Shown here piece by piece: positions 1 through 64,000 of a stretch of DNA of 64,000 nucleotides. Every line of letters starts with the position of its first letter. Position 1 is the first letter of the stretch. The DNA lies in the NCBI GenBank assembly GCA_945872825.1, contig CAMCBD010000004.1, positions 3,596 through 67,595 on the forward strand, given 5' to 3'. Source of the stretch: Nitrosomonas ureae (lineage in GTDB: Bacteria > Pseudomonadota > Gammaproteobacteria > Burkholderiales > Nitrosomonadaceae). The position numbers and the translations under genes were made by a program. A model generated the notes under the pieces. The model saw only the letters and a list, made by a program, of their open reading frames with translations. It did not search any database and was not told the DNA's origin.

Positions 1-527
1 TGAAACGGGCTTATGTGGTCGGTGCGCTGTTAAACTACGCAGCCCGCAAAACGCTTTATGACAACTGCTCACCGGATACGACGGTCAATCTAGGCGGCAA
101 AGCGATTAAACCTTGCGCTGAATTTGATGGCGTTTCGTTAACCGGCAAGAAAGACCTGCTGATGTCACCCCAAGACGAACACCACGGCTACAACGCCCTC
201 CCGTTAAGCGGCATCTGGGCGCAAGCACCGTATCTGCATAATGGCACCGTGCCGACTGTTTATCACTTATTAGTACCCAACGAGCGCCCCGCCAGCTTTA
301 TCAAAAGCCGTTTGGATTACGACCAAAAATATCTCGGCTTTTCCTGGAACCCGCAACAAGCAACCGGCCAAAACGAAGGTTACCCATTCCAGGCCAACGC
401 CATCCCGGCTTTAAGCAATAAAGGCCATGACAAAGACATTGTGGAAGGCAAAAAAACTTATCGCCTCAACTGGTCCGGTGACAAGCAAGGCGCTTTGGCG
501 ATTATTGAATATCTAAAAACTTTATAA
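1..527 (+). CDS. C-terminal part of a RoxA-like / di-heme cytochrome c protein (starts upstream of window)
   Basis: GIWAQAPYLHNGTVPT motif and C-terminal GHD...IIEYLKTL ending typical of RoxA/MauG-like cytochromes; heme motifs are not in the window. Confidence 0.65.
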   Translation, partial: KRAYVVGALLNYAARKTLYDNCSPDTTVNLGGKAIKPCAEFDGVSLTGKKDLLMSPQDEHHGYNALPLSGIWAQAPYLHNGTVPTVYHLLVPNERPASFIKSRLDYDQKYLGFSWNPQQATGQNEGYPFQANAIPALSNKGHDKDIVEGKKTYRLNWSGDKQGALAIIEYLKTL

Positions 528-548
528 CGTTTAGCCTAAGGAGTCATC

Positions 549-983
549 ATGCCAAACCCATTGATTCAACCCTACTTAATGTTCGGCGGCCGCTGCGAAG
601 AGGCGCTCGAATTCTATCGCACCGCGCTCGGCGCACAAATTGACATGCTGATGCGCTTCAAAGACAGCCCGGAACCCCCACCGCCCGGTATGCTGCCGCC
701 GGGATTTGAAAATAAAGTGATGCACGCCAGTTTCCGCATCGGCGACAACGTACTGATGGCCTCAGACGGCTGTGAAGAAGGTCAACAATTCAAAGGTTTC
801 TCGCTGTCAATTGCGGTTGCCACCGAAGCCGAAGCGGATCGCTTCTTCACCGCACTATCCGACGGCGGTCAGGTACAAATGCCACTAGCCCAAACATTCT
901 GGTCGCCGCGCTTCGGCATGCTCACCGACCGTTTCGGCATCAGTTGGATGGTCAATGTCGTCACCACTGAATGCAAAGAATGA
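549..983 (+). CDS. VOC/glyoxalase family protein (PhnB-like)
   Basis: PYLMFGGRCEEALEFY, VMHASF, FWSPRFGMLTDRFGISWMVN; AAGGAG RBS upstream. Confidence 0.9.
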   Translation: MPNPLIQPYLMFGGRCEEALEFYRTALGAQIDMLMRFKDSPEPPPPGMLPPGFENKVMHASFRIGDNVLMASDGCEEGQQFKGFSLSIAVATEAEADRFFTALSDGGQVQMPLAQTFWSPRFGMLTDRFGISWMVNVVTTECKE

Positions 984-1198
984 AATCACGCATCTCGATT
1001 ATTGGCAGCGCAATAGCGGTACTGATCGCCGGAACCGGTTGCACCACCCAGCAACTCTACAATACCGGGCAGGCGTGGCAACGTAACGAGTGCAGCAAAA
1101 TCATGGATCAACTGGAACGCAGCCGCTGCCTATCGAGTACCAGCACTTCGTATGAAGCGTACAAGCAGCAATCCGGAACCGGAAGCGAACCGAAATGA
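980..1198 (+). CDS. small lipoprotein
   Basis: hydrophobic signal ending GTGC; ATGA overlap with the stop of the previous gene. Confidence 0.65.
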   Translation: MKSRISIIGSAIAVLIAGTGCTTQQLYNTGQAWQRNECSKIMDQLERSRCLSSTSTSYEAYKQQSGTGSEPK

Positions 1199-1557
1199 CA
1201 ATCCTCATCCACTTCGACAAGATGACCGAACAACAGCTATGGGACATCGCCAACCCGATCATGGACAACTTGATGGATGCCTCAACGCAACTCGACTATG
1301 CCAGGCATGTCCGGGATTTTACTGGCCGGATGAAAGCCATCGTTACCCCGATGTATCTCCAACACGTCTGCCAGCAGTACCAAGCTGAAAAAGGTTATTT
1401 TTCTCACCGTGCTCCGGTCGCTATTTTCAGACGCCCGGAGTCAGCGGTCATTGTGTGGAAACAATCGTTCACGAAAGTGCCGGGGGAGTTCATCGCGGAA
1501 ATGGTGCTTGTACATCAAGATGGTAGATATTTGGTGGATCATACGATGGTTTTTTGA
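1195..1557 (+). CDS. hypothetical protein (120 aa)
   Basis: ATGA overlap with upstream stop; protein-like composition. Confidence 0.65.
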   Translation: MTILIHFDKMTEQQLWDIANPIMDNLMDASTQLDYARHVRDFTGRMKAIVTPMYLQHVCQQYQAEKGYFSHRAPVAIFRRPESAVIVWKQSFTKVPGEFIAEMVLVHQDGRYLVDHTMVF

Positions 1558-1769
1558 GGGTTTTCTTGTAATTGGAATGAGCGAAAATCACTCAAAATCA
1601 CATAGACCCAAAGTTAGTTATCATGAAAGCTAAATTGATCCGTTTCCATAAAACAGAAGGAAATAGCATGCAACTCACCACGATAGATTTCATTAATGAC
1701 GTAATATATTGCGTCATTTCGGAAGCCTGATTCTAGTTATGCGTCGGGCAAGATTTTCTTGGTGAGAAT

Positions 1770-2969
1770 ATGGGAAGAGTAAAAGCTTGGATGATGGAGC
1801 AGGATAAACGAGGCTATAGAAGCATCGAAGATAAGTACGTTTGTTCGAAATGCGTATCAGATTACGCAATTAAGGAGTTCATAAAGGAAAACTGCTCGTA
1901 CAATGAGTGCTCATACTGTGAAAGAAAGTCAAAAAAGGAAATATCTGTCCATTTTGACGAATTCTCGGAGTTTGTTTTAGAGGGAATATCAACGGAGTTT
2001 GGTGACCCTCATGACGAATGCGTCGGTTGGGAGCAAGGTTGGGTTGGGGAGGTTTTCGATAGTTACGATTTGCTTCAGGATGAAATTGGGATCGAACTTG
2101 AAAGCGAAGATCTGTTTAAAGATCTTGTTGAGTCTCTAAGTGACAGGCAGTGGTGCAAGCGAAACTTCTATGGCTTAAGCCCTAGTCAAACGCTCAAATA
2201 TGGGTGGAGTCGATTTGTTGGGATAATCAAGCACAAATCCCGCTATGTATTCCTTGGGGTATCTGAAGAAGAGGATGCCTCGGAGCACATACCAACAAAT
2301 AGATTCTTAGATGCGTTTGGTGCAGTCGCTAAAAGATTAAAGCTAGTAAGAAACCTCCCAGCAGGCTCTGATTTATTTCGCCTGCGCATGCATGGGCCTG
2401 AGGTTTCGTTGTCAAGTGCAGCAGAGTTGGGATCTCCTCCAGACGATGTCTGCATATTCGCGAATAGAATGAGTCCGGCCGGAATTTCAATGTTCTACTG
2501 CGCGCCAGACAAAGAAACTTGCGTGCTTGAAACATATGATCCAGATGGGGAAAAGCATTGCGGAACTTTCGGAAGATTTAATAACGTGAGAAATCTCACA
2601 TTGCTTGATATAACAAAGATTCCCGCGTCTCCGAGTATGTTTGAGTCGGGGTCACGCGACATGCGGCACAGCATTATCTTTTTCAGAGAGTTTTTGGCCG
2701 ACTTTACACAGAAGGTCTCCAAAGATGGTCGTGAGCACATTGAATATGTTCCTACTCAGGTGATATCAGAATACGTAAGGTATGCCCTGAGGATAGGAAC
2801 GGCTCGAATTGATGGCATTGTCTATAGAAGCTCGCATAACACCAAAAAAGAAGCAATCGTCCTGTTCTTTGACTCAGAAACGTGTGGGAACTCTGGTGAA
2901 AGTAAGCCGGGAACAGAACTGATATTGGTAGACACAAGTCGCCAAACATTTACGTCGGCAGACGCATAA
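1770..2969 (+). CDS. HEPN-associated N-terminal domain + RES domain protein
   Basis: N-terminal CSKC/CSYC; RES motifs NRMSPAGISMFY, EYVPTQVISEY, GIVYRSS. Confidence 0.8.
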   Translation: MGRVKAWMMEQDKRGYRSIEDKYVCSKCVSDYAIKEFIKENCSYNECSYCERKSKKEISVHFDEFSEFVLEGISTEFGDPHDECVGWEQGWVGEVFDSYDLLQDEIGIELESEDLFKDLVESLSDRQWCKRNFYGLSPSQTLKYGWSRFVGIIKHKSRYVFLGVSEEEDASEHIPTNRFLDAFGAVAKRLKLVRNLPAGSDLFRLRMHGPEVSLSSAAELGSPPDDVCIFANRMSPAGISMFYCAPDKETCVLETYDPDGEKHCGTFGRFNNVRNLTLLDITKIPASPSMFESGSRDMRHSIIFFREFLADFTQKVSKDGREHIEYVPTQVISEYVRYALRIGTARIDGIVYRSSHNTKKEAIVLFFDSETCGNSGESKPGTELILVDTSRQTFTSADA

Positions 2970-3022
2970 CAATTCGCTGCAGGATTTACGGCTCTGACGG
3001 ACCGCGGGCCCTGAGCTCAAAC
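2964..3022 (+). other. degenerate integron attC site (R' box lost)
   Basis: GCATAAC overlapping the stop codon, then AATTCGCTGCAG...CTGAGCTCAAAC with one extrahelical base; complementary core GTTATGC at 1736-1742 upstream of the gene; terminal GTT missing. Confidence 0.6.
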
Positions 3023-3087
3023 AGAAACAAGGCGGCAGATCGCGAACAAAGAAAATGAATATGTAACATGAAACAGCTGATCGCTAT

Positions 3088-3942
3088 CTAGCGATGTCTA
3101 GGAAACCCACCACCATGACCGCCGCCGCCATGACCTCTACTGAGTAATATCGCAGCAGCGACAATGGCAACTGTGACAGCGACTGCGATGACTTTATTCC
3201 AATCAACGACTGTTTTATAGAGCTGAAAATTCCCTCTCCAGCGTATGCGCTGCCAGACCTCGTCCGGAGTAACCGGATAAGGACGATTGATCGCCTCATG
3301 GGTAATAATAATTCCGTGATCTGCTCTGACGTCAATGGATTGCGTTGCATCTTCCAGCAATATTACCTTGATCACGCCACTGAGTACCATGACTTCTGTT
3401 TGATGCTGCGACACACTGATATGCAGGATAGCGTCCTTGGCTTGTATCCTTGCATGTAGGGTTTCAATATTTTGCTGGCAATCCGATGTATCTGCGTAAG
3501 CATTACCCACATTAAATCTATCGACGCGTATCAAGCAGGATGAATCCGATGCTTTGAATTCAACGCGCGCGCTGCTTTGAGGACCTGTGCTCACAAACGA
3601 ATGATTCTTTACCTTCGCAGAAATCTTTACTTGCGCGCCATTGAGTAAAGCGCTTTTGCCCGATGCGTACATGGAACCGATAACTGCATTGTCAGTACCG
3701 GCGTTGTGATGAACACGAAAACCTGTATTTTCACTTTGTTCCAAAAAACCGTCCCTTTCAGCAAAATTTCTATCCTGGATGGGTACTGTTTTACAACCCG
3801 CCAGTAGCAAAATGGCTATAAGCAGTAGCAGCAGCCCTTTATTGCCAGACAAATTAAAAGAAAAAGACATAAACCATTGATAGCGTCTCGAACAAATATC
3901 CCTTATCTCGCAGAAGAATAGCTTGGTTTGTGTGGCGTCCAT
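3088..3942 (-). CDS. putative lipoprotein with FecR-like beta region and C-terminal TM/Gly-rich tail
   Basis: LLAGC lipobox; STGPQSSARVEF and TEVMVLSGVIKV resemble FecR segments; start uncertain (3942 has an AGGAG RBS, 3870 is the alternative). Confidence 0.55.
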   Translation of the reverse strand: MDATQTKLFFCEIRDICSRRYQWFMSFSFNLSGNKGLLLLLIAILLLAGCKTVPIQDRNFAERDGFLEQSENTGFRVHHNAGTDNAVIGSMYASGKSALLNGAQVKISAKVKNHSFVSTGPQSSARVEFKASDSSCLIRVDRFNVGNAYADTSDCQQNIETLHARIQAKDAILHISVSQHQTEVMVLSGVIKVILLEDATQSIDVRADHGIIITHEAINRPYPVTPDEVWQRIRWRGNFQLYKTVVDWNKVIAVAVTVAIVAAAILLSRGHGGGGHGGGFPRHR

Positions 3943-4029
3943 TTTGCTTCTCCTTTCAGTAATGAGTTCCGAGTGGATTGCTGATGGGATCACTGTACAG
4001 CGATCAATCTGAATCAGGACTGAATGAAG
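3838..4029. repeat. direct repeat copy 1 (about 192 bp)
   Basis: aligns by eye with 5071-5262 (for example TCGAACAAATAT, TTCCGAGTGGATT, CACTGTACAG, TCTGAATCAGGACTGAATGAAG). Confidence 0.9.
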
Positions 4030-4151
4030 CGAGGTGTGATCATGGCGCTGTTTTTTCTGCGCTATAACGGCAGTGGGTATCTGACAAAACCGGATAGGTT
4101 GTTAAGCGATTTCTGGCTAAGCTGATTATCTTCAAGGTTAGGATTATGGAT

Positions 4152-5003
4152 TTATCGTGTTCTAAGCTTTTCATTGAGAATCCAATTAAACTCAAGAAAC
4201 CGAATATAAAAATTGTCTGTAGTAAGCAATTCTTTTGCGTGTGCGGTGTCGGCAAGGCTATCGCGATATTGGGTAAAGAATTGCGACAGGTTAGGCCAGC
4301 CTTGCCAGCCACGCTCAAAATCTCTCTCATACCAATCAAAAATTTCAGAAACTTCAAGTTTCCCAGTCACTTCGTCCAATCGATTGCGTGATCGATCTGA
4401 CAAGAAAGTGCGTGTTGCTGATTCTAATTGCTGCTCTAAGTCGATGCCGCTATACGCTCGATTGCGTAATGCCGGGTAATCGATGGAAGCACGATTGAGT
4501 GCGAAATGAATGCGTGGTTCATCGTAATTTCCAGGTCTACGAATAAAATCATCTTCAAGCTCACTTAATGAAAGCATCTCACCCAATAGTGGAATAAAGA
4601 TAATTTTTTGCTGATTTTTTATCTGGGAAATGAGCTGTAATTTGTCACGAAGATTACGTGGCTTATAGTATCGAACCGGGGGTAACGTTGATTGAGTCCT
4701 CAGAATCATGTCTATCGTAAACGCGTTGTAAGCATTAATTAAGAAAGCGAGTTGCTCGGATTTATCCCAATTTGAAAATTCGCTTTTTTTGATTTGCGAT
4801 AACTGAGACAAATAGCTGCTTAACTGACCGCGATGTGCAGAAAAATTGAAGTAATCCACAACACTGGCTTTTCCTTGATTCACCATATAAACGTGTTGAC
4901 GTAATAAATCATCCCAAATGGCATGATCGAATCGTGCCGCTGAAACTGTGCTCGAAGTAAGCCACAACAGTAATATCAGTAGTGAATGTTTAAAGCTATT
5001 CAA
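4152..5003 (-). CDS. DUF547 domain protein
   Basis: signal peptide, WDDLLRQHV, EQLAFLINAYNAFTI, EPRIHFALN; TTG start with AGGAG RBS. Confidence 0.85.
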   Translation of the reverse strand: MNSFKHSLLILLLWLTSSTVSAARFDHAIWDDLLRQHVYMVNQGKASVVDYFNFSAHRGQLSSYLSQLSQIKKSEFSNWDKSEQLAFLINAYNAFTIDMILRTQSTLPPVRYYKPRNLRDKLQLISQIKNQQKIIFIPLLGEMLSLSELEDDFIRRPGNYDEPRIHFALNRASIDYPALRNRAYSGIDLEQQLESATRTFLSDRSRNRLDEVTGKLEVSEIFDWYERDFERGWQGWPNLSQFFTQYRDSLADTAHAKELLTTDNFYIRFLEFNWILNEKLRTR

Positions 5004-5029
5004 AGTAATCTCCTGACATCAAGTCGAAG

Positions 5030-5176
5030 TCACTTGCAATGGGGTTTGGGGGTTGTAATGAAAACGAAACCTTTGTTACCAGGCAAATTAAAGGAAAAAG
5101 CATGAACCATGGATAGCATCTCGAACAAATATTCCATATCTTGCAGAAGAATGGTCTGTTTTTTTGGGGTGTCCAT
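5030..5176 (-). CDS. 48-aa ORF inside repeat copy 2 (truncated paralog of the lipoprotein N-terminus or a leader peptide)
   Basis: MDTPKKQTILLQDMEYLFEMLSMVHAFSFNLPGNKG... read by hand; shares FSFNLxGNKG with 3088-3942. Confidence 0.35.
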   Translation of the reverse strand: MDTPKKQTILLQDMEYLFEMLSMVHAFSFNLPGNKGFVFITTPKPHCK

Positions 5177-5262
5177 TTCTCTTCTCTTTTCAGTTATTCA
5201 TTCCGAGTGGATTCCTGATGAGTCACTGTACAGTGCTCAATCTGAATCAGGACTGAATGAAG
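5071..5262. repeat. direct repeat copy 2 (about 192 bp)
   Basis: see copy 1. Confidence 0.9.
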
Positions 5263-5437
5263 AAACTGAACAAAATATTGTTTTTGCGGTACCACAACAG
5301 CAACCTGTGGATGGAATATGTAGAGAAGAGTGGCTAGTCTTTTGATTGCCCGCATGAGGAGTGAGAAACAGAGTTGACATGGCGATACATTGCATGTTTG
5401 AATACTGCTCAGATATCAATTATGGAGTCATTCAAAC

Positions 5438-6044
5438 ATGTCAAATCGTGGCGGGAAAAGAGAAAATGCGGGAAGGCCGCGCGGCCAGGGCAAATTTGGC
5501 GAACCGACTGTTTCAATACGCATACCGCAAAGTCAGGGAGCTACCATCGAGAACTTTCTTGACGCATACCAGCGTAAAAGAACAAGCTCCGATGATGAAG
5601 AATCAAACGTGGATGAGTTTCTTATTCCCGCCATTAGCGACCAACCAACCTTGTTACCGCTTTTTTCTACTATAAGTGGCGGCAGGTTTCCCCAGTCCGG
5701 CGGATGATCATATCGAAAAAAGCCTCGATGTCAGCGAATTTCTGATCGATCATGCGGCATCGACGTTCTTCGTTACGATTAAGGGAGATTCGATGATTGA
5801 TGTCGGTTTACTGCCAGACGATAAAGTTGTGGTAGATAGATCAAAGACACCAGGCATCGGCGACATTGTGCTTGCAGTGGTTGATCGTGAATTCACCATT
5901 AAAATCTTTGATTACGGGGCAAACAAAATGCCGAGGCTGATGCCAGCCAATTCATCAGGTGCTTACAAACCCATTTACATTCGTCCAGATATGCAGTTTG
6001 AGATCTTTGGTGTAGTGACAGGATCATTTCGTCGTTTCAAGTGA
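5438..6044 (+). pseudogene. umuD: UmuD/LexA-like S24 peptidase, frameshifted near 5670
   Basis: frame 1 ends LPLFST and frame 2 resumes VAAGFPSPADD; catalytic Ser in GDSM and Lys in FTIK. Confidence 0.85.
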
Positions 6045-6105
6045 GTAAGTTGCTGCCGGTTTATGTATGGCAGAAAGAATTTTTAAATCATCACGCCGCA
6101 TTGCT

Positions 6106-6498
6106 ATGCCTGCCCGTTCTATCGCTCTAATTGATGTGAATAACTTCTATGTTAGTTGCGAACGAATAATTAATACTAAGTTGGAAGACAAACCGGTTGT
6201 GGTGCTATCTAGCTTATGCAGATGGCTTGACGCGCTGCCAATGCAGACAAATGATACCGTGCTATTGACCAAGGTTGCCTTATAGGGATTACGAAAAATT
6301 TATCGAAGCGGGTACCGTTATCAAAAAGCGAGTGTAATGTTGTCCGATCTGGTATTCAGGAAAAACCGGCAGGAGGATGATCTATTTGGTCTGGCATCAG
6401 CAAAGAGTGATAGTAGATCGAGCAAATTGAGGGCGCGATTGATCAAGTCAATGCCCGCATGGGGAGGGAGACACGATTAGACTGGCATCCGAACTTAA
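6106..6498 (+). pseudogene. umuC: UmuC (Pol V) relic with a large internal deletion
   Basis: IALIDVNNFYVSCER...KPVVVLS joined to C-terminal GLRKIYRSGYRYQKASVMLSDL and DQVNARMG; stops and frameshifts. Confidence 0.8.
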
Positions 6499-6588
6499 CA
6501 GCGTTATTGTAATGTAGTATAAAATCGAATTGAGAAATGCCCTACCTCCACATAGCAGTATTGTGGCTAAATATTATAAGGAACCAAT

Positions 6589-6912
6589 ATGTCTCGATCA
6601 TTTTTTATTCTTATCATCTTTGTCATAACGCTTCAAGGTTGTGCCTCATCCAGAGAAGTGTTTCTGGCTGACGGGACCAAAGGACATAACATCAACTGCA
6701 GTGGCTCTGGAATGAACTATAGCAACTGTCTTGAAAAAGCGGGGGAAATCTGTGGCACACAAGGGTATCACCTACTGAATCAGCAAGGTGATGTTGTTCC
6801 TTTCTCTCAAGCAATCCGTGAGTTTGGCGCAAACACACAATCAGCATCAATCGGATATTTGACATCTTCGGGTTCAATAGTCACCCGTAATCTATTTATC
6901 AAATGCAAATAA
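6589..6912 (+). CDS. small lipoprotein
   Basis: LQGC lipobox; HNINCSG...CLEKAGEICG pattern; AAGGA RBS. Confidence 0.75.
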   Translation: MSRSFFILIIFVITLQGCASSREVFLADGTKGHNINCSGSGMNYSNCLEKAGEICGTQGYHLLNQQGDVVPFSQAIREFGANTQSASIGYLTSSGSIVTRNLFIKCK

Positions 6913-6925
6913 AAGAGAGCAACTT

Positions 6926-7075
6926 ATGAAAGTTGAAGTGACAGTTGAATTAGATATCAATTTATATAAAACCAGTATTGCAGACATAAAGAAATTATTG
7001 GAAGAAATGATGGACCCAAAAAAATTCGATGCTCTGGAAACGATAACTATTAAAGATATAAAAATAGGAAAATAG
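6926..7075 (+). CDS. 49-aa hypothetical protein (below ORF-track cutoff)
   Basis: MKVEVTVELDINLYKTSIADIKKLLEEMMDPKKFDALETITIKDIKIGK translated by hand; AGAGAG RBS. Confidence 0.5.
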   Translation: MKVEVTVELDINLYKTSIADIKKLLEEMMDPKKFDALETITIKDIKIGK

Positions 7076-7436
7076 ATTGTCTCTCAAAGTTTAATATTTT
7101 ATCGTGACTGGATATCCTTCTCGGGGACAATCAGACTGCAAATAGCCTTCTCTGGTGCGGCGTCAGTCTTTCAAGTTCTGCCGCCAATATTTGGAACTCT
7201 TCAGTTTTCATCACAGATAAATCCCGGCAATATTTTCTGGTAACTTCCGCACACCGATTAACAGGATTAGGAAGCCACATGCTGTGCGGTAACTACCATA
7301 AACTCCCGCTGAGTTAGTTAGCGCACAGACGGCAAACTCACCAGACCATTACTCTGCATTCGATAAATCAGTGAATCTTTTTGACAATACACTATCACCT
7401 ATCTGTCATCGCTTCTCATGCATAAAGGAGTAATTT

Positions 7437-8563
7437 ATGGCAAACCATCGCAGCAACAACAATCCGGCCAACACAGCAGTGAAATCAACCGCGATTGAGA
7501 TCCGCAAGGGTCAGACGTCAGGTCGGCTTGATCGCGCTGAATTTAGTATTCGGTTCCGTGCCACATTCATCGATCCCGCGTTTCGAAGCGAAGATGAATC
7601 CATCGCACGACTTGAAGAGGTCGCTTGGCAAGCTTACACCGATGGCCGCAAAGCACCCTTTACACAGAAAGCAGGTCCGGGATATGTTGATCCGGATTAC
7701 GAATTATCAGTCGAATGGCTGTCCACAAAGCAGCGTATAGAAGAAGCACAACAGCGCTGGAGTGAACCTTCCACGCCATCTCGGGTATTGCTGATCTGTG
7801 GCTCGGCACGCAACGATGGAACCTGTCCAGGCGAGATGTCCAAATCCTTCCGGCTTTTGAAAATTGTTCGCGAAACGCTAGAGCAGGCTGATATCCAGGT
7901 TGATGTACTCGATCTGAGTCTGATTACCTCGGAATATGGTCGTAACATCCATCCATGCAAGGGATGTGTGTCGACGGCAATGCCTTTGTGTCACTGGCCG
8001 TGTAGTTGTTATCCCAACCACTCTCTCAATCAAAACAATGATTGGATGGCCGAAATCTATGAACGCTGGACGGCTCTGCCCATGCCGTGATCATCGTAAC
8101 CCCGGTGTATTGGTACCAGAGTCCAAGCCCTTTGAAACTGATGATAGACCGCATGGTCTGCGCCGATGGTGGCAACTCTGATCCCACATCGACATCGGGC
8201 AAGAATGCGGGCAAAGCGAAAGAACTCGAGATGGCCGGATAGGACTACCCGCAGCACCTGGCCGGACGTGCCTACGGCGTGATTGTACACGGCGATGTAG
8301 CCGGTATTGAAGGTTCGCGCCGTTCTTTGTCCGACTGGCTCGACTGGATGGGTTTTATCGACGCCGGAGCTCAGGCACGCCTGGATCGCTACATCGGATA
8401 CTTCGAACCCTATGCGACCAGTCACGATGCTCTGGACAAAGATATTGTAGTACAGGCAGAAACACGCAATGTCGCGCTCGCCGTAGCAAAAGCCGTCGTC
8501 GAGTTACGTGCCGGACGGCTCCATTCGATGCAGGCAAAGCTGCCACGCCCGCGACCAAAGTAG
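7437..8563 (+). pseudogene. flavodoxin / NADPH-dependent FMN reductase family protein with a frameshift near 8075 and a TAG at 8240
   Basis: LLICGSARNDGTCPGEMSKS, IHPCKGCVSTAMPLCHWPCSCYP; continues out of frame as AHAVIIVTPVYWYQ...G*DYPQHLAGR. Confidence 0.85.
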
Positions 8564-8820
8564 ATCTATCCTCTCACTCTGTCCTTCAGCACATTCCTAA
8601 CAGTGGAGGGTACTTCGCTGTTGCCACTAATCTATAACTGAACAGAATCAATTGAGGAACAATCATTTCAGTCTGATCGACTTATCCACAGCGGTGTAGT
8701 ACGCTATGTCGCGATAACGCCTGGTCAATTTAAACCCGGCATCAACAATATAACTATCATCTTGTACTATAATTCCGAACTACTTACCGTTTGATATCGA
8801 TTCCCTATTAAAATTAATCC

Positions 8821-10086
8821 ATGGATACCACTGACATCAAAAGTTATATGCAATCCGTCGGCCAGGAAGCACGCGCGGCCTCGCGTTTGGTTGCAAAAGC
8901 GGACACGGCGGCGAAGAATCGTGCTTTGATTGCGATGGCGGATGCCATCCGGCGGGATGAGCAATTATTATTAGCAGCCAACGCCAAAGATCTGGACAAT
9001 GCACGCGCTAAAGGCCTGGAAGCTTCGATGATCGACCGTTTGACTTTGTCGGCCAAAGGCGTGGCGACAATGGCGGAAGGTCTGTTGCAAATTGCGGCAC
9101 TGGCTGATCCGGTAGGCGAAGTCAGTGGATTGCATTACCGTCCTTCCGGCATTCAGGTGGGAAAAATGCGCGTGCCTTTGGGTGTAGTCGGCATTATTTA
9201 TGAAGCGCGTCCGAATGTAACGGCGGATGCCGCAGGGCTATGCCTAAAAGCGGGGAATGCCGCCATTTTGCGCGGCGGATCGGAAGCGATTCATAGTAAC
9301 CAGGCGATTGCCGCGTGTGTCAAAGAAGGATTGCGGCTGTCCGGTTTACCGGAATCGGCGGTGCAGGTGATTGAAACCACCGATCGCGCGGCAGTGGGTG
9401 AATTGATTACGATGAAAGATTTTGTCGATGTGATTGTGCCACGCGGCGGCAAGGGATTGATCGAGCGGATTGCCAATGAAGCGCGCATCCCGGTGATCAA
9501 GCACTTGGATGGCGTATGCCATGTATACATTGATGATCAGGCTGATTTTAATAAAGCCATCACCATTGCCGACAATGCCAAGACACAGCGTTACGGCACC
9601 TGCAACACGATGGAAACATTACTGATCCATAAAGGTATTGCACAGAAAATATTGCCTGCCTTGAGCAAGATTTATTTTGATAAAGGCGTTGAATTACGCG
9701 GCGACACAGCAGCCTGCAGTATTATTCCGCAGATGAATGCAGCCACTGAGCAGGATTGGTATGAAGAATATCTGGCACCGATTTTGAGTATCCGCATTGT
9801 CGATGGATTGGATCAAGCGATTGATCACATCACGAAATACGGCTCGCAACATACCGATGCAATTGTCACGGAAAACTATACGCGTGCGCGGCGTTTCTTG
9901 CGTGAAGTGGATTCCAGCTCAGTGATGGTCAACACTACGACGCGTTTTGCGGATGGATTTGAATACGGCCTGGGGGCTGAAATCGGCATTTCGACGGACA
10001 AAATTCATGCGCGTGGTCCGGTCGGTCTGGAAGGACTAACCAGTCAAAAATTTATTGTGCTAGGCGACGGCCAGTTAAGACAGTAA
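8821..10086 (+). CDS. proA: gamma-glutamyl phosphate reductase
   Basis: [44 protein letters not shown]. Confidence 0.97.
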
Positions 10087-10156
10087 CCAGTAACCTGCAT
10101 TTAAAAATACTTATAAAAAATGAGTGCTCGGCACTCAATTCACCCCAAAGGCCGTT

Positions 10157-11923
10157 ATGACACAAGTTGTCGAAATAAAGATTCCCGATATCGGTGATTT
10201 CAAGGATGCTACAGTCATTGAGCTATTCGTCTCCCTCGGCGATACGGTTGAGAAGGAAACTTCGCTGATCACACTGGAAACGGACAAGGCTTCAATGGAA
10301 GTGCCTTCGCCATACGCCGGTGTGGTGCAAGCAATCAAAGTCAAAGTGGGTGATAAAGTGTCAGAAGGTTCGGTTATTCTGACTTTGACAGTGATTGAGC
10401 AACCCACAGCCGCAACGCGCTCAGGAACCACAACCGGAACCAGCGAGAAAGCAGTTGCCGCTCCTATTGTTACCCCAGCCCCTGCACCCATATCACCGCA
10501 ATCCATTCTACCGGGAGACATTCACGCCGACGTGGTGGTGCTTGGCGCTGGCCCCGGAGGATATACCGCCGCTTTCCGCGCTGCCGATCTGGGTAAAAAG
10601 GTGGTTTTAATCGAGCGCTATGCCGCGCTCGGTGGCGTGTGCTTGAATGTTGGCTGCATTCCTTCCAAGGCTTTACTTCATGCGGCCAAAGTAATCACGG
10701 AAGCAGAGGATGTTAAAGCGCAAGGTATTGTTTTTGGCAAACCCCAAATCGATATGGATAAGCTGCGCACCTGGAAAGAATCAGTCATCGGAAAACTAAC
10801 CAAAGGCCTGAAAGCACTGGCGAAACAACGCAAGGTAGAAGTCATCCATGGCAGCGGAAAATTTGCCACGCCAAATCTGATTCAGGTCGAAACTACCCAT
10901 GGGCAAAAAACGGTTTCTTTCGAGCACTGCATCATCGCAGCCGGCTCCAGTGTCACTCGCATCCCCGGTTTTCCTTACGATGATCCGCGCTTGATTGATT
11001 CTACCGGGGCGCTGCAACTAAACGGTGTGCCGAGGCACATGCTGATTATCGGTGGCGGCATCATTGGCCTGGAAATGGCCACGGTCTATTCCGCGCTGGG
11101 AAGCAAAATCAGTGTAGTGGAATGGATGGATCAATTGATTCCGGGTGCTGATCCCGATCTGGTCAAACCGCTGCATCGCCGTATCAAGAAACGCTACGAA
11201 GCGATTTATCTAAAAACCAAGGTGACTCAGATTCATGCCGGTGAATCCGGACTAACCGTGACCTTTGAAGGAGAGAGTGCACCGGAACCGCAAACCTACG
11301 ATCGTATTCTAATGGCCGTCGGACGCCGCCCGAATGGCCGCACTATCGGTGCTGAGGAAATCGGTATCCAAGTCAACGAGCGCGGTTTTATTCCAGTCGA
11401 TCAGCAAATGCGTACCAATCTGCCGCATATTTTTGCGATTGGCGATATCGTGGGTGAACCGATGCTGGCGCATAAAGCCACTTATGAAGGTAAATTAGCT
11501 GCGGAGATTATTGCCGGGCATAAAGCCATCTTTGATGCCCGCACCATTCCTTCCGTCGCTTACACCGATCCTGAAATTGCTTGGATGGGCCTGACCGAGA
11601 AAGAAGCCGTTAAGCAAGGCATTGACTACGAAAAGGCCAGCTTCCCTTGGGCTGCGAGTGGCCGCGCCATATCCATGGCACGCGAGGAAGGATTGACGCA
11701 ACTGCTGTTGGATAAAAATACCCGCCGTATACTGGGTGCTGGCATGGTAGGAATCAATGCCGGTGAGTTGATTGCGGAAACGGTTTTGGCGCTGGAAATG
11801 GGTGCGGATATGCAAGATATCAGTCTGACCATTCACCCGCATCCCACGCTTTCGGAGACCGTACTGTTCGCCGCCGAAATGGCTGAAGGAACTATCACAG
11901 ATCTTTATATACCAAAGAAATAG
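10157..11923 (+). CDS. lpdA: dihydrolipoamide dehydrogenase with N-terminal lipoyl domain
   Basis: ETDKASMEVPSP lipoyl-lysine, GAGPGGY, GGVCLNVGCIPSK, IHPHPTLSE. Confidence 0.95.
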   Translation: MTQVVEIKIPDIGDFKDATVIELFVSLGDTVEKETSLITLETDKASMEVPSPYAGVVQAIKVKVGDKVSEGSVILTLTVIEQPTAATRSGTTTGTSEKAVAAPIVTPAPAPISPQSILPGDIHADVVVLGAGPGGYTAAFRAADLGKKVVLIERYAALGGVCLNVGCIPSKALLHAAKVITEAEDVKAQGIVFGKPQIDMDKLRTWKESVIGKLTKGLKALAKQRKVEVIHGSGKFATPNLIQVETTHGQKTVSFEHCIIAAGSSVTRIPGFPYDDPRLIDSTGALQLNGVPRHMLIIGGGIIGLEMATVYSALGSKISVVEWMDQLIPGADPDLVKPLHRRIKKRYEAIYLKTKVTQIHAGESGLTVTFEGESAPEPQTYDRILMAVGRRPNGRTIGAEEIGIQVNERGFIPVDQQMRTNLPHIFAIGDIVGEPMLAHKATYEGKLAAEIIAGHKAIFDARTIPSVAYTDPEIAWMGLTEKEAVKQGIDYEKASFPWAASGRAISMAREEGLTQLLLDKNTRRILGAGMVGINAGELIAETVLALEMGADMQDISLTIHPHPTLSETVLFAAEMAEGTITDLYIPKK

Positions 11924-12014
11924 ACGACATGGGTATCTCTGAAAATTCGGAAAATACCCAGCCGGTTTCTGATTCCTGCAAACAAAGCAATTACAATCAA
12001 TTTTTACAAATTTT

Positions 12015-12415
12015 ATGATGGATGCAAAAAAACTCACAGCATTTCTTTCGCATTGCTATTCATTCTATGTGGAGTGATGCAAAATTCATTTGCAACGCAT
12101 ATCTCAGAACCTGTTCTAATCGATCCAAAAACACAATATAAAATCGGAGACATGGTTATTCTGCATGGCCGGGTAGACTACAATGCGCAGCCGGCCCCCG
12201 ATGTTTTACTTAATTTCAAGCTGATCCGCCCCGATGGCACAATGGCGGCTGATCAATCCTATCCCAGTAATGCGGAGGGTCATTTTGAATTTAAGTTTGA
12301 TAGCAAAAATGAAGTACCGGGCACTTATCAAATCACGATTACTTCACATTGCTTGGAAATTCACCGGTATGCTTGCACCTACAAAAATCAAACACTGTCT
12401 ATTGAATTGAAATAA
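12015..12415 (+). CDS. putative secreted Ig-like protein; possible frameshift in the signal peptide
   Basis: ORF 12053-12415 has no ATG start; MMDAKKLTAFLS in another frame joins ALLFILCGVMQNSFA with a 1-nt shift. Confidence 0.5.
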
Positions 12416-12509
12416 CCTAGAGAAATAACTCACACAAGATAAATAGGTTAGCTACAGTTGACAGTATTTCAAACCCTATCAATGCTTCCATGCATAAAAA
12501 AGAATACTT

Positions 12510-13313
12510 ATGGAATTTCCTATCGTAAAAATTTTCCGCAACTGCTTAACCCTTGTTCTCGCGTTCTTCTTGCTATCAGCTTGTAATCCAAAAATGAGCG
12601 ATCTCTCAGAACGCGAGTCAGCGATCAATGCTAGAGAATCAGAACTCGTAACATTATTTGCAGCGTTGGTGGAACAAAAAAAAGCATTAGAAAATAATCA
12701 AATGACCAACCAAGAAGAAAATACTTCTCCTTCCAGATCCACTGAATGTTTATGCGACTCGATGAGCGATCTCAATCCAGCTGTGAATACTCAAAAAGAC
12801 AAAACAACGGTGAGATATACCCGAACAGTATCCAGTGGTGTTGAGAAAATTCACCTTGCCCCAGACTCCAGAACATTATTAGGCCGTATTGAAAAAGTTT
12901 ACATGGATCCTCCCGGTATGGAATTTAACGCGCGGATTGACACCGGTGCTCAGACATCCTCACTGAATGCGATTGATATTGTTGAATTCGAACGGGATGG
13001 CAAACCGCACGTGCGATTTAATGTCATCAATCCCAAAACCGGAGAAAAAACTGAAATAACCAGGCGATTGCGTCGTTATGCACGGGTCAAGGAACTGAAC
13101 AATAAAGAATCACAAAATCGCCCGGTGGTCAGAATGCGTGTTGTAATCGCCGACATTGATGAACAAATAAATTTTACGCTGGTGGATCGCAGCAAACTCA
13201 AAAATCAGGTTCTGATAGGACGCAATTTATTACGTGATCTCGCAATCGTGGACGTCAGCAAGAAATATACGACTGCCAAGAATGATAAAGTAAAACAAGG
13301 TGATCTCAGGTAA
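12510..13313 (+). CDS. retropepsin-like aspartic peptidase (RimK-associated, often annotated ATP-dependent Zn protease), lipoprotein
   Basis: LSAC lipobox, ARIDTGAQTSSL, VLIGRNLL. Confidence 0.85.
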   Translation: MEFPIVKIFRNCLTLVLAFFLLSACNPKMSDLSERESAINARESELVTLFAALVEQKKALENNQMTNQEENTSPSRSTECLCDSMSDLNPAVNTQKDKTTVRYTRTVSSGVEKIHLAPDSRTLLGRIEKVYMDPPGMEFNARIDTGAQTSSLNAIDIVEFERDGKPHVRFNVINPKTGEKTEITRRLRRYARVKELNNKESQNRPVVRMRVVIADIDEQINFTLVDRSKLKNQVLIGRNLLRDLAIVDVSKKYTTAKNDKVKQGDLR

Positions 13314-14866
13314 TGTCCCCCAAATTGAGGCTCTATATTTTAGTTTTTCTGATTATGGGGCTTGGCATAGGTCTGATTTCATATAAGCACTTTGCTTTGG
13401 GATTCCCATTATCGCCTGATGACAAGAAATCAGTCTGGACAATTGAAGCCAAAATCGATTTCATTGCACGCGGTGATCCCGTTATCGTCTCGTTCGCACT
13501 CCCCCCGAAAACACCCAATGTTGTCTTTATGGAAGAAGATTTTGCTTCGCCTGGTTATGGGTTTAGTGAATTAGCTTCTCCAGCAGGACGTCGCGCGCAA
13601 TGGAGCAAAAGAACGGCATCAGGGCCTCAAACAGCTTATTACCGCCTGAGCATGTACGAAACTGACCAATTCATTCAACCACCCATTGCAGCAGCAGATC
13701 TTCCCGCAGAACCAGAAAAACCTGAATTTGATGGGGTACTTAAGACCGCAGCCATCACATTATTAGATCAAGTTCGCAGCAAATCGGCTAATACTGAAAT
13801 CTTTACCCGTGAGTTGATCAGAACTTTAAATTCCAATACCCCTGATCAGAATCAACGCTTACTCCTCAATGACCAATCCAGCGAAGATTATAAAACCAAC
13901 TTAATCATTCATTTACTGGCATCAGAAGGTATTAGTGCGCATATTGTTCGTGGACTCTATCTGAATGAGGGCCGAAAAAGATTGTCGCTAACCAACTTTG
14001 TGGAAGTTTATATAGGCGGCCGATGGCTTTTGTTTAATCAGAACACCGGAGAGAATGGGAAACCCAAGAACTTCCTGGTCTGGCAACGTGGCGATCAGTC
14101 TCTGCTGGATGTCATCGGGGGGAAAAACTCGAAAATTTCCTTCTCTATCATAAAAAGTATCCAATCAACCAGAAATCTCGCCGTGCGTGACAGCATCAGC
14201 AAACAAGCCGGGCTAATCGATTTCTCTATATACAGCTTACCGATTGAACAACAAAATGCATTCAAAATGATCTTATTATTACCGATCGGCGCATTGATTG
14301 TGGTCATTATGCGCCTGTTGATCGGCATACGGACTTCCGGCACATTTATGCCGATTTTGATCGCATTGGCGTTGATTCAAACCACCTTGCTAACCGGCAT
14401 CATCATCTTTCTGACTGTCGTTGGCACAGGGCTACTGATCCGATCTTACTTATCGCGCTTAAACTTGCTGTTTGTAGCGCGTATCTCGGCGGTGATCATT
14501 GTGGTGATCGCAATTATGGCGAGTATCAGTATCATCAGTAATAAACTCGGAATTGATCAGGCCATGACGGTAACTTTCTTCCCGATGATCATCTTGTCAT
14601 GGACCATTGAACGCATGTCGGTTCTGTGGGAAGAGGATGGCCCTAGAGAAGTCTTTATCCAGGGCGGTGGTAGCCTGTTAACAGCGGTTATTGCTTATTT
14701 GTTTATGACGAACCGGACGATTGAATATCTAACCTTTAACTTTCCCGAACTGATGCTGGTCAATCTGGCACTCATCCTAATTCTTGGACAATATACCGGC
14801 TACCGATTATCCGAGCTGTATCGTTTTCATGCTCTGGAAAGACGCAATGTTACTGGCAAGCGCTAA
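13313..14866 (+). CDS. inactive transglutaminase fused to a 7TM domain
   Basis: WTIEAKIDF, FSIYSLPIEQQNAFKMILLLPIG, TSGTFMPILIA, FFPMIILSWTIERMS. Confidence 0.88.
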   Translation: MSPKLRLYILVFLIMGLGIGLISYKHFALGFPLSPDDKKSVWTIEAKIDFIARGDPVIVSFALPPKTPNVVFMEEDFASPGYGFSELASPAGRRAQWSKRTASGPQTAYYRLSMYETDQFIQPPIAAADLPAEPEKPEFDGVLKTAAITLLDQVRSKSANTEIFTRELIRTLNSNTPDQNQRLLLNDQSSEDYKTNLIIHLLASEGISAHIVRGLYLNEGRKRLSLTNFVEVYIGGRWLLFNQNTGENGKPKNFLVWQRGDQSLLDVIGGKNSKISFSIIKSIQSTRNLAVRDSISKQAGLIDFSIYSLPIEQQNAFKMILLLPIGALIVVIMRLLIGIRTSGTFMPILIALALIQTTLLTGIIIFLTVVGTGLLIRSYLSRLNLLFVARISAVIIVVIAIMASISIISNKLGIDQAMTVTFFPMIILSWTIERMSVLWEEDGPREVFIQGGGSLLTAVIAYLFMTNRTIEYLTFNFPELMLVNLALILILGQYTGYRLSELYRFHALERRNVTGKR

Positions 14867-15848
14867 GAAACTCAGGAGTTTTGGCATCATCGGGATGAAT
14901 CAAAGGAATTTCGGTTTGATCTCCCACTACAACCCGCGCCATTTATACCCGCTTGTTGATGACAAACTAAAAACCAAGTTGCTGGCACAAGAAGCTGGTA
15001 TTACCGTGCCCAAATTACTCGGTACCGTGGAATATCAGCATGATGTCAAACTGCTGAAAAAAATACTCCAGCCGCACGCCCAGTTCGTCATAAAACCGGT
15101 CAAGGGCAGTGGTGGAAAAGGTATCCTGGTGATTACCGAACATGATCATAATCTCTACTTCAAACCCAGCGGGGATTCGATACAACTGGCGGATATCGAA
15201 CGGCATGTATCGAATATTCTGAGCGGTCTCCATAGCTTGGGCGGCAAGCCCGATAACGTCATGATCGAGTCGTTAATACAACTTGATCCGGTTTTTTCTG
15301 ACTATAGTTATGAAGGCATTCCTGATCTGCGCATCATTGTACTCTGCGGTTATCCCATTATGGCCATGCTACGGCTCACAACCCATGTCTCCGATGGCAA
15401 AGCCAATCTACATCAGGGTGCAGTGGGGGTTGGAATCGACATGGGCACTGGTCATGCGTTACATGCTGTGCAATATGGAGAACCGGTCTTACACCACCCA
15501 GATACACGCAAGACTTTCTCAGAATTAGTCATCCCGCATTGGGACAAACTCTTACAATTGGCTGCCGCTTGCTATGAAATGACTGGCTTGGGATACCTGG
15601 GTGCGGATATTGTGTTGGACAGAGACCAAGGCCCCATGATTATTGAACTCAACGCACGCCCAGGGCTTTCCATTCAAGTGGCTAACGCTGCCGGTCTAGC
15701 ACCGCGTGTTGCCGTCATCGAAGCACTCAAGGCAATTGATCCTGATCCACAATCACGTGCTGCTTTCAGCAAGCAACAATTCACAGCAAATGCAGGCACT
15801 CATCCACCTCGTCTGCTGCGTACCCGAAGCGATGACCCCAAACCGTAA
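14847..15848 (+). CDS. alpha-L-glutamate ligase-like ATP-grasp protein (RimK-related)
   Basis: LVDDKLKTK, FVIKPVKGSGGKGI, GKANLHQGAVGVGID, IELNARPGLSIQ. Confidence 0.9.
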   Translation: MLLASAKKLRSFGIIGMNQRNFGLISHYNPRHLYPLVDDKLKTKLLAQEAGITVPKLLGTVEYQHDVKLLKKILQPHAQFVIKPVKGSGGKGILVITEHDHNLYFKPSGDSIQLADIERHVSNILSGLHSLGGKPDNVMIESLIQLDPVFSDYSYEGIPDLRIIVLCGYPIMAMLRLTTHVSDGKANLHQGAVGVGIDMGTGHALHAVQYGEPVLHHPDTRKTFSELVIPHWDKLLQLAAACYEMTGLGYLGADIVLDRDQGPMIIELNARPGLSIQVANAAGLAPRVAVIEALKAIDPDPQSRAAFSKQQFTANAGTHPPRLLRTRSDDPKP

Positions 15849-15886
15849 GCAATTCAAACAAACCTCAATAGACTGGATAAGCGCAA

Positions 15887-17551
15887 TTAGTCATCTGTAT
15901 TAACAACAACTTTATTGCGCCCTCTCTGTTTAGCCTGAAACAGCGCTTTATCTGCTGCCTCGCTCAGACTCGCAGCATCCGGAAAATGGGCAAGATCCGC
16001 TATGCCACAACTAAAACTGACTGAGAATTCTTCATCTTGACTCAGATGTAATAGGCGCGAAAAAACATTGCGGATCTCATCAATCACTTTTGCAGCCGAC
16101 GCGGCATCGGTATCATTCATAATGACAGCGAATTCTTCGCCACCGTATCGCCCGATAATATCTGTTCCACGCAAACGTTGCTTTAACAGTCTAGACAGGC
16201 TCTTAATCACACGATCGCCCGCAGCATGTCCGTACTTATTATTGATTTTTGTAAAGGAATCGATATCCACTAAAGCAAATGACATCGGCGTATCCAGTCG
16301 AATGGAGCGCACCGCCTCACGCACTAATTCTTCCTTAAGCGCCGTATGATTGAGTAAACTTGTCAAACCGTCATGCACCATCAGAGAACGTAAAGAACGC
16401 GCACGCATCACGCGCGATGTGACCGCTGAAACCAGATGTCTGGGATCAATGGGTCTAACCAAGAAATCGTCACCGCTCAGACTCAGCGCTTCAAATTGCG
16501 TGTTGAAATCATTTTCAGAGGAAAGATAAACAATGGGGGTGCTCACAAAACCATCCATCTGCCGGATAATTTTTGCCAATTCAATACCATTACAGCCTGG
16601 CATATACAGATCCATCAGGATCAGATCTGGATTAAAATCACTCAATACTGCCATTAGATTCATGGATTCTGTTACCGCTTTCACGACCATTCCGGCCTGC
16701 TCCAGTATCGCAGCATGGTAGGAAAGTACCGCTGGACTATCATCTACCATTAATATACGAAAAGAATCCTGAATCTGTGATGCTGTTATTAAATCAAGCT
16801 GGCCAATTAACTCAACAGAATTGAATGGCTTTATGAAATACGCAACACTACCGGCTCGAACCGCTCCTAGCCGGTAATCCATATTATCATGCACTGAAAT
16901 AAAAATGACTTGTGCAGGTTGCGCCAATTCCTGTTGAACCTCTTCCATAACATGGATACCCCCCATTTCGTCCCCAGGGAACTCCGTTTCCATGAGAATA
17001 ATGGCATGGGGTTGATCTTTGATGGCCGTCCGGAATTTGTCCAGATGATTAAACACCTCCACTTCATAGCCGTAATAGCGCAATTGCAACGCAAGCTCCT
17101 GCGCCGCTTCAGCATCATCGTCCACCACAAATATCAGATTGGATGGATTCGGGTTTGAGAAAAACGCATCTTCATCCACTATCGCCTGAGTAATATCGTT
17201 TGCAACATTGGATTCCTTCTCAGCCGAAATCTTCTTCAGTTCAAGAATCTGCTGCAAGATCCGGTTTAACTGCAGATCATCCGCTGAAACCGATTTCTGC
17301 ATTAAGTTCTTAAGGATTTGTTCCAGCGCATGCGCTTCAACACTCAGCTGCGGAAAGCCAAATATCTTGCCAGTGCCAACCAAATTATGAACTGCGCGAT
17401 GAAGTTCCTGTAAAACAGTCGCATCCCATCCAGTCAACAATCTATTCCATATCGCTTCTATTTCATTAATCCTATCCGGCAATTCCTCTGCAAACGAAGT
17501 GACCAACAAGCACATTTTTTCCTGAAATTCGCTGTGTACTCTATTTTCCAT
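15887..17551 (-). CDS. Hpt-REC-REC-GGDEF diguanylate cyclase
   Basis: HNLVGTG Hpt motif, two receiver domains, intact RYGGEEF. Confidence 0.9.
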   Translation of the reverse strand: MENRVHSEFQEKMCLLVTSFAEELPDRINEIEAIWNRLLTGWDATVLQELHRAVHNLVGTGKIFGFPQLSVEAHALEQILKNLMQKSVSADDLQLNRILQQILELKKISAEKESNVANDITQAIVDEDAFFSNPNPSNLIFVVDDDAEAAQELALQLRYYGYEVEVFNHLDKFRTAIKDQPHAIILMETEFPGDEMGGIHVMEEVQQELAQPAQVIFISVHDNMDYRLGAVRAGSVAYFIKPFNSVELIGQLDLITASQIQDSFRILMVDDSPAVLSYHAAILEQAGMVVKAVTESMNLMAVLSDFNPDLILMDLYMPGCNGIELAKIIRQMDGFVSTPIVYLSSENDFNTQFEALSLSGDDFLVRPIDPRHLVSAVTSRVMRARSLRSLMVHDGLTSLLNHTALKEELVREAVRSIRLDTPMSFALVDIDSFTKINNKYGHAAGDRVIKSLSRLLKQRLRGTDIIGRYGGEEFAVIMNDTDAASAAKVIDEIRNVFSRLLHLSQDEEFSVSFSCGIADLAHFPDAASLSEAADKALFQAKQRGRNKVVVNTDD

Positions 17552-17970
17552 AATATGGTGCCCAATGTTGTTCGATCTCAGTGAGTTGCTTCATGGGATC
17601 AAATGATTTTGCGATAACAGTCAATGTAACCAGATTCATGGCATGCGCAACCTAATTCAATTGCACCCTGGCAATCATCAATATAACAGGAACATCTCAT
17701 CAGCCTGTAGAATTTTCCAAAAGTGCTCCTTGTTGTTATACCATCCTTATCATGACATCCGGTAATATAAGATACGAAGTATTCCTCTATCATTCTGGAT
17801 CTTCACTGCCCGTCCAAACAGCAAGAAGCTTTATCTGATCGACGAGTTCGATACAATCAGTACAATTACCCGTTCATTTTAATTAAAGAAGTTGGAACTC
17901 AATCCTGCGATCTAACACCTAAAACCCGGTTACTTAATCATTTTACCTTTTAAACTATTTATTAGCAGCC

Positions 17971-18840
17971 ATGTTACATAAAATAGCTATCCAGATTCTG
18001 GCTTTCATCATCGCAATCACGCTTGGCATCTTTGCCATTGGCGCACTCTTGACCGCACCGGCGCCCACGGCAGTAGGAACACTCTCTGCAGATTTTCCGG
18101 TTGAATCGGTGCAGATTCCTGCTCCGAATGAATCCACGGTACATGGCTGGCTAGTTTATGGGCAACCCGGTGGCGGCGTTGTATTACTGGCGCATTCGAT
18201 GCGCAGTAACCGACTCGAGATGCTGAGTCGGGCACGATTCCTGAGAGATCAGGGATATAGTGTTCTATTTATTGATTTACAAGCGCATGGTGAAACTGCC
18301 GGAGAAAAAATTACTTTTGGTTTGAGGGAATCTGAAAATATTGAAGCATCAATCGTGTTTCTGCGAAAAACTTTCCCTGCGGAGCGGATCGGTGCAATCG
18401 GTGTTTCTCTGGGCGCTGCGGCCATTGTACTTGCCAAACATGATTTGAAGCTGAGTGCCGTCATCTTGGAATCATTACATCCCACCATTGAAGAAGCAGT
18501 TGATAATCGCTTGAAGCTCCATTTTGGAAACTACGGATCGGTACTTTTACCGCTCATGCTGTCGCAACTAACTTTTTACCTGGATACTTCTACCACAGCA
18601 TTAAGTCCTATCACTCGAATCAATAATCTTAACGCACCATTATTGATAATCTCCGGGACAGAAGATGCGCACACAACGCAACTGGAAACCGAACGTCTCT
18701 ATGCTGCCGCCAGAACCCCAAAGGAGCTATGGAATGTTCCTGGCGCGAGACATTTCAATATGCATACTTATGCCGGTCGAGAATATGAACAACGTATTAG
18801 CGCTTTTCTATCACAATATCTACGCCAAAATGTTAACTGA
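17971..18840 (+). CDS. alpha/beta hydrolase with N-terminal anchor
   Basis: GVSLG nucleophile elbow, D..H triad region, DLQAHGET. Confidence 0.85.
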   Translation: MLHKIAIQILAFIIAITLGIFAIGALLTAPAPTAVGTLSADFPVESVQIPAPNESTVHGWLVYGQPGGGVVLLAHSMRSNRLEMLSRARFLRDQGYSVLFIDLQAHGETAGEKITFGLRESENIEASIVFLRKTFPAERIGAIGVSLGAAAIVLAKHDLKLSAVILESLHPTIEEAVDNRLKLHFGNYGSVLLPLMLSQLTFYLDTSTTALSPITRINNLNAPLLIISGTEDAHTTQLETERLYAAARTPKELWNVPGARHFNMHTYAGREYEQRISAFLSQYLRQNVN

Positions 18841-18964
18841 TAGCGCTCAACATATCGATCAGGAATCATTGCCCCGCCACAAGAACGCAGATGTGATAAA
18901 GTCACTTGTATTGTTTAGCCTGTCTTAGAAACCATATTTCTGCTTTTACAAGAAGGAATCCAAT

Positions 18965-19414
18965 ATGAATAACTACCAGAATATTCTACTTGCTATCGAT
19001 TTCTCCGATTATGGCCATTTTGTGGCGCAAAGGGCAAAATCTCTGGCGAATCAATTTAATGCACATCTCCATATCATTCATGTTCTGGATAATATTCCTA
19101 TGCCTGACACGCCTTATGGCATGGTGATTCTACTGAATGAAGATTCATCGTATGATTTACTGGAAGCAGAAAAAAATAAATTAATACAAATCAGCAAGCA
19201 ACTGGATATTTCACCAGAACACCGCTGGATGATCTGGGGTGAGCCACAACAGGAAATCACCCAGCTTGCCGCACAAGAACACATTGATCTGATTGTTGTG
19301 GGTTCACATGGGCGCCATGGACTTGCCGTACTGATGGGTTCAACGGCCAAGGGCGTTTTATATCATGCAGAATGTGATGTACTGGCTATTCACCTGAAAG
19401 ACCATCAAGAATAA
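18965..19414 (+). CDS. universal stress protein
   Basis: ILLAIDFS, DLIVVGSHGRHG, MGSTAKGVL. Confidence 0.92.
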   Translation: MNNYQNILLAIDFSDYGHFVAQRAKSLANQFNAHLHIIHVLDNIPMPDTPYGMVILLNEDSSYDLLEAEKNKLIQISKQLDISPEHRWMIWGEPQQEITQLAAQEHIDLIVVGSHGRHGLAVLMGSTAKGVLYHAECDVLAIHLKDHQE

Positions 19415-19429
19415 ACTGAGGTGATCAGA

Positions 19430-20233
19430 TTATCTCCAGAACTGCCACCAAGCCTTAGCGCCTACCTCTGGCAATTCCGCAAGAAAGTGGCTGTTAGGAA
19501 AATTGATTCGCATCACGCGCTCGGCATCATCCCGCAAATCAAACATTTCCAGTGCTTCATAGGCTTTAATCATAATATATAAAGCTTCTTCAGTCGCTGG
19601 TGTACGAGGATACTCCTTGACTGCATTTTGCGCTCGGTTGGCCGCAGCAACGTATGCCTTGCGCTTCATATAGTAGCGTGCAACATGAATTTCACTCATC
19701 GCAACCGCATTAACCAAATAGGCCATACGCTGTCTGGCATCGACCGCGTATTTGCTCTCGGGAAATCTCGTCGCTAGTTCTTTAAAATTTTCAAATGACT
19801 CACGTGATGCTTTTGAATCACGCTCACTCATATCCTGTTTGAGCGGGCCTTTCATCAAGAAACCCATCATTCCCCAATTGTCGTTAAAACTTGATAATCC
19901 CTTTATATAATAAGCATAATCAACATTCACATGATGCGGATGCAATTTAATAAATCGATCCGTGGCTGCGATTGCGGAAGCCGGTTCTTCATTTTTATAA
20001 TGCGCGTAGGCAATTTCAAGCTGCGCCTGCTGCGCGATCCGTCCATAAGGATAGCGCGCTTCCAGTGATTCATACAGTTTGATGGCTGCAGCATAACTAC
20101 CATCATTCAATTTATCTTTTGCTTCACTATAGAACTTATTGGCAGACCAGTCCTGCTGATCTTCGGTGCGATCCGGCAACAAGCCACATGCCGGTAACCA
20201 TAACACCAGAATTAAAGCTAAACTACGTAACAT
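19430..20233 (-). CDS. bamD: outer membrane assembly lipoprotein BamD (ComL)
   Basis: LPAC lipobox, LEARYPYGRIAQQAQL, HEIxVARYY-like motif, divergent from rluD. Confidence 0.93.
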   Translation of the reverse strand: MLRSLALILVLWLPACGLLPDRTEDQQDWSANKFYSEAKDKLNDGSYAAAIKLYESLEARYPYGRIAQQAQLEIAYAHYKNEEPASAIAATDRFIKLHPHHVNVDYAYYIKGLSSFNDNWGMMGFLMKGPLKQDMSERDSKASRESFENFKELATRFPESKYAVDARQRMAYLVNAVAMSEIHVARYYMKRKAYVAAANRAQNAVKEYPRTPATEEALYIMIKAYEALEMFDLRDDAERVMRINFPNSHFLAELPEVGAKAWWQFWR

Positions 20234-21263
20234 GACGAATTCCATAAAAAACAAAGATACATCTGGCGATTATAGCGTAAAGCCACTTCCGCTAGTACGC
20301 AACGAACCGGCGCACAGCATCATTGATTTAACGATTCCTGCGGATTATGCAGGACTGCGCCTCGATCAAGCTTTGGCGAAGCTTTTACCCAACTGGTCAC
20401 GCAGCCGCTTGCAAACTTGGATTACTGAAAATCGAGTCACGCTGGATGGTCAAGTCACCACGATAAAACAGAAAGTATGGGGCAATGAGCATATTCAGGT
20501 CTCTCCTAAAGATATGTCCGCTGAATCAACGTATGTGGCTGAAGACATCGATCTGAACATCATTCACGAAGATGAAGTAATCATTATTATCAACAAACCG
20601 GCCGGTTTGGTCACTCACCCGGGAAATGGCAACTGGCAAGGTACTTTGTTAAATGCCTTACTACATCACGCGCCGCAACTGGATAACGTACCCCGTGCCG
20701 GCATAGTTCATCGCCTGGACAAAAACACCAGCGGTTTACTGGTCGTTGCAAAAACACTAGAAGCACAGACGAACCTTGTACGCCAATTACAGCAACATAC
20801 GGTAAAACGCGATTATCTGGCGTTGGTTCTGGGGGAGGTTATGCAAGCTGGCAGTGTCGATGCGCCGATAGGCCGTCATCCAATACATCGCACGAAAATG
20901 GCCGTTACAACAAACGGCAAGTCAGCACGCACGCACTATCAGGTTATCGAAAACTTTACGGGCTGCACATTACTGCAATGTAGCCTTGAAACAGGGCGTA
21001 CACATCAAATCCGGGTGCATTTGAGTTCTATTGGACATTCATTGGCCGGTGATCCTGTTTATGGCGGAAAACCTGGAAAAACAGGGCAAGCAATCGGACA
21101 GTTATTGATTAGCTTTCCCAGGCAAGCCCTACATGCTCAAAAACTGGCATTGGCCCACCCGCAAACGGAACAAATCCTCGAATGGGAAGCCGATGCGCCA
21201 AAAGACCTGAATAATTTATTGCAGCTATTGCGGCAACACAGCAGATCAGAGATTACGGAATAA
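20232..21263 (+). CDS. rluD: 23S rRNA pseudouridine synthase D
   Basis: S4 domain RLDQAL, GIVHRLDKNTSG, LETGRTHQIRVH. Confidence 0.95.
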   Translation: MTNSIKNKDTSGDYSVKPLPLVRNEPAHSIIDLTIPADYAGLRLDQALAKLLPNWSRSRLQTWITENRVTLDGQVTTIKQKVWGNEHIQVSPKDMSAESTYVAEDIDLNIIHEDEVIIIINKPAGLVTHPGNGNWQGTLLNALLHHAPQLDNVPRAGIVHRLDKNTSGLLVVAKTLEAQTNLVRQLQQHTVKRDYLALVLGEVMQAGSVDAPIGRHPIHRTKMAVTTNGKSARTHYQVIENFTGCTLLQCSLETGRTHQIRVHLSSIGHSLAGDPVYGGKPGKTGQAIGQLLISFPRQALHAQKLALAHPQTEQILEWEADAPKDLNNLLQLLRQHSRSEITE

Positions 21264-21290
21264 AAAAATGCGCCCGCAGGCGCATTTTTT
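21262..21290. terminator. bidirectional intrinsic terminator
   Basis: AAAAAAATGCGCC-CGCA-GGCGCATTTTTT between convergent rluD and porin genes. Confidence 0.85.
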
Positions 21291-21327
21291 CATGTTTCAC
21301 AAGTAAATTCATAGACTGGTAAAAAAC

Positions 21328-22701
21328 TTAGAAAGGCAGTATCGCATCCAGTGAAAATAAAATTTGATCCTTATTACCGCCAAATGGCCGATATGCAGCG
21401 GCATGAAGCGCATCAACTCTGTCATAGCGAATATTGGGGCGGATATTCAGATTTTTTAATCCCTGCCAGCCAAGTTTTAATGTTCTAGCTGCTTTCCAGT
21501 TTGCGCCCAAGGTAACTGCATAATAATCCGCAGGGGTGCCGGTCGCAAGTGAGCTTGCACCACCCAGAGCGTAGCTATTTCCAAGGTGATTCGTCGCTGC
21601 ACTTACCCGTCCTGGCGAGAAAACACGGAAACCATCTCTGTCACGGAACCATTCACCGCGAACACCGATTGATAGATCCGGTGTCAGATCATAATACGCA
21701 TGTGAGTTAATACCATACCATTCAGCATTCGTCACCCCTTTAGCTGTCAACACACCATCAGCGAAACCATGGTCATGTTGCAAGATAAAATGGGTCTTTT
21801 CTGTAAACTTATGTTTCAGCACGATGCTATACATACCCCAGAAATTATTGCTGCGTGTGGAAGCTGTACTACCGGTACCTGCAATATTAAGTGAGCTTTG
21901 TTTATCATCACTGGTCCAGGTAACACCGCCAATCCCGCCCCAATTTCCCATCTGCCTATCAAAATTACCATCCCAGCCACCGGTTCCACTACCACCGATT
22001 GCACCAGCCATCGCGGTAAAATTCTTATTAACCGTATAGTTACTCAATACACCGGTATGGGTAAAAGGCTCACCGTATTGCATCGTGTAAGCATGGGTAT
22101 AGAAGAAATTATTAGGTGCAGGAACCGTTTCATAGCCAATCGGCGTATAAAAATGACCCGCCTTCACATTGAGCCCATTGCCAACCGGCACATAAACTTC
22201 TGCAAAAGCTTGTGGAATTGCGATACCGTATGTGCGACTGGAGTTACAGCATATTCCAAGATCCCAGTTACCCCGATCAGGCAAAGCCCTGCCAGTATTA
22301 GGATCAAATGCTGGGTTACCATAGGCTTGGGTAAAGATAGCATCGGTACCAAACATGAAATCAGCACGAAAACCGACATCCCAGCCTTTGCCTTGTGTTT
22401 TTACAGCACGCTCCATAAAAAGGTTCAACTGATTCAGTTGAGCTCTATTCGCTTGATCAGCAAAAGTAACCGGACCGTTAAAACCATCAGTCTGACTTGG
22501 ATTGAAAGTCGCGCCGCCATTCACCCAGCCGCCAAACTTAACGCCGCTATTTTTAAGCAAATTCATAAAACTGTTGCCGCTACTATCTTTGTTATTCGTG
22601 ACAGCTTGTGCATAAACACTCGACGAACTCATACCGATCAGCAGCAACCCCCCAGCCACAGCGTGAAACATTTGTTTCTTGTATAGCGATTGATATTCCA
22701 T
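21328..22701 (-). CDS. outer membrane beta-barrel porin (BBP2/DUF1597-like)
   Basis: signal peptide, GHFYTPIGYE, EPFTHTG, C-terminal Phe. Confidence 0.8.
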   Translation of the reverse strand: MEYQSLYKKQMFHAVAGGLLLIGMSSSSVYAQAVTNNKDSSGNSFMNLLKNSGVKFGGWVNGGATFNPSQTDGFNGPVTFADQANRAQLNQLNLFMERAVKTQGKGWDVGFRADFMFGTDAIFTQAYGNPAFDPNTGRALPDRGNWDLGICCNSSRTYGIAIPQAFAEVYVPVGNGLNVKAGHFYTPIGYETVPAPNNFFYTHAYTMQYGEPFTHTGVLSNYTVNKNFTAMAGAIGGSGTGGWDGNFDRQMGNWGGIGGVTWTSDDKQSSLNIAGTGSTASTRSNNFWGMYSIVLKHKFTEKTHFILQHDHGFADGVLTAKGVTNAEWYGINSHAYYDLTPDLSIGVRGEWFRDRDGFRVFSPGRVSAATNHLGNSYALGGASSLATGTPADYYAVTLGANWKAARTLKLGWQGLKNLNIRPNIRYDRVDALHAAAYRPFGGNKDQILFSLDAILPF

Positions 22702-23147
22702 TACTCTCCCCTCTCTGAATTTAAATAAGACAATGAAAAAGATACAAAAACTAAACACCACAAAAGACCCTAGCCACCACGTGGAAAGAACTCTAACACT
22801 GAATCGCTTAAGGGGTCAACGTGAACAAGCGAGTTAATCGACTTATCATTAAAAAATACAACACAAATAGTAGTTTTATTATCATTACGTTCAGTTCGTC
22901 TTAGAAAATTAGCAAATATCTGCAATAGAAATTGTCATTACCAGCTAAAAGATGCAATAGCTAACCCACCTTCTACCGGTGTATTCATCCCTGAACGCTT
23001 TCTCCTACCACGATTAAAGTTTTAAATCGCTCAAACCGTTAAAAAGACAGTCCTGTGCTAACTGCCAAATATTGGCTTGCAGCCTATGAGCGCTACTGAC
23101 TCATTCGATAACTAAATACTCATCTTTCACTCTAAAAATAATCGATT

Positions 23148-24017
23148 ATGAATTTGATACCGATACAAACTACCGATCTGACAATTGGTCAGCCATTGCC
23201 ATGGGATTTATTCGATCAGGCGCATCAGCCGATACAAAAACGCGGTTATATCTTCAGCACAGAGGATGAATTAAAACAGCTAGAAGGATCGTCGATATTT
23301 CGCATACAAAAACCCGAACCGGAGCAGACTCAGTCAGGTGGCAATAAGATTAGATTTGATGATATGCAACTCAAAGTGGGACATAAGCTACAGCTTAAAC
23401 TATCCTCGCGATCAAAAGTCCCAGTCGAGATAAAATATAATTCCTACGTAACATCCTTGATTGGTTATGTGCAAGACAGCACTGTCATCACTGCCATGCC
23501 CGCAACTGATCAGTTAATAGGAGAGCCCTTCGTTGAAGGCGATCAAGTTCAAGTAAGCCTATTCAGCGGAAATTCAGTATTCAATTTTATAGTCTTTGTC
23601 GACAAGGTTATTAAAGTACCGTTTAAGTATTTGCACTTGTCCTTCCCCAAGGAAATCCAAGGTCAAAGCATTCGAAAATCACGAAGGATCAGATGCAGTC
23701 TTCAAGGGTCTGTCGTTGAAAAACATATCCCAGTATCCCTCATAGATCTCAGTGTATGTGGTGCAGGGATTAGTTCAAACCTCCCTTTGGGACCACTTGG
23801 AACAATAGTTACCTTGACTTTTGCCATCACAATTCTTGACAAAGAAATACCCGTAACAGTTAAAAGCGCTATTAGATCTGCCAAACCAATCAATAAGAAC
23901 GGACAGAAAACAATCTCCTCTGGGGTTGAATTTATCGACATAAAATCAGAACATATGCAGACAATACATCACCTGATTTATCAAGAAATCGTCGAGCATC
24001 CTGAGAATGTAATGTAA
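23148..24017 (+). CDS. flagellar-brake-like PilZ domain protein
   Basis: RKSRR and DLSVCG PilZ c-di-GMP motifs after a YcgR-like N-terminal region. Confidence 0.8.
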   Translation: MNLIPIQTTDLTIGQPLPWDLFDQAHQPIQKRGYIFSTEDELKQLEGSSIFRIQKPEPEQTQSGGNKIRFDDMQLKVGHKLQLKLSSRSKVPVEIKYNSYVTSLIGYVQDSTVITAMPATDQLIGEPFVEGDQVQVSLFSGNSVFNFIVFVDKVIKVPFKYLHLSFPKEIQGQSIRKSRRIRCSLQGSVVEKHIPVSLIDLSVCGAGISSNLPLGPLGTIVTLTFAITILDKEIPVTVKSAIRSAKPINKNGQKTISSGVEFIDIKSEHMQTIHHLIYQEIVEHPENVM

Positions 24018-24048
24018 TTTAATTACAAAATCTCACCGGCAAATCCGC

Positions 24049-24717
24049 CTACCAGAAACCCCAATTACCTGTCGATACAATCCATATGCCCAGTATCGCG
24101 TTGGTAATTGCATGGGCAAGAATCGGTGACCATAGCGTTCCGCTGCGCATATACAACAAGTTATAAACAATACCGGCAAATAAACCAGCCAGCCACAGAC
24201 TGTGTGCCAGCGCAAAAAGTACAGCCGTGATACAAAATGCTTTTAATCCGACGTGCGCCGGACTAACCGAAAGAAAGTTTGGATGATCTATCCAGCGCAT
24301 CAGAAATGACCGCCAGAAAAGCTCTTCCATCACTGGAACTATGAATGCCGCACCGATCAGCCTCACCACAACAAGAAACCAATCAATCTCATCCTGATCG
24401 CTCGGATCAAAGCCAACGGATTCTCCCATCACCATCCAGTCTGCTGTCAAGTTAATCCAAGCGATGAATACAACGATACCAGCAACTATTGCAACAGCCC
24501 AGGAGGTACGAAAGCTTGCGCCAATTGGCCAGCGCAATTCACTATAGGCACTTCTCATCGCCCACAGCAAACCGGCCACGACAGTTATTTTCACCACATA
24601 AAGCAGGCGCAAATCATTAGCCTCCCAGCCAAACTTCAACAGCATATCTTCCAACAGCATGAAGAAGACATACGCGCCAAATGGCGCTATACGATATAAA
24701 TTAACACGATCAAACAT
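24049..24717 (-). CDS. CAAX prenyl protease-related protein (Abi/CPBP; PEP-CTERM-associated type)
   Basis: PVMEELFWR, LFALAH, AHAITN motifs; multiple TM segments. Confidence 0.85.
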   Translation of the reverse strand: MFDRVNLYRIAPFGAYVFFMLLEDMLLKFGWEANDLRLLYVVKITVVAGLLWAMRSAYSELRWPIGASFRTSWAVAIVAGIVVFIAWINLTADWMVMGESVGFDPSDQDEIDWFLVVVRLIGAAFIVPVMEELFWRSFLMRWIDHPNFLSVSPAHVGLKAFCITAVLFALAHSLWLAGLFAGIVYNLLYMRSGTLWSPILAHAITNAILGIWIVSTGNWGFW

Positions 24718-24890
24718 AACAAATTCCTTCTGAATTTTTCTTTTAATTGTGGTGTTATTGTCAAAATTAGCAGTACGCTAATTCATACCGCTCCGGCTAG
24801 TCTATAAAAAGAGATTGAAAATTTAAGCACTAAAAAAACACATACCACAGATTCATCGTTGGATCATGGATAACTGCCATTTATAATGCT

Positions 24891-26048
24891 TCAAAATTCC
24901 AGCGGTAACTCTCTCTGGCGAAGTACTTCGGCTCCCTGCCTGGATTCAACCGGAGAAAGTGTACTGACTTTTATACCGAGCAATCTAATTTTCTTCTTCA
25001 ATGGTATTCTTCGCAAACATTCTCCTGCTGTGCGACGTATCAAAACAGGGTCCGCAGTATGGGCAGTCAGCGAGCAGTCTCGTGTGAGCGTATGGAAATC
25101 CTCAAACCGCAGTTTGATGCTGATGGTACGTCCCGCATAGCCTTTATGCTGTAGATCATCGGCTACTTGTGTGCACAATGCTGTGAATGCTTCTGATAAA
25201 TCATGACGATCCTGACGCGGATGCAGATCCCGCTCAAAAGTAGTCTCCCGGCTGATGGATTTAGGTTCAGCATCGGTAATCACCGGGCGCTGATCGATTC
25301 CATGAGAAGCTTCATATAACCAGATCGAATAGCTGCGCCCAAAGTATATCCGGAGAAAACTCAATTCAGCTTGCGCCAACTCGGCAATAGTGGTGATACC
25401 CAGTAACGCAAGTTTCTTGGCAGCCTTAGGGCCTATACCGTTGATTTTACTGACCGGCAGCGGCCAAATCCGGTCAGGAATGTTGGACATCCCGAGAATA
25501 GTCAATCCATCGGGCTTCTCGAGATCTGAACAAATTTTTGACAGTAATTTGTTCGGTGTGATGCCGATAGAACAGGAAAGTCCGGTAGACTCTTTCACTG
25601 CCTGCTTAATGCGCTGTCCCAACGGCAAGGTATCATCCGGTAGATCGCTGAGATCAATGTAGATTTCATCAATACCGGAGTCTTCAATCTGCGGTGCGAT
25701 ACCGGCAACTGCAGCCTTAAACAGACTCGAATAATGACGGTAAATGGCGAAATCAACGGGTAGAAGAATAGCGTCCGGCGCAAGCTGTGCTGCTTTCATG
25801 ACCCCCATGGCGGAATGAACACCCATTGCACGCGCTTCATACGTAGCGGTCGTAATGACCCCGCGACCGGCATAGTCGCGCAACCGGAAAAAATGCTTAC
25901 TGCCATCCGCCCGCATCACCGGCTGGTGCTCGTCCCGCCCACCGATCACAACCGGCAAACCGCACAATTCAGGATAACGCAGTAACTCCACGGAGGCATA
26001 AAAAGCATCCATATCCAGATGAGCGATACGACGTTGCGGCGCATTCAT
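24891..26048 (-). CDS. dinB: DNA polymerase IV
   Basis: HLDMDAFYASVE, TATYEAR, SIGITPNKLLSKI, KSISRETTF. Confidence 0.93.
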   Translation of the reverse strand: MNAPQRRIAHLDMDAFYASVELLRYPELCGLPVVIGGRDEHQPVMRADGSKHFFRLRDYAGRGVITTATYEARAMGVHSAMGVMKAAQLAPDAILLPVDFAIYRHYSSLFKAAVAGIAPQIEDSGIDEIYIDLSDLPDDTLPLGQRIKQAVKESTGLSCSIGITPNKLLSKICSDLEKPDGLTILGMSNIPDRIWPLPVSKINGIGPKAAKKLALLGITTIAELAQAELSFLRIYFGRSYSIWLYEASHGIDQRPVITDAEPKSISRETTFERDLHPRQDRHDLSEAFTALCTQVADDLQHKGYAGRTISIKLRFEDFHTLTRDCSLTAHTADPVLIRRTAGECLRRIPLKKKIRLLGIKVSTLSPVESRQGAEVLRQRELPLEF

Positions 26049-26104
26049 TATTCACACAATTTCAGAAAAGGACTGTGATAAATTACACTGTCAAATAAAC
26101 CGCA

Positions 26105-26521
26105 TTGTATATGAATACTCAAGCTGCCAATCTGAGAACACCGCACTGTCCATGCGGCAATCCCAAGCAATACAGCGATTGCTGCGGCCGCTATCTGGAT
26201 CAGGGTGAAGTAGCTGCCACCGCAGAACACCTGATGCGCTCACGTTACACGGCCTATACGCTGAATCGTGAAGACTATCTGCTGGCAACTTGGCACCCCA
26301 ACACACGTCCCGCTGCACTCGGACTGGCAAATCAACCGCGCAACCAATGGTTGGGCCTCACCGTGAAACGCCACGAACAATCCGCTCCGGATCGCGCCAT
26401 TGTTGAATTTGTCGCACGTTACAAAATCAATGGGCGTGCGTACCGGTTACATGAAATCAGCCGGTTCGACTTTCAGAAAGGATTGTGGTTTTATGTCGAT
26501 GGCGATATTCTGCAAGATTGA
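26105..26521 (+). CDS. YchJ family SEC-C motif protein
   Basis: CPCG...CC, LMRSRYTAY, HEISRF, WFYVDG. Confidence 0.9.
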   Translation: MYMNTQAANLRTPHCPCGNPKQYSDCCGRYLDQGEVAATAEHLMRSRYTAYTLNREDYLLATWHPNTRPAALGLANQPRNQWLGLTVKRHEQSAPDRAIVEFVARYKINGRAYRLHEISRFDFQKGLWFYVDGDILQD

Positions 26522-26551
26522 AGTAAGTAACGTGGCGCTAAGCATTATCCG

Positions 26552-27814
26552 TCAGCGATACAGTGGCATAACGGCAATGCGTCTTTCGATCTCGTCCATC
26601 ATGCGTTTATAAGCGGGCGAATCGATACCGCCAAAGCGTTTCTTAAATTCGGTTTCAGGCATGAATTCAGGCAGATCCACGACTTTAGGCAAAATATCTG
26701 AATCGCGGATACCTGCGGCAACCAAACGTTGCAATCTCAGCGCAGATTCGTTGTTGCTGACTGCAAGTACGCCAAAGCGCGTACCGGCACGGTCAACAGC
26801 AATGTCGTTGAAGCTGAATCCACTGCCACTGCGCGAATCATCAACTTCTTTGTAAAGTCCGATGGCATCGGAGAGCGGTGCGGCGGCATTGGCGGCGATC
26901 GCTGCGGATATAGCAAAGTGCTGCGAAAAATCCTCACGTCCGGCCAGCAACACCGGGCGTGGCCGTGGTTGCGGCCAGTCTCGCGCGGCAGGCACAATGG
27001 CTCCGAGTCCCTTACCATTCACAAAGAACGCCAGCACCACGATTGCAGCACGATTTTCCGCCACAGCATCACCGCTCGTGGAACGCTCGGCTGCCAATCT
27101 GAACAGTGGCGCTATCACATCTGCAAGCGTCATCTCGGCCGTAGCTGAGGCGCTGCGGATGTTCTCGGCAAGTCGCTCCTGATAAGCCTTCAATCGCGCC
27201 TGTTCTTCGTGCGGCAGCAGGATACTCCTGATCCGATCCGGCAGATCTGCCTGCCAGTCATAGGTTACGATGAACCGGCCATCCGCAACACTGATTTTCT
27301 TAATGGTGTCACTCGCAATTCGGTAATCTTCACGCGTATTGAGTTGTTGTAGTACGTATTCGAGCAGCATATCCGCAAGCCACTCCGGAACCGATAACTG
27401 CCCGATCTGCAGTTGATCGAAGACTGGAAGCCCATCGCTTTCATGCAGCAATGCCGAGATGTTCAGAAATCGCCCAAAGGGATTGGACGGAAGTTCAAAG
27501 CTCGCAGAGAGCATCACCTTGCCCGGCTGTAGCACGATGCGAGAACTGCCTCGTGCGTAGCGGCTGGCAAGATAGTTGACGGCCAGGTCGACTTCTTCCT
27601 GCGAAAGTGTAAGCATACGCAGCACGCCTGGCTTCATCGTGCGCGGATCATTTGTTTTAATGATGTGCTTAGCGCGCTCGATATGCACCGGCGTGAATTC
27701 TGCAACACGGTTGACCGTCGGCTGATCTGCCATCACCCAATAAAGGATACCGGCAAGCACAAATGGGACTGCGATCAGCAACAACAGGAATGTATAGGCA
27801 ATGTATCTTATCAA
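26552..27814 (-). CDS. conserved hypothetical membrane-anchored protein
   Basis: N-terminal TM; QHFAISA...KEVDD...GSGFSFND motif. Confidence 0.7.
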   Translation of the reverse strand: MIRYIAYTFLLLLIAVPFVLAGILYWVMADQPTVNRVAEFTPVHIERAKHIIKTNDPRTMKPGVLRMLTLSQEEVDLAVNYLASRYARGSSRIVLQPGKVMLSASFELPSNPFGRFLNISALLHESDGLPVFDQLQIGQLSVPEWLADMLLEYVLQQLNTREDYRIASDTIKKISVADGRFIVTYDWQADLPDRIRSILLPHEEQARLKAYQERLAENIRSASATAEMTLADVIAPLFRLAAERSTSGDAVAENRAAIVVLAFFVNGKGLGAIVPAARDWPQPRPRPVLLAGREDFSQHFAISAAIAANAAAPLSDAIGLYKEVDDSRSGSGFSFNDIAVDRAGTRFGVLAVSNNESALRLQRLVAAGIRDSDILPKVVDLPEFMPETEFKKRFGGIDSPAYKRMMDEIERRIAVMPLYR

Positions 27815-27897
27815 TTCAGATCCTCAGAGATTGATTGAATCTTGAGTAGCCCAGTCAGCAATAGGAATTTAATCGCAATGATGGTGACAATTAATTC

Positions 27898-28446
27898 TCA
27901 TAACGCTTTGTAACGAATCTCCACCACTTCCAGCTCTGCCAAGCCGCCCGGCGTGTGCAGCCTCACCGTATCCCCCTCACGCGCTTTGAGCAGCGCCTTA
28001 GCCAATGGGGAAATCCAACTGATACGTCCGCGACCGGGATCTACCTCGTCCAGGCCGACGATACTGTAGGTATTTTCCTCGCCTTGCGCATTGCAGACGG
28101 TCACGGTGGCGCCGAAGAACACCTGATCGCATTCACCGCGCTGGCCAGGGTCGACCACTTCAGCGTTTTCCAGACGTTTGGATAAGAAACGCAGACGGCG
28201 GTCAATTTCACGCAAACGCCTTTTGCCATAAATATAATCGCCATTTTCCGAACGATCACCATTGGAAGCCGCCCAAGTAATAGTTTTAACTAACTCGGGG
28301 CGCTCCACTTTCCATAACTGATCGAATTCGTCTTTCAATCGCTGATGTCCAGCCGGGGTGATATAGTTCTTCAGGCCTTGCGGTAATTTCGGCGTGCCGT
28401 CAAGCTCGTCGTCGTCTTCGCTTTCCTTGGTAAATGCTTTACTCAT
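27898..28446 (-). CDS. greB: transcription elongation factor GreB
   Basis: WAASNGDRSENGDYIYGKRRLREIDRR, ISWISPLAKALL. Confidence 0.95.
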   Translation of the reverse strand: MSKAFTKESEDDDELDGTPKLPQGLKNYITPAGHQRLKDEFDQLWKVERPELVKTITWAASNGDRSENGDYIYGKRRLREIDRRLRFLSKRLENAEVVDPGQRGECDQVFFGATVTVCNAQGEENTYSIVGLDEVDPGRGRISWISPLAKALLKAREGDTVRLHTPGGLAELEVVEIRYKAL

Positions 28447-28608
28447 GCTAATAGGTCTTCATTAGAAACACACAGAGCGTTAAGATAGCGGTCTTCAGCC
28501 ATCTATTCAAGACAACTTGTCATACTTAAGTACATATTCTGCGATATTGTGAAGAAACCTTGCGCCTGTAAGGAATCTAATGAGCATATTAATCAGGAGA
28601 TCATTTTC

Positions 28609-29925
28609 ATGTCAATGAACCGGCGCCAATTTCTGAGCATGTCCGGCACAACAGCCTTAATGGCTGCATGCTCACCACAAGCATTCACGGCGCAATCGCT
28701 AGTGCAGCGTCCGCAACAAAACGTTTCCGCCACACTGAAAGCGATGCAGCATCTCGCGCAACAAAGAAACCGGTTGCTCGGCTATCCAATTAATATGACC
28801 ACCCCGCCGGAAGCGTTTTTTGCCTGGCGTAATGAACTCGCGACCGCGGGTTTCAACCAATTTTCTTTCAATAATGTCGGCAACCCCTACGACCATAGCC
28901 ATATCCCATTTAACTGCCATCCGTTTGAGAAAGAATTGATCGATCGTTTTGGTGCGGTGTATGGCTTCGGATTGGATAACATTTGGGGATTCCTCACCAA
29001 CAGTGGCACCGACAGCAATATGCATGGACTGTATATGGGTCGCACGATCCTGAAAAGCCATACCGGTGTAATGCCGAAAATCTATTTTACCCACGAAGCG
29101 CATTACTCGATTCAGATTTTGCGCGACTTATTGCGTCTCGATTGGGTGGTAGTCGGCACTCGACCTGATGGCAGCATGGATGCCAATGACTTAGAACGTC
29201 AACTGAATGCCAACCCCAACCACCCTGCCTTGGTGGTCGCAACCATTGGCACCACCTTCAAAGGCGCAATAGACCCTATTGACGCCATCCAGTCTAAGCT
29301 AAAAGGACGCACCGCCTACCTTCACTTGGATGCCGCATTATTCGGTGGCTATTTGCCGCATACCGCGTTTGCCGGCGATTTACTGCATAACATCATTGAT
29401 CCAATTTACAAAGCGAAACTGCAACGCTACGACTCCATCGCCGTTTCTTGCCACAAATTTTTTGGCTTCCCCTCGCCCGCCGGATTGTTCATCACCACGC
29501 GAACGAATTTTGAATCGTTCCGCGCCGAATTCAGCCAAATTCATGACCCGGAATACCTCCAGCAGGTACCGGGCACGATTACCTGCTCGCGCGATGCGGT
29601 CAAACCGGCCGAGTTTTATTTCTTCAGCTCGAAATCCGCCTTCGCGAGACAGGCAGTTGACGCCAAAGCAATGCTGGATAATACCGGTTATTTACTGAAG
29701 GAAATGAACAATCACTATAGCTACCTGCGGCCAGTGCGCGCCAATGATCGCTCCAATACGGTTTATTTCATCACACCGAATAAAACCGTGGTCGATCATT
29801 ACTCGTTAGCAACCATGCAACTCGACATTGACGGAGAACGGACGCCATGCGCACACATCGTGGTCATGCCGCATGCCAAGAAAGAAATTCTTGATCAATT
29901 TCTCACCGATCTGCGCAAAACCTGA
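28609..29925 (+). CDS. group II PLP-dependent decarboxylase (histidine/serine decarboxylase clade) with Tat/lipoprotein signal
   Basis: GFLTNSGTDSN, HYSI, TIGTTFKGAID, HLDAALFG, SCHKFFG (PLP lysine); N-terminus MSMNRRQFL...LMAAC; AGGAG RBS. Confidence 0.85.
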   Translation: MSMNRRQFLSMSGTTALMAACSPQAFTAQSLVQRPQQNVSATLKAMQHLAQQRNRLLGYPINMTTPPEAFFAWRNELATAGFNQFSFNNVGNPYDHSHIPFNCHPFEKELIDRFGAVYGFGLDNIWGFLTNSGTDSNMHGLYMGRTILKSHTGVMPKIYFTHEAHYSIQILRDLLRLDWVVVGTRPDGSMDANDLERQLNANPNHPALVVATIGTTFKGAIDPIDAIQSKLKGRTAYLHLDAALFGGYLPHTAFAGDLLHNIIDPIYKAKLQRYDSIAVSCHKFFGFPSPAGLFITTRTNFESFRAEFSQIHDPEYLQQVPGTITCSRDAVKPAEFYFFSSKSAFARQAVDAKAMLDNTGYLLKEMNNHYSYLRPVRANDRSNTVYFITPNKTVVDHYSLATMQLDIDGERTPCAHIVVMPHAKKEILDQFLTDLRKT

Positions 29926-29931
29926 CGATTA

Positions 29932-30264
29932 TCAGTGCGCAACGGTACGGGAAAAAACATTAATCACCAAAACGCCAGAGACAATCAGAGTCAGACCAAT
30001 CACGGCAGGTGTATCCAGTGACTGCTCGAGAAAAAGCCAACCACTCAGCGCGATCAATACGATACCAACACCGGACCAGATTGCATACGCTACGCCGACC
30101 GGAATGGTTTTAAGCGTCAAGGAAAGTAAATAAAAAGCCAGCAAATAGCCGACAACAACCACCAGCGATGGCCAGAAGCGGGTAAATCCCTCGGCCGCTT
30201 TCAGGCATGAAGTGGCAATCACTTCGCTGACAATCGCAATAGAAAGAAAAATCCATTGTTGCAT
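29932..30264 (-). CDS. SMR family multidrug/cation efflux transporter (EmrE/QacE-like)
   Basis: AIVSEVIATSCLK (conserved Glu), GVAYAIWSGVG, four TM helices. Confidence 0.92.
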   Translation of the reverse strand: MQQWIFLSIAIVSEVIATSCLKAAEGFTRFWPSLVVVVGYLLAFYLLSLTLKTIPVGVAYAIWSGVGIVLIALSGWLFLEQSLDTPAVIGLTLIVSGVLVINVFSRTVAH

Positions 30265-30294
30265 TGTAATAACTCCAGTGTTTTAGCTAACGGG

Positions 30295-31263
30295 TTACTG
30301 ACCCAGCGCATCGGTAATCTGATTAAAAGGCTTCTGCTGGAAAAAATTGCTGATGTTTCCGCCCAATTGATCCAGCAGCCGTTGTCTGGATTCCTGGCTG
30401 GCCCAGGCGATATGCGGCGTGACAATCAGGTTTTCCGGTTGTTGCTGTAGAATCGAATTGTCTTTACCCGGCGGCTCTTCCTGTATCACATCGATGGCGG
30501 CACCGGCGATCCGGCCCGTGGACAAGCAATGCAGCAGATCCGCTTCATGCACCAGTTTTCCCCGCGCAGTATTAACCAGATACGCGGAAGGTTTCATCAA
30601 TTCAAACTCCCGGCGGCTGATCAAATGATGGGTTTCTGGCGAAAAAGGACAATGCAACGTAATAAAATCCGCCTGCTGCAACACGCCGTCAAATGCCATT
30701 CTGCCGGGACGCGGCGGCTTACCTTTATGTTCCGCGATCAGCACCTGCATGCCGAATGCTTGCGCGATTTGCGCTACGGCATGACCCAATTCGCCGTACC
30801 CGATGATCCCCAGCATTTTTCCGGATAACTCCTGAATGCCGAAATCGAGCGGGCAGAAAAACCGGCTCTCTTGCCAGCCGCCGCGTTTCACCAGTTCCTG
30901 ATAGTCGATGAAATGGCGCGCCAGATTCAGCATCAGCATGAACACATGCTGCACCACCGAAGGCGTGGCGTAGCCGCGCACGTTGCATACCGGAATGTTG
31001 CGCTCGGCGGCGGCAACGAGGTCGACATTGTTGTACCCGGTGGCGGCCACGCAAATGAGTTTCAGATGTTTCGCCACGGCAATCGCCGCGCGGCTGATGA
31101 ACACCTTGTTGCTGACAATTACCTCAGCTTCGCAGATTCGCTCCAACACTTCCTGCTCGGAAGAGTCGTGATAATACTGCCACGGTGAGATCGCTTGCTC
31201 CAGCGCCGCGCAATCCATATCACCGCGGGTTACGGAACCAAAATCCAAAAAAATAGCGCGCAT
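30295..31263 (-). CDS. D-2-hydroxyacid dehydrogenase (glycerate/hydroxypyruvate reductase-like)
   Basis: ATGYNNVD, GIIGYGELG, LHCP, NTARG, TPHIAWAS. Confidence 0.9.
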   Translation of the reverse strand: MRAIFLDFGSVTRGDMDCAALEQAISPWQYYHDSSEQEVLERICEAEVIVSNKVFISRAAIAVAKHLKLICVAATGYNNVDLVAAAERNIPVCNVRGYATPSVVQHVFMLMLNLARHFIDYQELVKRGGWQESRFFCPLDFGIQELSGKMLGIIGYGELGHAVAQIAQAFGMQVLIAEHKGKPPRPGRMAFDGVLQQADFITLHCPFSPETHHLISRREFELMKPSAYLVNTARGKLVHEADLLHCLSTGRIAGAAIDVIQEEPPGKDNSILQQQPENLIVTPHIAWASQESRQRLLDQLGGNISNFFQQKPFNQITDALGQ

Positions 31264-31383
31264 TTCAATGCTCCAGTGATGATCGAAAATCATACCACAA
31301 GCGATGCTTTAACGTTCCCGGTGGATCACGTAGAATCAGGCCTGGCAAAATCGTCACAGACACATTGGGGAACGCATGGCACA

Positions 31384-31545
31384 GGAGTCTGTCGGACTTA
31401 AGCAATCGTAGCGAGCCGAGTGGAAGAATGAGTGCGTATTTTCTCTATTTTGAGGCGCATAGTCGATCTACGCAACGAGAAATTGAGGAAATATGAACCG
31501 TTATCCCACTGGCGCAGTAGATTGACCTTAAGTCCGACAGGCTCC
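31384..31545. mobile_element. 162-bp MITE, copy 1
   Basis: terminal inverted repeats GGAGTCTGTCGGACTTAAG / CTTAAGTCCGACAGGCTCC; near-identical to 53244-53405; no transposase. Confidence 0.88.
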
Positions 31546-33115
31546 CAGCCTGGAATGAAATCAGAGATCGCGCGCTGGCGTTTTCCAGAGAATGGGCCAG
31601 TGCAGAATCGGAAGATGCGGAAGCCAAGCCATTCTGGATCGAGTTTTTTCATGTGTTTGGCATCAGCCCCCGGCGCATTGGCGGTTTTGAACAAAAAGTC
31701 AAAAAACTGGGTGACAGAGATGGCTATATTGATTGGCTATGGAAAGGCAACCTGCTGATCGAACATAAGTCGCGCGGCAAGGATTTGGATCGCGCCTACC
31801 AGCAAGCCATTGATTATTTCCCCGACCTGAAAGAACATGAACTGCCGCGCTTTGTTCTAGTCAGCGATTTTTCGCGCTTTCGCTTGTATGACGCGATAGA
31901 AGGCACGCAAACCGAATTCCTGCTGAAAGATTTTCATAAATTCGTCAAACTGTTCTGGTTCATCGCCGGTTATCAACCGCAAAAAATTTCCGCGCAAAGC
32001 CCGGTCAATGCCAAAGCGGTGCAGCGCATGGCCAAACTGCACGACCGCTTGAAACAGATTGGCTATGGAAGAAATAAACCTCGTGATCTGGAAGTTTATC
32101 TGGTGCGCCTGCTGTTCTGTCTGTTCGCCGAAGATACCGGCATTTTCGAGCGCACGCAGTTTACCGAATTCATCGAGCAGAAAACACGTGAAGATGGCAG
32201 CGATCTGGCGTCGCAGCTTTCACAATTGTTTGAAATCCTGAATACGCCGGAAACTGCGCGGCTAAAAAACCTGGATGACACCCTGGCGCATTTTCCGTAT
32301 ATCAACGGAAAACTATTTGAAGAACACCTGCCGTTCGCCAGTTTCGACAGCGACATGCGCACCGCGCTGTTGTTTTGCTGCGCACTGGATTGGAGCGGCA
32401 TTTCTCCGGCGATTTTCGGTTCCTTGTTCCAAAATATTATGGACGAAACCCCGAACGCACGGCGCAATCTCGGCGCGCATTACACCACCGAGGAAAACAT
32501 TCTCAAGCTGATCCGCCCGCTGTTTCTCGACGAACTGCACACTGAGTTCGACAAAATCAAAAACAACACCAAGTGCCTGCAAGTCTTTCATAGCAAACTG
32601 GCCAATCTGAAATTTCTCGACCCGGCGTGCGGCTGCGGCAATTTCCTCGTCATCGCCTACCGCGAACTGTGCCAGCTTGAACTCAAAGTACTGCGAACAC
32701 TGCACGACAGCGGCCAGCAAATGCTGGATATCACCAGCATTATTCAGGTCGATGTCGATCAGTTCCACGGCATCGAAATCGAAGAATCTCCGGTACAAAT
32801 CGCACAGGTGGCCTTGTGGCTCACCGACCACCAGATGAACGCGCAAGTCTCGGAAGAATTCGGCCAATACTTCGTCCACCTGCCACGCGCACATCGTACA
32901 TGGCAATGCATTACGGCTGGATTGGAATACTGTTATTCCGGCGGCGCAATGCAGTTTTGTGATGGGGAATCCGCCGTTTATTGGCGCAAAATTTATGAGC
33001 GAAGCACAACGCGCCGACGTAACCACTATTTTTCACGATATTCACGATACCAAAAACGCCGGGTTGCTGGATTATGTGGCTTGTTGGTATCGCAAGGCCA
33101 CGGAATACATGGCAC

Positions 33116-33220
33116 AAATCCCCCTCGATCCCCCTTTTACAAAGGGGAAAGTGGAGAGTGACCACTTGAACGCACACACCTCGATTCCCACCTTTGCAAA
33201 AGGGGGGCCAGGGGGGATTT
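33116..33220. repeat. 105-bp palindromic element inserted in frame in the RM gene
   Basis: AAATCCCCC...GGGGGGATTT ends with internal CCCCTTT/AAAGGGG hairpins; length divisible by 3. Confidence 0.8.
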
Positions 33221-34096
33221 CAGCGGCCTTCGTCTCCACCAACTCCATCACCCAGGGCGAGCAAGTCGGCGTGCTGTGGCCGGACTTGCTCCGGCACGGC
33301 GTGCAACTTCATTTTGCCCACCGCACGTTTCAGTGGATGAACGAAGCCAAAGGCAAAGCCGCGGTGCATTGCGTCATTATTGGTTTTGGTTTGCAGGAAG
33401 CTGCGCACAAAATCATTTTTGAATATGCCGATATTCAAGGCAAACCACACGCAATTCCAGCGAATAACATCAATCCCTATTTGGTGGATGCCCCAAACGT
33501 AGTACTGGAGAACCGCACCTATCCAATTTGCGATGTGCCGAAAATGATCAACGGTAGCAAACCCGCTGACGGTGGCAACTTGCTATTGAGTGACGAAGAA
33601 AAGCATGAATTATTAATAGCCGAGCCTCAAGCTGAAAAGTGGATTCGTCCATTCATCGGAGCCGATGAATTTATCAATAATATTCCACGCTGGTGCTTGT
33701 GGCTGGTTGATATTTCACCTGCGGAGCTACGTACCATGCCACAAATAATGCAACGCGTAGAAGCCGTAAGAACTATGCGCCTTGCCAGCAAGGATGCACA
33801 AACAATAAAAGACGCAGTTACACCTACCCTATTTCAGAAAATTCGCCAACCGACAGAACCCTACTTACTTGTTCCCAGTGTTTCTTCCGAGAATAGACTG
33901 TATGTGCCAATTGGATATTTGCTGCCAGAAGTCATTGTCAGTAATTTAGTATATTCCATTCCCAACGCTACCCTCTATCACTTCGGCATCCTCACTTCCA
34001 CCATGCACAATGCCTGGATGCGTACCGTATGTGGAAGATTAAAAAGCGATTACCGCTATTCCGTTGGCATTGTGTACAACAACTTCCCCTGGCCTG

Positions 34097-34144
34097 AAAT
34101 CCCCCCTTTGACAAAGGGGGGAGGTGCGCAGCACGGGGGGATTT
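34097..34144. repeat. 48-bp palindromic element inserted in frame in the RM gene
   Basis: AAATCCCCCCTTTGACAAAGGGGGG...GGGGGGATTT; length divisible by 3. Confidence 0.8.
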
Positions 34145-34426
34145 CCGCCATCGAAACCGCCGCCCAGGCAGTGCTGGATGCCCGTGCCCAGTTTCCTGAT
34201 TCGACCCTGGCCGATTTGTACGATCCGCTGGCGATGCCGCCGGAATTGGTTCACGTGCATCAGGCTCTGGATCGTGCCGTGGATGCGGCATATGGCAAGA
34301 AGAATTTCGCTTCCGAAGCGGAACGTGTGGCTTTTTTGTTTGAGCGTTATCAAGCCATTACCAGTCTGCTGCCTGCTGTTTCAGCTAAAAAAACGAAAAA
34401 GCCGCAATCATCCTGAGAAGCCACCC

Positions 34427-34530
34427 AATAACTGTCATTTCGAGCACAGCGAGAAATCTATTGGGTTGATTATTGAAGATTCCTCACTGCGTTCGGAATG
34501 ACCATTAGGGATTATTCAGGATTTCCCTAA
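34427..34530 (-). repeat. REP-like composite palindromic element, copy 1 (inverted orientation)
   Basis: GTCATTTCGAGCACAGCGAGAAATCT...AGATTCCTCACTGCGTTCGGAATGAC plus ATTATTCAGGATTTCCCTAA end. Confidence 0.82.
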
Positions 34531-34534
34531 GAAA

Positions 34535-35764
34535 CTATTTGGCAATCGTAATACTCGGCACGCCAATACGCGGAATATCGATGACAGTCATTTGAAACAA
34601 CAAGAATAATAGCTGGAAGGCATCGCGGTTCCAGCGGGCATTAGGGCCCTTGGTATTCACAGCATAATACTGGCCATTATTCCAACGGATTGAGAAATCG
34701 ACTTCCGCCGGTGGTGAGTTTGAAACGACAAATTCCATGGTCAAATCAGGATTCTCGTCCCAGAGTATAGGCGGTGTTCTGGGATCTTTCTCGACGTGAT
34801 ATCCTGTTTCATGGCCGAGCGCTTTACCGAGAAAACCGAGAATCGAATGAAAGCTCCTGAGTCGGAAAACGCCGCTGATAGGCCATTCCCCGCCGTAGTG
34901 GCCAGTCCGGATATCAAAAGCAATATCGCTGACATTCCAATCTCCCGCCTGATCATGCAATGCCTCACGTTCTGCATCGGTTAGCGTGCTGGGATCGTAG
35001 TTGGTGATTAGAATCGGCCCCGGTACTTGTTTACGCAGCGTATAGGTATTGTCTTCCGGGTTGTAGCGTACAACAAATTCTTTTTGCAGCGCTTGGAAGC
35101 CTTCGGCTGCAATTGAGCTGGCCGGGATGGTCCAGGTCTGGATGAGCGGCAATGGTTCCACATGTAATTCATTTTTATCTTGAATCGCAGAAAGATGCAA
35201 TACCACGCGACGAAACATCTCATAACCGGCTTTATCCGACGGGCTATTGCGATAGCTGCTATGTTGCTCGGCAACATTTAGCAAGCGCACTTCCTGCGCC
35301 ATCATCCGTAATAACAGATCGACATCAAACCGCTGACGCAGCAGCAGCGTCAGCTTGCTTTGTGGAAACGGCGTGAGCAAGCGCTTGGTAAAGTCTTCTC
35401 CTTCGATTGGAACGATACTGATGGTGGGGCTTTCTGAAACACCGCCGCCGAAAATCGGCAACATGGTCGCCCCGGCAAGTCCTCCCAATGCGGGTGTAGC
35501 ACCGGCATTCGCATGAAAGGTGAAAGTAGCCGCAATATTTGAAACGCCGGTGAAATGAACCGGTTGGCGGTGATGCGCGCGCACGATATTGATCAGTAAC
35601 TGTTGCGATAGGGCATCGGTGACGGCATCGTCATAAGCGATTACGGCGCGATTCAGCGCCATCGGTGAGACACAACCGGCAAGGACACCCAGGATCAAGA
35701 TGCACGGTAACAATCGCAGCAAATGCCGCAAAAAGATCGAGTTAATAATATTCTGGCCGGGCAT
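34535..35764 (-). CDS. hypothetical lipoprotein
   Basis: VLAGC lipobox; LLINIVRA..QPVHF; start uncertain and overlaps the end of dnaB. Confidence 0.7.
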   Translation of the reverse strand: MPGQNIINSIFLRHLLRLLPCILILGVLAGCVSPMALNRAVIAYDDAVTDALSQQLLINIVRAHHRQPVHFTGVSNIAATFTFHANAGATPALGGLAGATMLPIFGGGVSESPTISIVPIEGEDFTKRLLTPFPQSKLTLLLRQRFDVDLLLRMMAQEVRLLNVAEQHSSYRNSPSDKAGYEMFRRVVLHLSAIQDKNELHVEPLPLIQTWTIPASSIAAEGFQALQKEFVVRYNPEDNTYTLRKQVPGPILITNYDPSTLTDAEREALHDQAGDWNVSDIAFDIRTGHYGGEWPISGVFRLRSFHSILGFLGKALGHETGYHVEKDPRTPPILWDENPDLTMEFVVSNSPPAEVDFSIRWNNGQYYAVNTKGPNARWNRDAFQLLFLLFQMTVIDIPRIGVPSITIAK

Positions 35765-37127
35765 GGCTTTCAAAACGGGTGTATTCACCCAGGAAAGTTA
35801 AATCGACTTTTCCGATCGGGCCATTGCGCTGTTTACCAATGATGATTTCTGCGATACCTTTGTCTGGCGAATCCGGGTTGTACACTTCGTCCCGGTAAAT
35901 AAAGAGAATGACATCAGCATCTTGTTCGATCGCACCGGATTCACGCAAGTCTGACATGACCGGGCGCTTGTTGGGACGTTGCTCAAGGCTTCGATTAAGC
36001 TGAGATAACGCGATGACCGGCACTTTCAATTCTTTGGCCAATCCTTTTAAAGCACGCGATATTTCTGAAATTTCCGTGGCGCGATTCTCCCCTTGGCTGC
36101 TGGAAGACATGAGCTGTAAATAATCCACTACAATTAAACCCAGTTCACCATGCTGGCGATAGAGCCGCCTGGCGCGTGCCCTGAGTTCCAAAGCATTCAG
36201 TGCCGCAGACTCATCAATGAAAATCGGCGCTTCGTTGAGTTTGCCTAACGCATGCGTCAACTTAGGCCAATCCGCATCTTCCAGACGGCCGGTACGTACT
36301 TTATGCTGATCCAGTTTTCCGACCGATCCCAGCATACGCATGGCAAGTTGGGCCCCTCCCATTTCCATACTGAACACGGCGACCGGTTTGTTCAATTCCA
36401 GTGCGACATGCTCGGCGATATTCAGTGAAAATGCAGTTTTACCCATGGATGGCCGACCCGCCACTATGATTAGATCTCCAGGTTGAAATCCGGATGTTTT
36501 TTGATCGAGATCGTGAAAGCCAGATGCAATGCCGGTAACATTGCTTGGATTATCCTGGCTGTAGAGTAACTCTATCCTTTCAACTACTTGTTTTAGGAGC
36601 GGTTGAATATCCATGAAGCCTTCTTTGCCTCGAGCACCTTCTTCGGCAATTTCAAAGACTCTCTTTTCCGCTTCATCGAGCAAATCTGCTGCAGAACGTC
36701 CGGCCGGACTATATGCAGAATCCGTTATCTGGACACCGATCTGTGCCAGATTACGCATAATTGAGCGTTCACGAACAATCTCAGCATAACGTTTTATATT
36801 TGCCGCAGAAGGGGTGTTTTGTACAATGGCGCCAATATAAGCGAGTCCACCGATTTTCTGAAGCTCAGCCGATATTTCCAGGGATTCGGCCACCGTAATC
36901 ACGTCAGCGGGTTTGTTATGTTCTATCAGTTTGCAAATATGATGATAGATCAGACGATGATCCTGCCGGTAAAAATCACTATCCGTAATGACATCAGCGA
37001 CTTTCTCCCAGGCATGATTATCCAGCATCAGCCCACCCAGGACAGACTGCTCACTTTCAATAGAGTGAGGAGGCGTTTTATAGGAATCTACGGGCTGATC
37101 TTGATTGATGCTGAGAGTTGACGCCAT
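35742..37127 (-). CDS. dnaB: replicative DNA helicase
   Basis: PPHSIESEQSVLG, AGRPSMGKT, DYLQLM, SDLRESGAIEQDAD. Confidence 0.97.
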   Translation of the reverse strand: MASTLSINQDQPVDSYKTPPHSIESEQSVLGGLMLDNHAWEKVADVITDSDFYRQDHRLIYHHICKLIEHNKPADVITVAESLEISAELQKIGGLAYIGAIVQNTPSAANIKRYAEIVRERSIMRNLAQIGVQITDSAYSPAGRSAADLLDEAEKRVFEIAEEGARGKEGFMDIQPLLKQVVERIELLYSQDNPSNVTGIASGFHDLDQKTSGFQPGDLIIVAGRPSMGKTAFSLNIAEHVALELNKPVAVFSMEMGGAQLAMRMLGSVGKLDQHKVRTGRLEDADWPKLTHALGKLNEAPIFIDESAALNALELRARARRLYRQHGELGLIVVDYLQLMSSSSQGENRATEISEISRALKGLAKELKVPVIALSQLNRSLEQRPNKRPVMSDLRESGAIEQDADVILFIYRDEVYNPDSPDKGIAEIIIGKQRNGPIGKVDLTFLGEYTRFESHARPEYY

Positions 37128-37188
37128 GGGTATCCGTATAAAAACACAAGAGTGATATTTGATTCTATCACTTGCTGAATAACAAATG

Positions 37189-37216
37189 AAAAAGGACTAC
37201 CGGAATAGTCCTTTTT
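37189..37216 (-). terminator. intrinsic terminator after rplI
   Basis: AAAAAGGACTA-CCGGAA-TAGTCCTTTTT. Confidence 0.75.
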
Positions 37217-37245
37217 AAGAAACGAGTATGCCTACAATTGCGCTA

Positions 37246-37701
37246 TCAGAGCATTGCCTCACCTAATACCGAAACAGTGATATGGGCTGAAACATCGCTG
37301 TGCAGAGAAATTGTCAAAGGGTAATCGCCAACTTGTTTTAATTGACCATTCGGCATACGGATCATGGCTCTTTCAATTGCGAAACCCTGCCCGGCAAGTG
37401 CCTCAGCGATATTTGCATTGGTCACTGAACCGAACAATTTACCATCGCTCCCAGCCTTCTGGGAAATTTGCACCAATAATCCATCTAGTTTCGCTGCCAT
37501 TGCCTGAGCAGCCGTTAAAGCTGCAGCTTGTACTTTTTCAAGTTCGGCACGTTTGGATTGAAATTCCGCAATGGCTTGCTCGGTGGCACGTTTTGCCTTT
37601 CCTTGCGGGATCAGATAATTACGTGCAAAACCGCTTTTAACATTAACAATGTCGCCCAATTGACCTAAATTGGTAACTTTTTCCATCAAAATAATCTGCA
37701 T
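37246..37701 (-). CDS. rplI: 50S ribosomal protein L9
   Basis: [24 protein letters not shown]. Confidence 0.97.
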
Positions 37702-37712
37702 ATCATTACTCC

Positions 37713-37994
37713 TTAATGACGATCAGTGTAAGGTAATAATGCTAAAAAACGAGCTCGCTCTATCGCTGTACCCAGTTGCCGCTGATAAAAAGATGTCGTA
37801 CCGGTAATACGTGCTGGAATTATCTTTCCATTCTCATTAACAAAGTCTTTTAAAATATCAATGTCTTTATAATCAACATTTTTTATGCCTTCTGCAGTAA
37901 AACGGCAAAACTTTTTGCGCTTAAATAAAGGACGATTAACTTTCTTTTCTCTTTCTTTATCTTTACTGTCTTTACGTCTTGTAAAACGTGCCAT
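37713..37994 (-). CDS. rpsR: 30S ribosomal protein S18
   Basis: [31 protein letters not shown]. Confidence 0.97.
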
Positions 37995-38013
37995 TTTAAT
38001 TCCTATTAACTGA

Positions 38014-38310
38014 TTAAATAAGTTCTATATGATCGGTATGCAATACTAACTGATGATTCATATGGCTTTTTCTATTGATAAATCCGGTGAGTTTAACCGT
38101 ATTGTTAATCTTAAATCCGGCAACAGTCAAAGCCAACTGCCCTAATGCTACTGCAAGAATATCAAATATTATTTGTCGAGCTACGCCCGCTTCCTTTTGT
38201 CGCGATACGTGATTGATTGTAAACTCAATAACGGCAACTCCAGCAGGTGTATAGCGCAAAACCCCTAGCTTAGCAATTCTTCCACAAATAATTGTTTGAT
38301 TACAATCCAA
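38014..38310 (-). CDS. priB: primosomal replication protein N
   Basis: [10 protein letters not shown]-fold motif; located between rpsF and rpsR. Confidence 0.9.
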
Positions 38311-38322
38311 TTGCTATTAAGT

Positions 38323-38736
38323 TTACGCAGGGGCGCTCGATTCTTCAGGCACCTCATCAGGTTCTGCTTCATCAGCAACTGTATCTGGGACATGTAAGCT
38401 CGCAGAACCGGATCTTTCTTCTTGACGCATCATTGGCGATGGTTCTGTGACCGGTCCCTTGGTCTTGATGGTTAAGTGCCGCAGGATAGCATCACTGAAT
38501 TTAAACGCATGATCTAAGTCATTCAGGGTTTCTTGATCACATTCAATATTCATTAATACATAATGCGCTTTATGAACTTTCTGAATCAGATAGGCAAGCT
38601 GGCGGCGGCCCCAATCTTCCACGCGATGAATTGTGCCATTTTTTGCGGTTACAATGCCACGATAACGTTCGATCATTGCAGGTACTTGCTCACTCTGATC
38701 AGGATGAACAATAAAAACTATTTCGTAATGTCGCAT
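38323..38736 (-). CDS. rpsF: 30S ribosomal protein S6
   Basis: [28 protein letters not shown]. Confidence 0.97.
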
Positions 38737-39056
38737 AAATTCCTTATGGATAAAGCCTCCCATCAATTATGATAGTGAGACAAGGTTGAAAAACATTTAA
38801 TTTTACTTAATTTATAAGGCAATATCAAATAATGTTCAATTAATTGCGATTAGTTGGCATTGATAAATCAGATGCTTCGGAACGCTTCGGATCAATGTCT
38901 CACGTAAAATAACCAATTCACAATAAAAGATGAAGCAACACTCATGTCCGTTGAACTGGTAAAATTTGCTTGCTCTATATTCAACAATCCGTCATTTGAT
39001 ATAATTTTCACAGAAATATTTAAACAATAGCACGCACAAACAAAGCGTTAAAATAT

Positions 39057-39620
39057 ATGTTGCTAATGATTGATAACTACGATTCTTTTACCTATAACCT
39101 GGTGCAATATTTCTCTGAATTAGGTGAAAACGTTGTTGTATACCGGAATGATGAAATTACTCTGGATAAAATTTCACAACTGAACCCTGAACGAATAGTG
39201 ATTTCCCCAGGACCCTGCACTCCCAATGAAGCAGGCGTGTCACTGTCAGTGATTAATCAGTTCAGTCAGAACATTCCAGTTTTAGGTGTTTGTCTGGGGC
39301 ATCAAAGCATAGGGCAAGCATTCGGCGGCAGGATTATCCATGCAAAACAGCTCATGCACGGCAAAACATCGCCCATTTTTCATCATAATGCGGGTGTTTT
39401 CCGGGATTTGCCCAATCCGTTCATTGCAACACGCTACCACTCCCTGGTCGTTGAACGCTCATCACTTCCTGATTGCCTGGAAATTACAGCGTGGACTGAA
39501 GATGATGAGATTATGGGCATCCGTCATAAAACACTCGCCATCGAGGGTATTCAATTTCATCCTGAATCTATTTTGAGCGAACATGGACATAAAATGCTCG
39601 AGAATTTTCTGAATCGCTAA
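39057..39620 (+). CDS. trpG: anthranilate synthase component II / glutamine amidotransferase
   Basis: [24 protein letters not shown]; upstream of trpD-trpC. Confidence 0.92.
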
Positions 39621-39648
39621 TTAGATCAGGTTGAATAAAGGTAATTTA

Positions 39649-40674
39649 ATGACCCCACAAGAAGCGTTACATCGCATTATTGCCCATCAAGAAATAACGC
39701 ATGATGAGATGGTTTCATTGATGCGGCAAATCATGCAAGGAGAGATCTCACCCGTTCTAATCGCTGCGATTATCACTGGCCTTCGGGTAAAAAAAGAAAC
39801 TGTCGGTGAAATAGCAGCAGCGGCTCAAGTGATGCGTGAATTCGCAACCAAAGTAGATATCCCCGATAACACGCATTTGGTGGACACTTGTGGCACAGGT
39901 GGAGATTCTGCACATACATTCAATATTTCAACCGCATCGGCATTTGTCGCCGCAGCTGCGGGGACTCGCGTAGCCAAGCACGGCGGCAGATCGGTTTCGA
40001 GTAAGTCAGGTAGTGCTGATGTGCTTGAAGCGCTCGGTGTTAATTTAAATCAAACGCCGCAACAGGTCGCTCAAAGCATCCATGACATCGGGGTTGGTTT
40101 CATGTTTGCTCCAAATTACCACGCCGCTATGAAACATGCTGCTCCGGTACGACGCGAATTAGGCATTAAAACATTGTTCAACATTCTTGGGCCGCTGACA
40201 AATCCTGCCAATGCCAAAAGACAAGTACTGGGTGTATTTAATGCAGATCTGGTTAAAACTCTGGCACACGTTCTACAACTACTGGGCAGTGAGCATGTAC
40301 TAATCGTGCACGGCAAAGATGGATTAGATGAAATTACGATAACGGGCGAAACCAATATCGGTGAATTGAAAAATGGCAAAGTAGCGGTATATACCATCAG
40401 ACCAGAAGATTTTAATCTAAAAACATCCGCAATCGAGACTATCCGGGTTACGGACAGCGAACATGCAAAAACAATGTTGCTTTCAGTACTGGAGAACGTT
40501 GCCGGACCTGCGCGTGATATTGTTTTGATGAATGCTGGCGCTGCAATATATGTTTCCGGAATTGTGGATACCCTCGAACAGGGTATAAAAACAGCACAGC
40601 AGGCAATAGAAAGTGGCGCGGCACTCAAAAAACTTCATGAACTAGTGGAATTTACGAACAGAAATTCTGTTTAA
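39649..40674 (+). CDS. trpD: anthranilate phosphoribosyltransferase
   Basis: [30 protein letters not shown]. Confidence 0.96.
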
Positions 40675-40681
40675 ACGCAAA

Positions 40682-41518
40682 ATGTCCGATATTTTAAAGA
40701 AAATCCTTGCAGTAAAGAAACAAGAAATTATTGCTGTCACGGCATTAAAGCCCTATTCATTATTACTCCAGGAAGCCCGTCTAGCAGCACCTCCACGTGA
40801 TTTTGTAGTCGCGATTCGTAACAAAATTACTGCGGGGCAATCCGCTGTTATTGCTGAAATCAAACAAGCCAGTCCCAGCAAAGGCATATTACGCGGACGT
40901 TCCTCTGACAACGATGCACAATCATTTGAATTTCTACCCGCTGAAATAGCCAAAACTTATGCGCAACACGGCGCAGCTTGTCTGTCAGTATTGACAGACA
41001 AGCAATTCTTTATGGGTAGCTCCGAATATTTGCAAGAAGCACGTGCAGCTTGCCTACTTCCAGTGCTTCGCAAAGATTTCATTCTTGAGGATTATCAGAT
41101 TGCGGAAGCACGCGCTATGAATGCTGATTGTATTTTGCTGATAGTCAGTGCTTTTTTATTAGAAAACATTGAACCCATAGTGCGAATGCTGAAGCTTGAA
41201 GAACTCGCCAATTCGCTTGGAATGGCTGTTCTGGTTGAAGTTCATGATGCAAATGAATTGCAGATAGCACTCCAGCTCAATACACCGTTAATCGGGATCA
41301 ATAATCGCAACTTGCGAACCTTTGAGACATCTTTAAATACCACTCTGGAATTATTGGAACGAATTCCAGCCAACAAAATAGTCGTTACGGAAAGCGGTAT
41401 ACATAATCCTGCCGATGTCGCATTGATGCGCAACCACCGCGTTAATGCATTTCTTGTGGGTGAAGCTTTCATGCGTGCTGAAGATCCGGGCATTGAATTA
41501 GAACGATTATTTTTCTGA
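40682..41518 (+). CDS. trpC: indole-3-glycerol phosphate synthase
   Basis: [29 protein letters not shown]. Confidence 0.96.
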
Positions 41519-41668
41519 TCTCACATTTAATTTCTCTAAAATAAAACCTCTATAAATCAAGAAATCATTATCAGCAGATAAGTTATATACAGATAGCCTA
41601 TTGTTTCCTAAATATTTATACGGAATTGTCGTAAAAAAACCTACACTATTCCAAACCTGGGGCTCAAT

Positions 41669-42517
41669 ATGTTACAACCAAAACAGAGAAGTTTATCTGA
41701 GTGGGTAAATTTTCTCACGACAACGGAAATTCCTGTTCTAAAACAAACCGCTCGTAATCTTCAAGCCCTGGAGCAAGATGAACAACACATGTGTGCTCGC
41801 AGCATTGCTCATGTTGTTAAATATGATCCGTTAATGACAGTAAAGTTGTTACGCTATCTACAACAGCACAAACATCGCAGCCAAGAACATGATGTCGTGG
41901 AAGTTGAACAAATGATCATGATACTTGGACTTGAAACTACGCTAAATAAGGTATCAGCAAAACCATTGGTTGAAGAAGTTCTGGGACGCGACAACATGGG
42001 CGCGCTCGTTTACTTACTAAAAACTACTCATCGCGCAAATATTGCTTCTTCATATGCCTTTGACTGGGCAGTTCGTTTACATGATTTACATTTTGAAGAA
42101 ATCCGTATCGCAGCTTTATTACATGATATGGCTGAAATGCTCATGTGGTGTTTTGCACCCAATGAGATGTTAAAGATCAAAAATTTACAAAAATCAGATA
42201 AAACAATACGTAGCGTGACAGCACAAGAAAGTATTTTTGGCTTCTCATTAAATCAGTTACAACTGGAGCTTGCTGTTAAGTGGAGATTACCTAAACTATT
42301 AATTACCTTGATGGATGATAATTGTTCAAACCTACAGCGTGTACGCAATGTGGCTCTCGCTGTCAATTTGGCTAGACATTCTGCAAATGGATGGGGTGAT
42401 GCTGCTTTACCTGATGATTATGAAGGAATAGCCAAACTCCTGCATTTACAGCCAGGGGATATTATGACGATAGTAGGCGCTCACAAACAACATGAAGAAT
42501 CAAATAACCCTTCCTAA
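41669..42517 (+). CDS. HDOD domain protein
   Basis: IPVLKQT, DPLMTVKLL, AALLHD, WRLP. Confidence 0.82.
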   Translation: MLQPKQRSLSEWVNFLTTTEIPVLKQTARNLQALEQDEQHMCARSIAHVVKYDPLMTVKLLRYLQQHKHRSQEHDVVEVEQMIMILGLETTLNKVSAKPLVEEVLGRDNMGALVYLLKTTHRANIASSYAFDWAVRLHDLHFEEIRIAALLHDMAEMLMWCFAPNEMLKIKNLQKSDKTIRSVTAQESIFGFSLNQLQLELAVKWRLPKLLITLMDDNCSNLQRVRNVALAVNLARHSANGWGDAALPDDYEGIAKLLHLQPGDIMTIVGAHKQHEESNNPS

Positions 42518-42671
42518 AAACTCATTTCTACGAATGGAAAATTTGTGTTAATAATTTTATGTATTTGGAACGTAAACAATTTAGAAAATATGCAATAACT
42601 GCAGATGAAGCTCTAAAAAACAAAAGTGGTAAATCAAAAGACTGAAAGAATTGTTTAATCCATTTATTTTA

Positions 42672-42747
42672 TGGTGCCGACACCAAGAATCGAACTCGGG
42701 ACCTTCTGATTACAAATCAGCTGCTCTACCATCTGAGCTATGCCGGC
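42672..42747 (-). tRNA. tRNA-Thr (anticodon TGT)
   Basis: reverse complement GCCGGCATAGCTCAGATGGTAGAGCAGCTGATTTGTAATCAGAAGGTCCCGAGTTCGATTCTTGGTGTCGGCACCA; cloverleaf with encoded CCA. Confidence 0.97.
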
Positions 42748-42778
42748 AACTTAATATGACCAAACCCAAATGCTAAAG

Positions 42779-43207
42779 TCATTTGATTATGCGAAGATTG
42801 GGTTTGCGTGATCTTTTTGTTTGATAAGTTAAAGAATTTTGGATTGTACTATTTTGTTGTTCGTTATCTGACGTTCCTTGATTCTCCACTTCTTTATTAT
42901 CAGAGGAGAATGTTATTCCTTGATTTACTTCTTTCGCAAAAATCCCCTTAACAGCGGCAAGCGGTATCTCTAGCTTTCTTGATACACCACTGAATCGTGC
43001 AATAAAGCTAATAGAATCATTATTAATTATAAGCTCATGCACGGCTTTTGCACTTATATTAAAAACTATCTCGCCATTATTTACATACTCTATTGGAATA
43101 TCTAAATCCGGACAGGCTTTTACGGATACATATGGCGTAAAACTACTGTCAATGCACCAATCATAAATTGAGCGAATTAAATAGGGTTTCGTTGAATTAG
43201 TGCTCAT
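42779..43207 (-). CDS. sspB: ClpXP adaptor, stringent starvation protein B
   Basis: KPYLIRSIYDW, ARFSG, C-terminal LRIIK. Confidence 0.92.
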   Translation of the reverse strand: MSTNSTKPYLIRSIYDWCIDSSFTPYVSVKACPDLDIPIEYVNNGEIVFNISAKAVHELIINNDSISFIARFSGVSRKLEIPLAAVKGIFAKEVNQGITFSSDNKEVENQGTSDNEQQNSTIQNSLTYQTKRSRKPNLRIIK

Positions 43208-43803
43208 TTCCGCATTATCTTTTCTGAAGCTGATAATGCGTCAATAAACAACGGTCGACTAAATAATCTTTCCGAATACTTTAGTAACGGCGCCGCTTGC
43301 TTAGGGAGGCGAATTCCAAAATGTTCCAGTCGCCATAGCAGAGGCGCTATCGCAACATCAAGCATTGAAAATTCATCACCAAGCATAAATCTTTGTTTTT
43401 CAAAGATTGGAGAGATAATCGTCAGATTATCTGCTATCACAGTACGAGCTTTATCGATTGCTTTTTGATCTGAACCATCAAACGTATCAATATAACAAAA
43501 TAATTCTTGTTCAAAACGGAACAACAATAAGCGTGCACGAGCTCGCATTACGGGATCTGCTGGCATTAATTGCGGGTGTGGAAAACGATCATCGATATAT
43601 TCATTAATGATATTTGATTCATATAACACAAGATCGCGTTCCACAAGTACCGGCGCTTTCCCATAGGGACTCATTACAGCTAAGTCTTCTGATTTATTAT
43701 TTGGATCGACGTCAATTACCTGAAAGTCCATATCCTTCTCGTGCAGAACGATCCGGCAACGATGGCTGTATGGGCATGTAATTGTTGAATATAGTGTCAT
43801 CAT
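43204..43803 (-). CDS. sspA: stringent starvation protein A (GST-like)
   Basis: CPYSHRCRIVL, SNIINEYIDDRFPHPQLMP. Confidence 0.95.
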   Translation of the reverse strand: MMTLYSTITCPYSHRCRIVLHEKDMDFQVIDVDPNNKSEDLAVMSPYGKAPVLVERDLVLYESNIINEYIDDRFPHPQLMPADPVMRARARLLLFRFEQELFCYIDTFDGSDQKAIDKARTVIADNLTIISPIFEKQRFMLGDEFSMLDVAIAPLLWRLEHFGIRLPKQAAPLLKYSERLFSRPLFIDALSASEKIMRK

Positions 43804-43850
43804 AACTTCTATTCCCAGACTTCGTTACAATATATTCAGCAAGTTTAATG

Positions 43851-44576
43851 TCAATGAATATCTTTCCAATATTCTCTTTTTAGCGCATAGGATAAAATCA
43901 GCATACCTAAAAGAAAAGCCATGACTGTCAGCCCTAATTCCTTACGGGCATTTGCGTGGGGCTCACCTAAATAAACCAGATAGTTAACCAAATCACCAAC
44001 AAAGTTATCAAACTCTGCCTTTGTCATCTCACCTTGTTTATCAAGCACCAAGGTCTTTTGTTCACCTTTATCACTTGTTTTAATAACCAATTTCTGTTCA
44101 CCCTGCAATTGATAAAAAACATGTGGCATTGCTGCACGATCAAAAACAAGATTGTTCCATCCAGTCGCAGTGGAGTCGTCACGATAAAAAGCCCTTAGAT
44201 AAGTATATAACCAATCCGCCCCTCGCGAGCGAGCTATTACTGATAAGTCAGGCGGCGCAACACCAAACCATACCTCACCTTCTTTTTTCTGCATTGCAGA
44301 TTCCATCAGACCACCAACTTTCTGACCTGTAAATACCAGCTTGGTCAGTATTTCTTCATTAGTAAATCCGATATCACGATGACGGTTATAGCGCATATAG
44401 CTTGCACCATGACAAGTTAGGCAATAGTTAACAAAACTCTCTGCACCACGTTGTAACGAAGCATTGTCCGTTGTACTAACTGGAGCACTATCTAATGCCA
44501 TACCAGACTCAGCAGCGAACAAGTCACTAAATGGAGCCATACATAAGATAAATATAACAATTGTTATTTTCTTCAT
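43851..44576 (-). CDS. petC: cytochrome c1
   Basis: CLTCH heme motif, PPDLSVIARSRGADW, C-terminal TM. Confidence 0.95.
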   Translation of the reverse strand: MKKITIVIFILCMAPFSDLFAAESGMALDSAPVSTTDNASLQRGAESFVNYCLTCHGASYMRYNRHRDIGFTNEEILTKLVFTGQKVGGLMESAMQKKEGEVWFGVAPPDLSVIARSRGADWLYTYLRAFYRDDSTATGWNNLVFDRAAMPHVFYQLQGEQKLVIKTSDKGEQKTLVLDKQGEMTKAEFDNFVGDLVNYLVYLGEPHANARKELGLTVMAFLLGMLILSYALKREYWKDIH

Positions 44577-44580
44577 TTTT

Positions 44581-45816
44581 TTACTCTTTTACTCTTTTGG
44601 GCTCAGGTTTTGTTTTATCTATCTTGCTATACCACGGCATTAAAATAAAGAAAGCAAAATAGATGACTGTAAAGATTTGCGCTAATAAAGTATATAAAGG
44701 AGTCGGAGATTTTGTTCCGAGCCAACCCAATACGAAAAAGCTAATTACAAAAAGCGTTAGGGCTGTCTTGAAATATTTACCTTTATAGCGTATCGATTTA
44801 ACCGGGCTTCTATCTAACCAAGGTAGGAAAGCAAAGATAACCACAGAAGCAGCCATCAATATCACACCCCACAACTTTGCATCTACCCATAGAAAATTGA
44901 CAGTCACTGCTCTCAGCATGGAGTAATAAGGTGTAAAATACCATACAGGCGCTATGTGATCTGGTGTTTGCAATGTGTTAGCAGGTATAAAATTATTGTA
45001 CTCTAAGAAATATCCGCCCATTTCTGGAGCAAAAAAGACAATTCCACAAAACACCATTAAAAACACCACAACACCGACTATATCTTTTACAGAGTAATAA
45101 GGATGAAACGGTATTCCATCGACAGGGATACCTGTTTTTGGGTTTTTATTTGCTTTTATTTCAATGCCATCTGGATTATTTGATCCAACTTCATGCAACG
45201 CCAGAATATGTGCGAACACTAGAACTAACATTATCAAAGGTAATGTTACAACGTGATAGGCAAAGAAACGATTCAGCGCAACATCAGAAAGTGTAAAATC
45301 ACCTAGTACCCATTGCTGGAGAGATTCCCCAATAGTTGGAATTGCTCCAAACATACTTACAATCACTTGCGCACCCCAGTAAGACATCTGTCCCCAAGGT
45401 AAGATATATCCAGTAAAAGCTAAACTCATCAACACAAGGAATATTGCCATACCAACTAACCACAAGAGTTCCCGTGGCTTTTGATAAGAACCGTACATCA
45501 TTCCGCGGAACATGTGCAGATAAACCACGACAAAAAACATGGAAGCGCCTGTTGAATGCATATAGCGAATTAACCAACCATAATCCACATCACGCATGAT
45601 ATATTCAACAGAAGCAAATGCCATACCAGCATCCGGCTTATAATTCATGGTGAGAAAAATTCCGGTAAGTATCTGGTTAACCAGAACCAATAAGGCTAAT
45701 GAGCCAAAAAAATACCAGAAATTAAAGTTCTTAGGGGCATAATATTCGGAAAGATGTGCTTTCCAATTTGACGTTAGTGGAAATCGTTTATCGATCCATT
45801 CAATTATCTTATTCAT
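44581..45816 (-). CDS. petB: cytochrome b
   Basis: RYMHSTGAS, GYILPWGQMS, PVWYFTPYY. Confidence 0.97.
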   Translation of the reverse strand: MNKIIEWIDKRFPLTSNWKAHLSEYYAPKNFNFWYFFGSLALLVLVNQILTGIFLTMNYKPDAGMAFASVEYIMRDVDYGWLIRYMHSTGASMFFVVVYLHMFRGMMYGSYQKPRELLWLVGMAIFLVLMSLAFTGYILPWGQMSYWGAQVIVSMFGAIPTIGESLQQWVLGDFTLSDVALNRFFAYHVVTLPLIMLVLVFAHILALHEVGSNNPDGIEIKANKNPKTGIPVDGIPFHPYYSVKDIVGVVVFLMVFCGIVFFAPEMGGYFLEYNNFIPANTLQTPDHIAPVWYFTPYYSMLRAVTVNFLWVDAKLWGVILMAASVVIFAFLPWLDRSPVKSIRYKGKYFKTALTLFVISFFVLGWLGTKSPTPLYTLLAQIFTVIYFAFFILMPWYSKIDKTKPEPKRVKE

Positions 45817-46425
45817 TTACACAGATCCCTCGCTTGTAGCTCCAATTAAAAGACGGCTATCACTCAAATAAACATGAGGAGGAACAACCATATTAGTAGG
45901 AGCCGGTACACTTTTATACACGCGACCAGCTAAATCAAATTTTGATCCATGACAAGGACAGAAAAATCCGCCCAACCAGTCTGGACCCAAATCCGCAGGA
46001 GCAATCTCCTTCCTAAATACAGGAGAACACCCCAAGTGTGTGCACACACCTTCAGTAACGAGAATTTCCGGTTTGATTGATCGCGTACGATTTTGAGCAT
46101 ATTCCGGTTGCTGCGGTTTTTCTGAATTCGGGTCGGCTAGCTCCTCTTCTACTTTCACAAGCGTATCAAGCATTTCCGGAGTACGGTTTAAAACCCATAC
46201 GACTTTTCCGCGCCATTCGACCATCAGAAGCATGCCAGGCTCAAGCTTTGATATATCAACCTCTACCGGCGCCCCTGCCGCTTTAGCTCGTTCACTAGGC
46301 ATCATACTCAACATAAAGGGGGTTGCAATTGCAACCCCCGCAATACCGCCAGCTACAGATGTTACCGCGACCAAGAATTTTCTTCTGCCGCTCATTTCAT
46401 CAGGGATGCTAAAACTATCAGCCAT
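45817..46425 (-). CDS. petA: Rieske iron-sulfur subunit
   Basis: Tat signal GRRKFL, CTHLGC, CPCHGS. Confidence 0.97.
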   Translation of the reverse strand: MADSFSIPDEMSGRRKFLVAVTSVAGGIAGVAIATPFMLSMMPSERAKAAGAPVEVDISKLEPGMLLMVEWRGKVVWVLNRTPEMLDTLVKVEEELADPNSEKPQQPEYAQNRTRSIKPEILVTEGVCTHLGCSPVFRKEIAPADLGPDWLGGFFCPCHGSKFDLAGRVYKSVPAPTNMVVPPHVYLSDSRLLIGATSEGSV

Positions 46426-46641
46426 ATTCGACTATTCCATCAGTTATATTTTTCATGTAATGCTATCAATAAAAAGGAAAATCTATCTACTTCCCACCAC
46501 TTTAACGAGCAAATTTACAAACTATAAACTACAAAAGCGCGCAGTATACCATAACCATATTAAGGATTATAGAGGACTTAAAAGTATTTCAATGGAGCAA
46601 GCCAACAAAACACACACATGGCAGTCTGTTTTCTTGAGTAA

Positions 46642-49374
46642 TTATTTAACCTTTCCATGGCACTGCTTATATTTTTTACCGGAACCACAAGGACACAATT
46701 GGTTGCGGCCAACTTTTTCGTTTTGACGCACAAAAGGTTGCACTTTCTCATCTTGAACTCGCTCGTACTCAGCTTCCTCGACCAGGGATTCCTTGTAGGA
46801 ATCATGATGAAATTGTATATTTTCCGGTGATCTTAGCGACTCTGCGACGGCTTCTACCTGCTGCTCACTCTTTATTTGCACAGTTAAAAGTATTTTCGAA
46901 ACCTCGTTCTTGATTTCTTCGAGCATATTGGTAAAAAGCTCAAAAGCTTCGCGTTTATATTCCTGCTTTGGATTCTTCTGCGCATAACCACGCAAGTGTA
47001 TACCTTGGCGCAAATGATCCAATGCCGCCAGATGTTCCCGCCAATGCGAATCCAAACTTTGCAACATTACAGCACGCTCATAATGGTGCATTGGCTCAGC
47101 ACCCACCGTTTCTACTTTTGCTTGATATTGCTCATTAGCAAGCTCAACAATACGCTCATATAAATTTTCTTCATGTAACTCTGGCTCTTTCTCGAGCCAT
47201 TCCTGCAAAGGAAAATGTAACTGATATTCCGCTGCAAGCGCTTTTTCCAAACCCTGTACATCCCATTGCTCTTCAACACTTTGGGGTGGAATATATAAGC
47301 TGAACAAATTACTTAAAACATTCTCACGTATTGCCGTGATCGTTTCTGAAATGCCATGATCTTCTTCTAAGAGTCCATTACGCTGTTGATAAATTACATT
47401 ACGCTGATCATTAGCTACATCATCAAACTCCAGTAGCTGCTTGCGCATATCAAAATTTCTCGCTTCAACTTTCCGCTGAGCATTTTCAATAGCACGAGTG
47501 ACCCACGGATGTTCAATAGCTTCTCCTTCAGGCATTTTAAGACGCGTCATAATATTGGCAACACGATCTGACGCAAATATACGCAGCAAAGGATCCTCAA
47601 GTGAAAGATAAAAACGACTGGACCCCGGATCTCCTTGCCGGCCTGAACGTCCACGCAACTGATTATCCACTCGACGAGACTCATGTCGCTCAGTACCAAT
47701 AATGTGCAAACCGCCTTTGCTCAAAACCTCTTCATGAGCCACCTTCCATCTCGCATAAGCTTCATTGATATACTTTTCTTTTTCTTCTTCACTTAATTTC
47801 TCATCATGCCGTATCCGCTCTATCTCGGGTTCCGGATTACCACCCAATACAATATCCGTACCACGACCTGCCATATTCGTTGCTATGGTAATCATTTTAG
47901 GCCGGCCAGCTTGCACAACAATACCCGCTTCACTCGCATGCTGTTTGGCATTCAAAACCTGATGCGGCAGTTTCTCTCGTTCCAGTAGCTTGGACAACAG
48001 CTCATTATTCTCAATGGATGTTGTACCCACCAGAACTGGTTGCCCATGCTCATAACATTCCTTGATTCCTTGAATAATTGCTTCATTTTTTTCTTTCGTT
48101 GTACGAAATACCTGATCCATCCGATCATCACGAATCATTGGACGGTGCGTCGGAATGATAACCGTCTCCAACCCGTAGATTTGCTGGAACTCAGCAGCCT
48201 CGGTATCGGCAGTACCTGTCATACCGGATAATCTCTGATACATACGAAAATAATTCTGAAAAGTAATAGAAGCCAGCGTCTGATTCTCTTTCTGAATCGC
48301 AACGCCTTCTTTCGCCTCTACAGCCTGATGTAATCCATCGGACCAACGTCGGCCTGCCATCAAACGACCGGTAAACTCATCAACGATGATTACTTCACCA
48401 TTTTGCACGACATAATTTTGATCGAGAAAATATAAATTATGTGCGCGTAGTCCCGCATTCAGATGATGAATCAAATTGATATTAGCTGGATCATAAAGAC
48501 TGGTGCCTGACTTCAGTAAACCAGCTGTTGCCAGCAGCCTCTCCGAATGTTCAAAACCAGCTTCGCTAAGCGTAACCTGGTGAGATTTTTCATCCACACT
48601 ATAGTCACCTGAACTTTCTTCTGTTTCCTGGCGAGTCAGCTTAGGAATTAGGGCATTAATACGCACATATATTTCCGTATCACCTTCTGCCTGACCCGAA
48701 ATAATCAACGGCGTACGTGCTTCATCAATCAGGATCGAATCCACCTCATCCACAATTGCAAAATTGAGCAGACGTTGCACACGCTCATAAGCATGCGTCA
48801 CCATATTGTCGCGCAAATAATCAAATCCGTACTCGTTATTGGTTCCATAAGTAATATCCGCAGCATAAGCAGCCTGCTTATCACTATGCGGCATCTGCGC
48901 ATAAATCACACCCACGCTCATTCCGAGAAATTGATAGATTCTCCCCATCCAATCCGCATCGCGCTTTGCCAAATAATCATTCACAGTGACAATATGCACA
49001 CCTTTACCTGCCAGCGCATTCAAATAGGCGGGTAAAGTTGCCATGAGGGTTTTACCCTCACCAGTACGCATCTCAGCAATCTTCCCCTCATGCAATACCA
49101 TGCCGCCGATAAGCTGTACGTCAAAATGGCGCATTTCCAGAACCCGTTTACCAACTTCACGCACCACAGCAAATGCTTCTGGTAATAACACATCCAAAGA
49201 TTCCCCATCATGAATTCGTTGCTTGAACTCATCTGTTTTGGCACGTAATGCAGTATCCGACAAACCCGCGATGGCTGATTCCATTTCGTTAATAATACGC
49301 ACGGCCTGAAAATACTGCTTAACCATCCGGTCATTACGACTACCAAAAATCTTCTTAAGTAGATTACTTAGCAT
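46642..49374 (-). CDS. secA: preprotein translocase SecA
   Basis: [32 protein letters not shown]-terminal [13 protein letters not shown]. Confidence 0.98.
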
Positions 49375-49409
49375 AGTGTCTCTAGAAATTCTATTTAAAC
49401 AATTAGTTT

Positions 49410-49440
49410 AAAAAACAAAGGGTGAGATTTTACCTCACCC
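49410..49440 (-). terminator. putative intrinsic terminator between the M23 gene and secA
   Basis: minus strand GGGTGAG-GTAAAAT-CTCACCC followed by TTTGTTTTTT. Confidence 0.55.
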
Positions 49441-49625
49441 ACAGAAATACTTTAATGAATTATTAACTAAATTTAAAACATTTATAGGGTGAACTAAAAT
49501 CTCTTGGTATAAAACGAAACTCACCGCCAAAGGCTACTCAATATTTAAGATGCGCAACGATGAACTGAAGACTACTCAACAATAAAGATTCGTGCACGAA
49601 TAATCAGCATTTCCTTAAATTCGGT

Positions 49626-50543
49626 TTAGCTCGTTTTTTTCAGAAACTTGGATGGATTAAGCGGTTTGTCTCTATGTCTTATCTCGAAATGCAGATGCGC
49701 TCCTGTAGAGCGCCCCGTATTGCCTACTTCAGCTATCTTCTGCCCCTGCAATACGACTTGTCCCAGTTCTACCAAACGTTTCGACGCGTGCGCATAACGG
49801 CTCACCAAATCATCTCCATGATCAATCTCAATCATATTACCATATTCAGCGTGTCGATCTGAATAGACCACCACGCCACCGGCCGCGGCTTTTATCGGTG
49901 TGCCTATCTCAGCAGAAAAATCCACACCTTCATGAAATGCTCTCTTCCCTGTAAATGGATCAATTCGGTATCCATAGCCAGAAGAATACCAATCTGTTTC
50001 AACTGGCATTTCAGAAGGCAGAACATATTTTGTTAACCTATCATGACGCAATAAAGAATCTAGTGCACCCAGCTTATCTGTCCTTTCATCCAACATATCC
50101 GATAATTCCTGGAGCTTATGATTAAATTCAGTAAACGTTAATTCTTCAGACGAATGATCAGTCCGTGCGCCACCTTGCCCCGGCACTGCATTAAATAAGA
50201 AATCTCGCGACTTGATGCCGGAAGATTCTGCCAAACGCTCACCCAGCGCGTCTAAACTTAATAATTGCGCCTGCATTTGGCCCAACTTAATGGCCATTAT
50301 ATTTAAATTATCTTGCAAATGAGTTTGAATTTTTTGATGTCTTTCCTCTTGAGGATTGACTAATACCGCTCTTAAAACTGGCGCATCGATCCGATCAGCG
50401 TAGCGCAGTGAAACAAAGTTTAAACTCAGTGCTAATGTTACGATAACGAATAGAAAAGTACTTATTAATAATGTAATGTGTAGCCTAGTTAATGTTATCT
50501 TTCTCGCTCGCTCTGATTTATCAGAAATAAAAATAATATTCAT
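49626..50543 (-). CDS. M23 family peptidase
   Basis: HEGVD, YAH, HLHFE motifs; N-terminal TM and coiled coil. Confidence 0.9.
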   Translation of the reverse strand: MNIIFISDKSERARKITLTRLHITLLISTFLFVIVTLALSLNFVSLRYADRIDAPVLRAVLVNPQEERHQKIQTHLQDNLNIMAIKLGQMQAQLLSLDALGERLAESSGIKSRDFLFNAVPGQGGARTDHSSEELTFTEFNHKLQELSDMLDERTDKLGALDSLLRHDRLTKYVLPSEMPVETDWYSSGYGYRIDPFTGKRAFHEGVDFSAEIGTPIKAAAGGVVVYSDRHAEYGNMIEIDHGDDLVSRYAHASKRLVELGQVVLQGQKIAEVGNTGRSTGAHLHFEIRHRDKPLNPSKFLKKTS

Positions 50544-50578
50544 ATTTTTTATTCATTGGATATTTTTTAAATAACCAC

Positions 50579-51043
50579 ATGACCTCTTATAAAGTTAATT
50601 CTTATCTTAATCTTCTTGGCAAGACGCCTGAATATGAAAACTTATTCTCTTTAGCTCATCAATTATATGCAGATCAATTAATCTTCTCTAAACTTGTTCC
50701 TCCGCAATTAGCGCAGCATTGCACCCTGAGTCGAACTTCGAATGGCAGGCTGACAATAATGGCTGAGAATGGCGCTATTGCTTCAAAACTTAAGCAAATT
50801 TCACCATCCGTGTTGCTCAAGCTACAGGAACTAGGATGGGAAGTTACTTCAATTCAAATTTTGGTGCAAGCACATAACTTTGCTAAAAACACCAAAACAC
50901 TTGCAGACAAAGGATATACCAAGGAAAAATTAAAATTGAGTCAGACCGGAAAAGATTGTTTAAGTCAATTAGCCACCACACTACCTGATTCTGAGCTAAA
51001 AAACACTATCCAGTCATTTATAAAAAAACACAAAAACGATTAA
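50579..51043 (+). CDS. DciA/DUF721 family protein
   Basis: ASKLKQ..P.VL motif; usual position divergent from the M23-secA genes. Confidence 0.75.
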   Translation: MTSYKVNSYLNLLGKTPEYENLFSLAHQLYADQLIFSKLVPPQLAQHCTLSRTSNGRLTIMAENGAIASKLKQISPSVLLKLQELGWEVTSIQILVQAHNFAKNTKTLADKGYTKEKLKLSQTGKDCLSQLATTLPDSELKNTIQSFIKKHKND

Positions 51044-51328
51044 ATCTCATCACTTCCTCTTTTTAAATAGCCGCAGCATTCTGAAGCCCTGTCAACAGCT
51101 CCAGACGGTCTCCGAAATAGGCCGGCACTATTTTTGACAACAATTGTCTACTGCTTTTTATCTTTAGCAAACGTCTCGTATATAATGCTGAATTGTTGAT
51201 CAGGTTTATACATTACAAAAAAACTTTCATGAATTGTATGTCAAAACCTTTAATTTCCCGATGATAGCTCAATCTCTCCCGATGCAGTTCTGTTCAAACT
51301 ATCCGACCGTAATGATAAAAACAATCTT

Positions 51329-53185
51329 ATGAATGTTTTTTACGAAGAAGCTGGGGCCTTTAAGGTAGGCGCCATACTGGCTGACAACAATACCTCGTTA
51401 CAAATAGAAGCGGTGCATGGCAAACGTTCAAAGATTAAAGCAACGTCAGTGCTATTCCGATTTGATGCGCCGCCTTTATCCGAATTCATGAATCATGTGC
51501 AAACAATAGCCGATGAATTGGATCCGGACTTTCTCTGGGAATGCTGCACACAGGATACAGAATTTACCAGCGATGCCCTGGCAGCTGATTACTTTGGCCA
51601 TACACCCAGTCCGGTTGAAGCTGCTGCTACATTGCTGCTGCTGCAGAACGCGCCGATGTATTTCTATAAAAAAGGGCACGGACGCTACAAAGCCGCGCCA
51701 CCGGATGCACTTAAAGCGGCTTTAGCCGGCCAGGAAAGAAAGCGCCTACAAGCAGCACAACAAGCCTGCTATGTGGAACAATTAAATCAGTTTGTATTGC
51801 CCAACGAATTTAAACCACGTATTCCTAATTTACTCTACAAACCGGATAAAAACTCGGTTGAGTGGAAAGCACTCGAAGCAGTCTGTACAGAAAAAAAACT
51901 CACCATCGTGAAACTGATGGAAAAGTGTGGTGCCATTCCGTCCTCACACGATTACCATTTCAATCAGTTTATCTGGGAATATTTCCCTGAAGGCATCGAC
52001 TTTGGCGAACTCGAGTCGCACCCAGCATCGAACGATTTTTCCGATTTACCCATCGCAAATGTAGCTGCATTCAGTATCGATGATGCCTCAACAACAGAAA
52101 TTGATGATGCTTTTTCTGTTACACCCTTAGCATTTGGCAGTTTCCGCATCGGCATACATATTGCAGCGCCGGCGCTGGGAATCGATCCCGAGTCAATGCT
52201 CGATAAAGCCGCCTCATCGCGCCTATCGACGGTTTATCTGCCCGGAAACAAAATCACCATGCTACCGGATGTCACCATCAATCACTTCACATTAGCAGAA
52301 AACCGGTTGTGCCCTGTGCTGTCCCTGTATCTTGATGTATCGGATGATTTTACCGTCAAAAGCACAGCAAGCCGGATTGAGAAAATAAAAATCACAGCAA
52401 ACTTACGTCACAATTCACTCGAGCAGTATTTCAATGAAACCACATTAAGCAAAGGCGATTTTGAACACACCTTTAGCAAGGAATTAAGCCTGTTGTGGAA
52501 ATTTGCCTGCAAGATGGAAAATCAACGCGGCAAAGCAAGTGATACGAATAATGACAAAATTGATTATAGTTTTGAAATCAAAAATGACCACATCACAATC
52601 AGCGAACGCCGGCGCGGATCGCCTATTGATAAAGTCGTGTCTGAACTGATGATTTATGTCAATACGGAATGGGGGAAACAATTGACCGACGCGGGCATTA
52701 CCGGCATCTTTCGCAGTCAAGCCAATGGCAAGGTCAAGATGAGCACATCGCCCGCCCCTCACCAGGGACTGGGTGTCTCGCAATATGCCTGGAGCAGTTC
52801 CCCCATGAGACGTTATGTTGATCTGATTAATCAGCGGCAACTCATTGCCATGTTACGCTCTGAACCGCCACACTATAGCAAAGAGAGCACCAGTCTTTTA
52901 ATCGCGATGCGAGACTTTGAAACAGCCTATGGGATTTATAGCGAATTCCAGCGGGCGATGGAACGTTATTGGTGTTTGCGCTGGTTATTGCAGGAAAAAA
53001 TTCAAATCATTAACGCACAGGTCATTAAAGAAAATTTAGTGAAATTTGATCATATTCCATTCGTCACACGGGTACCTTCACTCCCCGAGATGGCACCGAG
53101 TACTTACGTCAAACTTAAATTATCTGGAGTCGATCTGCTAGAGCGCAGCTTGCACGCAGAATTCCTGCAAAAACAGGATGCATAA
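51329..53185 (+). CDS. RNB-domain exoribonuclease (RNase II family)
   Basis: SIDDASTTEIDDA, IHIAAP, SSPMRRYVDL. Confidence 0.9.
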   Translation: MNVFYEEAGAFKVGAILADNNTSLQIEAVHGKRSKIKATSVLFRFDAPPLSEFMNHVQTIADELDPDFLWECCTQDTEFTSDALAADYFGHTPSPVEAAATLLLLQNAPMYFYKKGHGRYKAAPPDALKAALAGQERKRLQAAQQACYVEQLNQFVLPNEFKPRIPNLLYKPDKNSVEWKALEAVCTEKKLTIVKLMEKCGAIPSSHDYHFNQFIWEYFPEGIDFGELESHPASNDFSDLPIANVAAFSIDDASTTEIDDAFSVTPLAFGSFRIGIHIAAPALGIDPESMLDKAASSRLSTVYLPGNKITMLPDVTINHFTLAENRLCPVLSLYLDVSDDFTVKSTASRIEKIKITANLRHNSLEQYFNETTLSKGDFEHTFSKELSLLWKFACKMENQRGKASDTNNDKIDYSFEIKNDHITISERRRGSPIDKVVSELMIYVNTEWGKQLTDAGITGIFRSQANGKVKMSTSPAPHQGLGVSQYAWSSSPMRRYVDLINQRQLIAMLRSEPPHYSKESTSLLIAMRDFETAYGIYSEFQRAMERYWCLRWLLQEKIQIINAQVIKENLVKFDHIPFVTRVPSLPEMAPSTYVKLKLSGVDLLERSLHAEFLQKQDA

Positions 53186-53243
53186 GCTATTCTCCAAATT
53201 TATGATGCATCTGTTTCCTAAAATAATATAATTGCATGAACTA

Positions 53244-53405
53244 GGAGTCTGTCGGACTTAAGCAATCGTAGCGAGTCGAGTGGAAGAATGAGTGCATATT
53301 TTCTCTATTTTGAGGCGCATAGTCGATCTATGCAACGAGAAACTGAGGAAATATGAACCGTTATCCCACTGGCGCAGTAGATTGACCTTAAGTCCGACAG
53401 ACTCC
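53244..53405. mobile_element. 162-bp MITE, copy 2
   Basis: perfect 19-bp terminal inverted repeats; flanks cTA...TAg, consistent with TA duplication at a CTAG target. Confidence 0.9.
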
Positions 53406-53437
53406 TAGCTAAGACTTAATTTTCAAGGTTTAACCCT

Positions 53438-54355
53438 TTGGCTGTTACTATTCAAATACACAAAACCTTACCAGCAATGCTGGGCGGTTATCTATCTTCC
53501 CAAACCAATCGCATGGTTGTAGCGATGATTGCTTCCATGCTACTGCATGTCATTATATTTTTTGGGGTTACTTTTCAGTTCCCTCAACCGAAATTCGACA
53601 AAATTGCCTCATCCCTGGAAGTTGTTCTGGTTAACAATAAAACGGTAACCAAACCGAAAGAAACCGAATTGCTTGCCCAAGATAATCTGGACGGTGGTGG
53701 CAATACGGATGCCGATCGCCGGGCAAAAACACCCTTTCCGGTACTGCCCAAAAGCAAGCCAGTGATCGGAAACAACCTAGCGCAACAAAAAGTTAAGCAA
53801 CTGGAACAGGAAGCCAAGAAACTGATGGCTGCAGTCAGCGATATCCCGCAAATCGAACAACCCAGTGAACACAAGAACGAAGCCGAAAGCAAACCAGTCA
53901 CAACAGACCCGGCTGAGTTATTGCTCCGCAGTCTTGATATCATCCGCCTCAGAGCACAGACTGATCAAGATCATGATAACTATCAGAAGCGTCCAAAACG
54001 CAAATTTGTCGGGGCGCGCACCAAGGAATACCGCTTTGCGCGCTATGTCGAGGATTGGCGCATGAAAGTCGAGCGCATCGGCAATTTGAATTACCCCGAA
54101 GTCGCCAGAAAAGATAAACTCTATGGCAACTTACAGCTTACCGTCAGTATTCGGGCGAATGGCAGTGTGGAGTCGATTCAAATCAATCGCTCATCCGGAG
54201 AAAAAATCCTGGACGATGCCGCCATCAATATTGTAAAACTCGCCGGACAAAATGGATTTGCGCCCTTTCCACCGGATATCAGTCAGGATACGGACATCTT
54301 ACATATTACTCGCACCTGGGTCTTTGCAGCTTCGGATATGTTGCTGAGTCAATAG
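53438..54355 (+). CDS. TonB family protein
   Basis: TM with SxxxH, YVEDWRMKVERIGNLNYP, SSGEKILDDAA; start uncertain. Confidence 0.85.
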   Translation: MAVTIQIHKTLPAMLGGYLSSQTNRMVVAMIASMLLHVIIFFGVTFQFPQPKFDKIASSLEVVLVNNKTVTKPKETELLAQDNLDGGGNTDADRRAKTPFPVLPKSKPVIGNNLAQQKVKQLEQEAKKLMAAVSDIPQIEQPSEHKNEAESKPVTTDPAELLLRSLDIIRLRAQTDQDHDNYQKRPKRKFVGARTKEYRFARYVEDWRMKVERIGNLNYPEVARKDKLYGNLQLTVSIRANGSVESIQINRSSGEKILDDAAINIVKLAGQNGFAPFPPDISQDTDILHITRTWVFAASDMLLSQ

Positions 54356-54416
54356 TTATTCATGGGCAACCGGAAGCCGGTTTTTATTTCCAACTTAACC
54401 AAGTATTTCCCCATCC

Positions 54417-55235
54417 ATGCTCGATTCTTACGCCGTGATTGGCAACCCCATTTCACATAGCAAATCACCCTTGATCCACAAAACCTTTGCGCAACAAACG
54501 CAACAATCCATGCAGTATGACGCGCTCCTGGCGCCACTGGATGGTTTCGAGGCGACTGTGGAAAGCTTTCGCCAGCACGGCGGCAAGGGATTGAATGTTA
54601 CTGTGCCATTCAAGCTCGAAGCTTACCGGCTGGCCACCCATTTAACGGAACGGGCAACCATCGCGCAGGCGGTCAATACACTTAAATTCGAAAACGATGA
54701 AATTCTCGGTGATAACACCGATGGCGCAGGATTAATCCGCGACATCGAATGCAATCTGGGAATTCCCCTTGCAGAAAAACGCATATTGCTGCTAGGTGCT
54801 GGCGGTGCCGCGCGGGGCGTGATCCTGCCGCTGCTGCAACAAAAACCCTCGCTGCTGGCCATTGCTAACCGAACTCCCGCAAAAGCAGTAGCGCTACAAG
54901 AACAGTTCAGTGCCTATGGCAATAGCGTTGCAGGCGATTTTATGCATTTCGCCGATGCACATTTTGACATCATCATCAACGCCACCTCCGCCAGTCTCCA
55001 CGATGCGCTGCCCGAATTACCCGCCAGTTTTTTTGCGCAGGCTGCTCTCGCCTACGATATGATGTATCGCCAGGAGCCAACGCGCTTTCTCAAATTCGCA
55101 CAACAAAATGGCACGCGTCAGATCGCCGATGGCATCGGCATGCTGGCGGAACAAGCGGCTGAATCCTTCTTTCTATGGCGCGGCATCCGGCCCCAGACAA
55201 AACCGGTGATTACCATGCTGAAATCTCACATCTGA
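54417..55235 (+). CDS. aroE: shikimate dehydrogenase
   Basis: GNPISHSKSP, NVTVPFK, GDNTDG, GAGGAARG. Confidence 0.96.
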   Translation: MLDSYAVIGNPISHSKSPLIHKTFAQQTQQSMQYDALLAPLDGFEATVESFRQHGGKGLNVTVPFKLEAYRLATHLTERATIAQAVNTLKFENDEILGDNTDGAGLIRDIECNLGIPLAEKRILLLGAGGAARGVILPLLQQKPSLLAIANRTPAKAVALQEQFSAYGNSVAGDFMHFADAHFDIIINATSASLHDALPELPASFFAQAALAYDMMYRQEPTRFLKFAQQNGTRQIADGIGMLAEQAAESFFLWRGIRPQTKPVITMLKSHI

Positions 55236-55301
55236 ATGCATTCTGCACGGGCAGATGCTTCTCCAATTAAAAGCAATTCTGTAGAAATTCCATCAAACTA
55301 C

Positions 55302-55420
55302 TTGAAGCAGTCTCTGAATAACCCGCCTTTGTCATTCCGAACGTAGTGAGGAATCTTTGGGAATTTACAGTATAGATTTCTCGCTATGCTCGAAATGACA
55401 GTTATTCAGGCACTCCCTAA
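55302..55420 (+). repeat. REP-like composite palindromic element, copy 2
   Basis: CTGAATAAC...GTCATTCCGAACGTAGTGAGGAATCT...AGATTTCTCGCTATGCTCGAAATGACAGTTATTCAG...CCCTAA. Confidence 0.82.
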
Positions 55421-55569
55421 ATGATTTCTCCATCCATCGGATAATTTAATGGTATTGGTATCGTACTGAGGGTTATACTTTCCGGTCATCAAACTGCAAA
55501 CTGTTCAGCGTATAAACGCGCTGGGCTTATTCACTACAATACAAACTGTCTTGCAAGCGACAATCCGTT

Positions 55570-57009
55570 ATGACCGAAAACGATACCAACGACCCGGAAA
55601 ATTCACCGACCCCGCAACAACAGGTCACCTACCTGTTGCGTAAATACAAATTGATCGAAGGCCTGGTTAATTTACAGGATGCGACGGATCAAACGCTTAC
55701 CGAATCTTCGGTACAGAAACAAAATCTGTCCGAGTTACAAAGCTTCTTGGATCAGCTCCATCCCGCTGACATCGCGCTGATACTGGAAGCGCTGCCGCTG
55801 GAAGACCGGCTTCTAATCTGGAGCATGGTCAAAGCCGACCGGGACGGAGAAGTCTTGCTGGAAACCTCCGATGCCGTGCGTGCCACACTGATCACCGACA
55901 TGCACAATCAGGAATTGGTTGCGGCGACGGAATATCTGGATGCCGACGAGATCGCCGATCTTGCCCCCGATTTGCCGCAGGAAGTCATGGACGATGTTTT
56001 CCGCTCGCTCCCTGTTGAAGAACGCGAGCAACTGCGTTCCGCCATGTCGTACCCGGAGGATTCCGTCGGTGCCTTAATGGATTTCGATGTCATCACGATT
56101 CGTGAAGATGTCCGGCTGGAAGTGGTTTTACGTTATTTACGCATGTGGGACGAAATGCCAGATCATACCGACCAACTTTTCGTGGTCGACCGGAATGAAC
56201 AGTTGAAAGGCGTATTGCTGATTAACCGCTTGCTCGTCAGCGATCCGGATACCCTCGTTGCCGATGTCATGACCAACGAAATAATCAAATTACAACCGGA
56301 CGATGTCGCCCAGCAAGCTGCTAACGCGTTCGAGCGTTATGACCTGGTTTCTGCTTCCGTGGTGGATGAAAACGACAAACTACTCGGCCGCGTCACCGTC
56401 AACACCGTGATCGATTTTATCCGCGACAAAGCCGAGAATGAAGCGTTGAATTTAGCGGGTTTGAGCGAAGAAGAAGATCTTTTTGCGCCGGTCTTAAAGA
56501 GCGTTAAAAACCGCTGGGTCTGGCTGGCCGTCAACCTGGTCACCGCTTTCATCGCTTCCCGCGTCATCGGCCTGTTTGAAGACTCCATCGAAAAACTGGT
56601 TGCACTCGCCGCGCTGATGCCGATTATCGCCGGCATTGGCGGCAACTCAGGCAATCAAACCATCACCATGATCGTGCGCGCGTTAGCGCTGGATCAAATC
56701 AGCACCAGCAGCGCCTGGAAATTAATCACCAAAGAAGTCGGCGTCAGTATCGTCAACGGCCTGCTCTGGGGAACCATCGTCGGTTTGTTTACCTTCGCCA
56801 TTTACCAGAACGCCGAACTCGGTCTGGTCATGACCTTGGCACTGGTTCTGAATCTGCTGCTGGCAGCGCTGCTCGGTGTGCTGATCCCGCTGACCCTGCG
56901 CAAATTCGGCCGCGACCCGGCGATCGGCTCCAGCGTGATGATTACTGCTGTGACGGACAGTGGCGGATTCTTTATTTTTCTGAGTCTGGCGACTATCTTT
57001 TTGCTGTAG
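55570..57009 (+). CDS. mgtE: magnesium transporter
   Basis: acidic N-terminal domain, CBS pair, GGNSGNQT, DPAIGSSVMITAVTD. Confidence 0.95.
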   Translation: MTENDTNDPENSPTPQQQVTYLLRKYKLIEGLVNLQDATDQTLTESSVQKQNLSELQSFLDQLHPADIALILEALPLEDRLLIWSMVKADRDGEVLLETSDAVRATLITDMHNQELVAATEYLDADEIADLAPDLPQEVMDDVFRSLPVEEREQLRSAMSYPEDSVGALMDFDVITIREDVRLEVVLRYLRMWDEMPDHTDQLFVVDRNEQLKGVLLINRLLVSDPDTLVADVMTNEIIKLQPDDVAQQAANAFERYDLVSASVVDENDKLLGRVTVNTVIDFIRDKAENEALNLAGLSEEEDLFAPVLKSVKNRWVWLAVNLVTAFIASRVIGLFEDSIEKLVALAALMPIIAGIGGNSGNQTITMIVRALALDQISTSSAWKLITKEVGVSIVNGLLWGTIVGLFTFAIYQNAELGLVMTLALVLNLLLAALLGVLIPLTLRKFGRDPAIGSSVMITAVTDSGGFFIFLSLATIFLL

Positions 57010-57186
57010 CAGGCAGTGATGGCGTATTTGCTGACACAATTTGTCTGATTACGATAAACTTTAATAAGTTTTAACAACAAGATATAGATTCTTAACCATG
57101 ATGACACGACACCTGATAAGTTTTATTGGACAAATAAAGTCATATTTATCACGTTATGCATATTTGCCCGGAAACTGATTACCGCT

Positions 57187-58311
57187 ATGCCACAACAGAT
57201 CTACTTCGATGAGTCTGGATTCACCGGGAATAATCTTCTTCACCCCCATCAAAAGTATTTTGTCTACGGATCGGTCGCCACGGACGACATTGAGGCGAAA
57301 GAGTTCGTAACCGCGTTAATTAAGAAATATGGAATACAGGGCGGGGAACTCAAGGGAAGTAGGCTTGTTCAATTCAACAAAGGCCGGAAAGCAATTGACG
57401 AGATATTCACCCACTTCGAAGGTAGAATAAAGCTTTCAGTATCTGAAAAGAAATTCGCTCTTTCCTGCAAATTTTTTGAGTACATCTTTGAACCCTGTAT
57501 CTCAGATATCAACTCGCTATTCTATGGCGTTGGATTTCACAAGTTCATAGCCAACATTCTCTATATCGGGTTCTTGACGCGGGGAGCTGGTGCCGAACAA
57601 ATTTTCGGGGAGTTCGAGAATCTCATGCGCAGCCGGAATACCGATGGACTGGATGCAATATTTTCATCATCGACGCATTCGGAGAATTCTCCGATACTGA
57701 TTCAGATTCGAGAGTTTGCACAGCACCGAGCAGAGGACATATGCGCCGAGTTGGCATCACTTAGTGATGGAGGGGCTGGCAAGTGGATACTTGATCTCAC
57801 GAACACTGCTCTTTTCACTCTATTAGCCAACTGGGGCTTGGAGTTTGAGCAGGTGACAGCCATTTGCGATCACTCGAAACCGCTACAGCATGAGCAATCC
57901 ATTTTCAATGTAATGATTGATCGTCCGGATCGACAATTTAGTGTTGCTTTCGGTAAAGAGCACCCAATCACATTCAACCTGTCAGGCCCAATTCAGTTCT
58001 CTGACTCCAAGATTACGCATGGAATTCAACTCGCCGACGCAGTTTCGGCGGCAGCGGTCTATGCGCTCAGCAACCGTGGTAACGAGCATGTGGAGAAATG
58101 GAAGGCGCTCATACCAGCTATAGGTCACTATGGCAGCATCTTTCCAGAACTCGACACGTTGAATCTCAATGATATTTCGGCTCAACGGAATGCTGTGATT
58201 CTCATGGAGCTACATTCAAGGGCGAAAGAAGGACGAAATTTGATCGAGGGTATGCCTGAATTTCTTCGCTTTGTCAGCCAGAAACTTCTGACTCACCCGA
58301 TATATGCATAA
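57187..58311 (+). CDS. DUF3800 family protein in an integron-type cassette
   Basis: IYFDESG and IQLADAV motifs; GTTATGC core at 57153-57159 and attC overlapping the stop codon. Confidence 0.8.
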   Translation: MPQQIYFDESGFTGNNLLHPHQKYFVYGSVATDDIEAKEFVTALIKKYGIQGGELKGSRLVQFNKGRKAIDEIFTHFEGRIKLSVSEKKFALSCKFFEYIFEPCISDINSLFYGVGFHKFIANILYIGFLTRGAGAEQIFGEFENLMRSRNTDGLDAIFSSSTHSENSPILIQIREFAQHRAEDICAELASLSDGGAGKWILDLTNTALFTLLANWGLEFEQVTAICDHSKPLQHEQSIFNVMIDRPDRQFSVAFGKEHPITFNLSGPIQFSDSKITHGIQLADAVSAAAVYALSNRGNEHVEKWKALIPAIGHYGSIFPELDTLNLNDISAQRNAVILMELHSRAKEGRNLIEGMPEFLRFVSQKLLTHPIYA

Positions 58312-58371
58312 CCCATCGTTCCACCAGCCTGCGCGAAAAGCCGTGCAGGCTGGTGAATTCAGACGTTAGAT
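58306..58371 (+). other. integron attC recombination site (66 bp)
   Basis: GCATAAC...TTCCACCAGCCTGCGC-GAAAAGCC-GTGCAGGCTGGTGAA...GTTAGAT: two core boxes, long stem, extrahelical base. Confidence 0.85.
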
Positions 58372-58545
58372 TCACATGAAAACCATTGATACAAGCCCAA
58401 TGTGTTTCAATGAGATCAAACTCGATTGATCCTAATATTTGGTTGTTTTAAATGAAAAAATAATCCAACCTCACATTCGAGTGCAATGCCGCAAAAACAC
58501 GGCGTGCCTCAATTTTACGTTATACCAATTTCTCATAGAACATCG

Positions 58546-59199
58546 ATGAAATTTCTGCTTTTCCTCGGCACAGTGCGAAACAGCACCCCACCCAACCCTC
58601 CCCGGCTGGGCCTCAGGGTCGCAAGAGCTTGTGTGACTCAGATGCATCAAAGCGGCGTTTCAGTGGAGCTGATCGATCCGCTGGATTTCGATCTTGAACC
58701 CATATTCAAACCGCATTTTGCTTACGCGCAAGGCAAAGCACCCGCTCAGCTCCAAGTCTTAGCGGACAAAATCGCAGCAGCGGATGGCTATGTCATGGTA
58801 AGCCCGAAATACAATCATTCGCTGAGCCCGGCTTTGGCGCATTTACTCAATCACTTCGGCAGTTCGCTGTTTTCGTATAAACCCAGCGCGATTGTCACCT
58901 ATTCGGCGGGACAATGGGGCGGTGTCAGGGCGGCGGTGGGCATGCGGTCTTTTCTGTCGGAGTTGGGTTGTTTGCCGGTTTCGGCGATGATCCACATTCC
59001 CAAGGCGCATGAAGTCCTCGCGGAAGACGGAAATTTTCTCGATCCCGCCGATGCGGAAAGATGGATAAGCTATTTCGCCAGATCCTTTACGCAACTGACC
59101 TGGTGGGCATCCGCCGCGCAAAATCAGCGGAACGCTATCGACCCGCACAAACAGGTGCCAGCATTCAAAAGAGATCCGTCGCAAAGAAATGCCCCTTAA
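58546..59199 (+). CDS. NADPH-dependent FMN reductase
   Basis: LFLGTVR, ADGYVMVSPKYNHS (usually PEYN), YSAGQWGGVRA. Confidence 0.85.
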   Translation: MKFLLFLGTVRNSTPPNPPRLGLRVARACVTQMHQSGVSVELIDPLDFDLEPIFKPHFAYAQGKAPAQLQVLADKIAAADGYVMVSPKYNHSLSPALAHLLNHFGSSLFSYKPSAIVTYSAGQWGGVRAAVGMRSFLSELGCLPVSAMIHIPKAHEVLAEDGNFLDPADAERWISYFARSFTQLTWWASAAQNQRNAIDPHKQVPAFKRDPSQRNAP

Positions 59200-59309
59200 G
59201 GAATCTCTGCATACCCCATCTTTGTCATTCCGAACGCAGTGAGGAATCTTCTCGAATCAACCGTATAGATTTCTCGCTCTGTTCAAAATGACAGTGATTC
59301 AGAAACTCC
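59196..59309 (+). repeat. REP-like composite palindromic element, copy 3
   Basis: TTAAGGAATCTCTGCATAC...GTCATTCCGAACGCAGTGAGGAATCT...AGATTTCTCGCTCTGTTCAAAATGACAGTGATTCAGAAACTCC. Confidence 0.8.
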
Positions 59310-59411
59310 AGAAATTTATGTCTAAAGGAAAAGCATAAAGCATAGATCCAGCACAGTTATATAATTCTTGGAAGCAACGCGGATTTTGATTTAAAGGTAC
59401 TCGGACAATCA

Positions 59412-60398
<987 letters not shown>

Positions 60399-60463
60399 AC
60401 CAGTCTGGGTAATCTATATTCTTGCTGCCGCGATAAAAATACTACCTGAAAAAATTAATTTGA

Positions 60464-60484
60464 CAGGCTCATGTTTTGAGCCTG
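60464..60484. promoter_or_regulatory. perfect inverted repeat, candidate WYL operator
   Basis: CAGGCTCA-TGTTT-TGAGCCTG overlapping a TTGACA hexamer (60460-60465), about 45 bp upstream of the HIRAN start. Confidence 0.55.
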
Positions 60485-60529
60485 CGGTCAGGGATAATGA
60501 TTGAGTGTGAATTGTTTCTACAAGGGAGC

Positions 60530-60928
60530 ATGATGTCACGACGCATATTCCTGAAATCACTTACAACATTGCTCGGCGGATTCTCCCTGCCCGCAATTGC
60601 ATACACCAGGCCGAACCCGGTGAGATGGAAAACCTTACAAATTTCACCCGTAGCCGGATTCCAATATTACCAGGGCGAAACGCTTTGGCCGCAACTGGAT
60701 GCCGGGTAGTTTGTCACGCTCGTGCGCGAACCCGGCAATCCCTACGATGACCGTGCAGTCCGCATAGACTGGCAAGGACACAAACTCGGCTATATTCCCC
60801 GGATGGACAATGCCGCCGTTTCGCAGCTGATTGATCGTGGGGAAAGATTATCGGCTTTGATTGTAGGGTTGAAAGAAAGTAATAATCCTTGGGATCGAAT
60901 CATGGTGGAAGTGCAATGGCGAGCATAA
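60530..60928 (+). pseudogene. HIRAN domain protein with twin-arginine signal, one in-frame TAG at 60707-60709
   Basis: SRRIFLK...AIA leader; VAGFQYY...LVREPGNPYDDRAVRI...KLGYIPR HIRAN motifs continue in one frame across the stop; AAGGGAG RBS. Confidence 0.82.
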
Positions 60929-61032
60929 ACGGGTAGTGTTGTTGGAAAGCCCATGTTTTTATCAATCTGGATATGTTGGCAGCTTTGGCGTTTGTTACGG
61001 ATGTTGTGCGAAATGAAGGAATTGTTGTGAAT

Positions 61033-63288
61033 ATGGAAACGAAAGATAACAAAACTAATATTCTTGCTCACGTTCGTCAGGCTAAAAACGGTAATTGGAA
61101 GGAACATGCGCTGAATGAGCACTTAAATGAAGTAGCCAAGCGCGCAGGAGAAGCTGCAGAAACATTCGATAGCGCAGACTGGGCAAGGATAGCCGGTCTC
61201 TGGCACGATTTAGGCAAGTATAGTGCTGAATTTCAGGAATACATCAAAAAAGCCAGCGGTTACGATGCTGAAGCCCATATTGAGGGGGTTCCAGGAAGAG
61301 TGGATCACTCTACAGCCGGAGCCATTCATGCAATTCGGCAGCTTGGTGTGCATGGACGCATTCTTGCATACCTGATTGCCGGACATCATGCCGGATTGGC
61401 CGACTGGTATTCGGCGGAAACTGGAGGTAAAGCCCTTTCGATTCGATTGGGAGCAGAGCAGAATTACCTACTTGATCGCATACCAACACAAGTCATTCCG
61501 CAGGAAATTCTCACACAAGCGAGGCCTTCCACCAAGCCGCGCGGCGGAGCAGATGGATTGCACCTATGGTTACGCATGTTGTTCTCCTGCCTGGTGGATG
61601 CGGACTTTTTGGATACCGAAGCTTTCATGGATGACGATAAAGCAGCTACCCGTAGTGGTTATCGTGATTTGACCAGTTTGCTGACTGACTTCGATCTATA
61701 CATGGCCAAAAAATCCACATCCGCAGCCTCTACGCCAGTCAACGTCATCCGTTCCGATATTCTGCGGCAGTGCCGTGAAAAATCTGCACTAGATCCCGGA
61801 TTGTTCTCGCTCACCGTGCCTACTGGCGGCGGCAAAACCTTGTCTGGTATGGCTTTCACCTTGCGGCATGCCGTGCAGCACAAAAAACGACGCATCCTAT
61901 ATATCATTCCTTACACCAGTATCATCGAACAAACAGTGGGTATATTCCGCGAGATATTCGGCGACAATGTGGTTGAGCATCACGCTAATCTTGATCCGGA
62001 CAAAGAAGATGCACGTTCCCGTCTGGCAACCGAGAACTGGGATGCGCCCATCATCGTTACCACCAATGTACAGTTTTTTGAATCACTGTTTGCTGCTCGT
62101 ACCAGTCGTTGCCGCAAGCTACATAATATCGTCAATAGTGTAGTGGTGTTGGATGAAGCACAGTTACTGCCGCCGGAGTTTTTACAACCGATTGCCGATG
62201 TAATGAATCAATTAGCAAATCATTATGGAGTGACATTCGTGCTTTCCACCGCTACCCAGCCTGCGCTTGGTTCGTTCCAATCTTTTGGCAACAATCCATT
62301 TCGCAGATTAGATAATGTGCGCGAAATCATGGATGACCCGGATTCTCTGTATCAAAAACTGAAACGTGTGGAAGTCACTGTACCTAACGATTTACAAACA
62401 CCCCGCGATTGGGAAAGTGTCACGGCAGAACTGCTTCAGTATCCATCTGTATTATGTATCGTCAGCCGCCGGGACGACGCACGCGAACTGCATCGCCTAA
62501 TGACATCCAATGAGGAAGGAAAAGATACAGTGCACCTTTCCGCACTGATGTGCGGCGAGCATCGCAGTGAAGTGATTGCTGATATCAAGGCGCGTTTAAA
62601 GCGCAACGAACCCGTACGCGTCATTAGTACCCAACTGGTGGAAGCCGGTGTAGATGTAGATTTTTCAGTGGTATATCGCGCGCTGGCCGGATTGGATTCG
62701 ATTGCTCAGGCAGCGGGACGTTGCAATCGCGAAGGCAAACAAAATAACTTGGGGCGGGTCGTAGTTTTTGTGCCGCCCAAACCTGCACCTCCCGGCTTGT
62801 TGCGGCAAGCAGCACAAATCTCCGTGAGCCTGCTGTCGGAAAATACAAGCAATATATTAGGGCGCGATCTTGCCAAGCAGTTTTTCGAGCATCTCTATAT
62901 ACGCGCACCGTCGCTTGACAAGCACGGTATTCACGAATTACTCACGCAAGACGCTCACGAATGCCAGATTCAATTCCGCACCGTAGCGGACAAATTCAAG
63001 CTGATAGACGACAGCGCCTACCAAACTATATTGGTGCGCTATGGTGACAGCCATGAATTGCTTGATAGATTGGAAATAGAAGGCCCGCATCGCAAGTTGA
63101 TGCGTAAGCTGCAACGTTACTCGGTAAATATACCCAAGCGTATATTTGCTCAACTCGAGAATCAGGGAGATGTCCAGGAATGTAAGAAATTGCCGGGCAT
63201 TTTTGTACAAGTTGGCAACAAGCTTTACGATAAATCGCTGGGTGTAGTGATTGATAGCAACATAGCCCCAGACGAATTGGTTGTGTAA
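61033..63288 (+). CDS. cas3: CRISPR-associated nuclease/helicase Cas3
   Basis: HLNEV...HDLGK HD domain, HHAGL, VPTGGGKT, DEAQ, SAT, QAAGRCNREG. Confidence 0.96.
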   Translation: METKDNKTNILAHVRQAKNGNWKEHALNEHLNEVAKRAGEAAETFDSADWARIAGLWHDLGKYSAEFQEYIKKASGYDAEAHIEGVPGRVDHSTAGAIHAIRQLGVHGRILAYLIAGHHAGLADWYSAETGGKALSIRLGAEQNYLLDRIPTQVIPQEILTQARPSTKPRGGADGLHLWLRMLFSCLVDADFLDTEAFMDDDKAATRSGYRDLTSLLTDFDLYMAKKSTSAASTPVNVIRSDILRQCREKSALDPGLFSLTVPTGGGKTLSGMAFTLRHAVQHKKRRILYIIPYTSIIEQTVGIFREIFGDNVVEHHANLDPDKEDARSRLATENWDAPIIVTTNVQFFESLFAARTSRCRKLHNIVNSVVVLDEAQLLPPEFLQPIADVMNQLANHYGVTFVLSTATQPALGSFQSFGNNPFRRLDNVREIMDDPDSLYQKLKRVEVTVPNDLQTPRDWESVTAELLQYPSVLCIVSRRDDARELHRLMTSNEEGKDTVHLSALMCGEHRSEVIADIKARLKRNEPVRVISTQLVEAGVDVDFSVVYRALAGLDSIAQAAGRCNREGKQNNLGRVVVFVPPKPAPPGLLRQAAQISVSLLSENTSNILGRDLAKQFFEHLYIRAPSLDKHGIHELLTQDAHECQIQFRTVADKFKLIDDSAYQTILVRYGDSHELLDRLEIEGPHRKLMRKLQRYSVNIPKRIFAQLENQGDVQECKKLPGIFVQVGNKLYDKSLGVVIDSNIAPDELVV

Positions 63289-63306
63289 AGGAAAATTGTG
63301 AGAATC

Positions 63307-63374
63307 CGTCATTCCCGCGAAGGCGGGAATCCAACGCTTTAATTGACTGGGTTCCCGTTTTCACGGGAACGACG
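63307..63374. repeat. dRS3/REP-like palindrome between cas3 and cas5
   Basis: CGTCATTCCCGCGAAGGCGGGAATCC...GGGTTCCCGTTTTCACGGGAACGACG; contains ATTCCC-N8-GGGAAT. Confidence 0.75.
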
Positions 63375-63407
63375 AAACTGAAATGTTTGGAGCCAGGGAA
63401 GAAAAAC

Positions 63408-64000
63408 ATGAGAACATTCTGCTTGGAAGTAGCCGGCGATTTCGCCTGCTTTACTCGACCTGAAATGAAAGTGGAACGTGTCAGTTATGACGTGATAACA
63501 CCGTCTGCCGCCCGCGCCGTGTTCGAGGCTATCCTGTGGAAGCCTGCCATTCACTGGCAAGTAACCAAAATCGAGGTACTGAAGCCGATTAAATGGATTA
63601 CTTTGCGGCGTAACGAAGTAGGAGTAGTGATTTCGTCGCGTAATGTACAAACTGCCATGAACAGCGGCAGTGGTGATCTGGGTCTTTACATTGAGGATGA
63701 ACGCCAGCAGCGCGCTGGATTGTTTCTGCGCGATGTCGCCTACCGCATTCATGCAGGGTTTGAGATATGCGATGTTACAAAACATAAATCCAACTTTCCG
63801 CACCTTTCCAAATATCGCCTCAACGATGCCGACGAACAGCGTACTGCTGATGAAGCAAATACCCCCGCAAAATTCCTGAACATGTTCGAACGCCGTGCAA
63901 GCCGTGGCCAATGTGTGAATCAGCCCTACCTCGGTTGTCGCGAATTTGCCGCCAACTTCCGCCTAATCAAAGATATTGCCACCGAGCCTGCGCCGATAGC
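63408..64000 (+). CDS. cas5: type I-C Cas5 (Cas5d), partial, runs off window
   Basis: hand translation MRTFCLEVAGDFACFTRPEMKVERVSYDVITPSAARAVFEAILWKP...RRNEV...QPYLGCREF; no stop before the window end. Confidence 0.93.
   Translation, partial: MRTFCLEVAGDFACFTRPEMKVERVSYDVITPSAARAVFEAILWKPAIHWQVTKIEVLKPIKWITLRRNEVGVVISSRNVQTAMNSGSGDLGLYIEDERQQRAGLFLRDVAYRIHAGFEICDVTKHKSNFPHLSKYRLNDADEQRTADEANTPAKFLNMFERRASRGQCVNQPYLGCREFAANFRLIKDIATEPAPI

Follow-up and report, generated by a model that had tools for sequence, protein, structure and literature searches.

PLP-dependent decarboxylation of amino acids is regarded as a cytoplasmic process that serves acid resistance and the synthesis of polyamines, neurotransmitters, and cofactors. 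To our knowledge, the characterized group II decarboxylases are all cytoplasmic, as the original prediction also held, and our literature searches retrieved no exception to this location. Tat-dependent lipoproteins occur in haloarchaea and Streptomyces and correspond to the "Tat/SPII" class of SignalP 6.0; we know of only a few natural examples in proteobacteria. The precedent among PLP enzymes for Tat transport of cofactor-loaded, folded proteins, a property invoked in the original prediction, is provided by PvdN and PtaA of Pseudomonas, which bind their cofactor in the cytoplasm and are exported in the folded state (PMC6206403). PvdN removes a carboxyl group during pyoverdine tailoring, and neither protein is described as a lipoprotein in that paper (PMC6206403).

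In this study, we analyzed a 64-kb stretch of DNA (the window) from a lake Nitrosomonas, which carries on its forward strand, at positions 28609-29925 (stop codon 29923-29925), the gene for a 438-residue protein with the N-terminus MSMNRRQFLSMSGTTALMAAC. This protein is probably the precursor form of a PLP-dependent decarboxylase that acts on an L-amino acid outside the cytoplasm, and it belongs to a subfamily that adjoins, but lies outside, the histidine decarboxylases (HDC) and the serine and alanine decarboxylases (SerDC/AlaDC). Judged from its sequence, the enzyme is a genuine exported variant, not described before, of a familiar type of enzyme. PvdN and PtaA differ from it in belonging to another fold-type I family (class V aminotransferase-like), in acting on pyoverdine-bound glutamate, and in their linkage to a biosynthetic cluster. 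Scans for promoters and terminators at the gene returned nothing beyond shuffled expectation. Relatives were found in metatranscriptome contigs, which are short, of low depth, and without strand information, so that DNA carry-over is possible.

The predicted protein matches Pfam PF00282 with 45.3 bits (cutoff 27), and its closest solved structures are a plant serine decarboxylase (8jg7, E 1e-40) and a bacterial HDC (7erv/7eru, E 1e-34). An AF2 monomer model of moderate confidence (pLDDT 75.6) adopts the three-domain fold-type I architecture of solved group II enzymes. Foldseek searches with this model placed SerDC/AlaDC, HDC, and MetDC on top (TM 0.64-0.75), and the top 50 matches were all group II decarboxylases or S1P lyases. 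The best match in both sequence and fold is to plant AtSerDC (8JG7) and CsAlaDC (8JIJ, 8JIK), with a Foldseek E of 2e-23, TM of 0.66-0.71, and 27-29% identity. The window protein shares with these plant enzymes the PLP-binding residues, the catalytic-loop Tyr, the YP-X motif, and the GSR-type contact with the phosphate of the partner subunit, whereas it is bacterial, begins with an export signal, lacks the C-terminal extension, and carries Ile/Val/Leu instead of Tyr/Phe at X, Asp instead of a universal Glu, and Cys281 and Cys326 instead of Gly.

The residues expected of a group II enzyme are strictly conserved. In all 119 members compared of the clade to which the window protein belongs (hereafter the Tat clade), His165, Thr216, Asp241, Ala243, Ser280, His282, Lys283, Tyr316, Ser327, and Arg328 are invariant. 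With roles assigned from AtSerDC (PMC11407765), these include the Schiff-base Lys283 within the S-x-H-K motif S280-C281-H282-K283 (positions 29446-29457), Asp241 facing the pyridine N1, the stacking His165, and Thr216 contacting O3. Tyr316 aligns with AtSerDC Tyr341, the proton donor to the carbanion, and lies in the catalytic loop H312...Y316...T323-I-T-C326-S327-R328 (29542-29592), in which TITCSR spans 29575-29592. The enzyme is a complete and apparently active member of the HDC/SDC branch of group II decarboxylases, as originally proposed from its SCHK lysine. In the phosphate-binding loop S132-G-T-D135-S136-N (29002-29019), Ser132, Asp135, and Ser136 are specific to the clade, and other group II enzymes have Glu at position 135. 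The corresponding Gly174/Thr175 of AtSerDC bind the PLP phosphate, and the loop Glu is kept in all eight enzymes compared in that work (PMC11407765).

The replacement of TIxGSR by TITCSR, singled out in the original prediction, proved to be a signature of the clade. Position 326 is Cys in 119/119 Tat-clade members, compared with Gly in 67 and Cys in 16 of 89 other relatives, and it adjoins Ser327, the counterpart of AtSerDC Ser352*, which binds the PLP phosphate of the partner subunit (PMC11407765). Cys281, a residue particular to the Tat clade, is likewise present in all 119 members, whereas Gly occupies this position in 69/89 other relatives and in all 118 members of a neighboring clade with Sec signals that is described below. 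Mature Tat-clade proteins often contain only these two Cys. An intersubunit disulfide between Cys281 and Cys326* as an adaptation to the periplasm was considered and dismissed as a general requirement, because Sec-clade proteins carry Gly281 and in most cases contain just one Cys.

Databases label homologs of this family "histidine decarboxylase", a name that our results leave without support and that we correct here: on the sequence evidence that follows, we take the enzyme to be neither a histidine nor a serine decarboxylase. Gram-negative HdcA (7ERU/7ERV; NF002748) belongs to the same subfamily and has the same fold and catalytic-domain length, but the window protein reaches only 224 bits (223.9; clade range 184-250) against the NCBIfam HDC equivalog NF002748, whose cutoff is 305 and which scores a true HDC at 605 and an SDC at 461. 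It further differs from HdcA in having YP-I rather than YP-E and in its predicted export. In a neighbor-joining tree, the Tat clade is monophyletic and stands apart from both HdcA and SDC, outside the group that these two form, with a distance to HDC (0.77) that exceeds the one between HDC and SDC (0.66). The specificity motif YP-X (Y59-P60-I61, positions 28783-28791; X corresponds to AtSerDC Tyr111) reads YP-I/V/L in 118 of 119 clade members (I90/V22/L6/G1), as opposed to YP-Y in SerDC and YP-E in HDC. The Tyr typical of SerDC is accordingly replaced by Ile61 in the window protein, and in AtSerDC the substitutions Y111I/L/V abolish SerDC activity or nearly so (PMC11407765). SerDC also carries a zinc finger (three Cys and one His) in its C-terminus (PMC11407765). 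This element is missing from the window protein, which stops at the point where the SerDC extension sets in: the alignment covers the 418-residue SerDC chain only up to residue 386, and the sole C-terminal Cys of the window protein (Cys414) is not conserved. The predicted pocket, formed by Ile61, Phe217, Phe245, Phe287, and Thr325-Cys326, suggests a substrate with a small or aliphatic/hydrophobic side chain, a guess that draws an analogy to mutants of a plant enzyme with 29% identity.

Several observations locate the start of the protein and the nature of its N-terminus. A Shine-Dalgarno sequence AGGAG (28595-28599) lies 9 nt upstream of the ATG at 28609, and 22-23 of 24 Nitrosomonas orthologs have a CAGGAGG-like element 7-9 nt upstream of theirs. 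Among these 24 orthologs, differences in signal codons 2-25 are distributed over the three codon positions as 1394/526/2678, while the 75 nt upstream of the start show 3855/3945/3828. The third-position bias and the conserved Shine-Dalgarno sequence together identify ATG 28609 as the true start. The first 20 residues (28609-28668), a region of low pLDDT with coding periodicity, would constitute a signal peptide if cleavage occurs before Cys21. They contain the twin-arginine motif N-R-R-Q-F-L (residues 4-9, 28618-28635; RR at 28621-28626), which conforms to the S/T-R-R-x-F-L-K-like pattern of Tat substrates near the N-terminus and is followed by an uncharged, moderately hydrophobic stretch. In the window protein, RR precedes a run of 27 residues without charge, and the hydrophobicity of the h-region is weak (maximum 10-residue Kyte-Doolittle value of 1.1). 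The median h-region hydrophobicity is 1.69 in the Tat clade and 2.73 in the Sec-signal sister clade, a lower value as expected for Tat signals. Of the 916 candidate starts in the 64-kb window that open an ORF of 100 aa or more, only that of this gene combines RRxF[LIVM], an uncharged stretch, and a Cys. The only other Tat-like N-terminus belongs to a Rieske Fe-S subunit, which serves as an internal Tat control; Rieske Fe-S subunits are classic Tat substrates with an N-terminal anchor.

The twin-arginine motif is conserved in homologs from several phyla. RR together with a Cys 12-25 residues downstream was identified in 113/120 and 82/85 homolog representatives, those without the motif looking like truncated proteins or mis-called starts, and RR is present in about 74 of the best 80 of at least 536 genome loci. 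Two related members (P0285 and P0286) were considered as natively cytoplasmic representatives, and of these the apparently signal-less P0285 was dismissed since it is a frameshift with an RR remnant upstream and out of frame. In the AF2 model, residues 1-38 have pLDDT below 50 and the first helix begins at residue 41; the family alignment has no conserved columns between P23 and L57, and the variable residues 22-45 (28672-28743), between Cys21 and the first enzyme helix, probably form a disordered linker. The proposed fusion of a Tat signal to a group II decarboxylase is thereby upheld. As it follows from the conserved export signal, the decarboxylase very probably functions outside the cytoplasm.

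The original prediction also called the signal that of a lipoprotein, and on this point the evidence is divided. The signal ends in the lipobox-like L-M-A-A-C21-S-P23 (28657-28677). Like known Tat-dependent lipoproteins, the window protein combines a twin-arginine motif with a short h-region that closes on a lipobox-like Cys about 16-18 residues on, and L-M-A-A-C matches the PROSITE PS51257-style lipobox, though not the strict form [LVI][ASTVI][GAS]-C because of Met at -3. Unlike in those lipoproteins, however, a canonical lipobox is found in only part of the decarboxylase family. The Cys itself is present in 195/195 RR-bearing family representatives, with Pro at Cys+2 in 183/195, whereas two Planctomycete members have RR without the Cys. 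At -1, G/A/S occurs in just 78/195 (T in 43, L in 30, V in 29), and 74/195 conform to the PROSITE-style lipobox and 11/195 to the strict one. Lipidation is therefore plausible for the window protein on the strength of its LMAAC sequence, and it is not a family-wide trait, given that a lipobox-compatible residue occurs at -1 in so few members.

Export without lipidation, followed either by a signal peptidase I cut past the Cys or by retention of an uncleaved membrane anchor, is the strongest competing account, and we rate it as possible yet rather unlikely. On this account, the enzyme would be either a soluble periplasmic protein or an inner-membrane-anchored one, and the Cys-x-Pro would have some other purpose. 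The rarity of small residues at -1, where L, T, and V are common, and the Planctomycete members without the Cys speak in its favor, as does the Rieske protein of the same window, a Tat substrate held by its N-terminal anchor. Within 12 residues past the Cys, 18/45 members whose -1 residue is bulky and 20/72 with T/V there have an A-x-A motif, and A-F-T-A (residues 25-28), C-terminal to Cys21, makes signal peptidase I cleavage of the window protein also possible, with the cut after this sequence. On the other side, the L-M-A-A-C of the window protein conforms to the PROSITE-style lipobox, canonical x-A-G-C without A-x-A downstream (5/78) is found in Methylococcales members, and invariance in 195/195 proteins would be surprising for a Cys lost together with the signal peptide. 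In the Tat clade as a whole, the Cys-x-Pro may act as an anchor of a non-canonical kind or as part of a pro-peptide. A formylglycine motif (C-x-P-x-R) was rejected, the Arg being absent.

The Tat clade comprises more than 500 species representatives. Besides Nitrosomonas, it is found in methanotrophs, marine Halieaceae, Planctomycetes, Verrucomicrobia, Myxococcota, and Bacteroidota. A particular tie to organisms with a copper monooxygenase was considered, since the top matches are enriched in Nitrosomonas and Methylococcales; we do not claim it, as matches are ranked by their likeness to the query, which biases this order, and another search brought up Halieaceae and others. Across many Nitrosomonas lineages, the gene is inherited vertically. 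We clustered all ORFs within 4-5 kb of the gene in 80 Tat-clade genome loci (the best 80 of at least 536) and in 81 Sec-clade loci from metagenomes or genomes, and in neither set was a neighbor family common to several lineages found. Most copies, including that of the window, stand alone. Lineage-specific neighbors include a Tat multicopper oxidase in marine Nitrosomonas, an SGNH/GDSL lipoprotein gene that overlaps the 3' end in Halieaceae-type loci, and elsewhere a TonB receptor, a kynureninase-like protein, and an OKR-type decarboxylase; as these pairings are confined to single lineages, reading the function of the gene from its neighborhood was rejected.

Next to the Tat clade lies a clade (P0127 group) that we report here for the first time, in which 109/119 members begin with a Sec signal of the classical type, hydrophobic and with an A-x-A site but no RR. 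Its members are mostly from Desulfonatronum, Omnitrophota, and delta-proteobacterial MAGs, none of them nitrifiers. The two clades share YP-V/I, Ser132, Asp135, Phe217, Phe245, Gly247, and Thr-Cys326-Ser-Arg (Cys326 in 113/118 Sec-clade members), as well as a stand-alone gene, and they differ in the Gly at position 281 and the Sec signal of the Sec clade. Its Sec signal implies that these enzymes would have to take up PLP after export. Full-text literature searches found no study of the family of the window protein and no characterized member. A whole branch of the HDC/SDC-like subfamily might consist of widespread and unrecognized extracytoplasmic decarboxylases, one clade using Tat and its neighbor Sec, that carry out an undescribed periplasmic or cell-surface decarboxylation; the distinct active site common to both exported clades (YP-V/I, Asp for the universal Glu, Thr-Cys-Ser-Arg) points this way, and we advance the proposal tentatively, at somewhat less than even likelihood.

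For the window protein, we envisage the following route. The enzyme would fold, bind PLP at Lys283, and dimerize in the cytoplasm, as the obligately dimeric active site of group II enzymes and the PvdN/PtaA precedent suggest. The folded holo-enzyme would then be directed to the Tat translocase by N-R-R-Q-F-L, for which the sequence evidence is strong. Lipidation and cleavage at Cys21 through L-M-A-A-C would be its most likely fate, although this is the weakest step, and would tether the enzyme to a membrane on the periplasmic side through some 25 residues of flexible linker; under the E. coli rule, Ser at +2 would favor the outer membrane. In the periplasm it could decarboxylate an amino acid, though neither His nor Ser, to an amine and CO2, with one proton consumed per turnover. 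That the gene stands alone in every lineage makes a generally available free amino acid a likelier substrate than an intermediate of a dedicated pathway.

An improbable alternative to free amino acids is that the protein acts as a PvdN-like periplasmic tailoring enzyme on the free alpha-amino-acid moiety of a larger molecule, such as a siderophore or chalkophore precursor, an envelope lipid head group, or a peptide. PvdN and PtaA, the only well-studied Tat-exported PLP enzymes, act in this way, and the multicopper oxidase, the SGNH/GDSL lipoprotein, and the TonB receptor found as lineage-specific neighbors are envelope proteins. Genes of the pvdN type, however, lie within biosynthetic clusters, whereas the decarboxylase gene has no partner conserved across lineages and mostly stands alone.

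Less probable still is the role suggested by the original prediction, in which a periplasmic proton-consuming or amine-forming device shields an acid-generating ammonia oxidizer. Decarboxylation consumes a proton, and vertical descent within Nitrosomonas would agree with such a role. Against it, the family is equally present in methanotrophs, marine Halieaceae, Planctomycetes, Verrucomicrobia, and Myxococcota, the Sec sister clade belongs to taxa that do not nitrify, and no conserved antiporter or acid-response regulator adjoins the gene in the loci compared; an amino-acid flux large enough to buffer proton release on the scale of nitrification also seems implausible. The link to acid generation was thus not borne out. 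Finally, an ordinary cytoplasmic HDC with a downstream start (e.g., Met46) and an untranslated "signal", which the database name and the HDC-like length of such a product might recommend, is close to refuted by the codon bias and Shine-Dalgarno sequence at ATG 28609, by RRxFL...C-x-P amino acids conserved across phyla, and by a score below the HDC cutoff and a position outside the HDC clade.

Taken as an extracytoplasmic decarboxylase, the enzyme would offer Tat research a natural cofactor-loaded, dimeric, and possibly lipid-anchored substrate in proteobacteria, and the Sec sister clade prompts one to ask how an enzyme that leaves the cytoplasm unfolded obtains its PLP. Should the reading of the whole branch as exported hold, its possible purposes include nitrogen scavenging or ammonia supply, amine signaling, and envelope chemistry. 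If the family is indeed built for export, many environmental bacteria, key nitrifiers and methanotrophs among them, would form amines and CO2 from amino acids outside the cytoplasmic membrane, which would bear on their use of dissolved organic nitrogen and on the amines that they release.

The decarboxylase gene (28609–29925, + strand) encodes a 438-aa protein with the N-terminus MSMNRRQFLSMSGTTALMAAC, and AGGAG is located 9 nt 5′ of its ATG (28609); a longer GTG-initiated form (28549) was without homolog support. SCHK (Lys283) and TITCSR were confirmed at the positions originally predicted. RRxFL followed by a Cys 12–18 residues past the RR (mostly 16 or 18) is present in 113 of the 120 best homolog representatives, which span 59–97% identity; the seven exceptions look like truncated or mis-called starts. 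RR and Cys also occur in 82/85 members of the Halieaceae-type subclade, retrieved in a second search with the most divergent member as query, and the motif was found at approximately 74 of 80 species-representative genome loci (the best 80 of at least 536). Across 24 Nitrosomonas orthologs, substitutions at codon positions 1/2/3 numbered 1394/526/2678 in signal codons 2–25 and, by the same positions, 3855/3945/3828 in the 75 nt upstream of the ATG, and a CAGGAGG Shine–Dalgarno sequence is kept 7–9 nt before the ATG. This codon-position bias and the conserved Shine–Dalgarno sequence indicate that the signal is translated, bearing out the predicted fusion of a twin-arginine signal to a decarboxylase. 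RRxF[LIVM] followed by an uncharged stretch and Cys was identified at none of the others among the 916 candidate ORF starts in the window. The sole other Tat-like N-terminus among them (MSGRRKFLVAV...) belongs to the Rieske Fe–S subunit (45817–46395, − strand), a textbook Tat substrate; it served as a positive control, from this same organism, for the twin-arginine motif. One apparently signal-less homolog (L093, 5900–7272) is a frameshift: an MTTRRLLLSAG... remnant lies just upstream, in a reading frame other than that of the catalytic domain. This homolog also deviates at both putative specificity positions (YP-D and TIT-T-SR); it may be a decaying or re-purposed copy, or reflect a long-read indel.

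Pfam assigns the protein to PF00282, and the solved structures closest to it in sequence are those of plant serine decarboxylase (8jg7, E 1e-40) and of histidine decarboxylase from Photobacterium (HDC; 7erv/7eru, E 1e-34). Foldseek best matches of an AlphaFold2 model (pLDDT 75.6, with low confidence at residues 1–38 and the catalytic loop 316–329) were SerDC/AlaDC, HDC, and L-methionine decarboxylase (TM 0.64–0.75). The PLP-binding and catalytic residues of the plant serine and alanine decarboxylases AtSerDC and CsAlaDC are a stacking His, a Thr to O3, an Asp to N1, Ala, His-Lys, a loop Tyr, and a Ser that contacts the phosphate of the partner subunit's PLP (PMC11407765). All are invariant in 119 members of the window protein's family with RR and Cys in the signal (the Tat clade), in agreement with a complete group II decarboxylase carrying the SCHK lysine. 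Tat-clade-specific invariants include Ser132, Asp135, Ser136, Phe217, Phe245, Gly247, Cys281, Phe287, His312, Pro321-Gly322, Cys326, and Lys332. All eight group II enzymes in the comparison of PMC11407765 have Glu at the counterpart of position 135 (CsAlaDC Glu171), and Asp135 replaces that Glu in every member of the Tat clade and of a neighbouring exported clade with Sec signals (the Sec clade). Cys326 adjoins Ser327, the counterpart of the partner-subunit Ser352 of AtSerDC; with Cys326 invariant in the Tat clade, TITCSR, originally singled out as unusual, holds as a clade signature.

The best NCBIfam model for the window protein, NF002748 (histidine decarboxylase), scores it at 223.9 bits, below the cutoff of 305; HDC model scores were 184–250 bits in the Tat clade versus 605 for true HDC and 461 for serine decarboxylase (SDC). 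The Tat clade is monophyletic in the NJ tree with uncharacterised sisters, and HDC and SDC fall in the distant remainder. Unlike true HDC with YP-E, the Tat clade carries Ile, Val or Leu at the YP-X specificity residue; AtSerDC Y111I retains <5% activity and Y111L/V none (PMC11407765). In contrast to the window protein, plant SerDC possesses a C-terminal extension, and its C-terminus bears a zinc finger (PMC11407765). Judged from sequence, the Tat clade is neither HDC nor SDC, and "histidine decarboxylase" in databases is a misnomer for this branch.

The Sec clade (P0127 group; for example L094 8001–9263, others at L095–L174) comprises the next relatives of the Tat clade, with 41% identity. 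A strongly hydrophobic h-region and classical Sec signal characterize 109/119 of its members, RR occurs in only one of 119, and A-x-A is visible in the listed N-termini; median h-region hydrophobicity is 2.73 in the Sec clade, 1.69 in the Tat clade, and 0.66 in cytoplasmic relatives. Both exported clades share YP-V/I, Ser132, Asp135, Phe217, Phe245, Gly247, and Thr-Cys326-Ser-Arg, a signature that cytoplasmic relatives mostly lack; a Sec-signalled sister with the same active-site signature suggests that the branch may be exported by two different routes. Cys281 is a Tat-clade-specific residue, and mature proteins of the Sec clade mostly have a single Cys, which rules out a Cys281–Cys326 disulfide as a general requirement and suggests that Cys326 is probably a free active-site thiol. 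Two further kinds of decarboxylase gene adjoin Sec-clade genes. At L117 (7214–9160), the gene 83 bp downstream encodes a 648-aa group II enzyme of the tyrosine-decarboxylase type (PF21391 + PF00282) with a Sec-like signal, possibly a second kind of exported decarboxylase; two more metagenome loci show a similar pairing. In Desulfonatronum thiodismutans (L094 9377–11818) a large Orn/Lys/Arg decarboxylase (OKR_DC_1) follows after 114 bp.

The original prediction of a Tat lipoprotein applies to the window protein better than to its family. Its L-M-A-A-C fits a PROSITE-style lipobox, which makes lipidation of this protein moderately likely, and Methylococcales members have canonical x-A-G-C. Among 195 members, however, the residue preceding Cys is G in 57, T in 43, L in 30, V in 29, A in 12, and S in 9, and only 78 are lipobox-compatible; in members with a disrupted lipobox, A-x-A sites often occur past the Cys. 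The invariant part is instead Cys-x-Pro at the signal end (window 28669–28677; Cys 195/195, Pro 183/195), kept even after Leu, His, Arg or Gln, which rule out a lipobox. These patterns argue that lipidation is no trait of the family as a whole. In two Planctomycete members RR is present and the Cys missing.

Clade-specific peptide patterns match at least 536 species-representative genomes, the best 80 of which include approximately 47 Nitrosomonas, 25 Methylococcales (also approximate), six Planctomycetes, two Enhygromyxa, one Puniceicoccaceae, and one Cyclobacteriaceae; Halieaceae and others were among the matches of the second search. Nitrosomonas copies are monophyletic, consistent with vertical descent, and the nesting of Planctomycete and Cyclobacteriaceae copies within methanotroph copies points to transfer. 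Nitrosomonas communis Nm44 has two copies on separate contigs (L028 and L032), both 73% identical to the query. The window originates from a lake-water metagenome, and related genes appear at low depth in sediment and wastewater metatranscriptome contigs.

In the window and close relatives, greB is divergent and an SMR transporter and a 2-hydroxyacid dehydrogenase lie on the opposite strand, a synteny limited to Nitrosomonas; comparison of Tat-clade and Sec-clade loci revealed no neighbour gene common across lineages. In marine Nitrosomonas (L049 2873–7305), genes for an MBL-fold hydrolase and a Tat-signal multicopper oxidase precede the decarboxylase, tightly spaced on the same strand. Beside this set, also found at L043–L046, L054, L057, L058, and L073, marine Nitrosomonas carry TauE, a Blh-like gene, and an ArsR/BigR-type regulator in divergent orientation. 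The Methylomicrobium copy faces, in convergent orientation, a fragment of a Met-rich multicopper oxidase (L074 7411–8034). In Halieaceae-type loci (L089 8352–8999; L090 8346–9008) an SGNH/GDSL hydrolase gene with a canonical lipoprotein signal (LLLSAC/LLLQAC) starts 2 nt past the decarboxylase gene or overlaps its 3′ end by 8 nt; in Puniceicoccaceae (L004 10598–11212) the GDSL gene found two genes downstream is unrelated. Elsewhere in the window, an MmeI-type restriction-modification gene (31653–34416, + strand) is split by a frameshift in its methyltransferase domain into overlapping ORFs (31653–33161 and 32959–34416); in a related genome the gene reads as one uninterrupted frame (L008, running past the locus end), and the split may mark a pseudogene or come from an assembly error. 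The 417-aa product of another ORF (34535–35788, − strand) bears a canonical lipoprotein signal (LGVLAGC); Pfam gave no match for it.

The best-supported reading is that a cofactor-loaded dimeric decarboxylase would be exported by Tat, probably with a lipid anchor at Cys21 via a flexible linker in the window organism, and would work outside the cytoplasm, decarboxylating an amino acid that is neither His nor Ser. Neither distribution nor gene context supports the acid-stress role tied to ammonia oxidation that had been proposed. Tat-exported PLP enzymes have precedent in PvdN and PtaA (PMC6206403), and full-text literature searches turned up no exported group II decarboxylase. The feature is real, and the putatively exported variant of this known enzyme kind is new. 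The window protein belongs to a large branch that has gone unstudied, of moderate to high interest because it raises a directly testable question: which substrate would be decarboxylated in the periplasm, and to what end.

Follow-up and report, generated by a model that had tools for sequence, protein, structure and literature searches.

Two in-frame palindromic repeats of one family in an MmeI-family restriction-modification gene of Nitrosomonas

The Rickettsia palindromic elements (RPEs) are short palindromic repeats that lie in frame in genes, where they add extra surface peptides to hosts under selection, and that also occur between genes. They were reportedly described by Ogata et al. in 2000. 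Tagged REP repeats form families that are usually narrower in range than many phyla, and the REPIN/RAYT systems are said to have been set out by Bertels and Rainey in 2011 and by Nunvar et al. in 2010. Correia and Nezha elements are examples of MITEs, a third kind of repeat to be considered here. In-frame palindromic inserts are established for the Rickettsia RPEs and for REPs carrying GTAG or CGTC tags (PMC3733652). The survey of Di Nocera, De Gregorio and Rocco (2013) places intragenic REPs chiefly in genes for replication and repair, and its text nowhere uses the word "restriction" (PMC3733652). We found no description in the literature of repeat hot spots or insertions in the loops of MmeI-family enzymes, nor of DUF559 as a repeat-associated gene.

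Here we describe a pair of such repeats in a restriction-modification gene of Nitrosomonas. Our reading, to which we give a probability of roughly 0.8, is that they are decayed copies of a mini-element in permissive loops of an MmeI-family enzyme, imported with the gene, which later died.

The host gene, its two repeats and their empty alleles

The window is the whole stretch of DNA that was analysed, 64,000 nucleotides in length. The features of concern are the following.

31548..34416, plus strand: MmeI-family (type IIL/IIG) restriction-modification gene, apparently a pseudogene, which hosts both repeats (Pfam and 5HR4 matches)
32885..32887, plus strand: site of an 11-bp deletion, from the DNA alignment of the window with the related loci L013 and L015
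33116-33220, no strand assigned: repeat copy 1, 105 bp, tag-hairpin-core-hairpin-tag, in the MmeI-family gene (left tag 33116-33124; left hairpin 33130-33147; right hairpin 33187-33207; right tag 33211-33220)
34097-34144, no strand assigned: repeat copy 2, 48 bp, left tag fused to the hairpin (34097-34121), followed by a 13-nt spacer and the right tag (34135-34144)

The identity of the host gene is clear. Pfam models MmeI_N, MmeI_hel, MmeI_Mtase, MmeI_TRD and MmeI_C all match it (E = 1e-27 to 1e-79), which gives the five-domain MmeI architecture of an MmeI_N nuclease, a helicase-like spacer, a gamma-class N6-adenine methyltransferase, a target recognition domain (TRD) and a C-terminal domain, and its C-terminal half matches the sequence of the MmeI crystal structure 5HR4 (E = 1e-136). 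Methyltransferase motif IV, GNPPF, and the nuclease D...E-x-K motif DWLWKGNLLIEHK are readable in the translations, and G3, N4, P5, P6 and F7 of motif IV are invariant in alignment A1. The best MmeI homologs of the gene come from Nitrosomonas, and the DnaB that the window encodes shares a 90%-identity cluster with a protein of a Nitrosomonas sp.

The family is expected to have a single intact ORF of about 920 aa, and this the window gene lacks. Its coding sequence is spread over two overlapping ORFs, 31653-33161 and 32959-34416, because an 11-bp deletion shifts the frame (from 31653-32885 to 32887-34413); the deleted stretch reads CTGGCCAAATC in L013 and is a diverged 11-bp stretch in L015. 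Homology to these two loci begins at 31548, the relatives' ATG region (ATGGCACTGGCC...) having been replaced in the window gene, and the earliest in-frame ATG, GTG or TTG is the GTG at 31653. Both lesions lie upstream of both repeats. With its start codon lost and its frame broken, the host gene now appears to be a pseudogene.

The preliminary description of this DNA had reported two palindromic repeats of one family, inserted in frame in the enzyme. The sequences are indeed found there with common tags and hairpins, and both are read within the C-terminal ORF (32959-34416) as linker peptides, copy 1 as IPLDPPFTKGKVESDHLNAHTSIPTFAKGGPGGI (IPLDPPFTKGK...FAKGGPGGI) and copy 2 as IPPLTKGGGAQHGGI. 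The layout of the family is a tag AAATCCCCCC, one or two C6T3-loop-A3G6 hairpins and a tag GGGGGGATTT. Copy 1 runs AAATCCCCC-TCGA-CCCCCTTTTACAAAGGGG...CCCACCTTTGCAAAAGGGGGG-CCA-GGGGGGATTT, with the hairpins CCCCCTTTT-ACA-AAGGGG on the left, 4-5 nt after the tag, and CCCACCTTT-GC-AAAAGGGGGG on the right, separated by a 39-nt core. Copy 2 runs AAATCCCCCCTTTGACAAAGGGGGG-AGGTGCGCAGCAC-GGGGGGATTT, where AAATCCCCCCTTTGACAAAGGGGGG is the fused left tag and hairpin. Chance does not explain the pair: the window contains the 9-mer GGGGGATTT at the four ends of the repeats and nowhere else, four occurrences against 0.49 expected, and 0.00 are expected in the window for the paired tag pattern. Folded as single-stranded DNA, copy 1 forms a single long hairpin (-27.4 kcal/mol, z = -5.3) and copy 2 reaches -13.4 kcal/mol (z = -3.3). 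Rfam gave no match above threshold for the repeats, just sub-threshold microRNA-precursor look-alikes, and a known RNA family was rejected. Copy 2 is a derivative, 9 bp shorter than the form IPPNPPLAKGGGAQRGGI present in relatives (P0011, P0016, P0019, P0023 and P0034); slippage between the two C6 runs is the likely cause.

A comparison with orthologs, which the preliminary description had proposed, identifies the empty sites. We aligned 120 homologs of 58-88% identity, picked by 5-residue words shared with the insert-bearing query, a sampling that may over-represent inserts of the window's repeat family, not of other families. The usual state among them is ACWYRKATDFIAAHPAIRVAFVSTNSI at the position of copy 1 (site 1) and FPWPEPTDTQRKTIETAAQ at that of copy 2 (site 2), and site 1 is empty in 74 of the 120; the insert peptides are not ancestral sequence. 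The closest alleles illustrate each state. The syntenic ortholog L015/P0003, which shares the upstream 2-hydroxyacid dehydrogenase gene with the window gene, has neither insert and keeps the native linkers AAHPAIRV and EPTDTQRQT; L013/P0001, 88% identical to the window gene, has insert 1 and lacks copy 2; both inserts are found in P0002, an intact allele of 959 aa whose peptide at site 2 is the same as that of the window. Both copies are inserts at short linkers, as had been claimed. The lengths of 105 and 48 bp given for them hold for the elements and not for the net gain, which against empty alleles is 90 bp (30 codons) at site 1 and 27 bp (9 codons) at site 2. At filled sites the ends of the element share or take the place of 15-25 bp of the native linker, and for this reason no target duplication is readable: no consistent one was visible in the filled/empty comparison (L013, L015) or in the flanks of 14 copies in the genome G043. 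These alignments do not fix the exact boundaries of insertion, nor do they demonstrate a simple cut-and-paste insertion.

The repeat family in other genomes and its association with DUF559 genes

The search for further copies that had been called for was run genome-wide. The source genome (2.76 Mb, 45% G+C, 151 contigs) holds about seven copies. Two are those of the window gene, and another, 95 bp long and frame-breaking, lies on contig C41 in a decayed gene for an AAA/STAND-type NTPase. The remaining four lie in one type I operon on contig C55.

C55, first copy: in hsdR, linker between Helicase_C and EcoEI_R_C
C55, second copy: half-module at the hsdM end
C55, third copy: DUF559/hsdS junction
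C55, fourth copy: centre of hsdS, at a point where the gene is broken into two ORFs

No housekeeping gene holds any of the roughly seven copies, each of which lies within or next to a gene of restriction or defence type. The two inserts of the window therefore most likely came in together with their host gene and are probably imported relics, a horizontal arrival that we infer from the distribution. The preliminary description had spoken of a separate selfish palindrome family. A distinct family it is: the module turned up in 9 of 61 related genomes, where a reversed-pattern control never matched, and a scan across many phyla yielded at least 120 stretches that contain it. In the source genome the element is neither active nor proliferating. 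Within the genus, 6 of 37 genomes carry the module. Seven loci examined in six low-copy genomes (five of the genus, plus G054) all lie inside restriction or methylase genes, namely in the central region of HsdS, in HsdR, in the HsdM linker after YHAWR, at MmeI site 2 and in an N6_N4 methylase. Two genomes from other families of the same order are copy-rich (69 module hits in G053 and 34 in G043), and in both of them left and right modules occur as pairs with 60-190 bp between them. When location and length were tabulated in G043, 13 of 14 elements turned out to be intergenic, 89-193 bp long and with no bias to lengths that are multiples of three; the one intragenic copy is in HsdM.

The scan across phyla, with one genome per species, gave the at least 120 stretches just mentioned. 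Among the matches listed are Desulfobacterota, Nitrospirota, Chloroflexota, Omnitrophota, Patescibacteria, Ignavibacteria, Cyanobacteria, Gamma- and Betaproteobacteria, Bacteroidota, Myxococcota and others. We examined 80 of these loci (0.54 Mb), with 89 elements: about 54 had no spanning ORF, 15 were at contig ends and 20 lay in a spanning ORF. In the hosts checked, which are diverse, the in-frame copy mostly falls between Pfam domains, as in the Radical_SAM_N2/Radical_SAM and CbiG/TP_methylase linkers, between DPBB and SPOR in RlpA and between GT4-N and GT1 in a glycosyltransferase. The RecJ copy is inside the DHH domain, that of a hybrid histidine kinase follows the receiver domain, and a TIR-STAND NTPase, a relative of the gene on C41, hosts a copy as well. 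Such hosts (radical SAM, CbiG, RecJ, RlpA, glycosyltransferase, histidine kinase), together with the mostly intergenic copies, led us to reject an element specific to restriction genes. The family is mostly intergenic, spread over many phyla and similar in general behaviour to the RPEs. The bias to restriction genes in Nitrosomonas is best explained by these genes arriving from outside or moving between genomes, and the confinement of copies to restriction or defence genes where the element is not native suggests that such genes ferry selfish repeats between lineages.

A gene that might mobilise the repeats, flanked by the same ends, had also been proposed as something to look for. A candidate was found, though not at the window locus. 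The RAYT (Y1 transposase) is not that candidate. Y1_Tnp matches numbered 40 in six genomes (G000, the source genome, and G013, G022, G043, G053 and G054), no module lay within ±1.5 kb of the best 10 of these 40 loci, and the link was rejected. The candidate is DUF559. The sole DUF559 gene of the source genome lies between hsdM and hsdS on C55 with modules on its flanks, and a complete element lies directly 3' of the DUF559 ORF both beside imuB/dnaE2 in G053 and beside an enoyl-CoA hydratase-like gene (read from the ORF sequence) in G043. With a home-made HMM, four DUF559 ORFs were found in the 80 cross-phylum loci (0.54 Mb) against about 0.24 expected, the expectation being taken from 9 matches in about 20.6 Mb, and modules directly abut three of the four: L126 (Omnitrophota), L097 (Thalassocella) and L071 (Dehalococcoidia). 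The motifs QFYRQKP...DGSQH are common to all nine module-associated DUF559 proteins; three proteins with KFRRQ(H/Y)P...DGGQH have other hairpins alongside, or none of the window-repeat type, and the DUF559 domain found in the MmeI-family homolog P0092 likewise goes with other hairpins. In 80 metagenomic loci fetched as encoding the QFYRQKP subfamily, a full module lies at most 160 bp away in 59 and a hairpin is present in 66. Most modules are oriented alike: hairpin-tag upstream of the ORF, tag-hairpin downstream of it. Where both flanks carry a module, in 17 measured loci, either one is separated from the ORF match by a median of 19 bp, and the whole is a compact unit of 421-457 bp (about 440 bp). 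An outer partner half-module was seen upstream in 11 of 31 evaluable cases and downstream in 13 of 27.

This association is strong, and it makes DUF559 a candidate partner enzyme of the hairpin family; what it demonstrates is linkage to the repeats and not their movement. We suggest, tentatively and as a possibility that falls well short of an even chance, that the QFYRQKP...DGSQH subfamily of DUF559 (Vsr-fold) mobilises or maintains this cross-phylum hairpin family, with the loops of restriction-modification genes as vehicles. If so, the unit of about 440 bp, [hairpin-GGGGGATTT]-DUF559-[AAATCCCCCC-hairpin], would be the autonomous form, the 48-105 bp elements of the window would be its ORF-less relatives, and the permissive loops of mobile restriction-modification genes (MmeI sites 1 and 2) would carry elements between phyla. 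The tight, oriented association suggests in testable form what a very large and uncharacterised family of nucleases may do, and it could also explain the spread of hairpin repeats without a RAYT.

Two loops of the enzyme that receive many inserts

Site 1 lies between MmeI residues 525 and 530, in a loop inside the methyltransferase domain ahead of the AFVSTNSI strand, and the Pfam MmeI_Mtase match is split in two there. Site 2, at MmeI residues ~822-829, is the junction of the TRD and the C-terminal domain. The inserts were mapped on an AlphaFold2 model of the 485-aa ORF, as the preliminary description had recommended (50-sequence alignment, mean pLDDT 76.8). The model gives pLDDT <50 at ORF residues 59-84 (insert 1) and 385-392 (insert 2), almost all of them coil, and mostly >90 for the TRD and the C-terminal domain; both inserts are accordingly predicted to be in disordered loops.

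These two loops are filled in many homologs. Six or more extra residues are found at site 1 in 46 of the 120, at site 2 in 35 and at both in 23, and a scan of the whole protein (920 aa) revealed elsewhere just minor sites, near residues 85 and 269. About ten hairpin-repeat families have contributed. At least 15 of the inserts at site 1, and no fewer than 11 of those at site 2, belong to the window's family; the other insert peptides include SPFKGE...PLEREG, SPFQGEGWDGG...LPLHGGGN, VRAEPFDLAQDRPVEA...SGRTG, SRDPQGRGDP...IASAAPRND, HSRAGGNPA...LDSRLRGNDG, PSPQPSPLKGEGA and others, and these have the look that is typical of translated G+C-rich palindromes. In P0092 the site 1 insert is 209 aa long and contains an in-frame DUF559 domain (PF04480) with hairpin-type peptides on either side. 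Sites 1 and 2 are general landing pads for many repeat families. Length variation among annotated MmeI-family homologs is largely repeat-derived, and the tolerance of the MmeI loops for 10-200 extra residues should be useful for engineering these programmable enzymes.

The inserts of the window gene, in the loops just described, were tolerated while the protein was under selection, as had been proposed. Intact five-domain alleles carry them, and dN/dS between the window gene and L013 is 0.155 (dS = 0.27). Both of these genes carry insert 1, so purifying selection acted while it was present; against L015 the value is 0.068. Within insert 1 dN/dS is about 2.3, a figure from just 35 codons that suggests little constraint on the peptide at the protein level.

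From these observations we infer the following history, in which the order of events, the horizontal arrival and the mechanism of insertion go beyond what the sequences show. The repeats would be decayed copies of a mostly non-coding, hairpin-forming mini-element, which in an earlier host would have inserted into two loops at the surface of an MmeI-family enzyme. Selection would keep just those insertions in permissive loops that are free of stops and preserve the frame, with the consequence that the inserts are translated as disordered linkers (PPFxKGG...KGGxGGI), and the enzyme would still work with them. Homologous recombination would then have shuffled filled and empty alleles while the gene moved between genomes, and the Nitrosomonas genome of the window would have received an allele with both inserts; the element is not active there. 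Death of the gene, by loss of the 5' end and the 11-bp deletion, would have come later.

The same hot spots can be read in another way, as the outcome of targeted integration. A nuclease-driven process would aim hairpin elements at the DNA of both loops, for example when a DUF559 cassette homes and afterwards loses its ORF, and random insertion followed by selection would not be the cause. Inserts of about ten families at exactly two sites in 46 and 35 of the 120 homologs, with minor sites elsewhere, would be accounted for, as would the whole DUF559 domain in frame between hairpin peptides in P0092; the native DNA at site 1 (CATCC|GGCGATCC) resembles the tags of the element, and DUF559 genes are bracketed by modules of the window's family. 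The window family also occupies both sites in a more distant clade (P0059, P0062, P0107 and others), which implies that one site was hit more than once or else that the inserts are of great age and were lost many times, and repeated hits would hint at targeting rather than at pure filtering by selection. However, unrelated repeat families with different sequences in the same loops fit structural permissiveness better than the specificity of one nuclease, the family lies at or near inter-domain linkers of unrelated sequence in other proteins too, and no cleavage or homing by DUF559 is known. We regard targeted integration as rather improbable, and insertion filtered by selection in permissive loops as the better account.

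The alleles are also mosaic, which bears on whether the repeats could be of use to the enzyme. The window allele and P0002 are about 95% identical outside the TRD and 45-62% identical across residues 600-780 (sliding window), a difference that marks a TRD swap. Identity to P0001 is about 97% except in two patches of 81-87%, one at 391-480, upstream of site 1, and one at 781-840, around site 2; the two inserts are independently present or absent because alleles recombine. It could be imagined that the repeats are an adaptive device, either portable homology or hairpin sites for swapping the TRD or mRNA hairpins that tune expression, since the two sites flank the TRD, one on each side, a swap of that domain is seen against P0002, and the type I operon on C55 has copies at the flanks of TRD1 of hsdS. 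Nevertheless, the breakpoints of the swap (~580 and ~775) are in conserved coding sequence that lies 40-80 residues inward of the repeats (489-523 and 816-831), and the repeats were rejected as breakpoints; most homologs, including some with different TRDs, have no inserts, and the hairpins of the window copy are decaying (GGGGA, CCCACC). An adaptive role is very improbable. That the stretches are no inserts at all, and instead ancestral low-complexity linkers of the enzyme lineage with convergent similarity in their DNA, we dismiss: some distant homologs do have similar peptides at matching positions, but the linkers are short and native in the syntenic ortholog and most homologs, and many phyla have the 30-nt module between their genes as well, the reversed-pattern control finding nothing.

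Comparison with described systems

In behaviour the family resembles the RPEs. The window repeats are likewise in frame, translated and situated in genes under purifying selection, a resemblance of behaviour only and not of family membership. Unlike the RPEs with their restriction to Rickettsia, the window family occurs across many free-living phyla, is mostly intergenic and has modules that bracket a DUF559 gene, and its intragenic copies in the examined Nitrosomonas genomes are confined to horizontally mobile restriction or defence genes.

Several properties of the family are those of MITEs: a non-coding element of 50-190 bp with terminal inverted repeats of about 30 bp, and a longer ORF-bearing relative that shares its modules. 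No consistent target-site duplication was seen, however, and the ORF-bearing relative encodes no recognised transposase. The arrangement differs, for in the ORF cassette (hairpin-tag, ORF, tag-hairpin) the tags point inward and face the ORF, whereas in the elements of the window they are outermost.

With REPs and REPINs the family shares the tagged hairpin unit, inverted pairs of which fold into one long hairpin, as copy 1 does, as well as the mostly intergenic location with occasional in-frame copies that encode 10-35 residues. Another point in common with REP/RAYT systems is that a small gene of nuclease type has the repeat at its flanks. In place of GTAG or CGTC the tag is GGGGGATTT/AAATCCCCC, with AAATCCCCCC and GGGGGGATTT in every copy that we looked at, and no RAYT gene was flanked by the module at the best 10 loci of the six genomes; in both respects the family departs from REP/RAYT systems. 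The gene that its modules do flank is a Vsr-fold DUF559 endonuclease and not a RAYT, and to our knowledge DUF559 is no transposase. If the partner-enzyme reading is true, DUF559 and its hairpins would be a second, mechanistically different analogue of the REP/RAYT partnership. The event seen in the MmeI-family gene is of a known sort, as with the RPEs, in a new repeat family with a new association, that with DUF559.

Lesions and allelic variation of the MmeI-family gene

The MmeI-family gene of the window, which carries two in-frame copies of the palindromic repeat, is a pseudogene with two lesions:

upstream of 31548 (area 31500-31560), start-codon region replaced
after 32885 (32885-32887), 11-bp deletion; L013, the closest relative, has CTGGCCAAATC at this point

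Alleles of the gene are mosaics produced by recombination. Comparison with P0002, an intact allele with both inserts, gives 45-62% identity across the target recognition domain (TRD, residues 600-780) and ~95% elsewhere, a clear TRD swap between the two alleles.

The assembly that provides the syntenic relative with both sites empty (L015; GCA_015075655.1, JABTTY010000003.1) is labeled candidate division WWE3. This taxon label, or the binning, looks doubtful, since the gene order matches that of the Nitrosomonas window locus and protein identity is 77%, both fitting a Nitrosomonas locus.

Other defense genes with the repeat

Copies of the repeat were also located in two other genes or operons of the same genome (G000), and in a homolog of one of them in Thiolinea:

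G000:C55:1688-8177 (L247), type I restriction operon hsdR-hsdM-DUF559-hsdS with four copies or half-copies of the window repeat
G000:C41:6416-7551 (L248), decayed AAA/STAND-type NTPase gene with a 95-bp out-of-frame copy
L106:3975-6815, Thiolinea homolog of the C41 NTPase gene, with a TIR/SEFIR domain, the same P-loop region and a copy at a different position

In the type I operon, a 193-bp copy at the center of hsdS leaves two ORFs with one Methylase_S domain each; the gene could be dead, or the ORFs could encode two half-S subunits. The same operon, with identical insert spacing, is found in the related genomes G013 and G022. The AAA/STAND-type NTPase gene is a further defense-type gene that travels with the repeat.

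DUF559 cassettes and their hairpins

The repeat's modules also bracket a DUF559 ORF, forming a compact unit of 421-457 bp overall that is seen across several phyla. The unit opens with [C6T3-loop-A3G6 hairpin-N3-GGGGGATTT], followed after ~20 bp by the DUF559 ORF and, ~19 bp beyond it, by [AAATCCCCCC-N3-hairpin]. The ORF belongs to the QFYRQKP...DGSQH subfamily, and a module was found at 59 of 80 metagenomic loci of this subfamily.

L126:779-1214, compact DUF559 unit
L097:586-1420, compact DUF559 unit
L178, L201, L205, L213 and others, further examples

Two elements of the related genome G043 have the inverse layout, hairpin-tag...tag-hairpin, expected for the DUF559 cassette minus its ORF; a common motif, GAGAGAAAGTCT or a near match, precedes both.

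L018:2992-3080, inverse-layout element, 89 bp
L027:2984-3108, inverse-layout element, 125 bp

Different short palindromes (CCCCTTCAAGGGG, peptides PSPxxGEG) flank on both sides two DUF559 genes of the KFRRQ(H/Y)P...DGGQH subfamily:

L039:1429-1859 (G043:C15), DUF559 gene
L044 (G054:C19), DUF559 gene

At L038 (G054:C12), a third DUF559 gene of that subfamily, no hairpin of the searched type was present, the ORF tail having palindrome-like peptides only. Within the MmeI family itself, the homolog P0092 (1112 aa) holds at site 1, a loop in the methyltransferase domain, an in-frame 209-aa insert with a DUF559/MTES_1575 endonuclease domain; the hairpin-type peptides on either side of the domain belong to a different repeat family (LPSPASGRGAGGEG...PLAGEGS). 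The LPSPASGRSRV peptide of P0094 looks like a short remnant of this insert. There are hints that each DUF559 nuclease subfamily has its own hairpin.

What the first reader, a model, noticed from the sequence alone, without database searches (positions are those of the whole stretch)
60530..60928. Twin-arginine (Tat) HIRAN protein placed directly upstream of type I-C cas3
Seen: the ORF begins MMSRRIFLKSLTTLLGGFSLPAIA, a match to the S-R-R-x-F-L-K Tat consensus with an AxA cleavage site, followed by a stand-alone HIRAN domain. Established: HIRAN domains (HLTF/Rad5) bind free 3' ends of DNA, and Tat exports folded proteins to the periplasm. Inference: a DNA-end binder exported away from the chromosome and encoded at the head of a Cas operon could meet incoming phage or plasmid DNA during envelope transit. 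It could act as a sensor, a trap or an adaptation helper, making it a possibly undescribed CRISPR accessory module.
Basis: partly seen in the sequence, partly recalled or inferred. Interest (0 to 1): 0.75.

Follow-up and report, generated by a model that had tools for sequence, protein, structure and literature searches.

The report
Exported HIRAN protein heading CRISPR operons
A small DNA-end-binding-type (HIRAN) protein carrying a conserved export signal for the cell's outer compartment is the first gene of type I CRISPR-Cas operons in many Nitrosomonas-like bacteria, an apparently undescribed link, but the copy in this window is broken by a premature stop codon.

Summary
Window 60530-60928 (+) encodes a 132-codon protein with a textbook twin-arginine signal (MMSRRIFLKSLTTLLGGFSLPAIA) followed by one HIRAN domain. 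It lies between a WYL regulator gene and type I-C cas3/cas5c. Codon 60 is an in-frame TAG where all aligned homologs have Gln. An independent assembly of the source metagenome also has the TAG, and the WYL gene carries its own in-frame TAG. The module is therefore dead in this genome.

The family is real and conserved. The Arg-Arg pair is as conserved as the core residues of the domain, down to 35% identity. In 45 of 53 evaluable genomes the gene sits directly in front of a cas operon (types I-C, I-F1, I-F2, I-E or I-G/U), usually within tens of bases of the first cas gene. It lies downstream of a conserved palindrome plus a -10 box, and usually downstream of a WYL gene. Between close relatives, cas operons of different subtypes are exchanged exactly at the HIRAN stop codon.

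The equivalents of the HLTF residues that bind the DNA 3' end (Y72, Y93, D94) are retained. Export, DNA binding and any role in immunity remain untested. No paper in the searched library links HIRAN with Cas3 or with Tat export.

The parts
59412..60398 (+). WYL-family transcription regulator gene (HTH_11, WYL, WCX domains), interrupted by an in-frame TAG at 60042-60044 (codon 211)
   Evidence: Pfam WYL E=1.5e-18, WCX E=1.4e-16 and HTH_11 E=1.8e-7 on the read-through translation. PADLOC 'WYL, CAS associated_signaling' E=9e-37. The TAG is confirmed in an independent assembly. The closest homolog has Ser at that position.
60464..60484 (.). Perfect palindrome CAGGCTCA-TGTTT-TGAGCCTG, a candidate operator (presumably for the WYL regulator) placed where a -35 element would be
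   Evidence: It is the only perfect match in the window; 0.22 matches with up to 3 mismatches are expected by chance. GCTCA-N5-TGAGC lies 30-130 nt upstream of the HIRAN start in 18/48 loci (exact) and 27/48 loci (up to 1 mismatch). Background 100-nt windows give 4/7466 and 18/7466.
60493..60498 (+). -10-like hexamer GATAAT, 8 nt after the palindrome; conserved as GGATAAT in relatives
   Evidence: Read from the sequence. GATAAT follows the palindrome at the same spacing in most Nitrosomonas and Gallionella loci. The generic promoter scan did not call it because no canonical -35 is present.
60522..60528 (+). Shine-Dalgarno-like AAGGGAG just upstream of the ATG
   Evidence: Read from the sequence.
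60530..60928 (+). Tat-signal HIRAN protein gene (132 codons), a pseudogene here
   Evidence: Homologs are mostly 131 aa and 64-89% identical.
60530..60607 (+). Predicted twin-arginine signal peptide (residues 1-24 or 1-26; SRRIFLK, h-region SLTTLLGGFSLPAIA, cleavage after AIA or AYT)
   Evidence: Motif and uncharged stretch. MSRRxFL[KQ]S is conserved in homologs. PF10518 TAT_signal hits 20 of 85 members. In the model of the 89%-identical homolog P0001, residues 1-30 have low confidence.
60644..60913 (+). HIRAN domain (residues 39-128)
   Evidence: Pfam PF08797. The AF2 core has pLDDT above 90. Foldseek top hits are lp_0118 (3k2y, TM 0.83) and the HLTF HIRAN domain (4s0n, 4xzf, 5bnh).
60707..60709 (+). 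In-frame TAG (codon 60) replacing a Gln found in all 19 aligned homologs (nearly invariant across 85 family members); consistent with CAG to TAG
   Evidence: It is present in an independent assembly.
61033..63288 (+). cas3 (HD nuclease plus SF2 helicase); the ORF is open from 60973, and homolog lengths favour the ATG at 61033
   Evidence: Pfam Cas3_HD, DEAD and Cas3-like_C_2. TIGR01587 and TIGR01596 score above their cut-offs. No terminator-like site lies between the HIRAN gene and cas3.
63409..64000 (+). cas5c (type I-C), running off the window end
   Evidence: TIGR01876 Cas5c, E=1.3e-49.

Best explanation
The ORF belongs to a conserved family of small, stand-alone HIRAN proteins of about 131 aa that carry a twin-arginine signal peptide, so they are most likely exported folded to the periplasm.

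Shown by sequence comparison: the gene is the first gene downstream of a conserved palindrome and -10 box. It usually follows a WYL regulator gene, sometimes with a SEC-C-motif protein gene in between. It is followed, after a short gap or an apparent overlap in my ORF calls, by a type I cas operon (I-C, I-F1, I-F2, I-E or I-G/U). It belongs to a subtype-independent head of the locus (regulator, operator, HIRAN), and whole cas modules are exchanged behind it exactly at the HIRAN stop codon.

Inferred: the WYL protein controls this promoter, so HIRAN is made together with Cas3 or Cascade. HIRAN is exported by Tat and its signal peptide is cleaved. In the periplasm it uses the retained HLTF-like pocket (Y46, Y72, D73) to hold a nucleic-acid 3' end or a short single strand. 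The only DNA expected there is incoming or extracellular DNA from transformation, failed or ongoing phage ejection, or lysed neighbours. The protein would thereby add an envelope-level step, either interception or capture, to type I CRISPR defence.

In this window the system is switched off. The HIRAN gene has a Gln60-to-amber mutation and the WYL gene has its own amber codon. cas3 and the visible part of cas5c are still open.
For: - Domain identity: Pfam HIRAN E=4e-18. The AF2 core has pLDDT above 90, and Foldseek finds the HIRAN structures 3k2y, 4s0n and 4xzf.
- Export signal: SRRxFLK plus an h-region plus AxA in the window. RR is present in all intact copies among 57 genome loci, even where the rest of the signal has diverged. 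80 RR-type and 11 KR-type passes occur among 148 representatives below 50% identity. R3 and R4 are as conserved as D72 and G42 across 83 divergent members. PF10518 hits 20 of 85 members. Related clades carry Sec-type signal peptides instead, which argues that an extracytoplasmic location is the conserved trait.
- cas linkage: cas genes lie downstream in 45/57 loci (45/53 evaluable), namely I-C 25, I-F1 6, I-F2 4, I-G/U 4, I-E 2 and partial 4. The median gap to the first cas gene is about 42 nt, with some apparent overlaps. The linkage also holds in divergent members, such as P0133 with its stop overlapping the cas3 start, L062, and 14 of 35 Tat-type metagenome loci. Upstream flanks differ in at least ten ways.
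- Regulatory head: the palindrome is enriched (27/48 against 18/7466). Homology between loci with different subtypes ends at the HIRAN stop codon.
- Pocket residues: HLTF D94 reads the 3'-OH and Y72/Y93 pinch the terminal bases (PMC5773155). The HMM alignment places window Y46, Y72 and D73 at these positions, and D is invariant in the family.
- Pseudogene status.
Against: No experiment or transcript shows export, DNA binding or co-transcription; RNA contigs of relatives cover the HIRAN gene and cas3 separately and never the junction. HLTF R71, which is important for DNA binding, is an invariant Gln in this family. Rad5 HIRAN does not need a free 3'-OH (PMC7804152), so ligand specificity cannot be transferred. 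Phage and conjugative DNA normally cross the periplasm inside protein conduits (own knowledge), so the supposed substrate may rarely be accessible. Eight loci with room downstream have no cas genes. A sub-clade is followed by an unrelated tail-anchored protein (c90). The Sec-type relatives sit in housekeeping contexts. About a fifth of the copies, including this one, are disrupted, which is compatible with a dispensable function.
Confidence: 0.45

Rival explanations
1. Export-coupled sensor or guard. The functional pool is the unexported precursor. In healthy cells Tat, which runs on the proton-motive force, removes HIRAN from the cytoplasm. When infection or membrane damage collapses the proton-motive force, the precursor accumulates inside the cell. 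There it binds DNA 3' ends, or the WYL regulator, and boosts or licenses the cas operon and Cas3 action.
For: HIRAN is the first gene under the putative WYL operator and is paired with WYL across subtypes. This fits a regulatory role better than an effector role. Tat exports folded proteins and depends on the proton-motive force (established knowledge). The DNA-end pocket is conserved, yet chromosomal and invading DNA ends are cytoplasmic.
Against: Related clades replace the Tat signal with ordinary Sec-type signal peptides, which suggests that the periplasm is the place of action. No cytoplasmic partner or transducer is conserved next to the gene. There is no precedent known to me.
Confidence: 0.12
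2. A periplasmic protein with a function unrelated to CRISPR. It would bind another ligand or serve a general stress role, and it would sit in front of cas operons only because it shares a WYL-controlled promoter next to a recombination hotspot where defence modules land.
For: cas modules of different subtypes are swapped exactly behind the gene, as expected for a fixed resident gene beside a hotspot. In Nitrosomonas the head often sits next to the same core genes (clusters c8, c9 and c15). Some Tat-type copies have no cas genes nearby. Sec-type relatives lie beside a PQQ dehydrogenase-like gene with TsaB, or beside YraN and DiaA-like genes. A plasmid copy follows a manganese catalase gene. 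Frequent pseudogenisation is seen.
Against: The WYL-HIRAN-cas arrangement recurs in at least ten different chromosomal flanks and in several orders (L051). Spacing to the first cas gene is tight or overlapping. The non-cas neighbours of Tat-type copies are mostly other defence or mobile-element genes, including a 1247-aa MTase, AbiE, toxin-antitoxin pairs and a recombinase.
Confidence: 0.22
3. The N-terminus is not a working export signal. The protein would be a cytoplasmic DNA-end binder that helps Cas3 processing or primed adaptation.
For: HIRAN domains characterised so far act on cytoplasmic or nuclear DNA (PMC5773155, PMC7804152). The Pfam TAT_signal model hits only 20 of 85 members, and NCBIfam gave no hit.
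Against: The RR pair is as conserved as the core of the domain, while the rest of the signal drifts yet keeps an uncharged h-region and small residues at -1 and -3. KR variants and Sec-type replacements exist. Phage-encoded HIRAN proteins match only the domain and lack the signal. The N-terminal 30 residues are not part of the fold.
Confidence: 0.08

Closest known systems
HIRAN domain of human HLTF (PDB 4S0N, 4XZF, 5BNH) and of yeast Rad5
   Same: Same fold (Foldseek probability 1.0, TM about 0.6) and same Pfam family. The equivalents of Y72, Y93 and D94, which hold the DNA 3' end in HLTF, are kept.
   Different: It is stand-alone rather than fused to a SWI/SNF helicase and RING domain. It is bacterial and carries an export signal. 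HLTF R71 is an invariant Gln here. Identity is only about 20%. Rad5 shows that 3'-OH specificity is not universal in the family.
lp_0118 of Lactobacillus plantarum (PDB 3K2Y), an uncharacterised stand-alone bacterial HIRAN protein
   Same: It is the best structural and sequence match among solved structures (hmmsearch E=1e-10; TM 0.83), and it is also a single-domain protein.
   Different: The deposited chain of 109 residues aligns from its residue 10 to family position 37, so it has no counterpart of the signal peptide. No cas context is known to me, and its function is unknown.
WYL-domain regulators of defence loci (CRISPR-associated WYL proteins, WYL-Cas3 fusions; BrxR, CapW, PafBC and DriD from own knowledge)
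   Same: The upstream gene has the HTH-WYL-WCX architecture and matches PADLOC's Cas-associated WYL models. WYL linkage to type I systems, and WYL fusion to Cas3, are described (PMC4012209). A palindromic operator lies at the promoter of the controlled operon.
   Different: None of the described WYL-controlled defence operons is reported to begin with an exported HIRAN protein. That paper does not mention HIRAN.
Predicted CRISPR-ancillary genes with membrane connections (CorA, membrane CARF proteins; bioRxiv 10.1101/270033)
   Same: It is a non-core gene stably encoded in cas loci, and it points to an envelope connection of CRISPR-Cas.
   Different: Those candidates are mostly integral membrane proteins of type III loci. 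This one is a soluble, Tat-signal protein of type I loci, and HIRAN is not mentioned in that text.
PADLOC candidate defence system PDC-M03, gene B
   Same: The HIRAN part (residues 41-129) matches the C-terminal half of five PDC-M03B models, best E=3.6e-15. A HIRAN domain is therefore already listed in a candidate anti-phage system.
   Different: The PDC-M03B models are about 250 positions long and the match starts near position 135, so the architecture differs. No signal-peptide region is matched.
ComEA-type periplasmic DNA receptors of natural transformation (own knowledge; a functional analogy only)
   Same: It is a small soluble periplasmic protein that would bind incoming DNA.
   Different: The fold is unrelated (helix-hairpin-helix). 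ComEA uses Sec export, binds duplex DNA rather than ends, and belongs to competence regulons rather than cas operons. No homology was tested or claimed.

Membership tests
HIRAN domain (Pfam PF08797) | Significant match to the family profile | tested here: met
   E=4.3e-18, 65 bits against a cut-off of 24.7, residues 39-128. All 85 members of the alignment match.
HIRAN domain (Pfam PF08797) | HIRAN fold (beta-barrel flanked by helices) | tested here: met
   The AF2 model of the 89%-identical homolog has core pLDDT above 90. The Foldseek top 17 hits are all HIRAN structures.
HIRAN domain (Pfam PF08797) | HLTF-type 3'-end pocket (Tyr72, Tyr93, Asp94) | tested here: met
   The alignment places window Y46, Y72 and D73 at these positions. 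The Asp is invariant across 83 divergent members. The roles of the residues are taken from PMC5773155. HLTF R71 is not kept; it is Gln here.
HIRAN domain (Pfam PF08797) | Binding of ssDNA or DNA 3' ends | not testable with these tools
   This needs EMSA or fluorescence polarisation with 3'-OH and 3'-blocked oligonucleotides.
Twin-arginine (Tat) export substrates | S/T-R-R-x-F-L-K motif near the N-terminus | tested here: met
   S3-R4-R5-I-F-L-K9. It is conserved in close homologs and as [RK]R-x-[FL] in most divergent ones.
Twin-arginine (Tat) export substrates | Uncharged h-region of at least 13 residues after the motif, then a small-x-small cleavage site | tested here: met
   A 17-residue uncharged stretch SLTTLLGGFSLPAIAYT, with AIA or AYT at its end. 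The family consensus is A-x-A followed by K-P.
Twin-arginine (Tat) export substrates | Recognition by a curated Tat-signal model | tested here: inconclusive
   PF10518 hits 20 of 85 members, best E=9.6e-4, but not P0001; the window protein showed no TAT_signal match at E up to 0.01. NCBIfam gave no hit. These are short models and HMMER's filters lose weak matches. SignalP and TatP are not available here.
Twin-arginine (Tat) export substrates | Tat-dependent localisation outside the cytoplasm | not testable with these tools
   This needs fractionation or reporter fusions in wild type against a tatC mutant.
CRISPR-associated ancillary gene | Recurrent co-location with cas genes in unrelated genomic settings and across lineages | tested here: met
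   45 of 53 evaluable genome loci, five subtypes, at least ten upstream contexts, and Nitrosomonadales plus other Beta- and Gammaproteobacteria. 14 of 35 Tat-type metagenome loci also show it.
CRISPR-associated ancillary gene | Same strand and operon-like spacing to cas genes | tested here: met
   The median gap is about 42 nt, with some apparent overlaps; the stop overlaps the cas3 start in L058 and L059. No terminator-like site is found in the window. Transcripts were not resolved.
CRISPR-associated ancillary gene | Rarely found away from cas loci (high 'CRISPRicity') | tested here: inconclusive
   Within the Tat-type clade about 85% of genome loci have cas genes. Eight loci do not, a c90-linked sub-clade exists, and the Sec-type relatives are never next to cas genes. 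No genome-wide background was computed.
CRISPR-associated ancillary gene | Effect on interference, adaptation or regulation | not testable with these tools
   This needs genetics in a host with an intact copy.
Type I-C CRISPR-Cas locus | cas3 followed by cas5c (then cas8c and cas7) | tested here: met
   Cas3 domains and Cas5c TIGR01876. cas8c and cas7 lie beyond the window end. The 93%-identical locus L017 continues with a Cas5c match and a 731-aa ORF that I did not identify.
WYL-family transcription regulator | N-terminal HTH, central WYL domain and C-terminal WCX domain | tested here: met
   the gene is broken here by a TAG at codon 211.
WYL-family transcription regulator | Binds an operator at the controlled promoter | tested here: inconclusive
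   A conserved palindrome sits at the -35 position of the HIRAN promoter. Its assignment to the WYL protein is an inference.

The most novel reading that the evidence does not exclude
Type I CRISPR-Cas systems of Nitrosomonas-like bacteria have a periplasmic arm. A Tat-exported HIRAN protein, co-expressed with Cas3 or Cascade under a WYL switch, would seize the 3' ends of DNA entering the envelope from transformation, phage ejection or eDNA. It would then either block entry of that DNA or mark and channel it for interference or spacer capture. Alternatively, its export status would report envelope integrity to the cytoplasmic system. Either way, it would be the first CRISPR-linked component acting outside the cytoplasm.
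Probability: 0.2. Interest if true: 0.9.

Novelty: new variant of a known kind. Interest (0 to 1): 0.68.

Why it matters
All described CRISPR-Cas components act in the cytoplasm or on its membrane face. A conserved, exported nucleic-acid-binding protein that heads cas operons of five type I subtypes would point to an unrecognised envelope-level step in adaptive immunity, or to an unrecognised way of regulating it. It would also give the first functional handle on prokaryotic HIRAN proteins, which a 2024 survey still calls uncharacterised (PMC11090510). The regulator-operator-HIRAN head, with cas modules exchanged exactly behind it, is also a clean natural example of modular swapping of immune systems under one control unit. 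Finally, the family is easy to test: the protein is small and soluble, and there are clear point mutants (RR to KK, D73A).

Tried and rejected
- TAG recoding or read-through as the reason for the in-frame stops was rejected. TAG ends ordinary genes here: lpdA stops at 11921-11923 and is followed by unrelated sequence, and 9 of 45 long ORFs end in TAG. Homologs have Gln at the site. The window holds other decayed genes with frameshifts and deletions.
- Assembly error was rejected. An independent assembly of the source run is identical over 59626-61100.
It was repeated with A4.
- Metatranscriptome contigs were examined for co-transcription. Only fragments from 85-95% relatives were found, and none spans the HIRAN-cas3 junction, so the result is inconclusive.
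- Literature searches for HIRAN with WYL, CRISPR, Cas3 and twin-arginine found no relevant paper. The CRISPR-linked-gene surveys and the WYL/CARF paper do not mention HIRAN. The supplementary tables of the bioRxiv survey are not held.
- Plasmid and phage collections were searched. One plasmid copy lies in a non-cas context. Phage HIRAN proteins match only the domain and not the signal, so there is no sign that this is a phage or anti-defence gene.
- The generic sigma-70 scan did not find the promoter. The conserved palindrome plus GATAAT was found only by comparing loci.
- The ORF clusters c90, c45 and c71 downstream of some copies gave no family match or are probably spurious.
Full report
**1. 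What is in the window**

Window 60530-60928 (+) reads MMSRRIFLKSLTTLLGGFSLPAIAYTRPNPVRWKTLQISPVAGFQYYQGETLWPQLDAG*FVTLVREPGNPYDDRAVRIDWQGHKLGYIPRMDNAAVSQLIDRGERLSALIVGLKESNNPWDRIMVEVQWRA*. The asterisk at codon 60 is a TAG at 60707-60709. The read-through protein has one Pfam domain, HIRAN (PF08797), at residues 39-128 with E=4.3e-18.

Upstream, 59412-60398 encodes an HTH_11-WYL-WCX regulator that is itself interrupted by a TAG at 60042-60044. Downstream lie cas3 (61033-63288; HD plus helicase) and the start of cas5c at 63409 (TIGR01876, E=1e-49).

The organism is a Nitrosomonas. Flanking genes are 90-97% identical to Nitrosomonas MAGs, and the source is a lake-water metagenome.

**2. The stop codons are real**

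Logan contigs of the source run, at about 12x depth, match 59626-61100 with no difference. All 19 aligned homologs have Gln at codon 60, and the position is nearly invariant across 85 family members, so the change is consistent with CAG to TAG.

TAG is a normal stop in this genome. It ends lpdA and 9 of 45 long ORFs. The window also holds other decayed genes. The local HIRAN and WYL genes are pseudogenes. cas3 is open, and so is the part of cas5c that lies in the window.

**3. The family and its export signal**

A search of 5.8 billion proteins returned 266 homologs. Most are 131 aa long and come from Nitrosomonas, Gallionella and other Betaproteobacteria. They all begin MSRRxFL[KQ]S, followed by an uncharged stretch and an A-x-A-K-P type end.

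A profile search of 1.84 billion representatives found 91 clusters at E up to 1e-30. Of the 148 new representatives among the 150 best listed, 80 carry RR and 11 carry KR, each followed by a hydrophobic residue and at least 13 uncharged residues. Across 83 such members at 35-53% identity, only four columns are invariant: the second Arg, G42, D72 and G86. Pfam's TAT_signal model hits 20 of 85 members.

Several related clades have ordinary Sec-type signal peptides instead. Together these points argue that an extracytoplasmic location is the selected trait.

The AF2 model of the 89%-identical P0001 has a confident core (pLDDT above 90) and a low-confidence N-terminal 30 residues. Foldseek returns lp_0118 (3K2Y) and the HLTF HIRAN domain structures as its best hits.

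**3a. The DNA-end pocket**

In HLTF, D94 reads the 3'-OH and Y72/Y93 pinch the last two bases (PMC5773155). The HMM alignment puts window Y46, Y72 and D73 at those positions. HLTF R71 is an invariant Gln here. Rad5's HIRAN domain binds ssDNA without needing a free 3'-OH (PMC7804152). End-specificity is therefore plausible but not assured.

**4. Genomic context: species-representative genomes**

A scan of 185,579 species-representative genomes gave 57 loci. I labelled the neighbouring genes by clustering ORFs and by Pfam. Cas genes lie directly downstream in 45 loci, which is 45 of the 53 that have room to judge:

| Downstream cas genes | Loci |
|---|---|
| I-C | 25 |
| I-F1 (Cas1, Cas2-3, Csy1-3) | 6 |
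| I-F2 (Cas5fv) | 4 |
| I-G/U (GSU0053 family) | 4 |
| I-E (Cse1) | 2 |
| Only cas3 or cas1 visible | 4 |

- The next ORF on the same strand is a cas gene in 39 loci. The median gap is about 42 nt, with some apparent overlaps.
- A WYL gene lies upstream in about 40 loci.
- In 17 loci a SEC-C-motif protein gene is inserted between the WYL and HIRAN genes.
- The flanks upstream of the module differ in at least ten ways, so the linkage is not a by-product of one chromosomal site.

**4a. Genomic context: divergent members**

Divergent members confirm the linkage. In P0133 (49% identity) the stop overlaps the start of a type I-C cas3. L062 has the order WYL, small membrane protein, HIRAN, cas1 of type I-F. 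L051, from a gammaproteobacterium at 42% identity, has the order WYL, HIRAN, cas3, with a Cse1-like ORF following (my reading of the sequence; not checked against a profile).

In 80 more divergent metagenome loci, 35 are Tat-type. Of these:
- 14 show cas genes.
- 6 are followed by an unknown tail-anchored protein (cluster c90).
- The rest are too short to judge or have other neighbours.

The other 45 loci are Sec-type or unclear, and none is next to cas genes. They sit beside a PQQ dehydrogenase-like gene with TsaB, or beside YraN and DiaA-like genes.

Tat-type copies without cas genes lie among a 1247-aa methyltransferase, AbiE, toxin-antitoxin pairs, ParB-like proteins and a recombinase.

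**5. A regulatory head with swappable cas modules**

Upstream of the HIRAN start nearly all loci share CAGGCTCA-N5-TGAGCCTG, followed about 8 nt later by GGATAAT. In the window these elements lie at 60464-60484 and 60493-60498. The palindrome is the only perfect copy in the window. The core GCTCA-N5-TGAGC occurs 30-130 nt upstream of HIRAN in 27 of 48 loci with up to one mismatch. Background 100-nt windows give 18 of 7466.

This looks like an operator overlapping the -35 position of the promoter that drives HIRAN and the cas genes. Assigning it to the WYL protein is an inference.

Between close relatives, nucleotide homology runs through the head and stops at the HIRAN stop codon, after which a different cas subtype follows:
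- L006 (I-C) against L007 (I-F1): 98% identity up to L006:2824 and L007:8396.
- L005 (I-F1) against L037 (I-E).
- L009 (I-F2) against L031 (I-C).

The window shows the same mosaic. Its HIRAN gene is 88% identical to that of L001, but the two Cas3 proteins are only 36% identical. HIRAN therefore belongs with the regulator and promoter, not with a particular effector complex.

**6. Mechanism**

Shown: the domain identity, the conserved signal peptide features, the operon-like placement, the conserved operator-like palindrome, and independence from cas subtype.

Inferred: control by the WYL protein, Tat export with cleavage, binding of a nucleic-acid 3' end or short single strand in the periplasm, and a contribution to defence against incoming DNA.

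I rate the full chain at about 0.45. The identity and linkage part alone is above 0.85, and the periplasmic DNA interception step is about 0.3.

The rivals are:
- An export-coupled sensor in which the unexported precursor is the active species (0.12).
- A periplasmic protein that is only a bystander of a WYL-controlled promoter next to a recombination hotspot (0.22).
- A non-functional signal, giving a cytoplasmic helper of Cas3 (0.08).

RNA contigs from relatives show that both HIRAN-like and cas3-like sequences occur in metatranscriptomes, but none spans the junction.

**7. Comparison with what is known, and novelty**

The closest known items are:
- HLTF and Rad5 HIRAN domains (fold and pocket).
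- lp_0118 (stand-alone bacterial HIRAN of unknown function).
- WYL regulators of CRISPR and other defence loci, including WYL-Cas3 fusions (PMC4012209; PADLOC models).
- The predicted membrane-linked CRISPR ancillary genes of type III systems (bioRxiv 10.1101/270033).
- PADLOC candidate PDC-M03B, whose C-terminal half matches the HIRAN part.

No paper in the searchable library contains HIRAN together with Cas3 or with twin-arginine. The surveys of CRISPR-linked genes do not mention HIRAN. Prokaryotic HIRAN domains were still called uncharacterised in 2024 (PMC11090510). Public records name these proteins only 'HIRAN domain-containing protein'.

I file this as a new variant of a known kind, namely a CRISPR-linked accessory gene. 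Its unprecedented feature is a predicted periplasmic location.

**8. Verdict**

The family-level finding deserves follow-up. The copy in this window is a pseudogene, so experiments should use an intact relative.

Noticed in passing
window 60042-60044 (within 59412-60398): The WYL regulator gene next to the HIRAN gene also has an in-frame TAG (codon 211). The closest homolog has Ser there. The two adjacent genes of the regulatory head are thus independently knocked out, while cas3 stays open.
   Followed up: yes
window 7437-8563: An FMN_red-type flavoprotein gene looks decayed. The N-terminal part is in one frame (7437-8090). The rest is in another frame (8063-8563), and the Pfam match runs across an in-frame TAG at 8240-8242.
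   Followed up: partly
window 5676-6480: By eye, a umuD-like (LexA/S24-type peptidase) ORF at 5676-6044 is followed by a remnant that looks like a Y-family polymerase (umuC/dinB) N-terminus, then a large internal gap and an in-frame TAG at 6283-6285. With the items above this makes at least four decayed genes in 64 kb. No profile search was run on these two ORFs.
   Followed up: partly
L006:2824 / L007:8396; L005:8387 / L037:8386; L009:8389 / L031:8386: Near-identical Nitrosomonas loci carry different cas subtypes (I-C against I-F1, I-F1 against I-E, I-F2 against I-C). Nucleotide homology ends at or within a few bases of the stop codon of the HIRAN gene, so this is the exchange junction for whole cas operons.
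   Followed up: yes
L001 6295-7368, L024 6415-7872, L050 6907-7878 and 14 other loci: Two unrelated architectures carrying a SEC-C zinc motif sit between the WYL and HIRAN genes and upstream of the palindrome. One is about 485 aa with an N-terminal SEC-C motif and a weak Xre_MbcA_ParS_C match. The other is about 323 aa with HEAT repeats and a C-terminal SEC-C motif. The window lacks this gene. Its closest cas3 relative, L017, has it, but there tblastn found no WYL match.
   Followed up: partly
L039 8397-9086, L041 8366-9082, L078, L087, L094, L109, L132, L134: In Rhodocyclaceae-like loci the Tat-HIRAN gene is followed, with an overlap or a gap of a few bases, by a protein of about 230 aa with no Pfam match and a C-terminal hydrophobic tail (cluster c90) instead of cas genes. 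A 1247-aa methyltransferase often lies nearby. RtcB plus a DUF7281 protein lie upstream in L039, L080, L091 and L107. L039 has a second exact copy of the palindrome core in front of rtcB.
   Followed up: partly
L012 (N. nitrosa Nm90), L016 (N. oligotropha Nm45), L021, L031, L017, L026 (Nm132), L046, L037, L050: The HIRAN gene is disrupted in roughly a fifth of near-full-length copies. There are nonsense codons at different positions (TGA in L012; TAG in L016, L021 and L031) and frameshifts. Three isolate genomes are among them. cas3 looked split in only about three loci. The numbers are small and MAG errors are not excluded.
   Followed up: partly
window 63312-63329 and 63351-63370: Two GC-rich hairpins (TTCCCGC-GAAG-GCGGGAA and GTTCCCGT-TTTCA-CGGGAAC) lie between cas3 and cas5c. 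Similar 'GTCATTCCCGCGAA.GCGGGAATCC' elements occur in other loci (for example upstream of HIRAN in L033), so this is probably a REP-like repeat of these genomes.
   Followed up: no
window 57187-58311: A DUF3800 protein gene of 374 aa sits two genes upstream of the WYL gene. The related loci L001 and L017 lack it (no tblastn match), so it is an insertion specific to this genome. It has no PADLOC match.
   Followed up: no
L063, L064, L100, L129 and about 40 other metagenome loci: A sister group of HIRAN proteins carries Sec-type signal peptides (for example M..LLILVWVWAQPLHAQ). They lie in housekeeping contexts, either before a PQQ-type sorbosone dehydrogenase-like periplasmic enzyme and TsaB, or between YraN and a DiaA/GmhA-like SIS protein (neighbour identities read by eye, not profile-checked). 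Exported HIRAN proteins are thus a wider group, uncharacterised as far as I know.
   Followed up: partly
L001 8384-8629, L018, L072, L111: A DUF433 (antitoxin-like) gene is inserted between the HIRAN gene and cas3 in several loci. In L015 it is followed by an ORF that looks PIN-like (not profile-checked).
   Followed up: no
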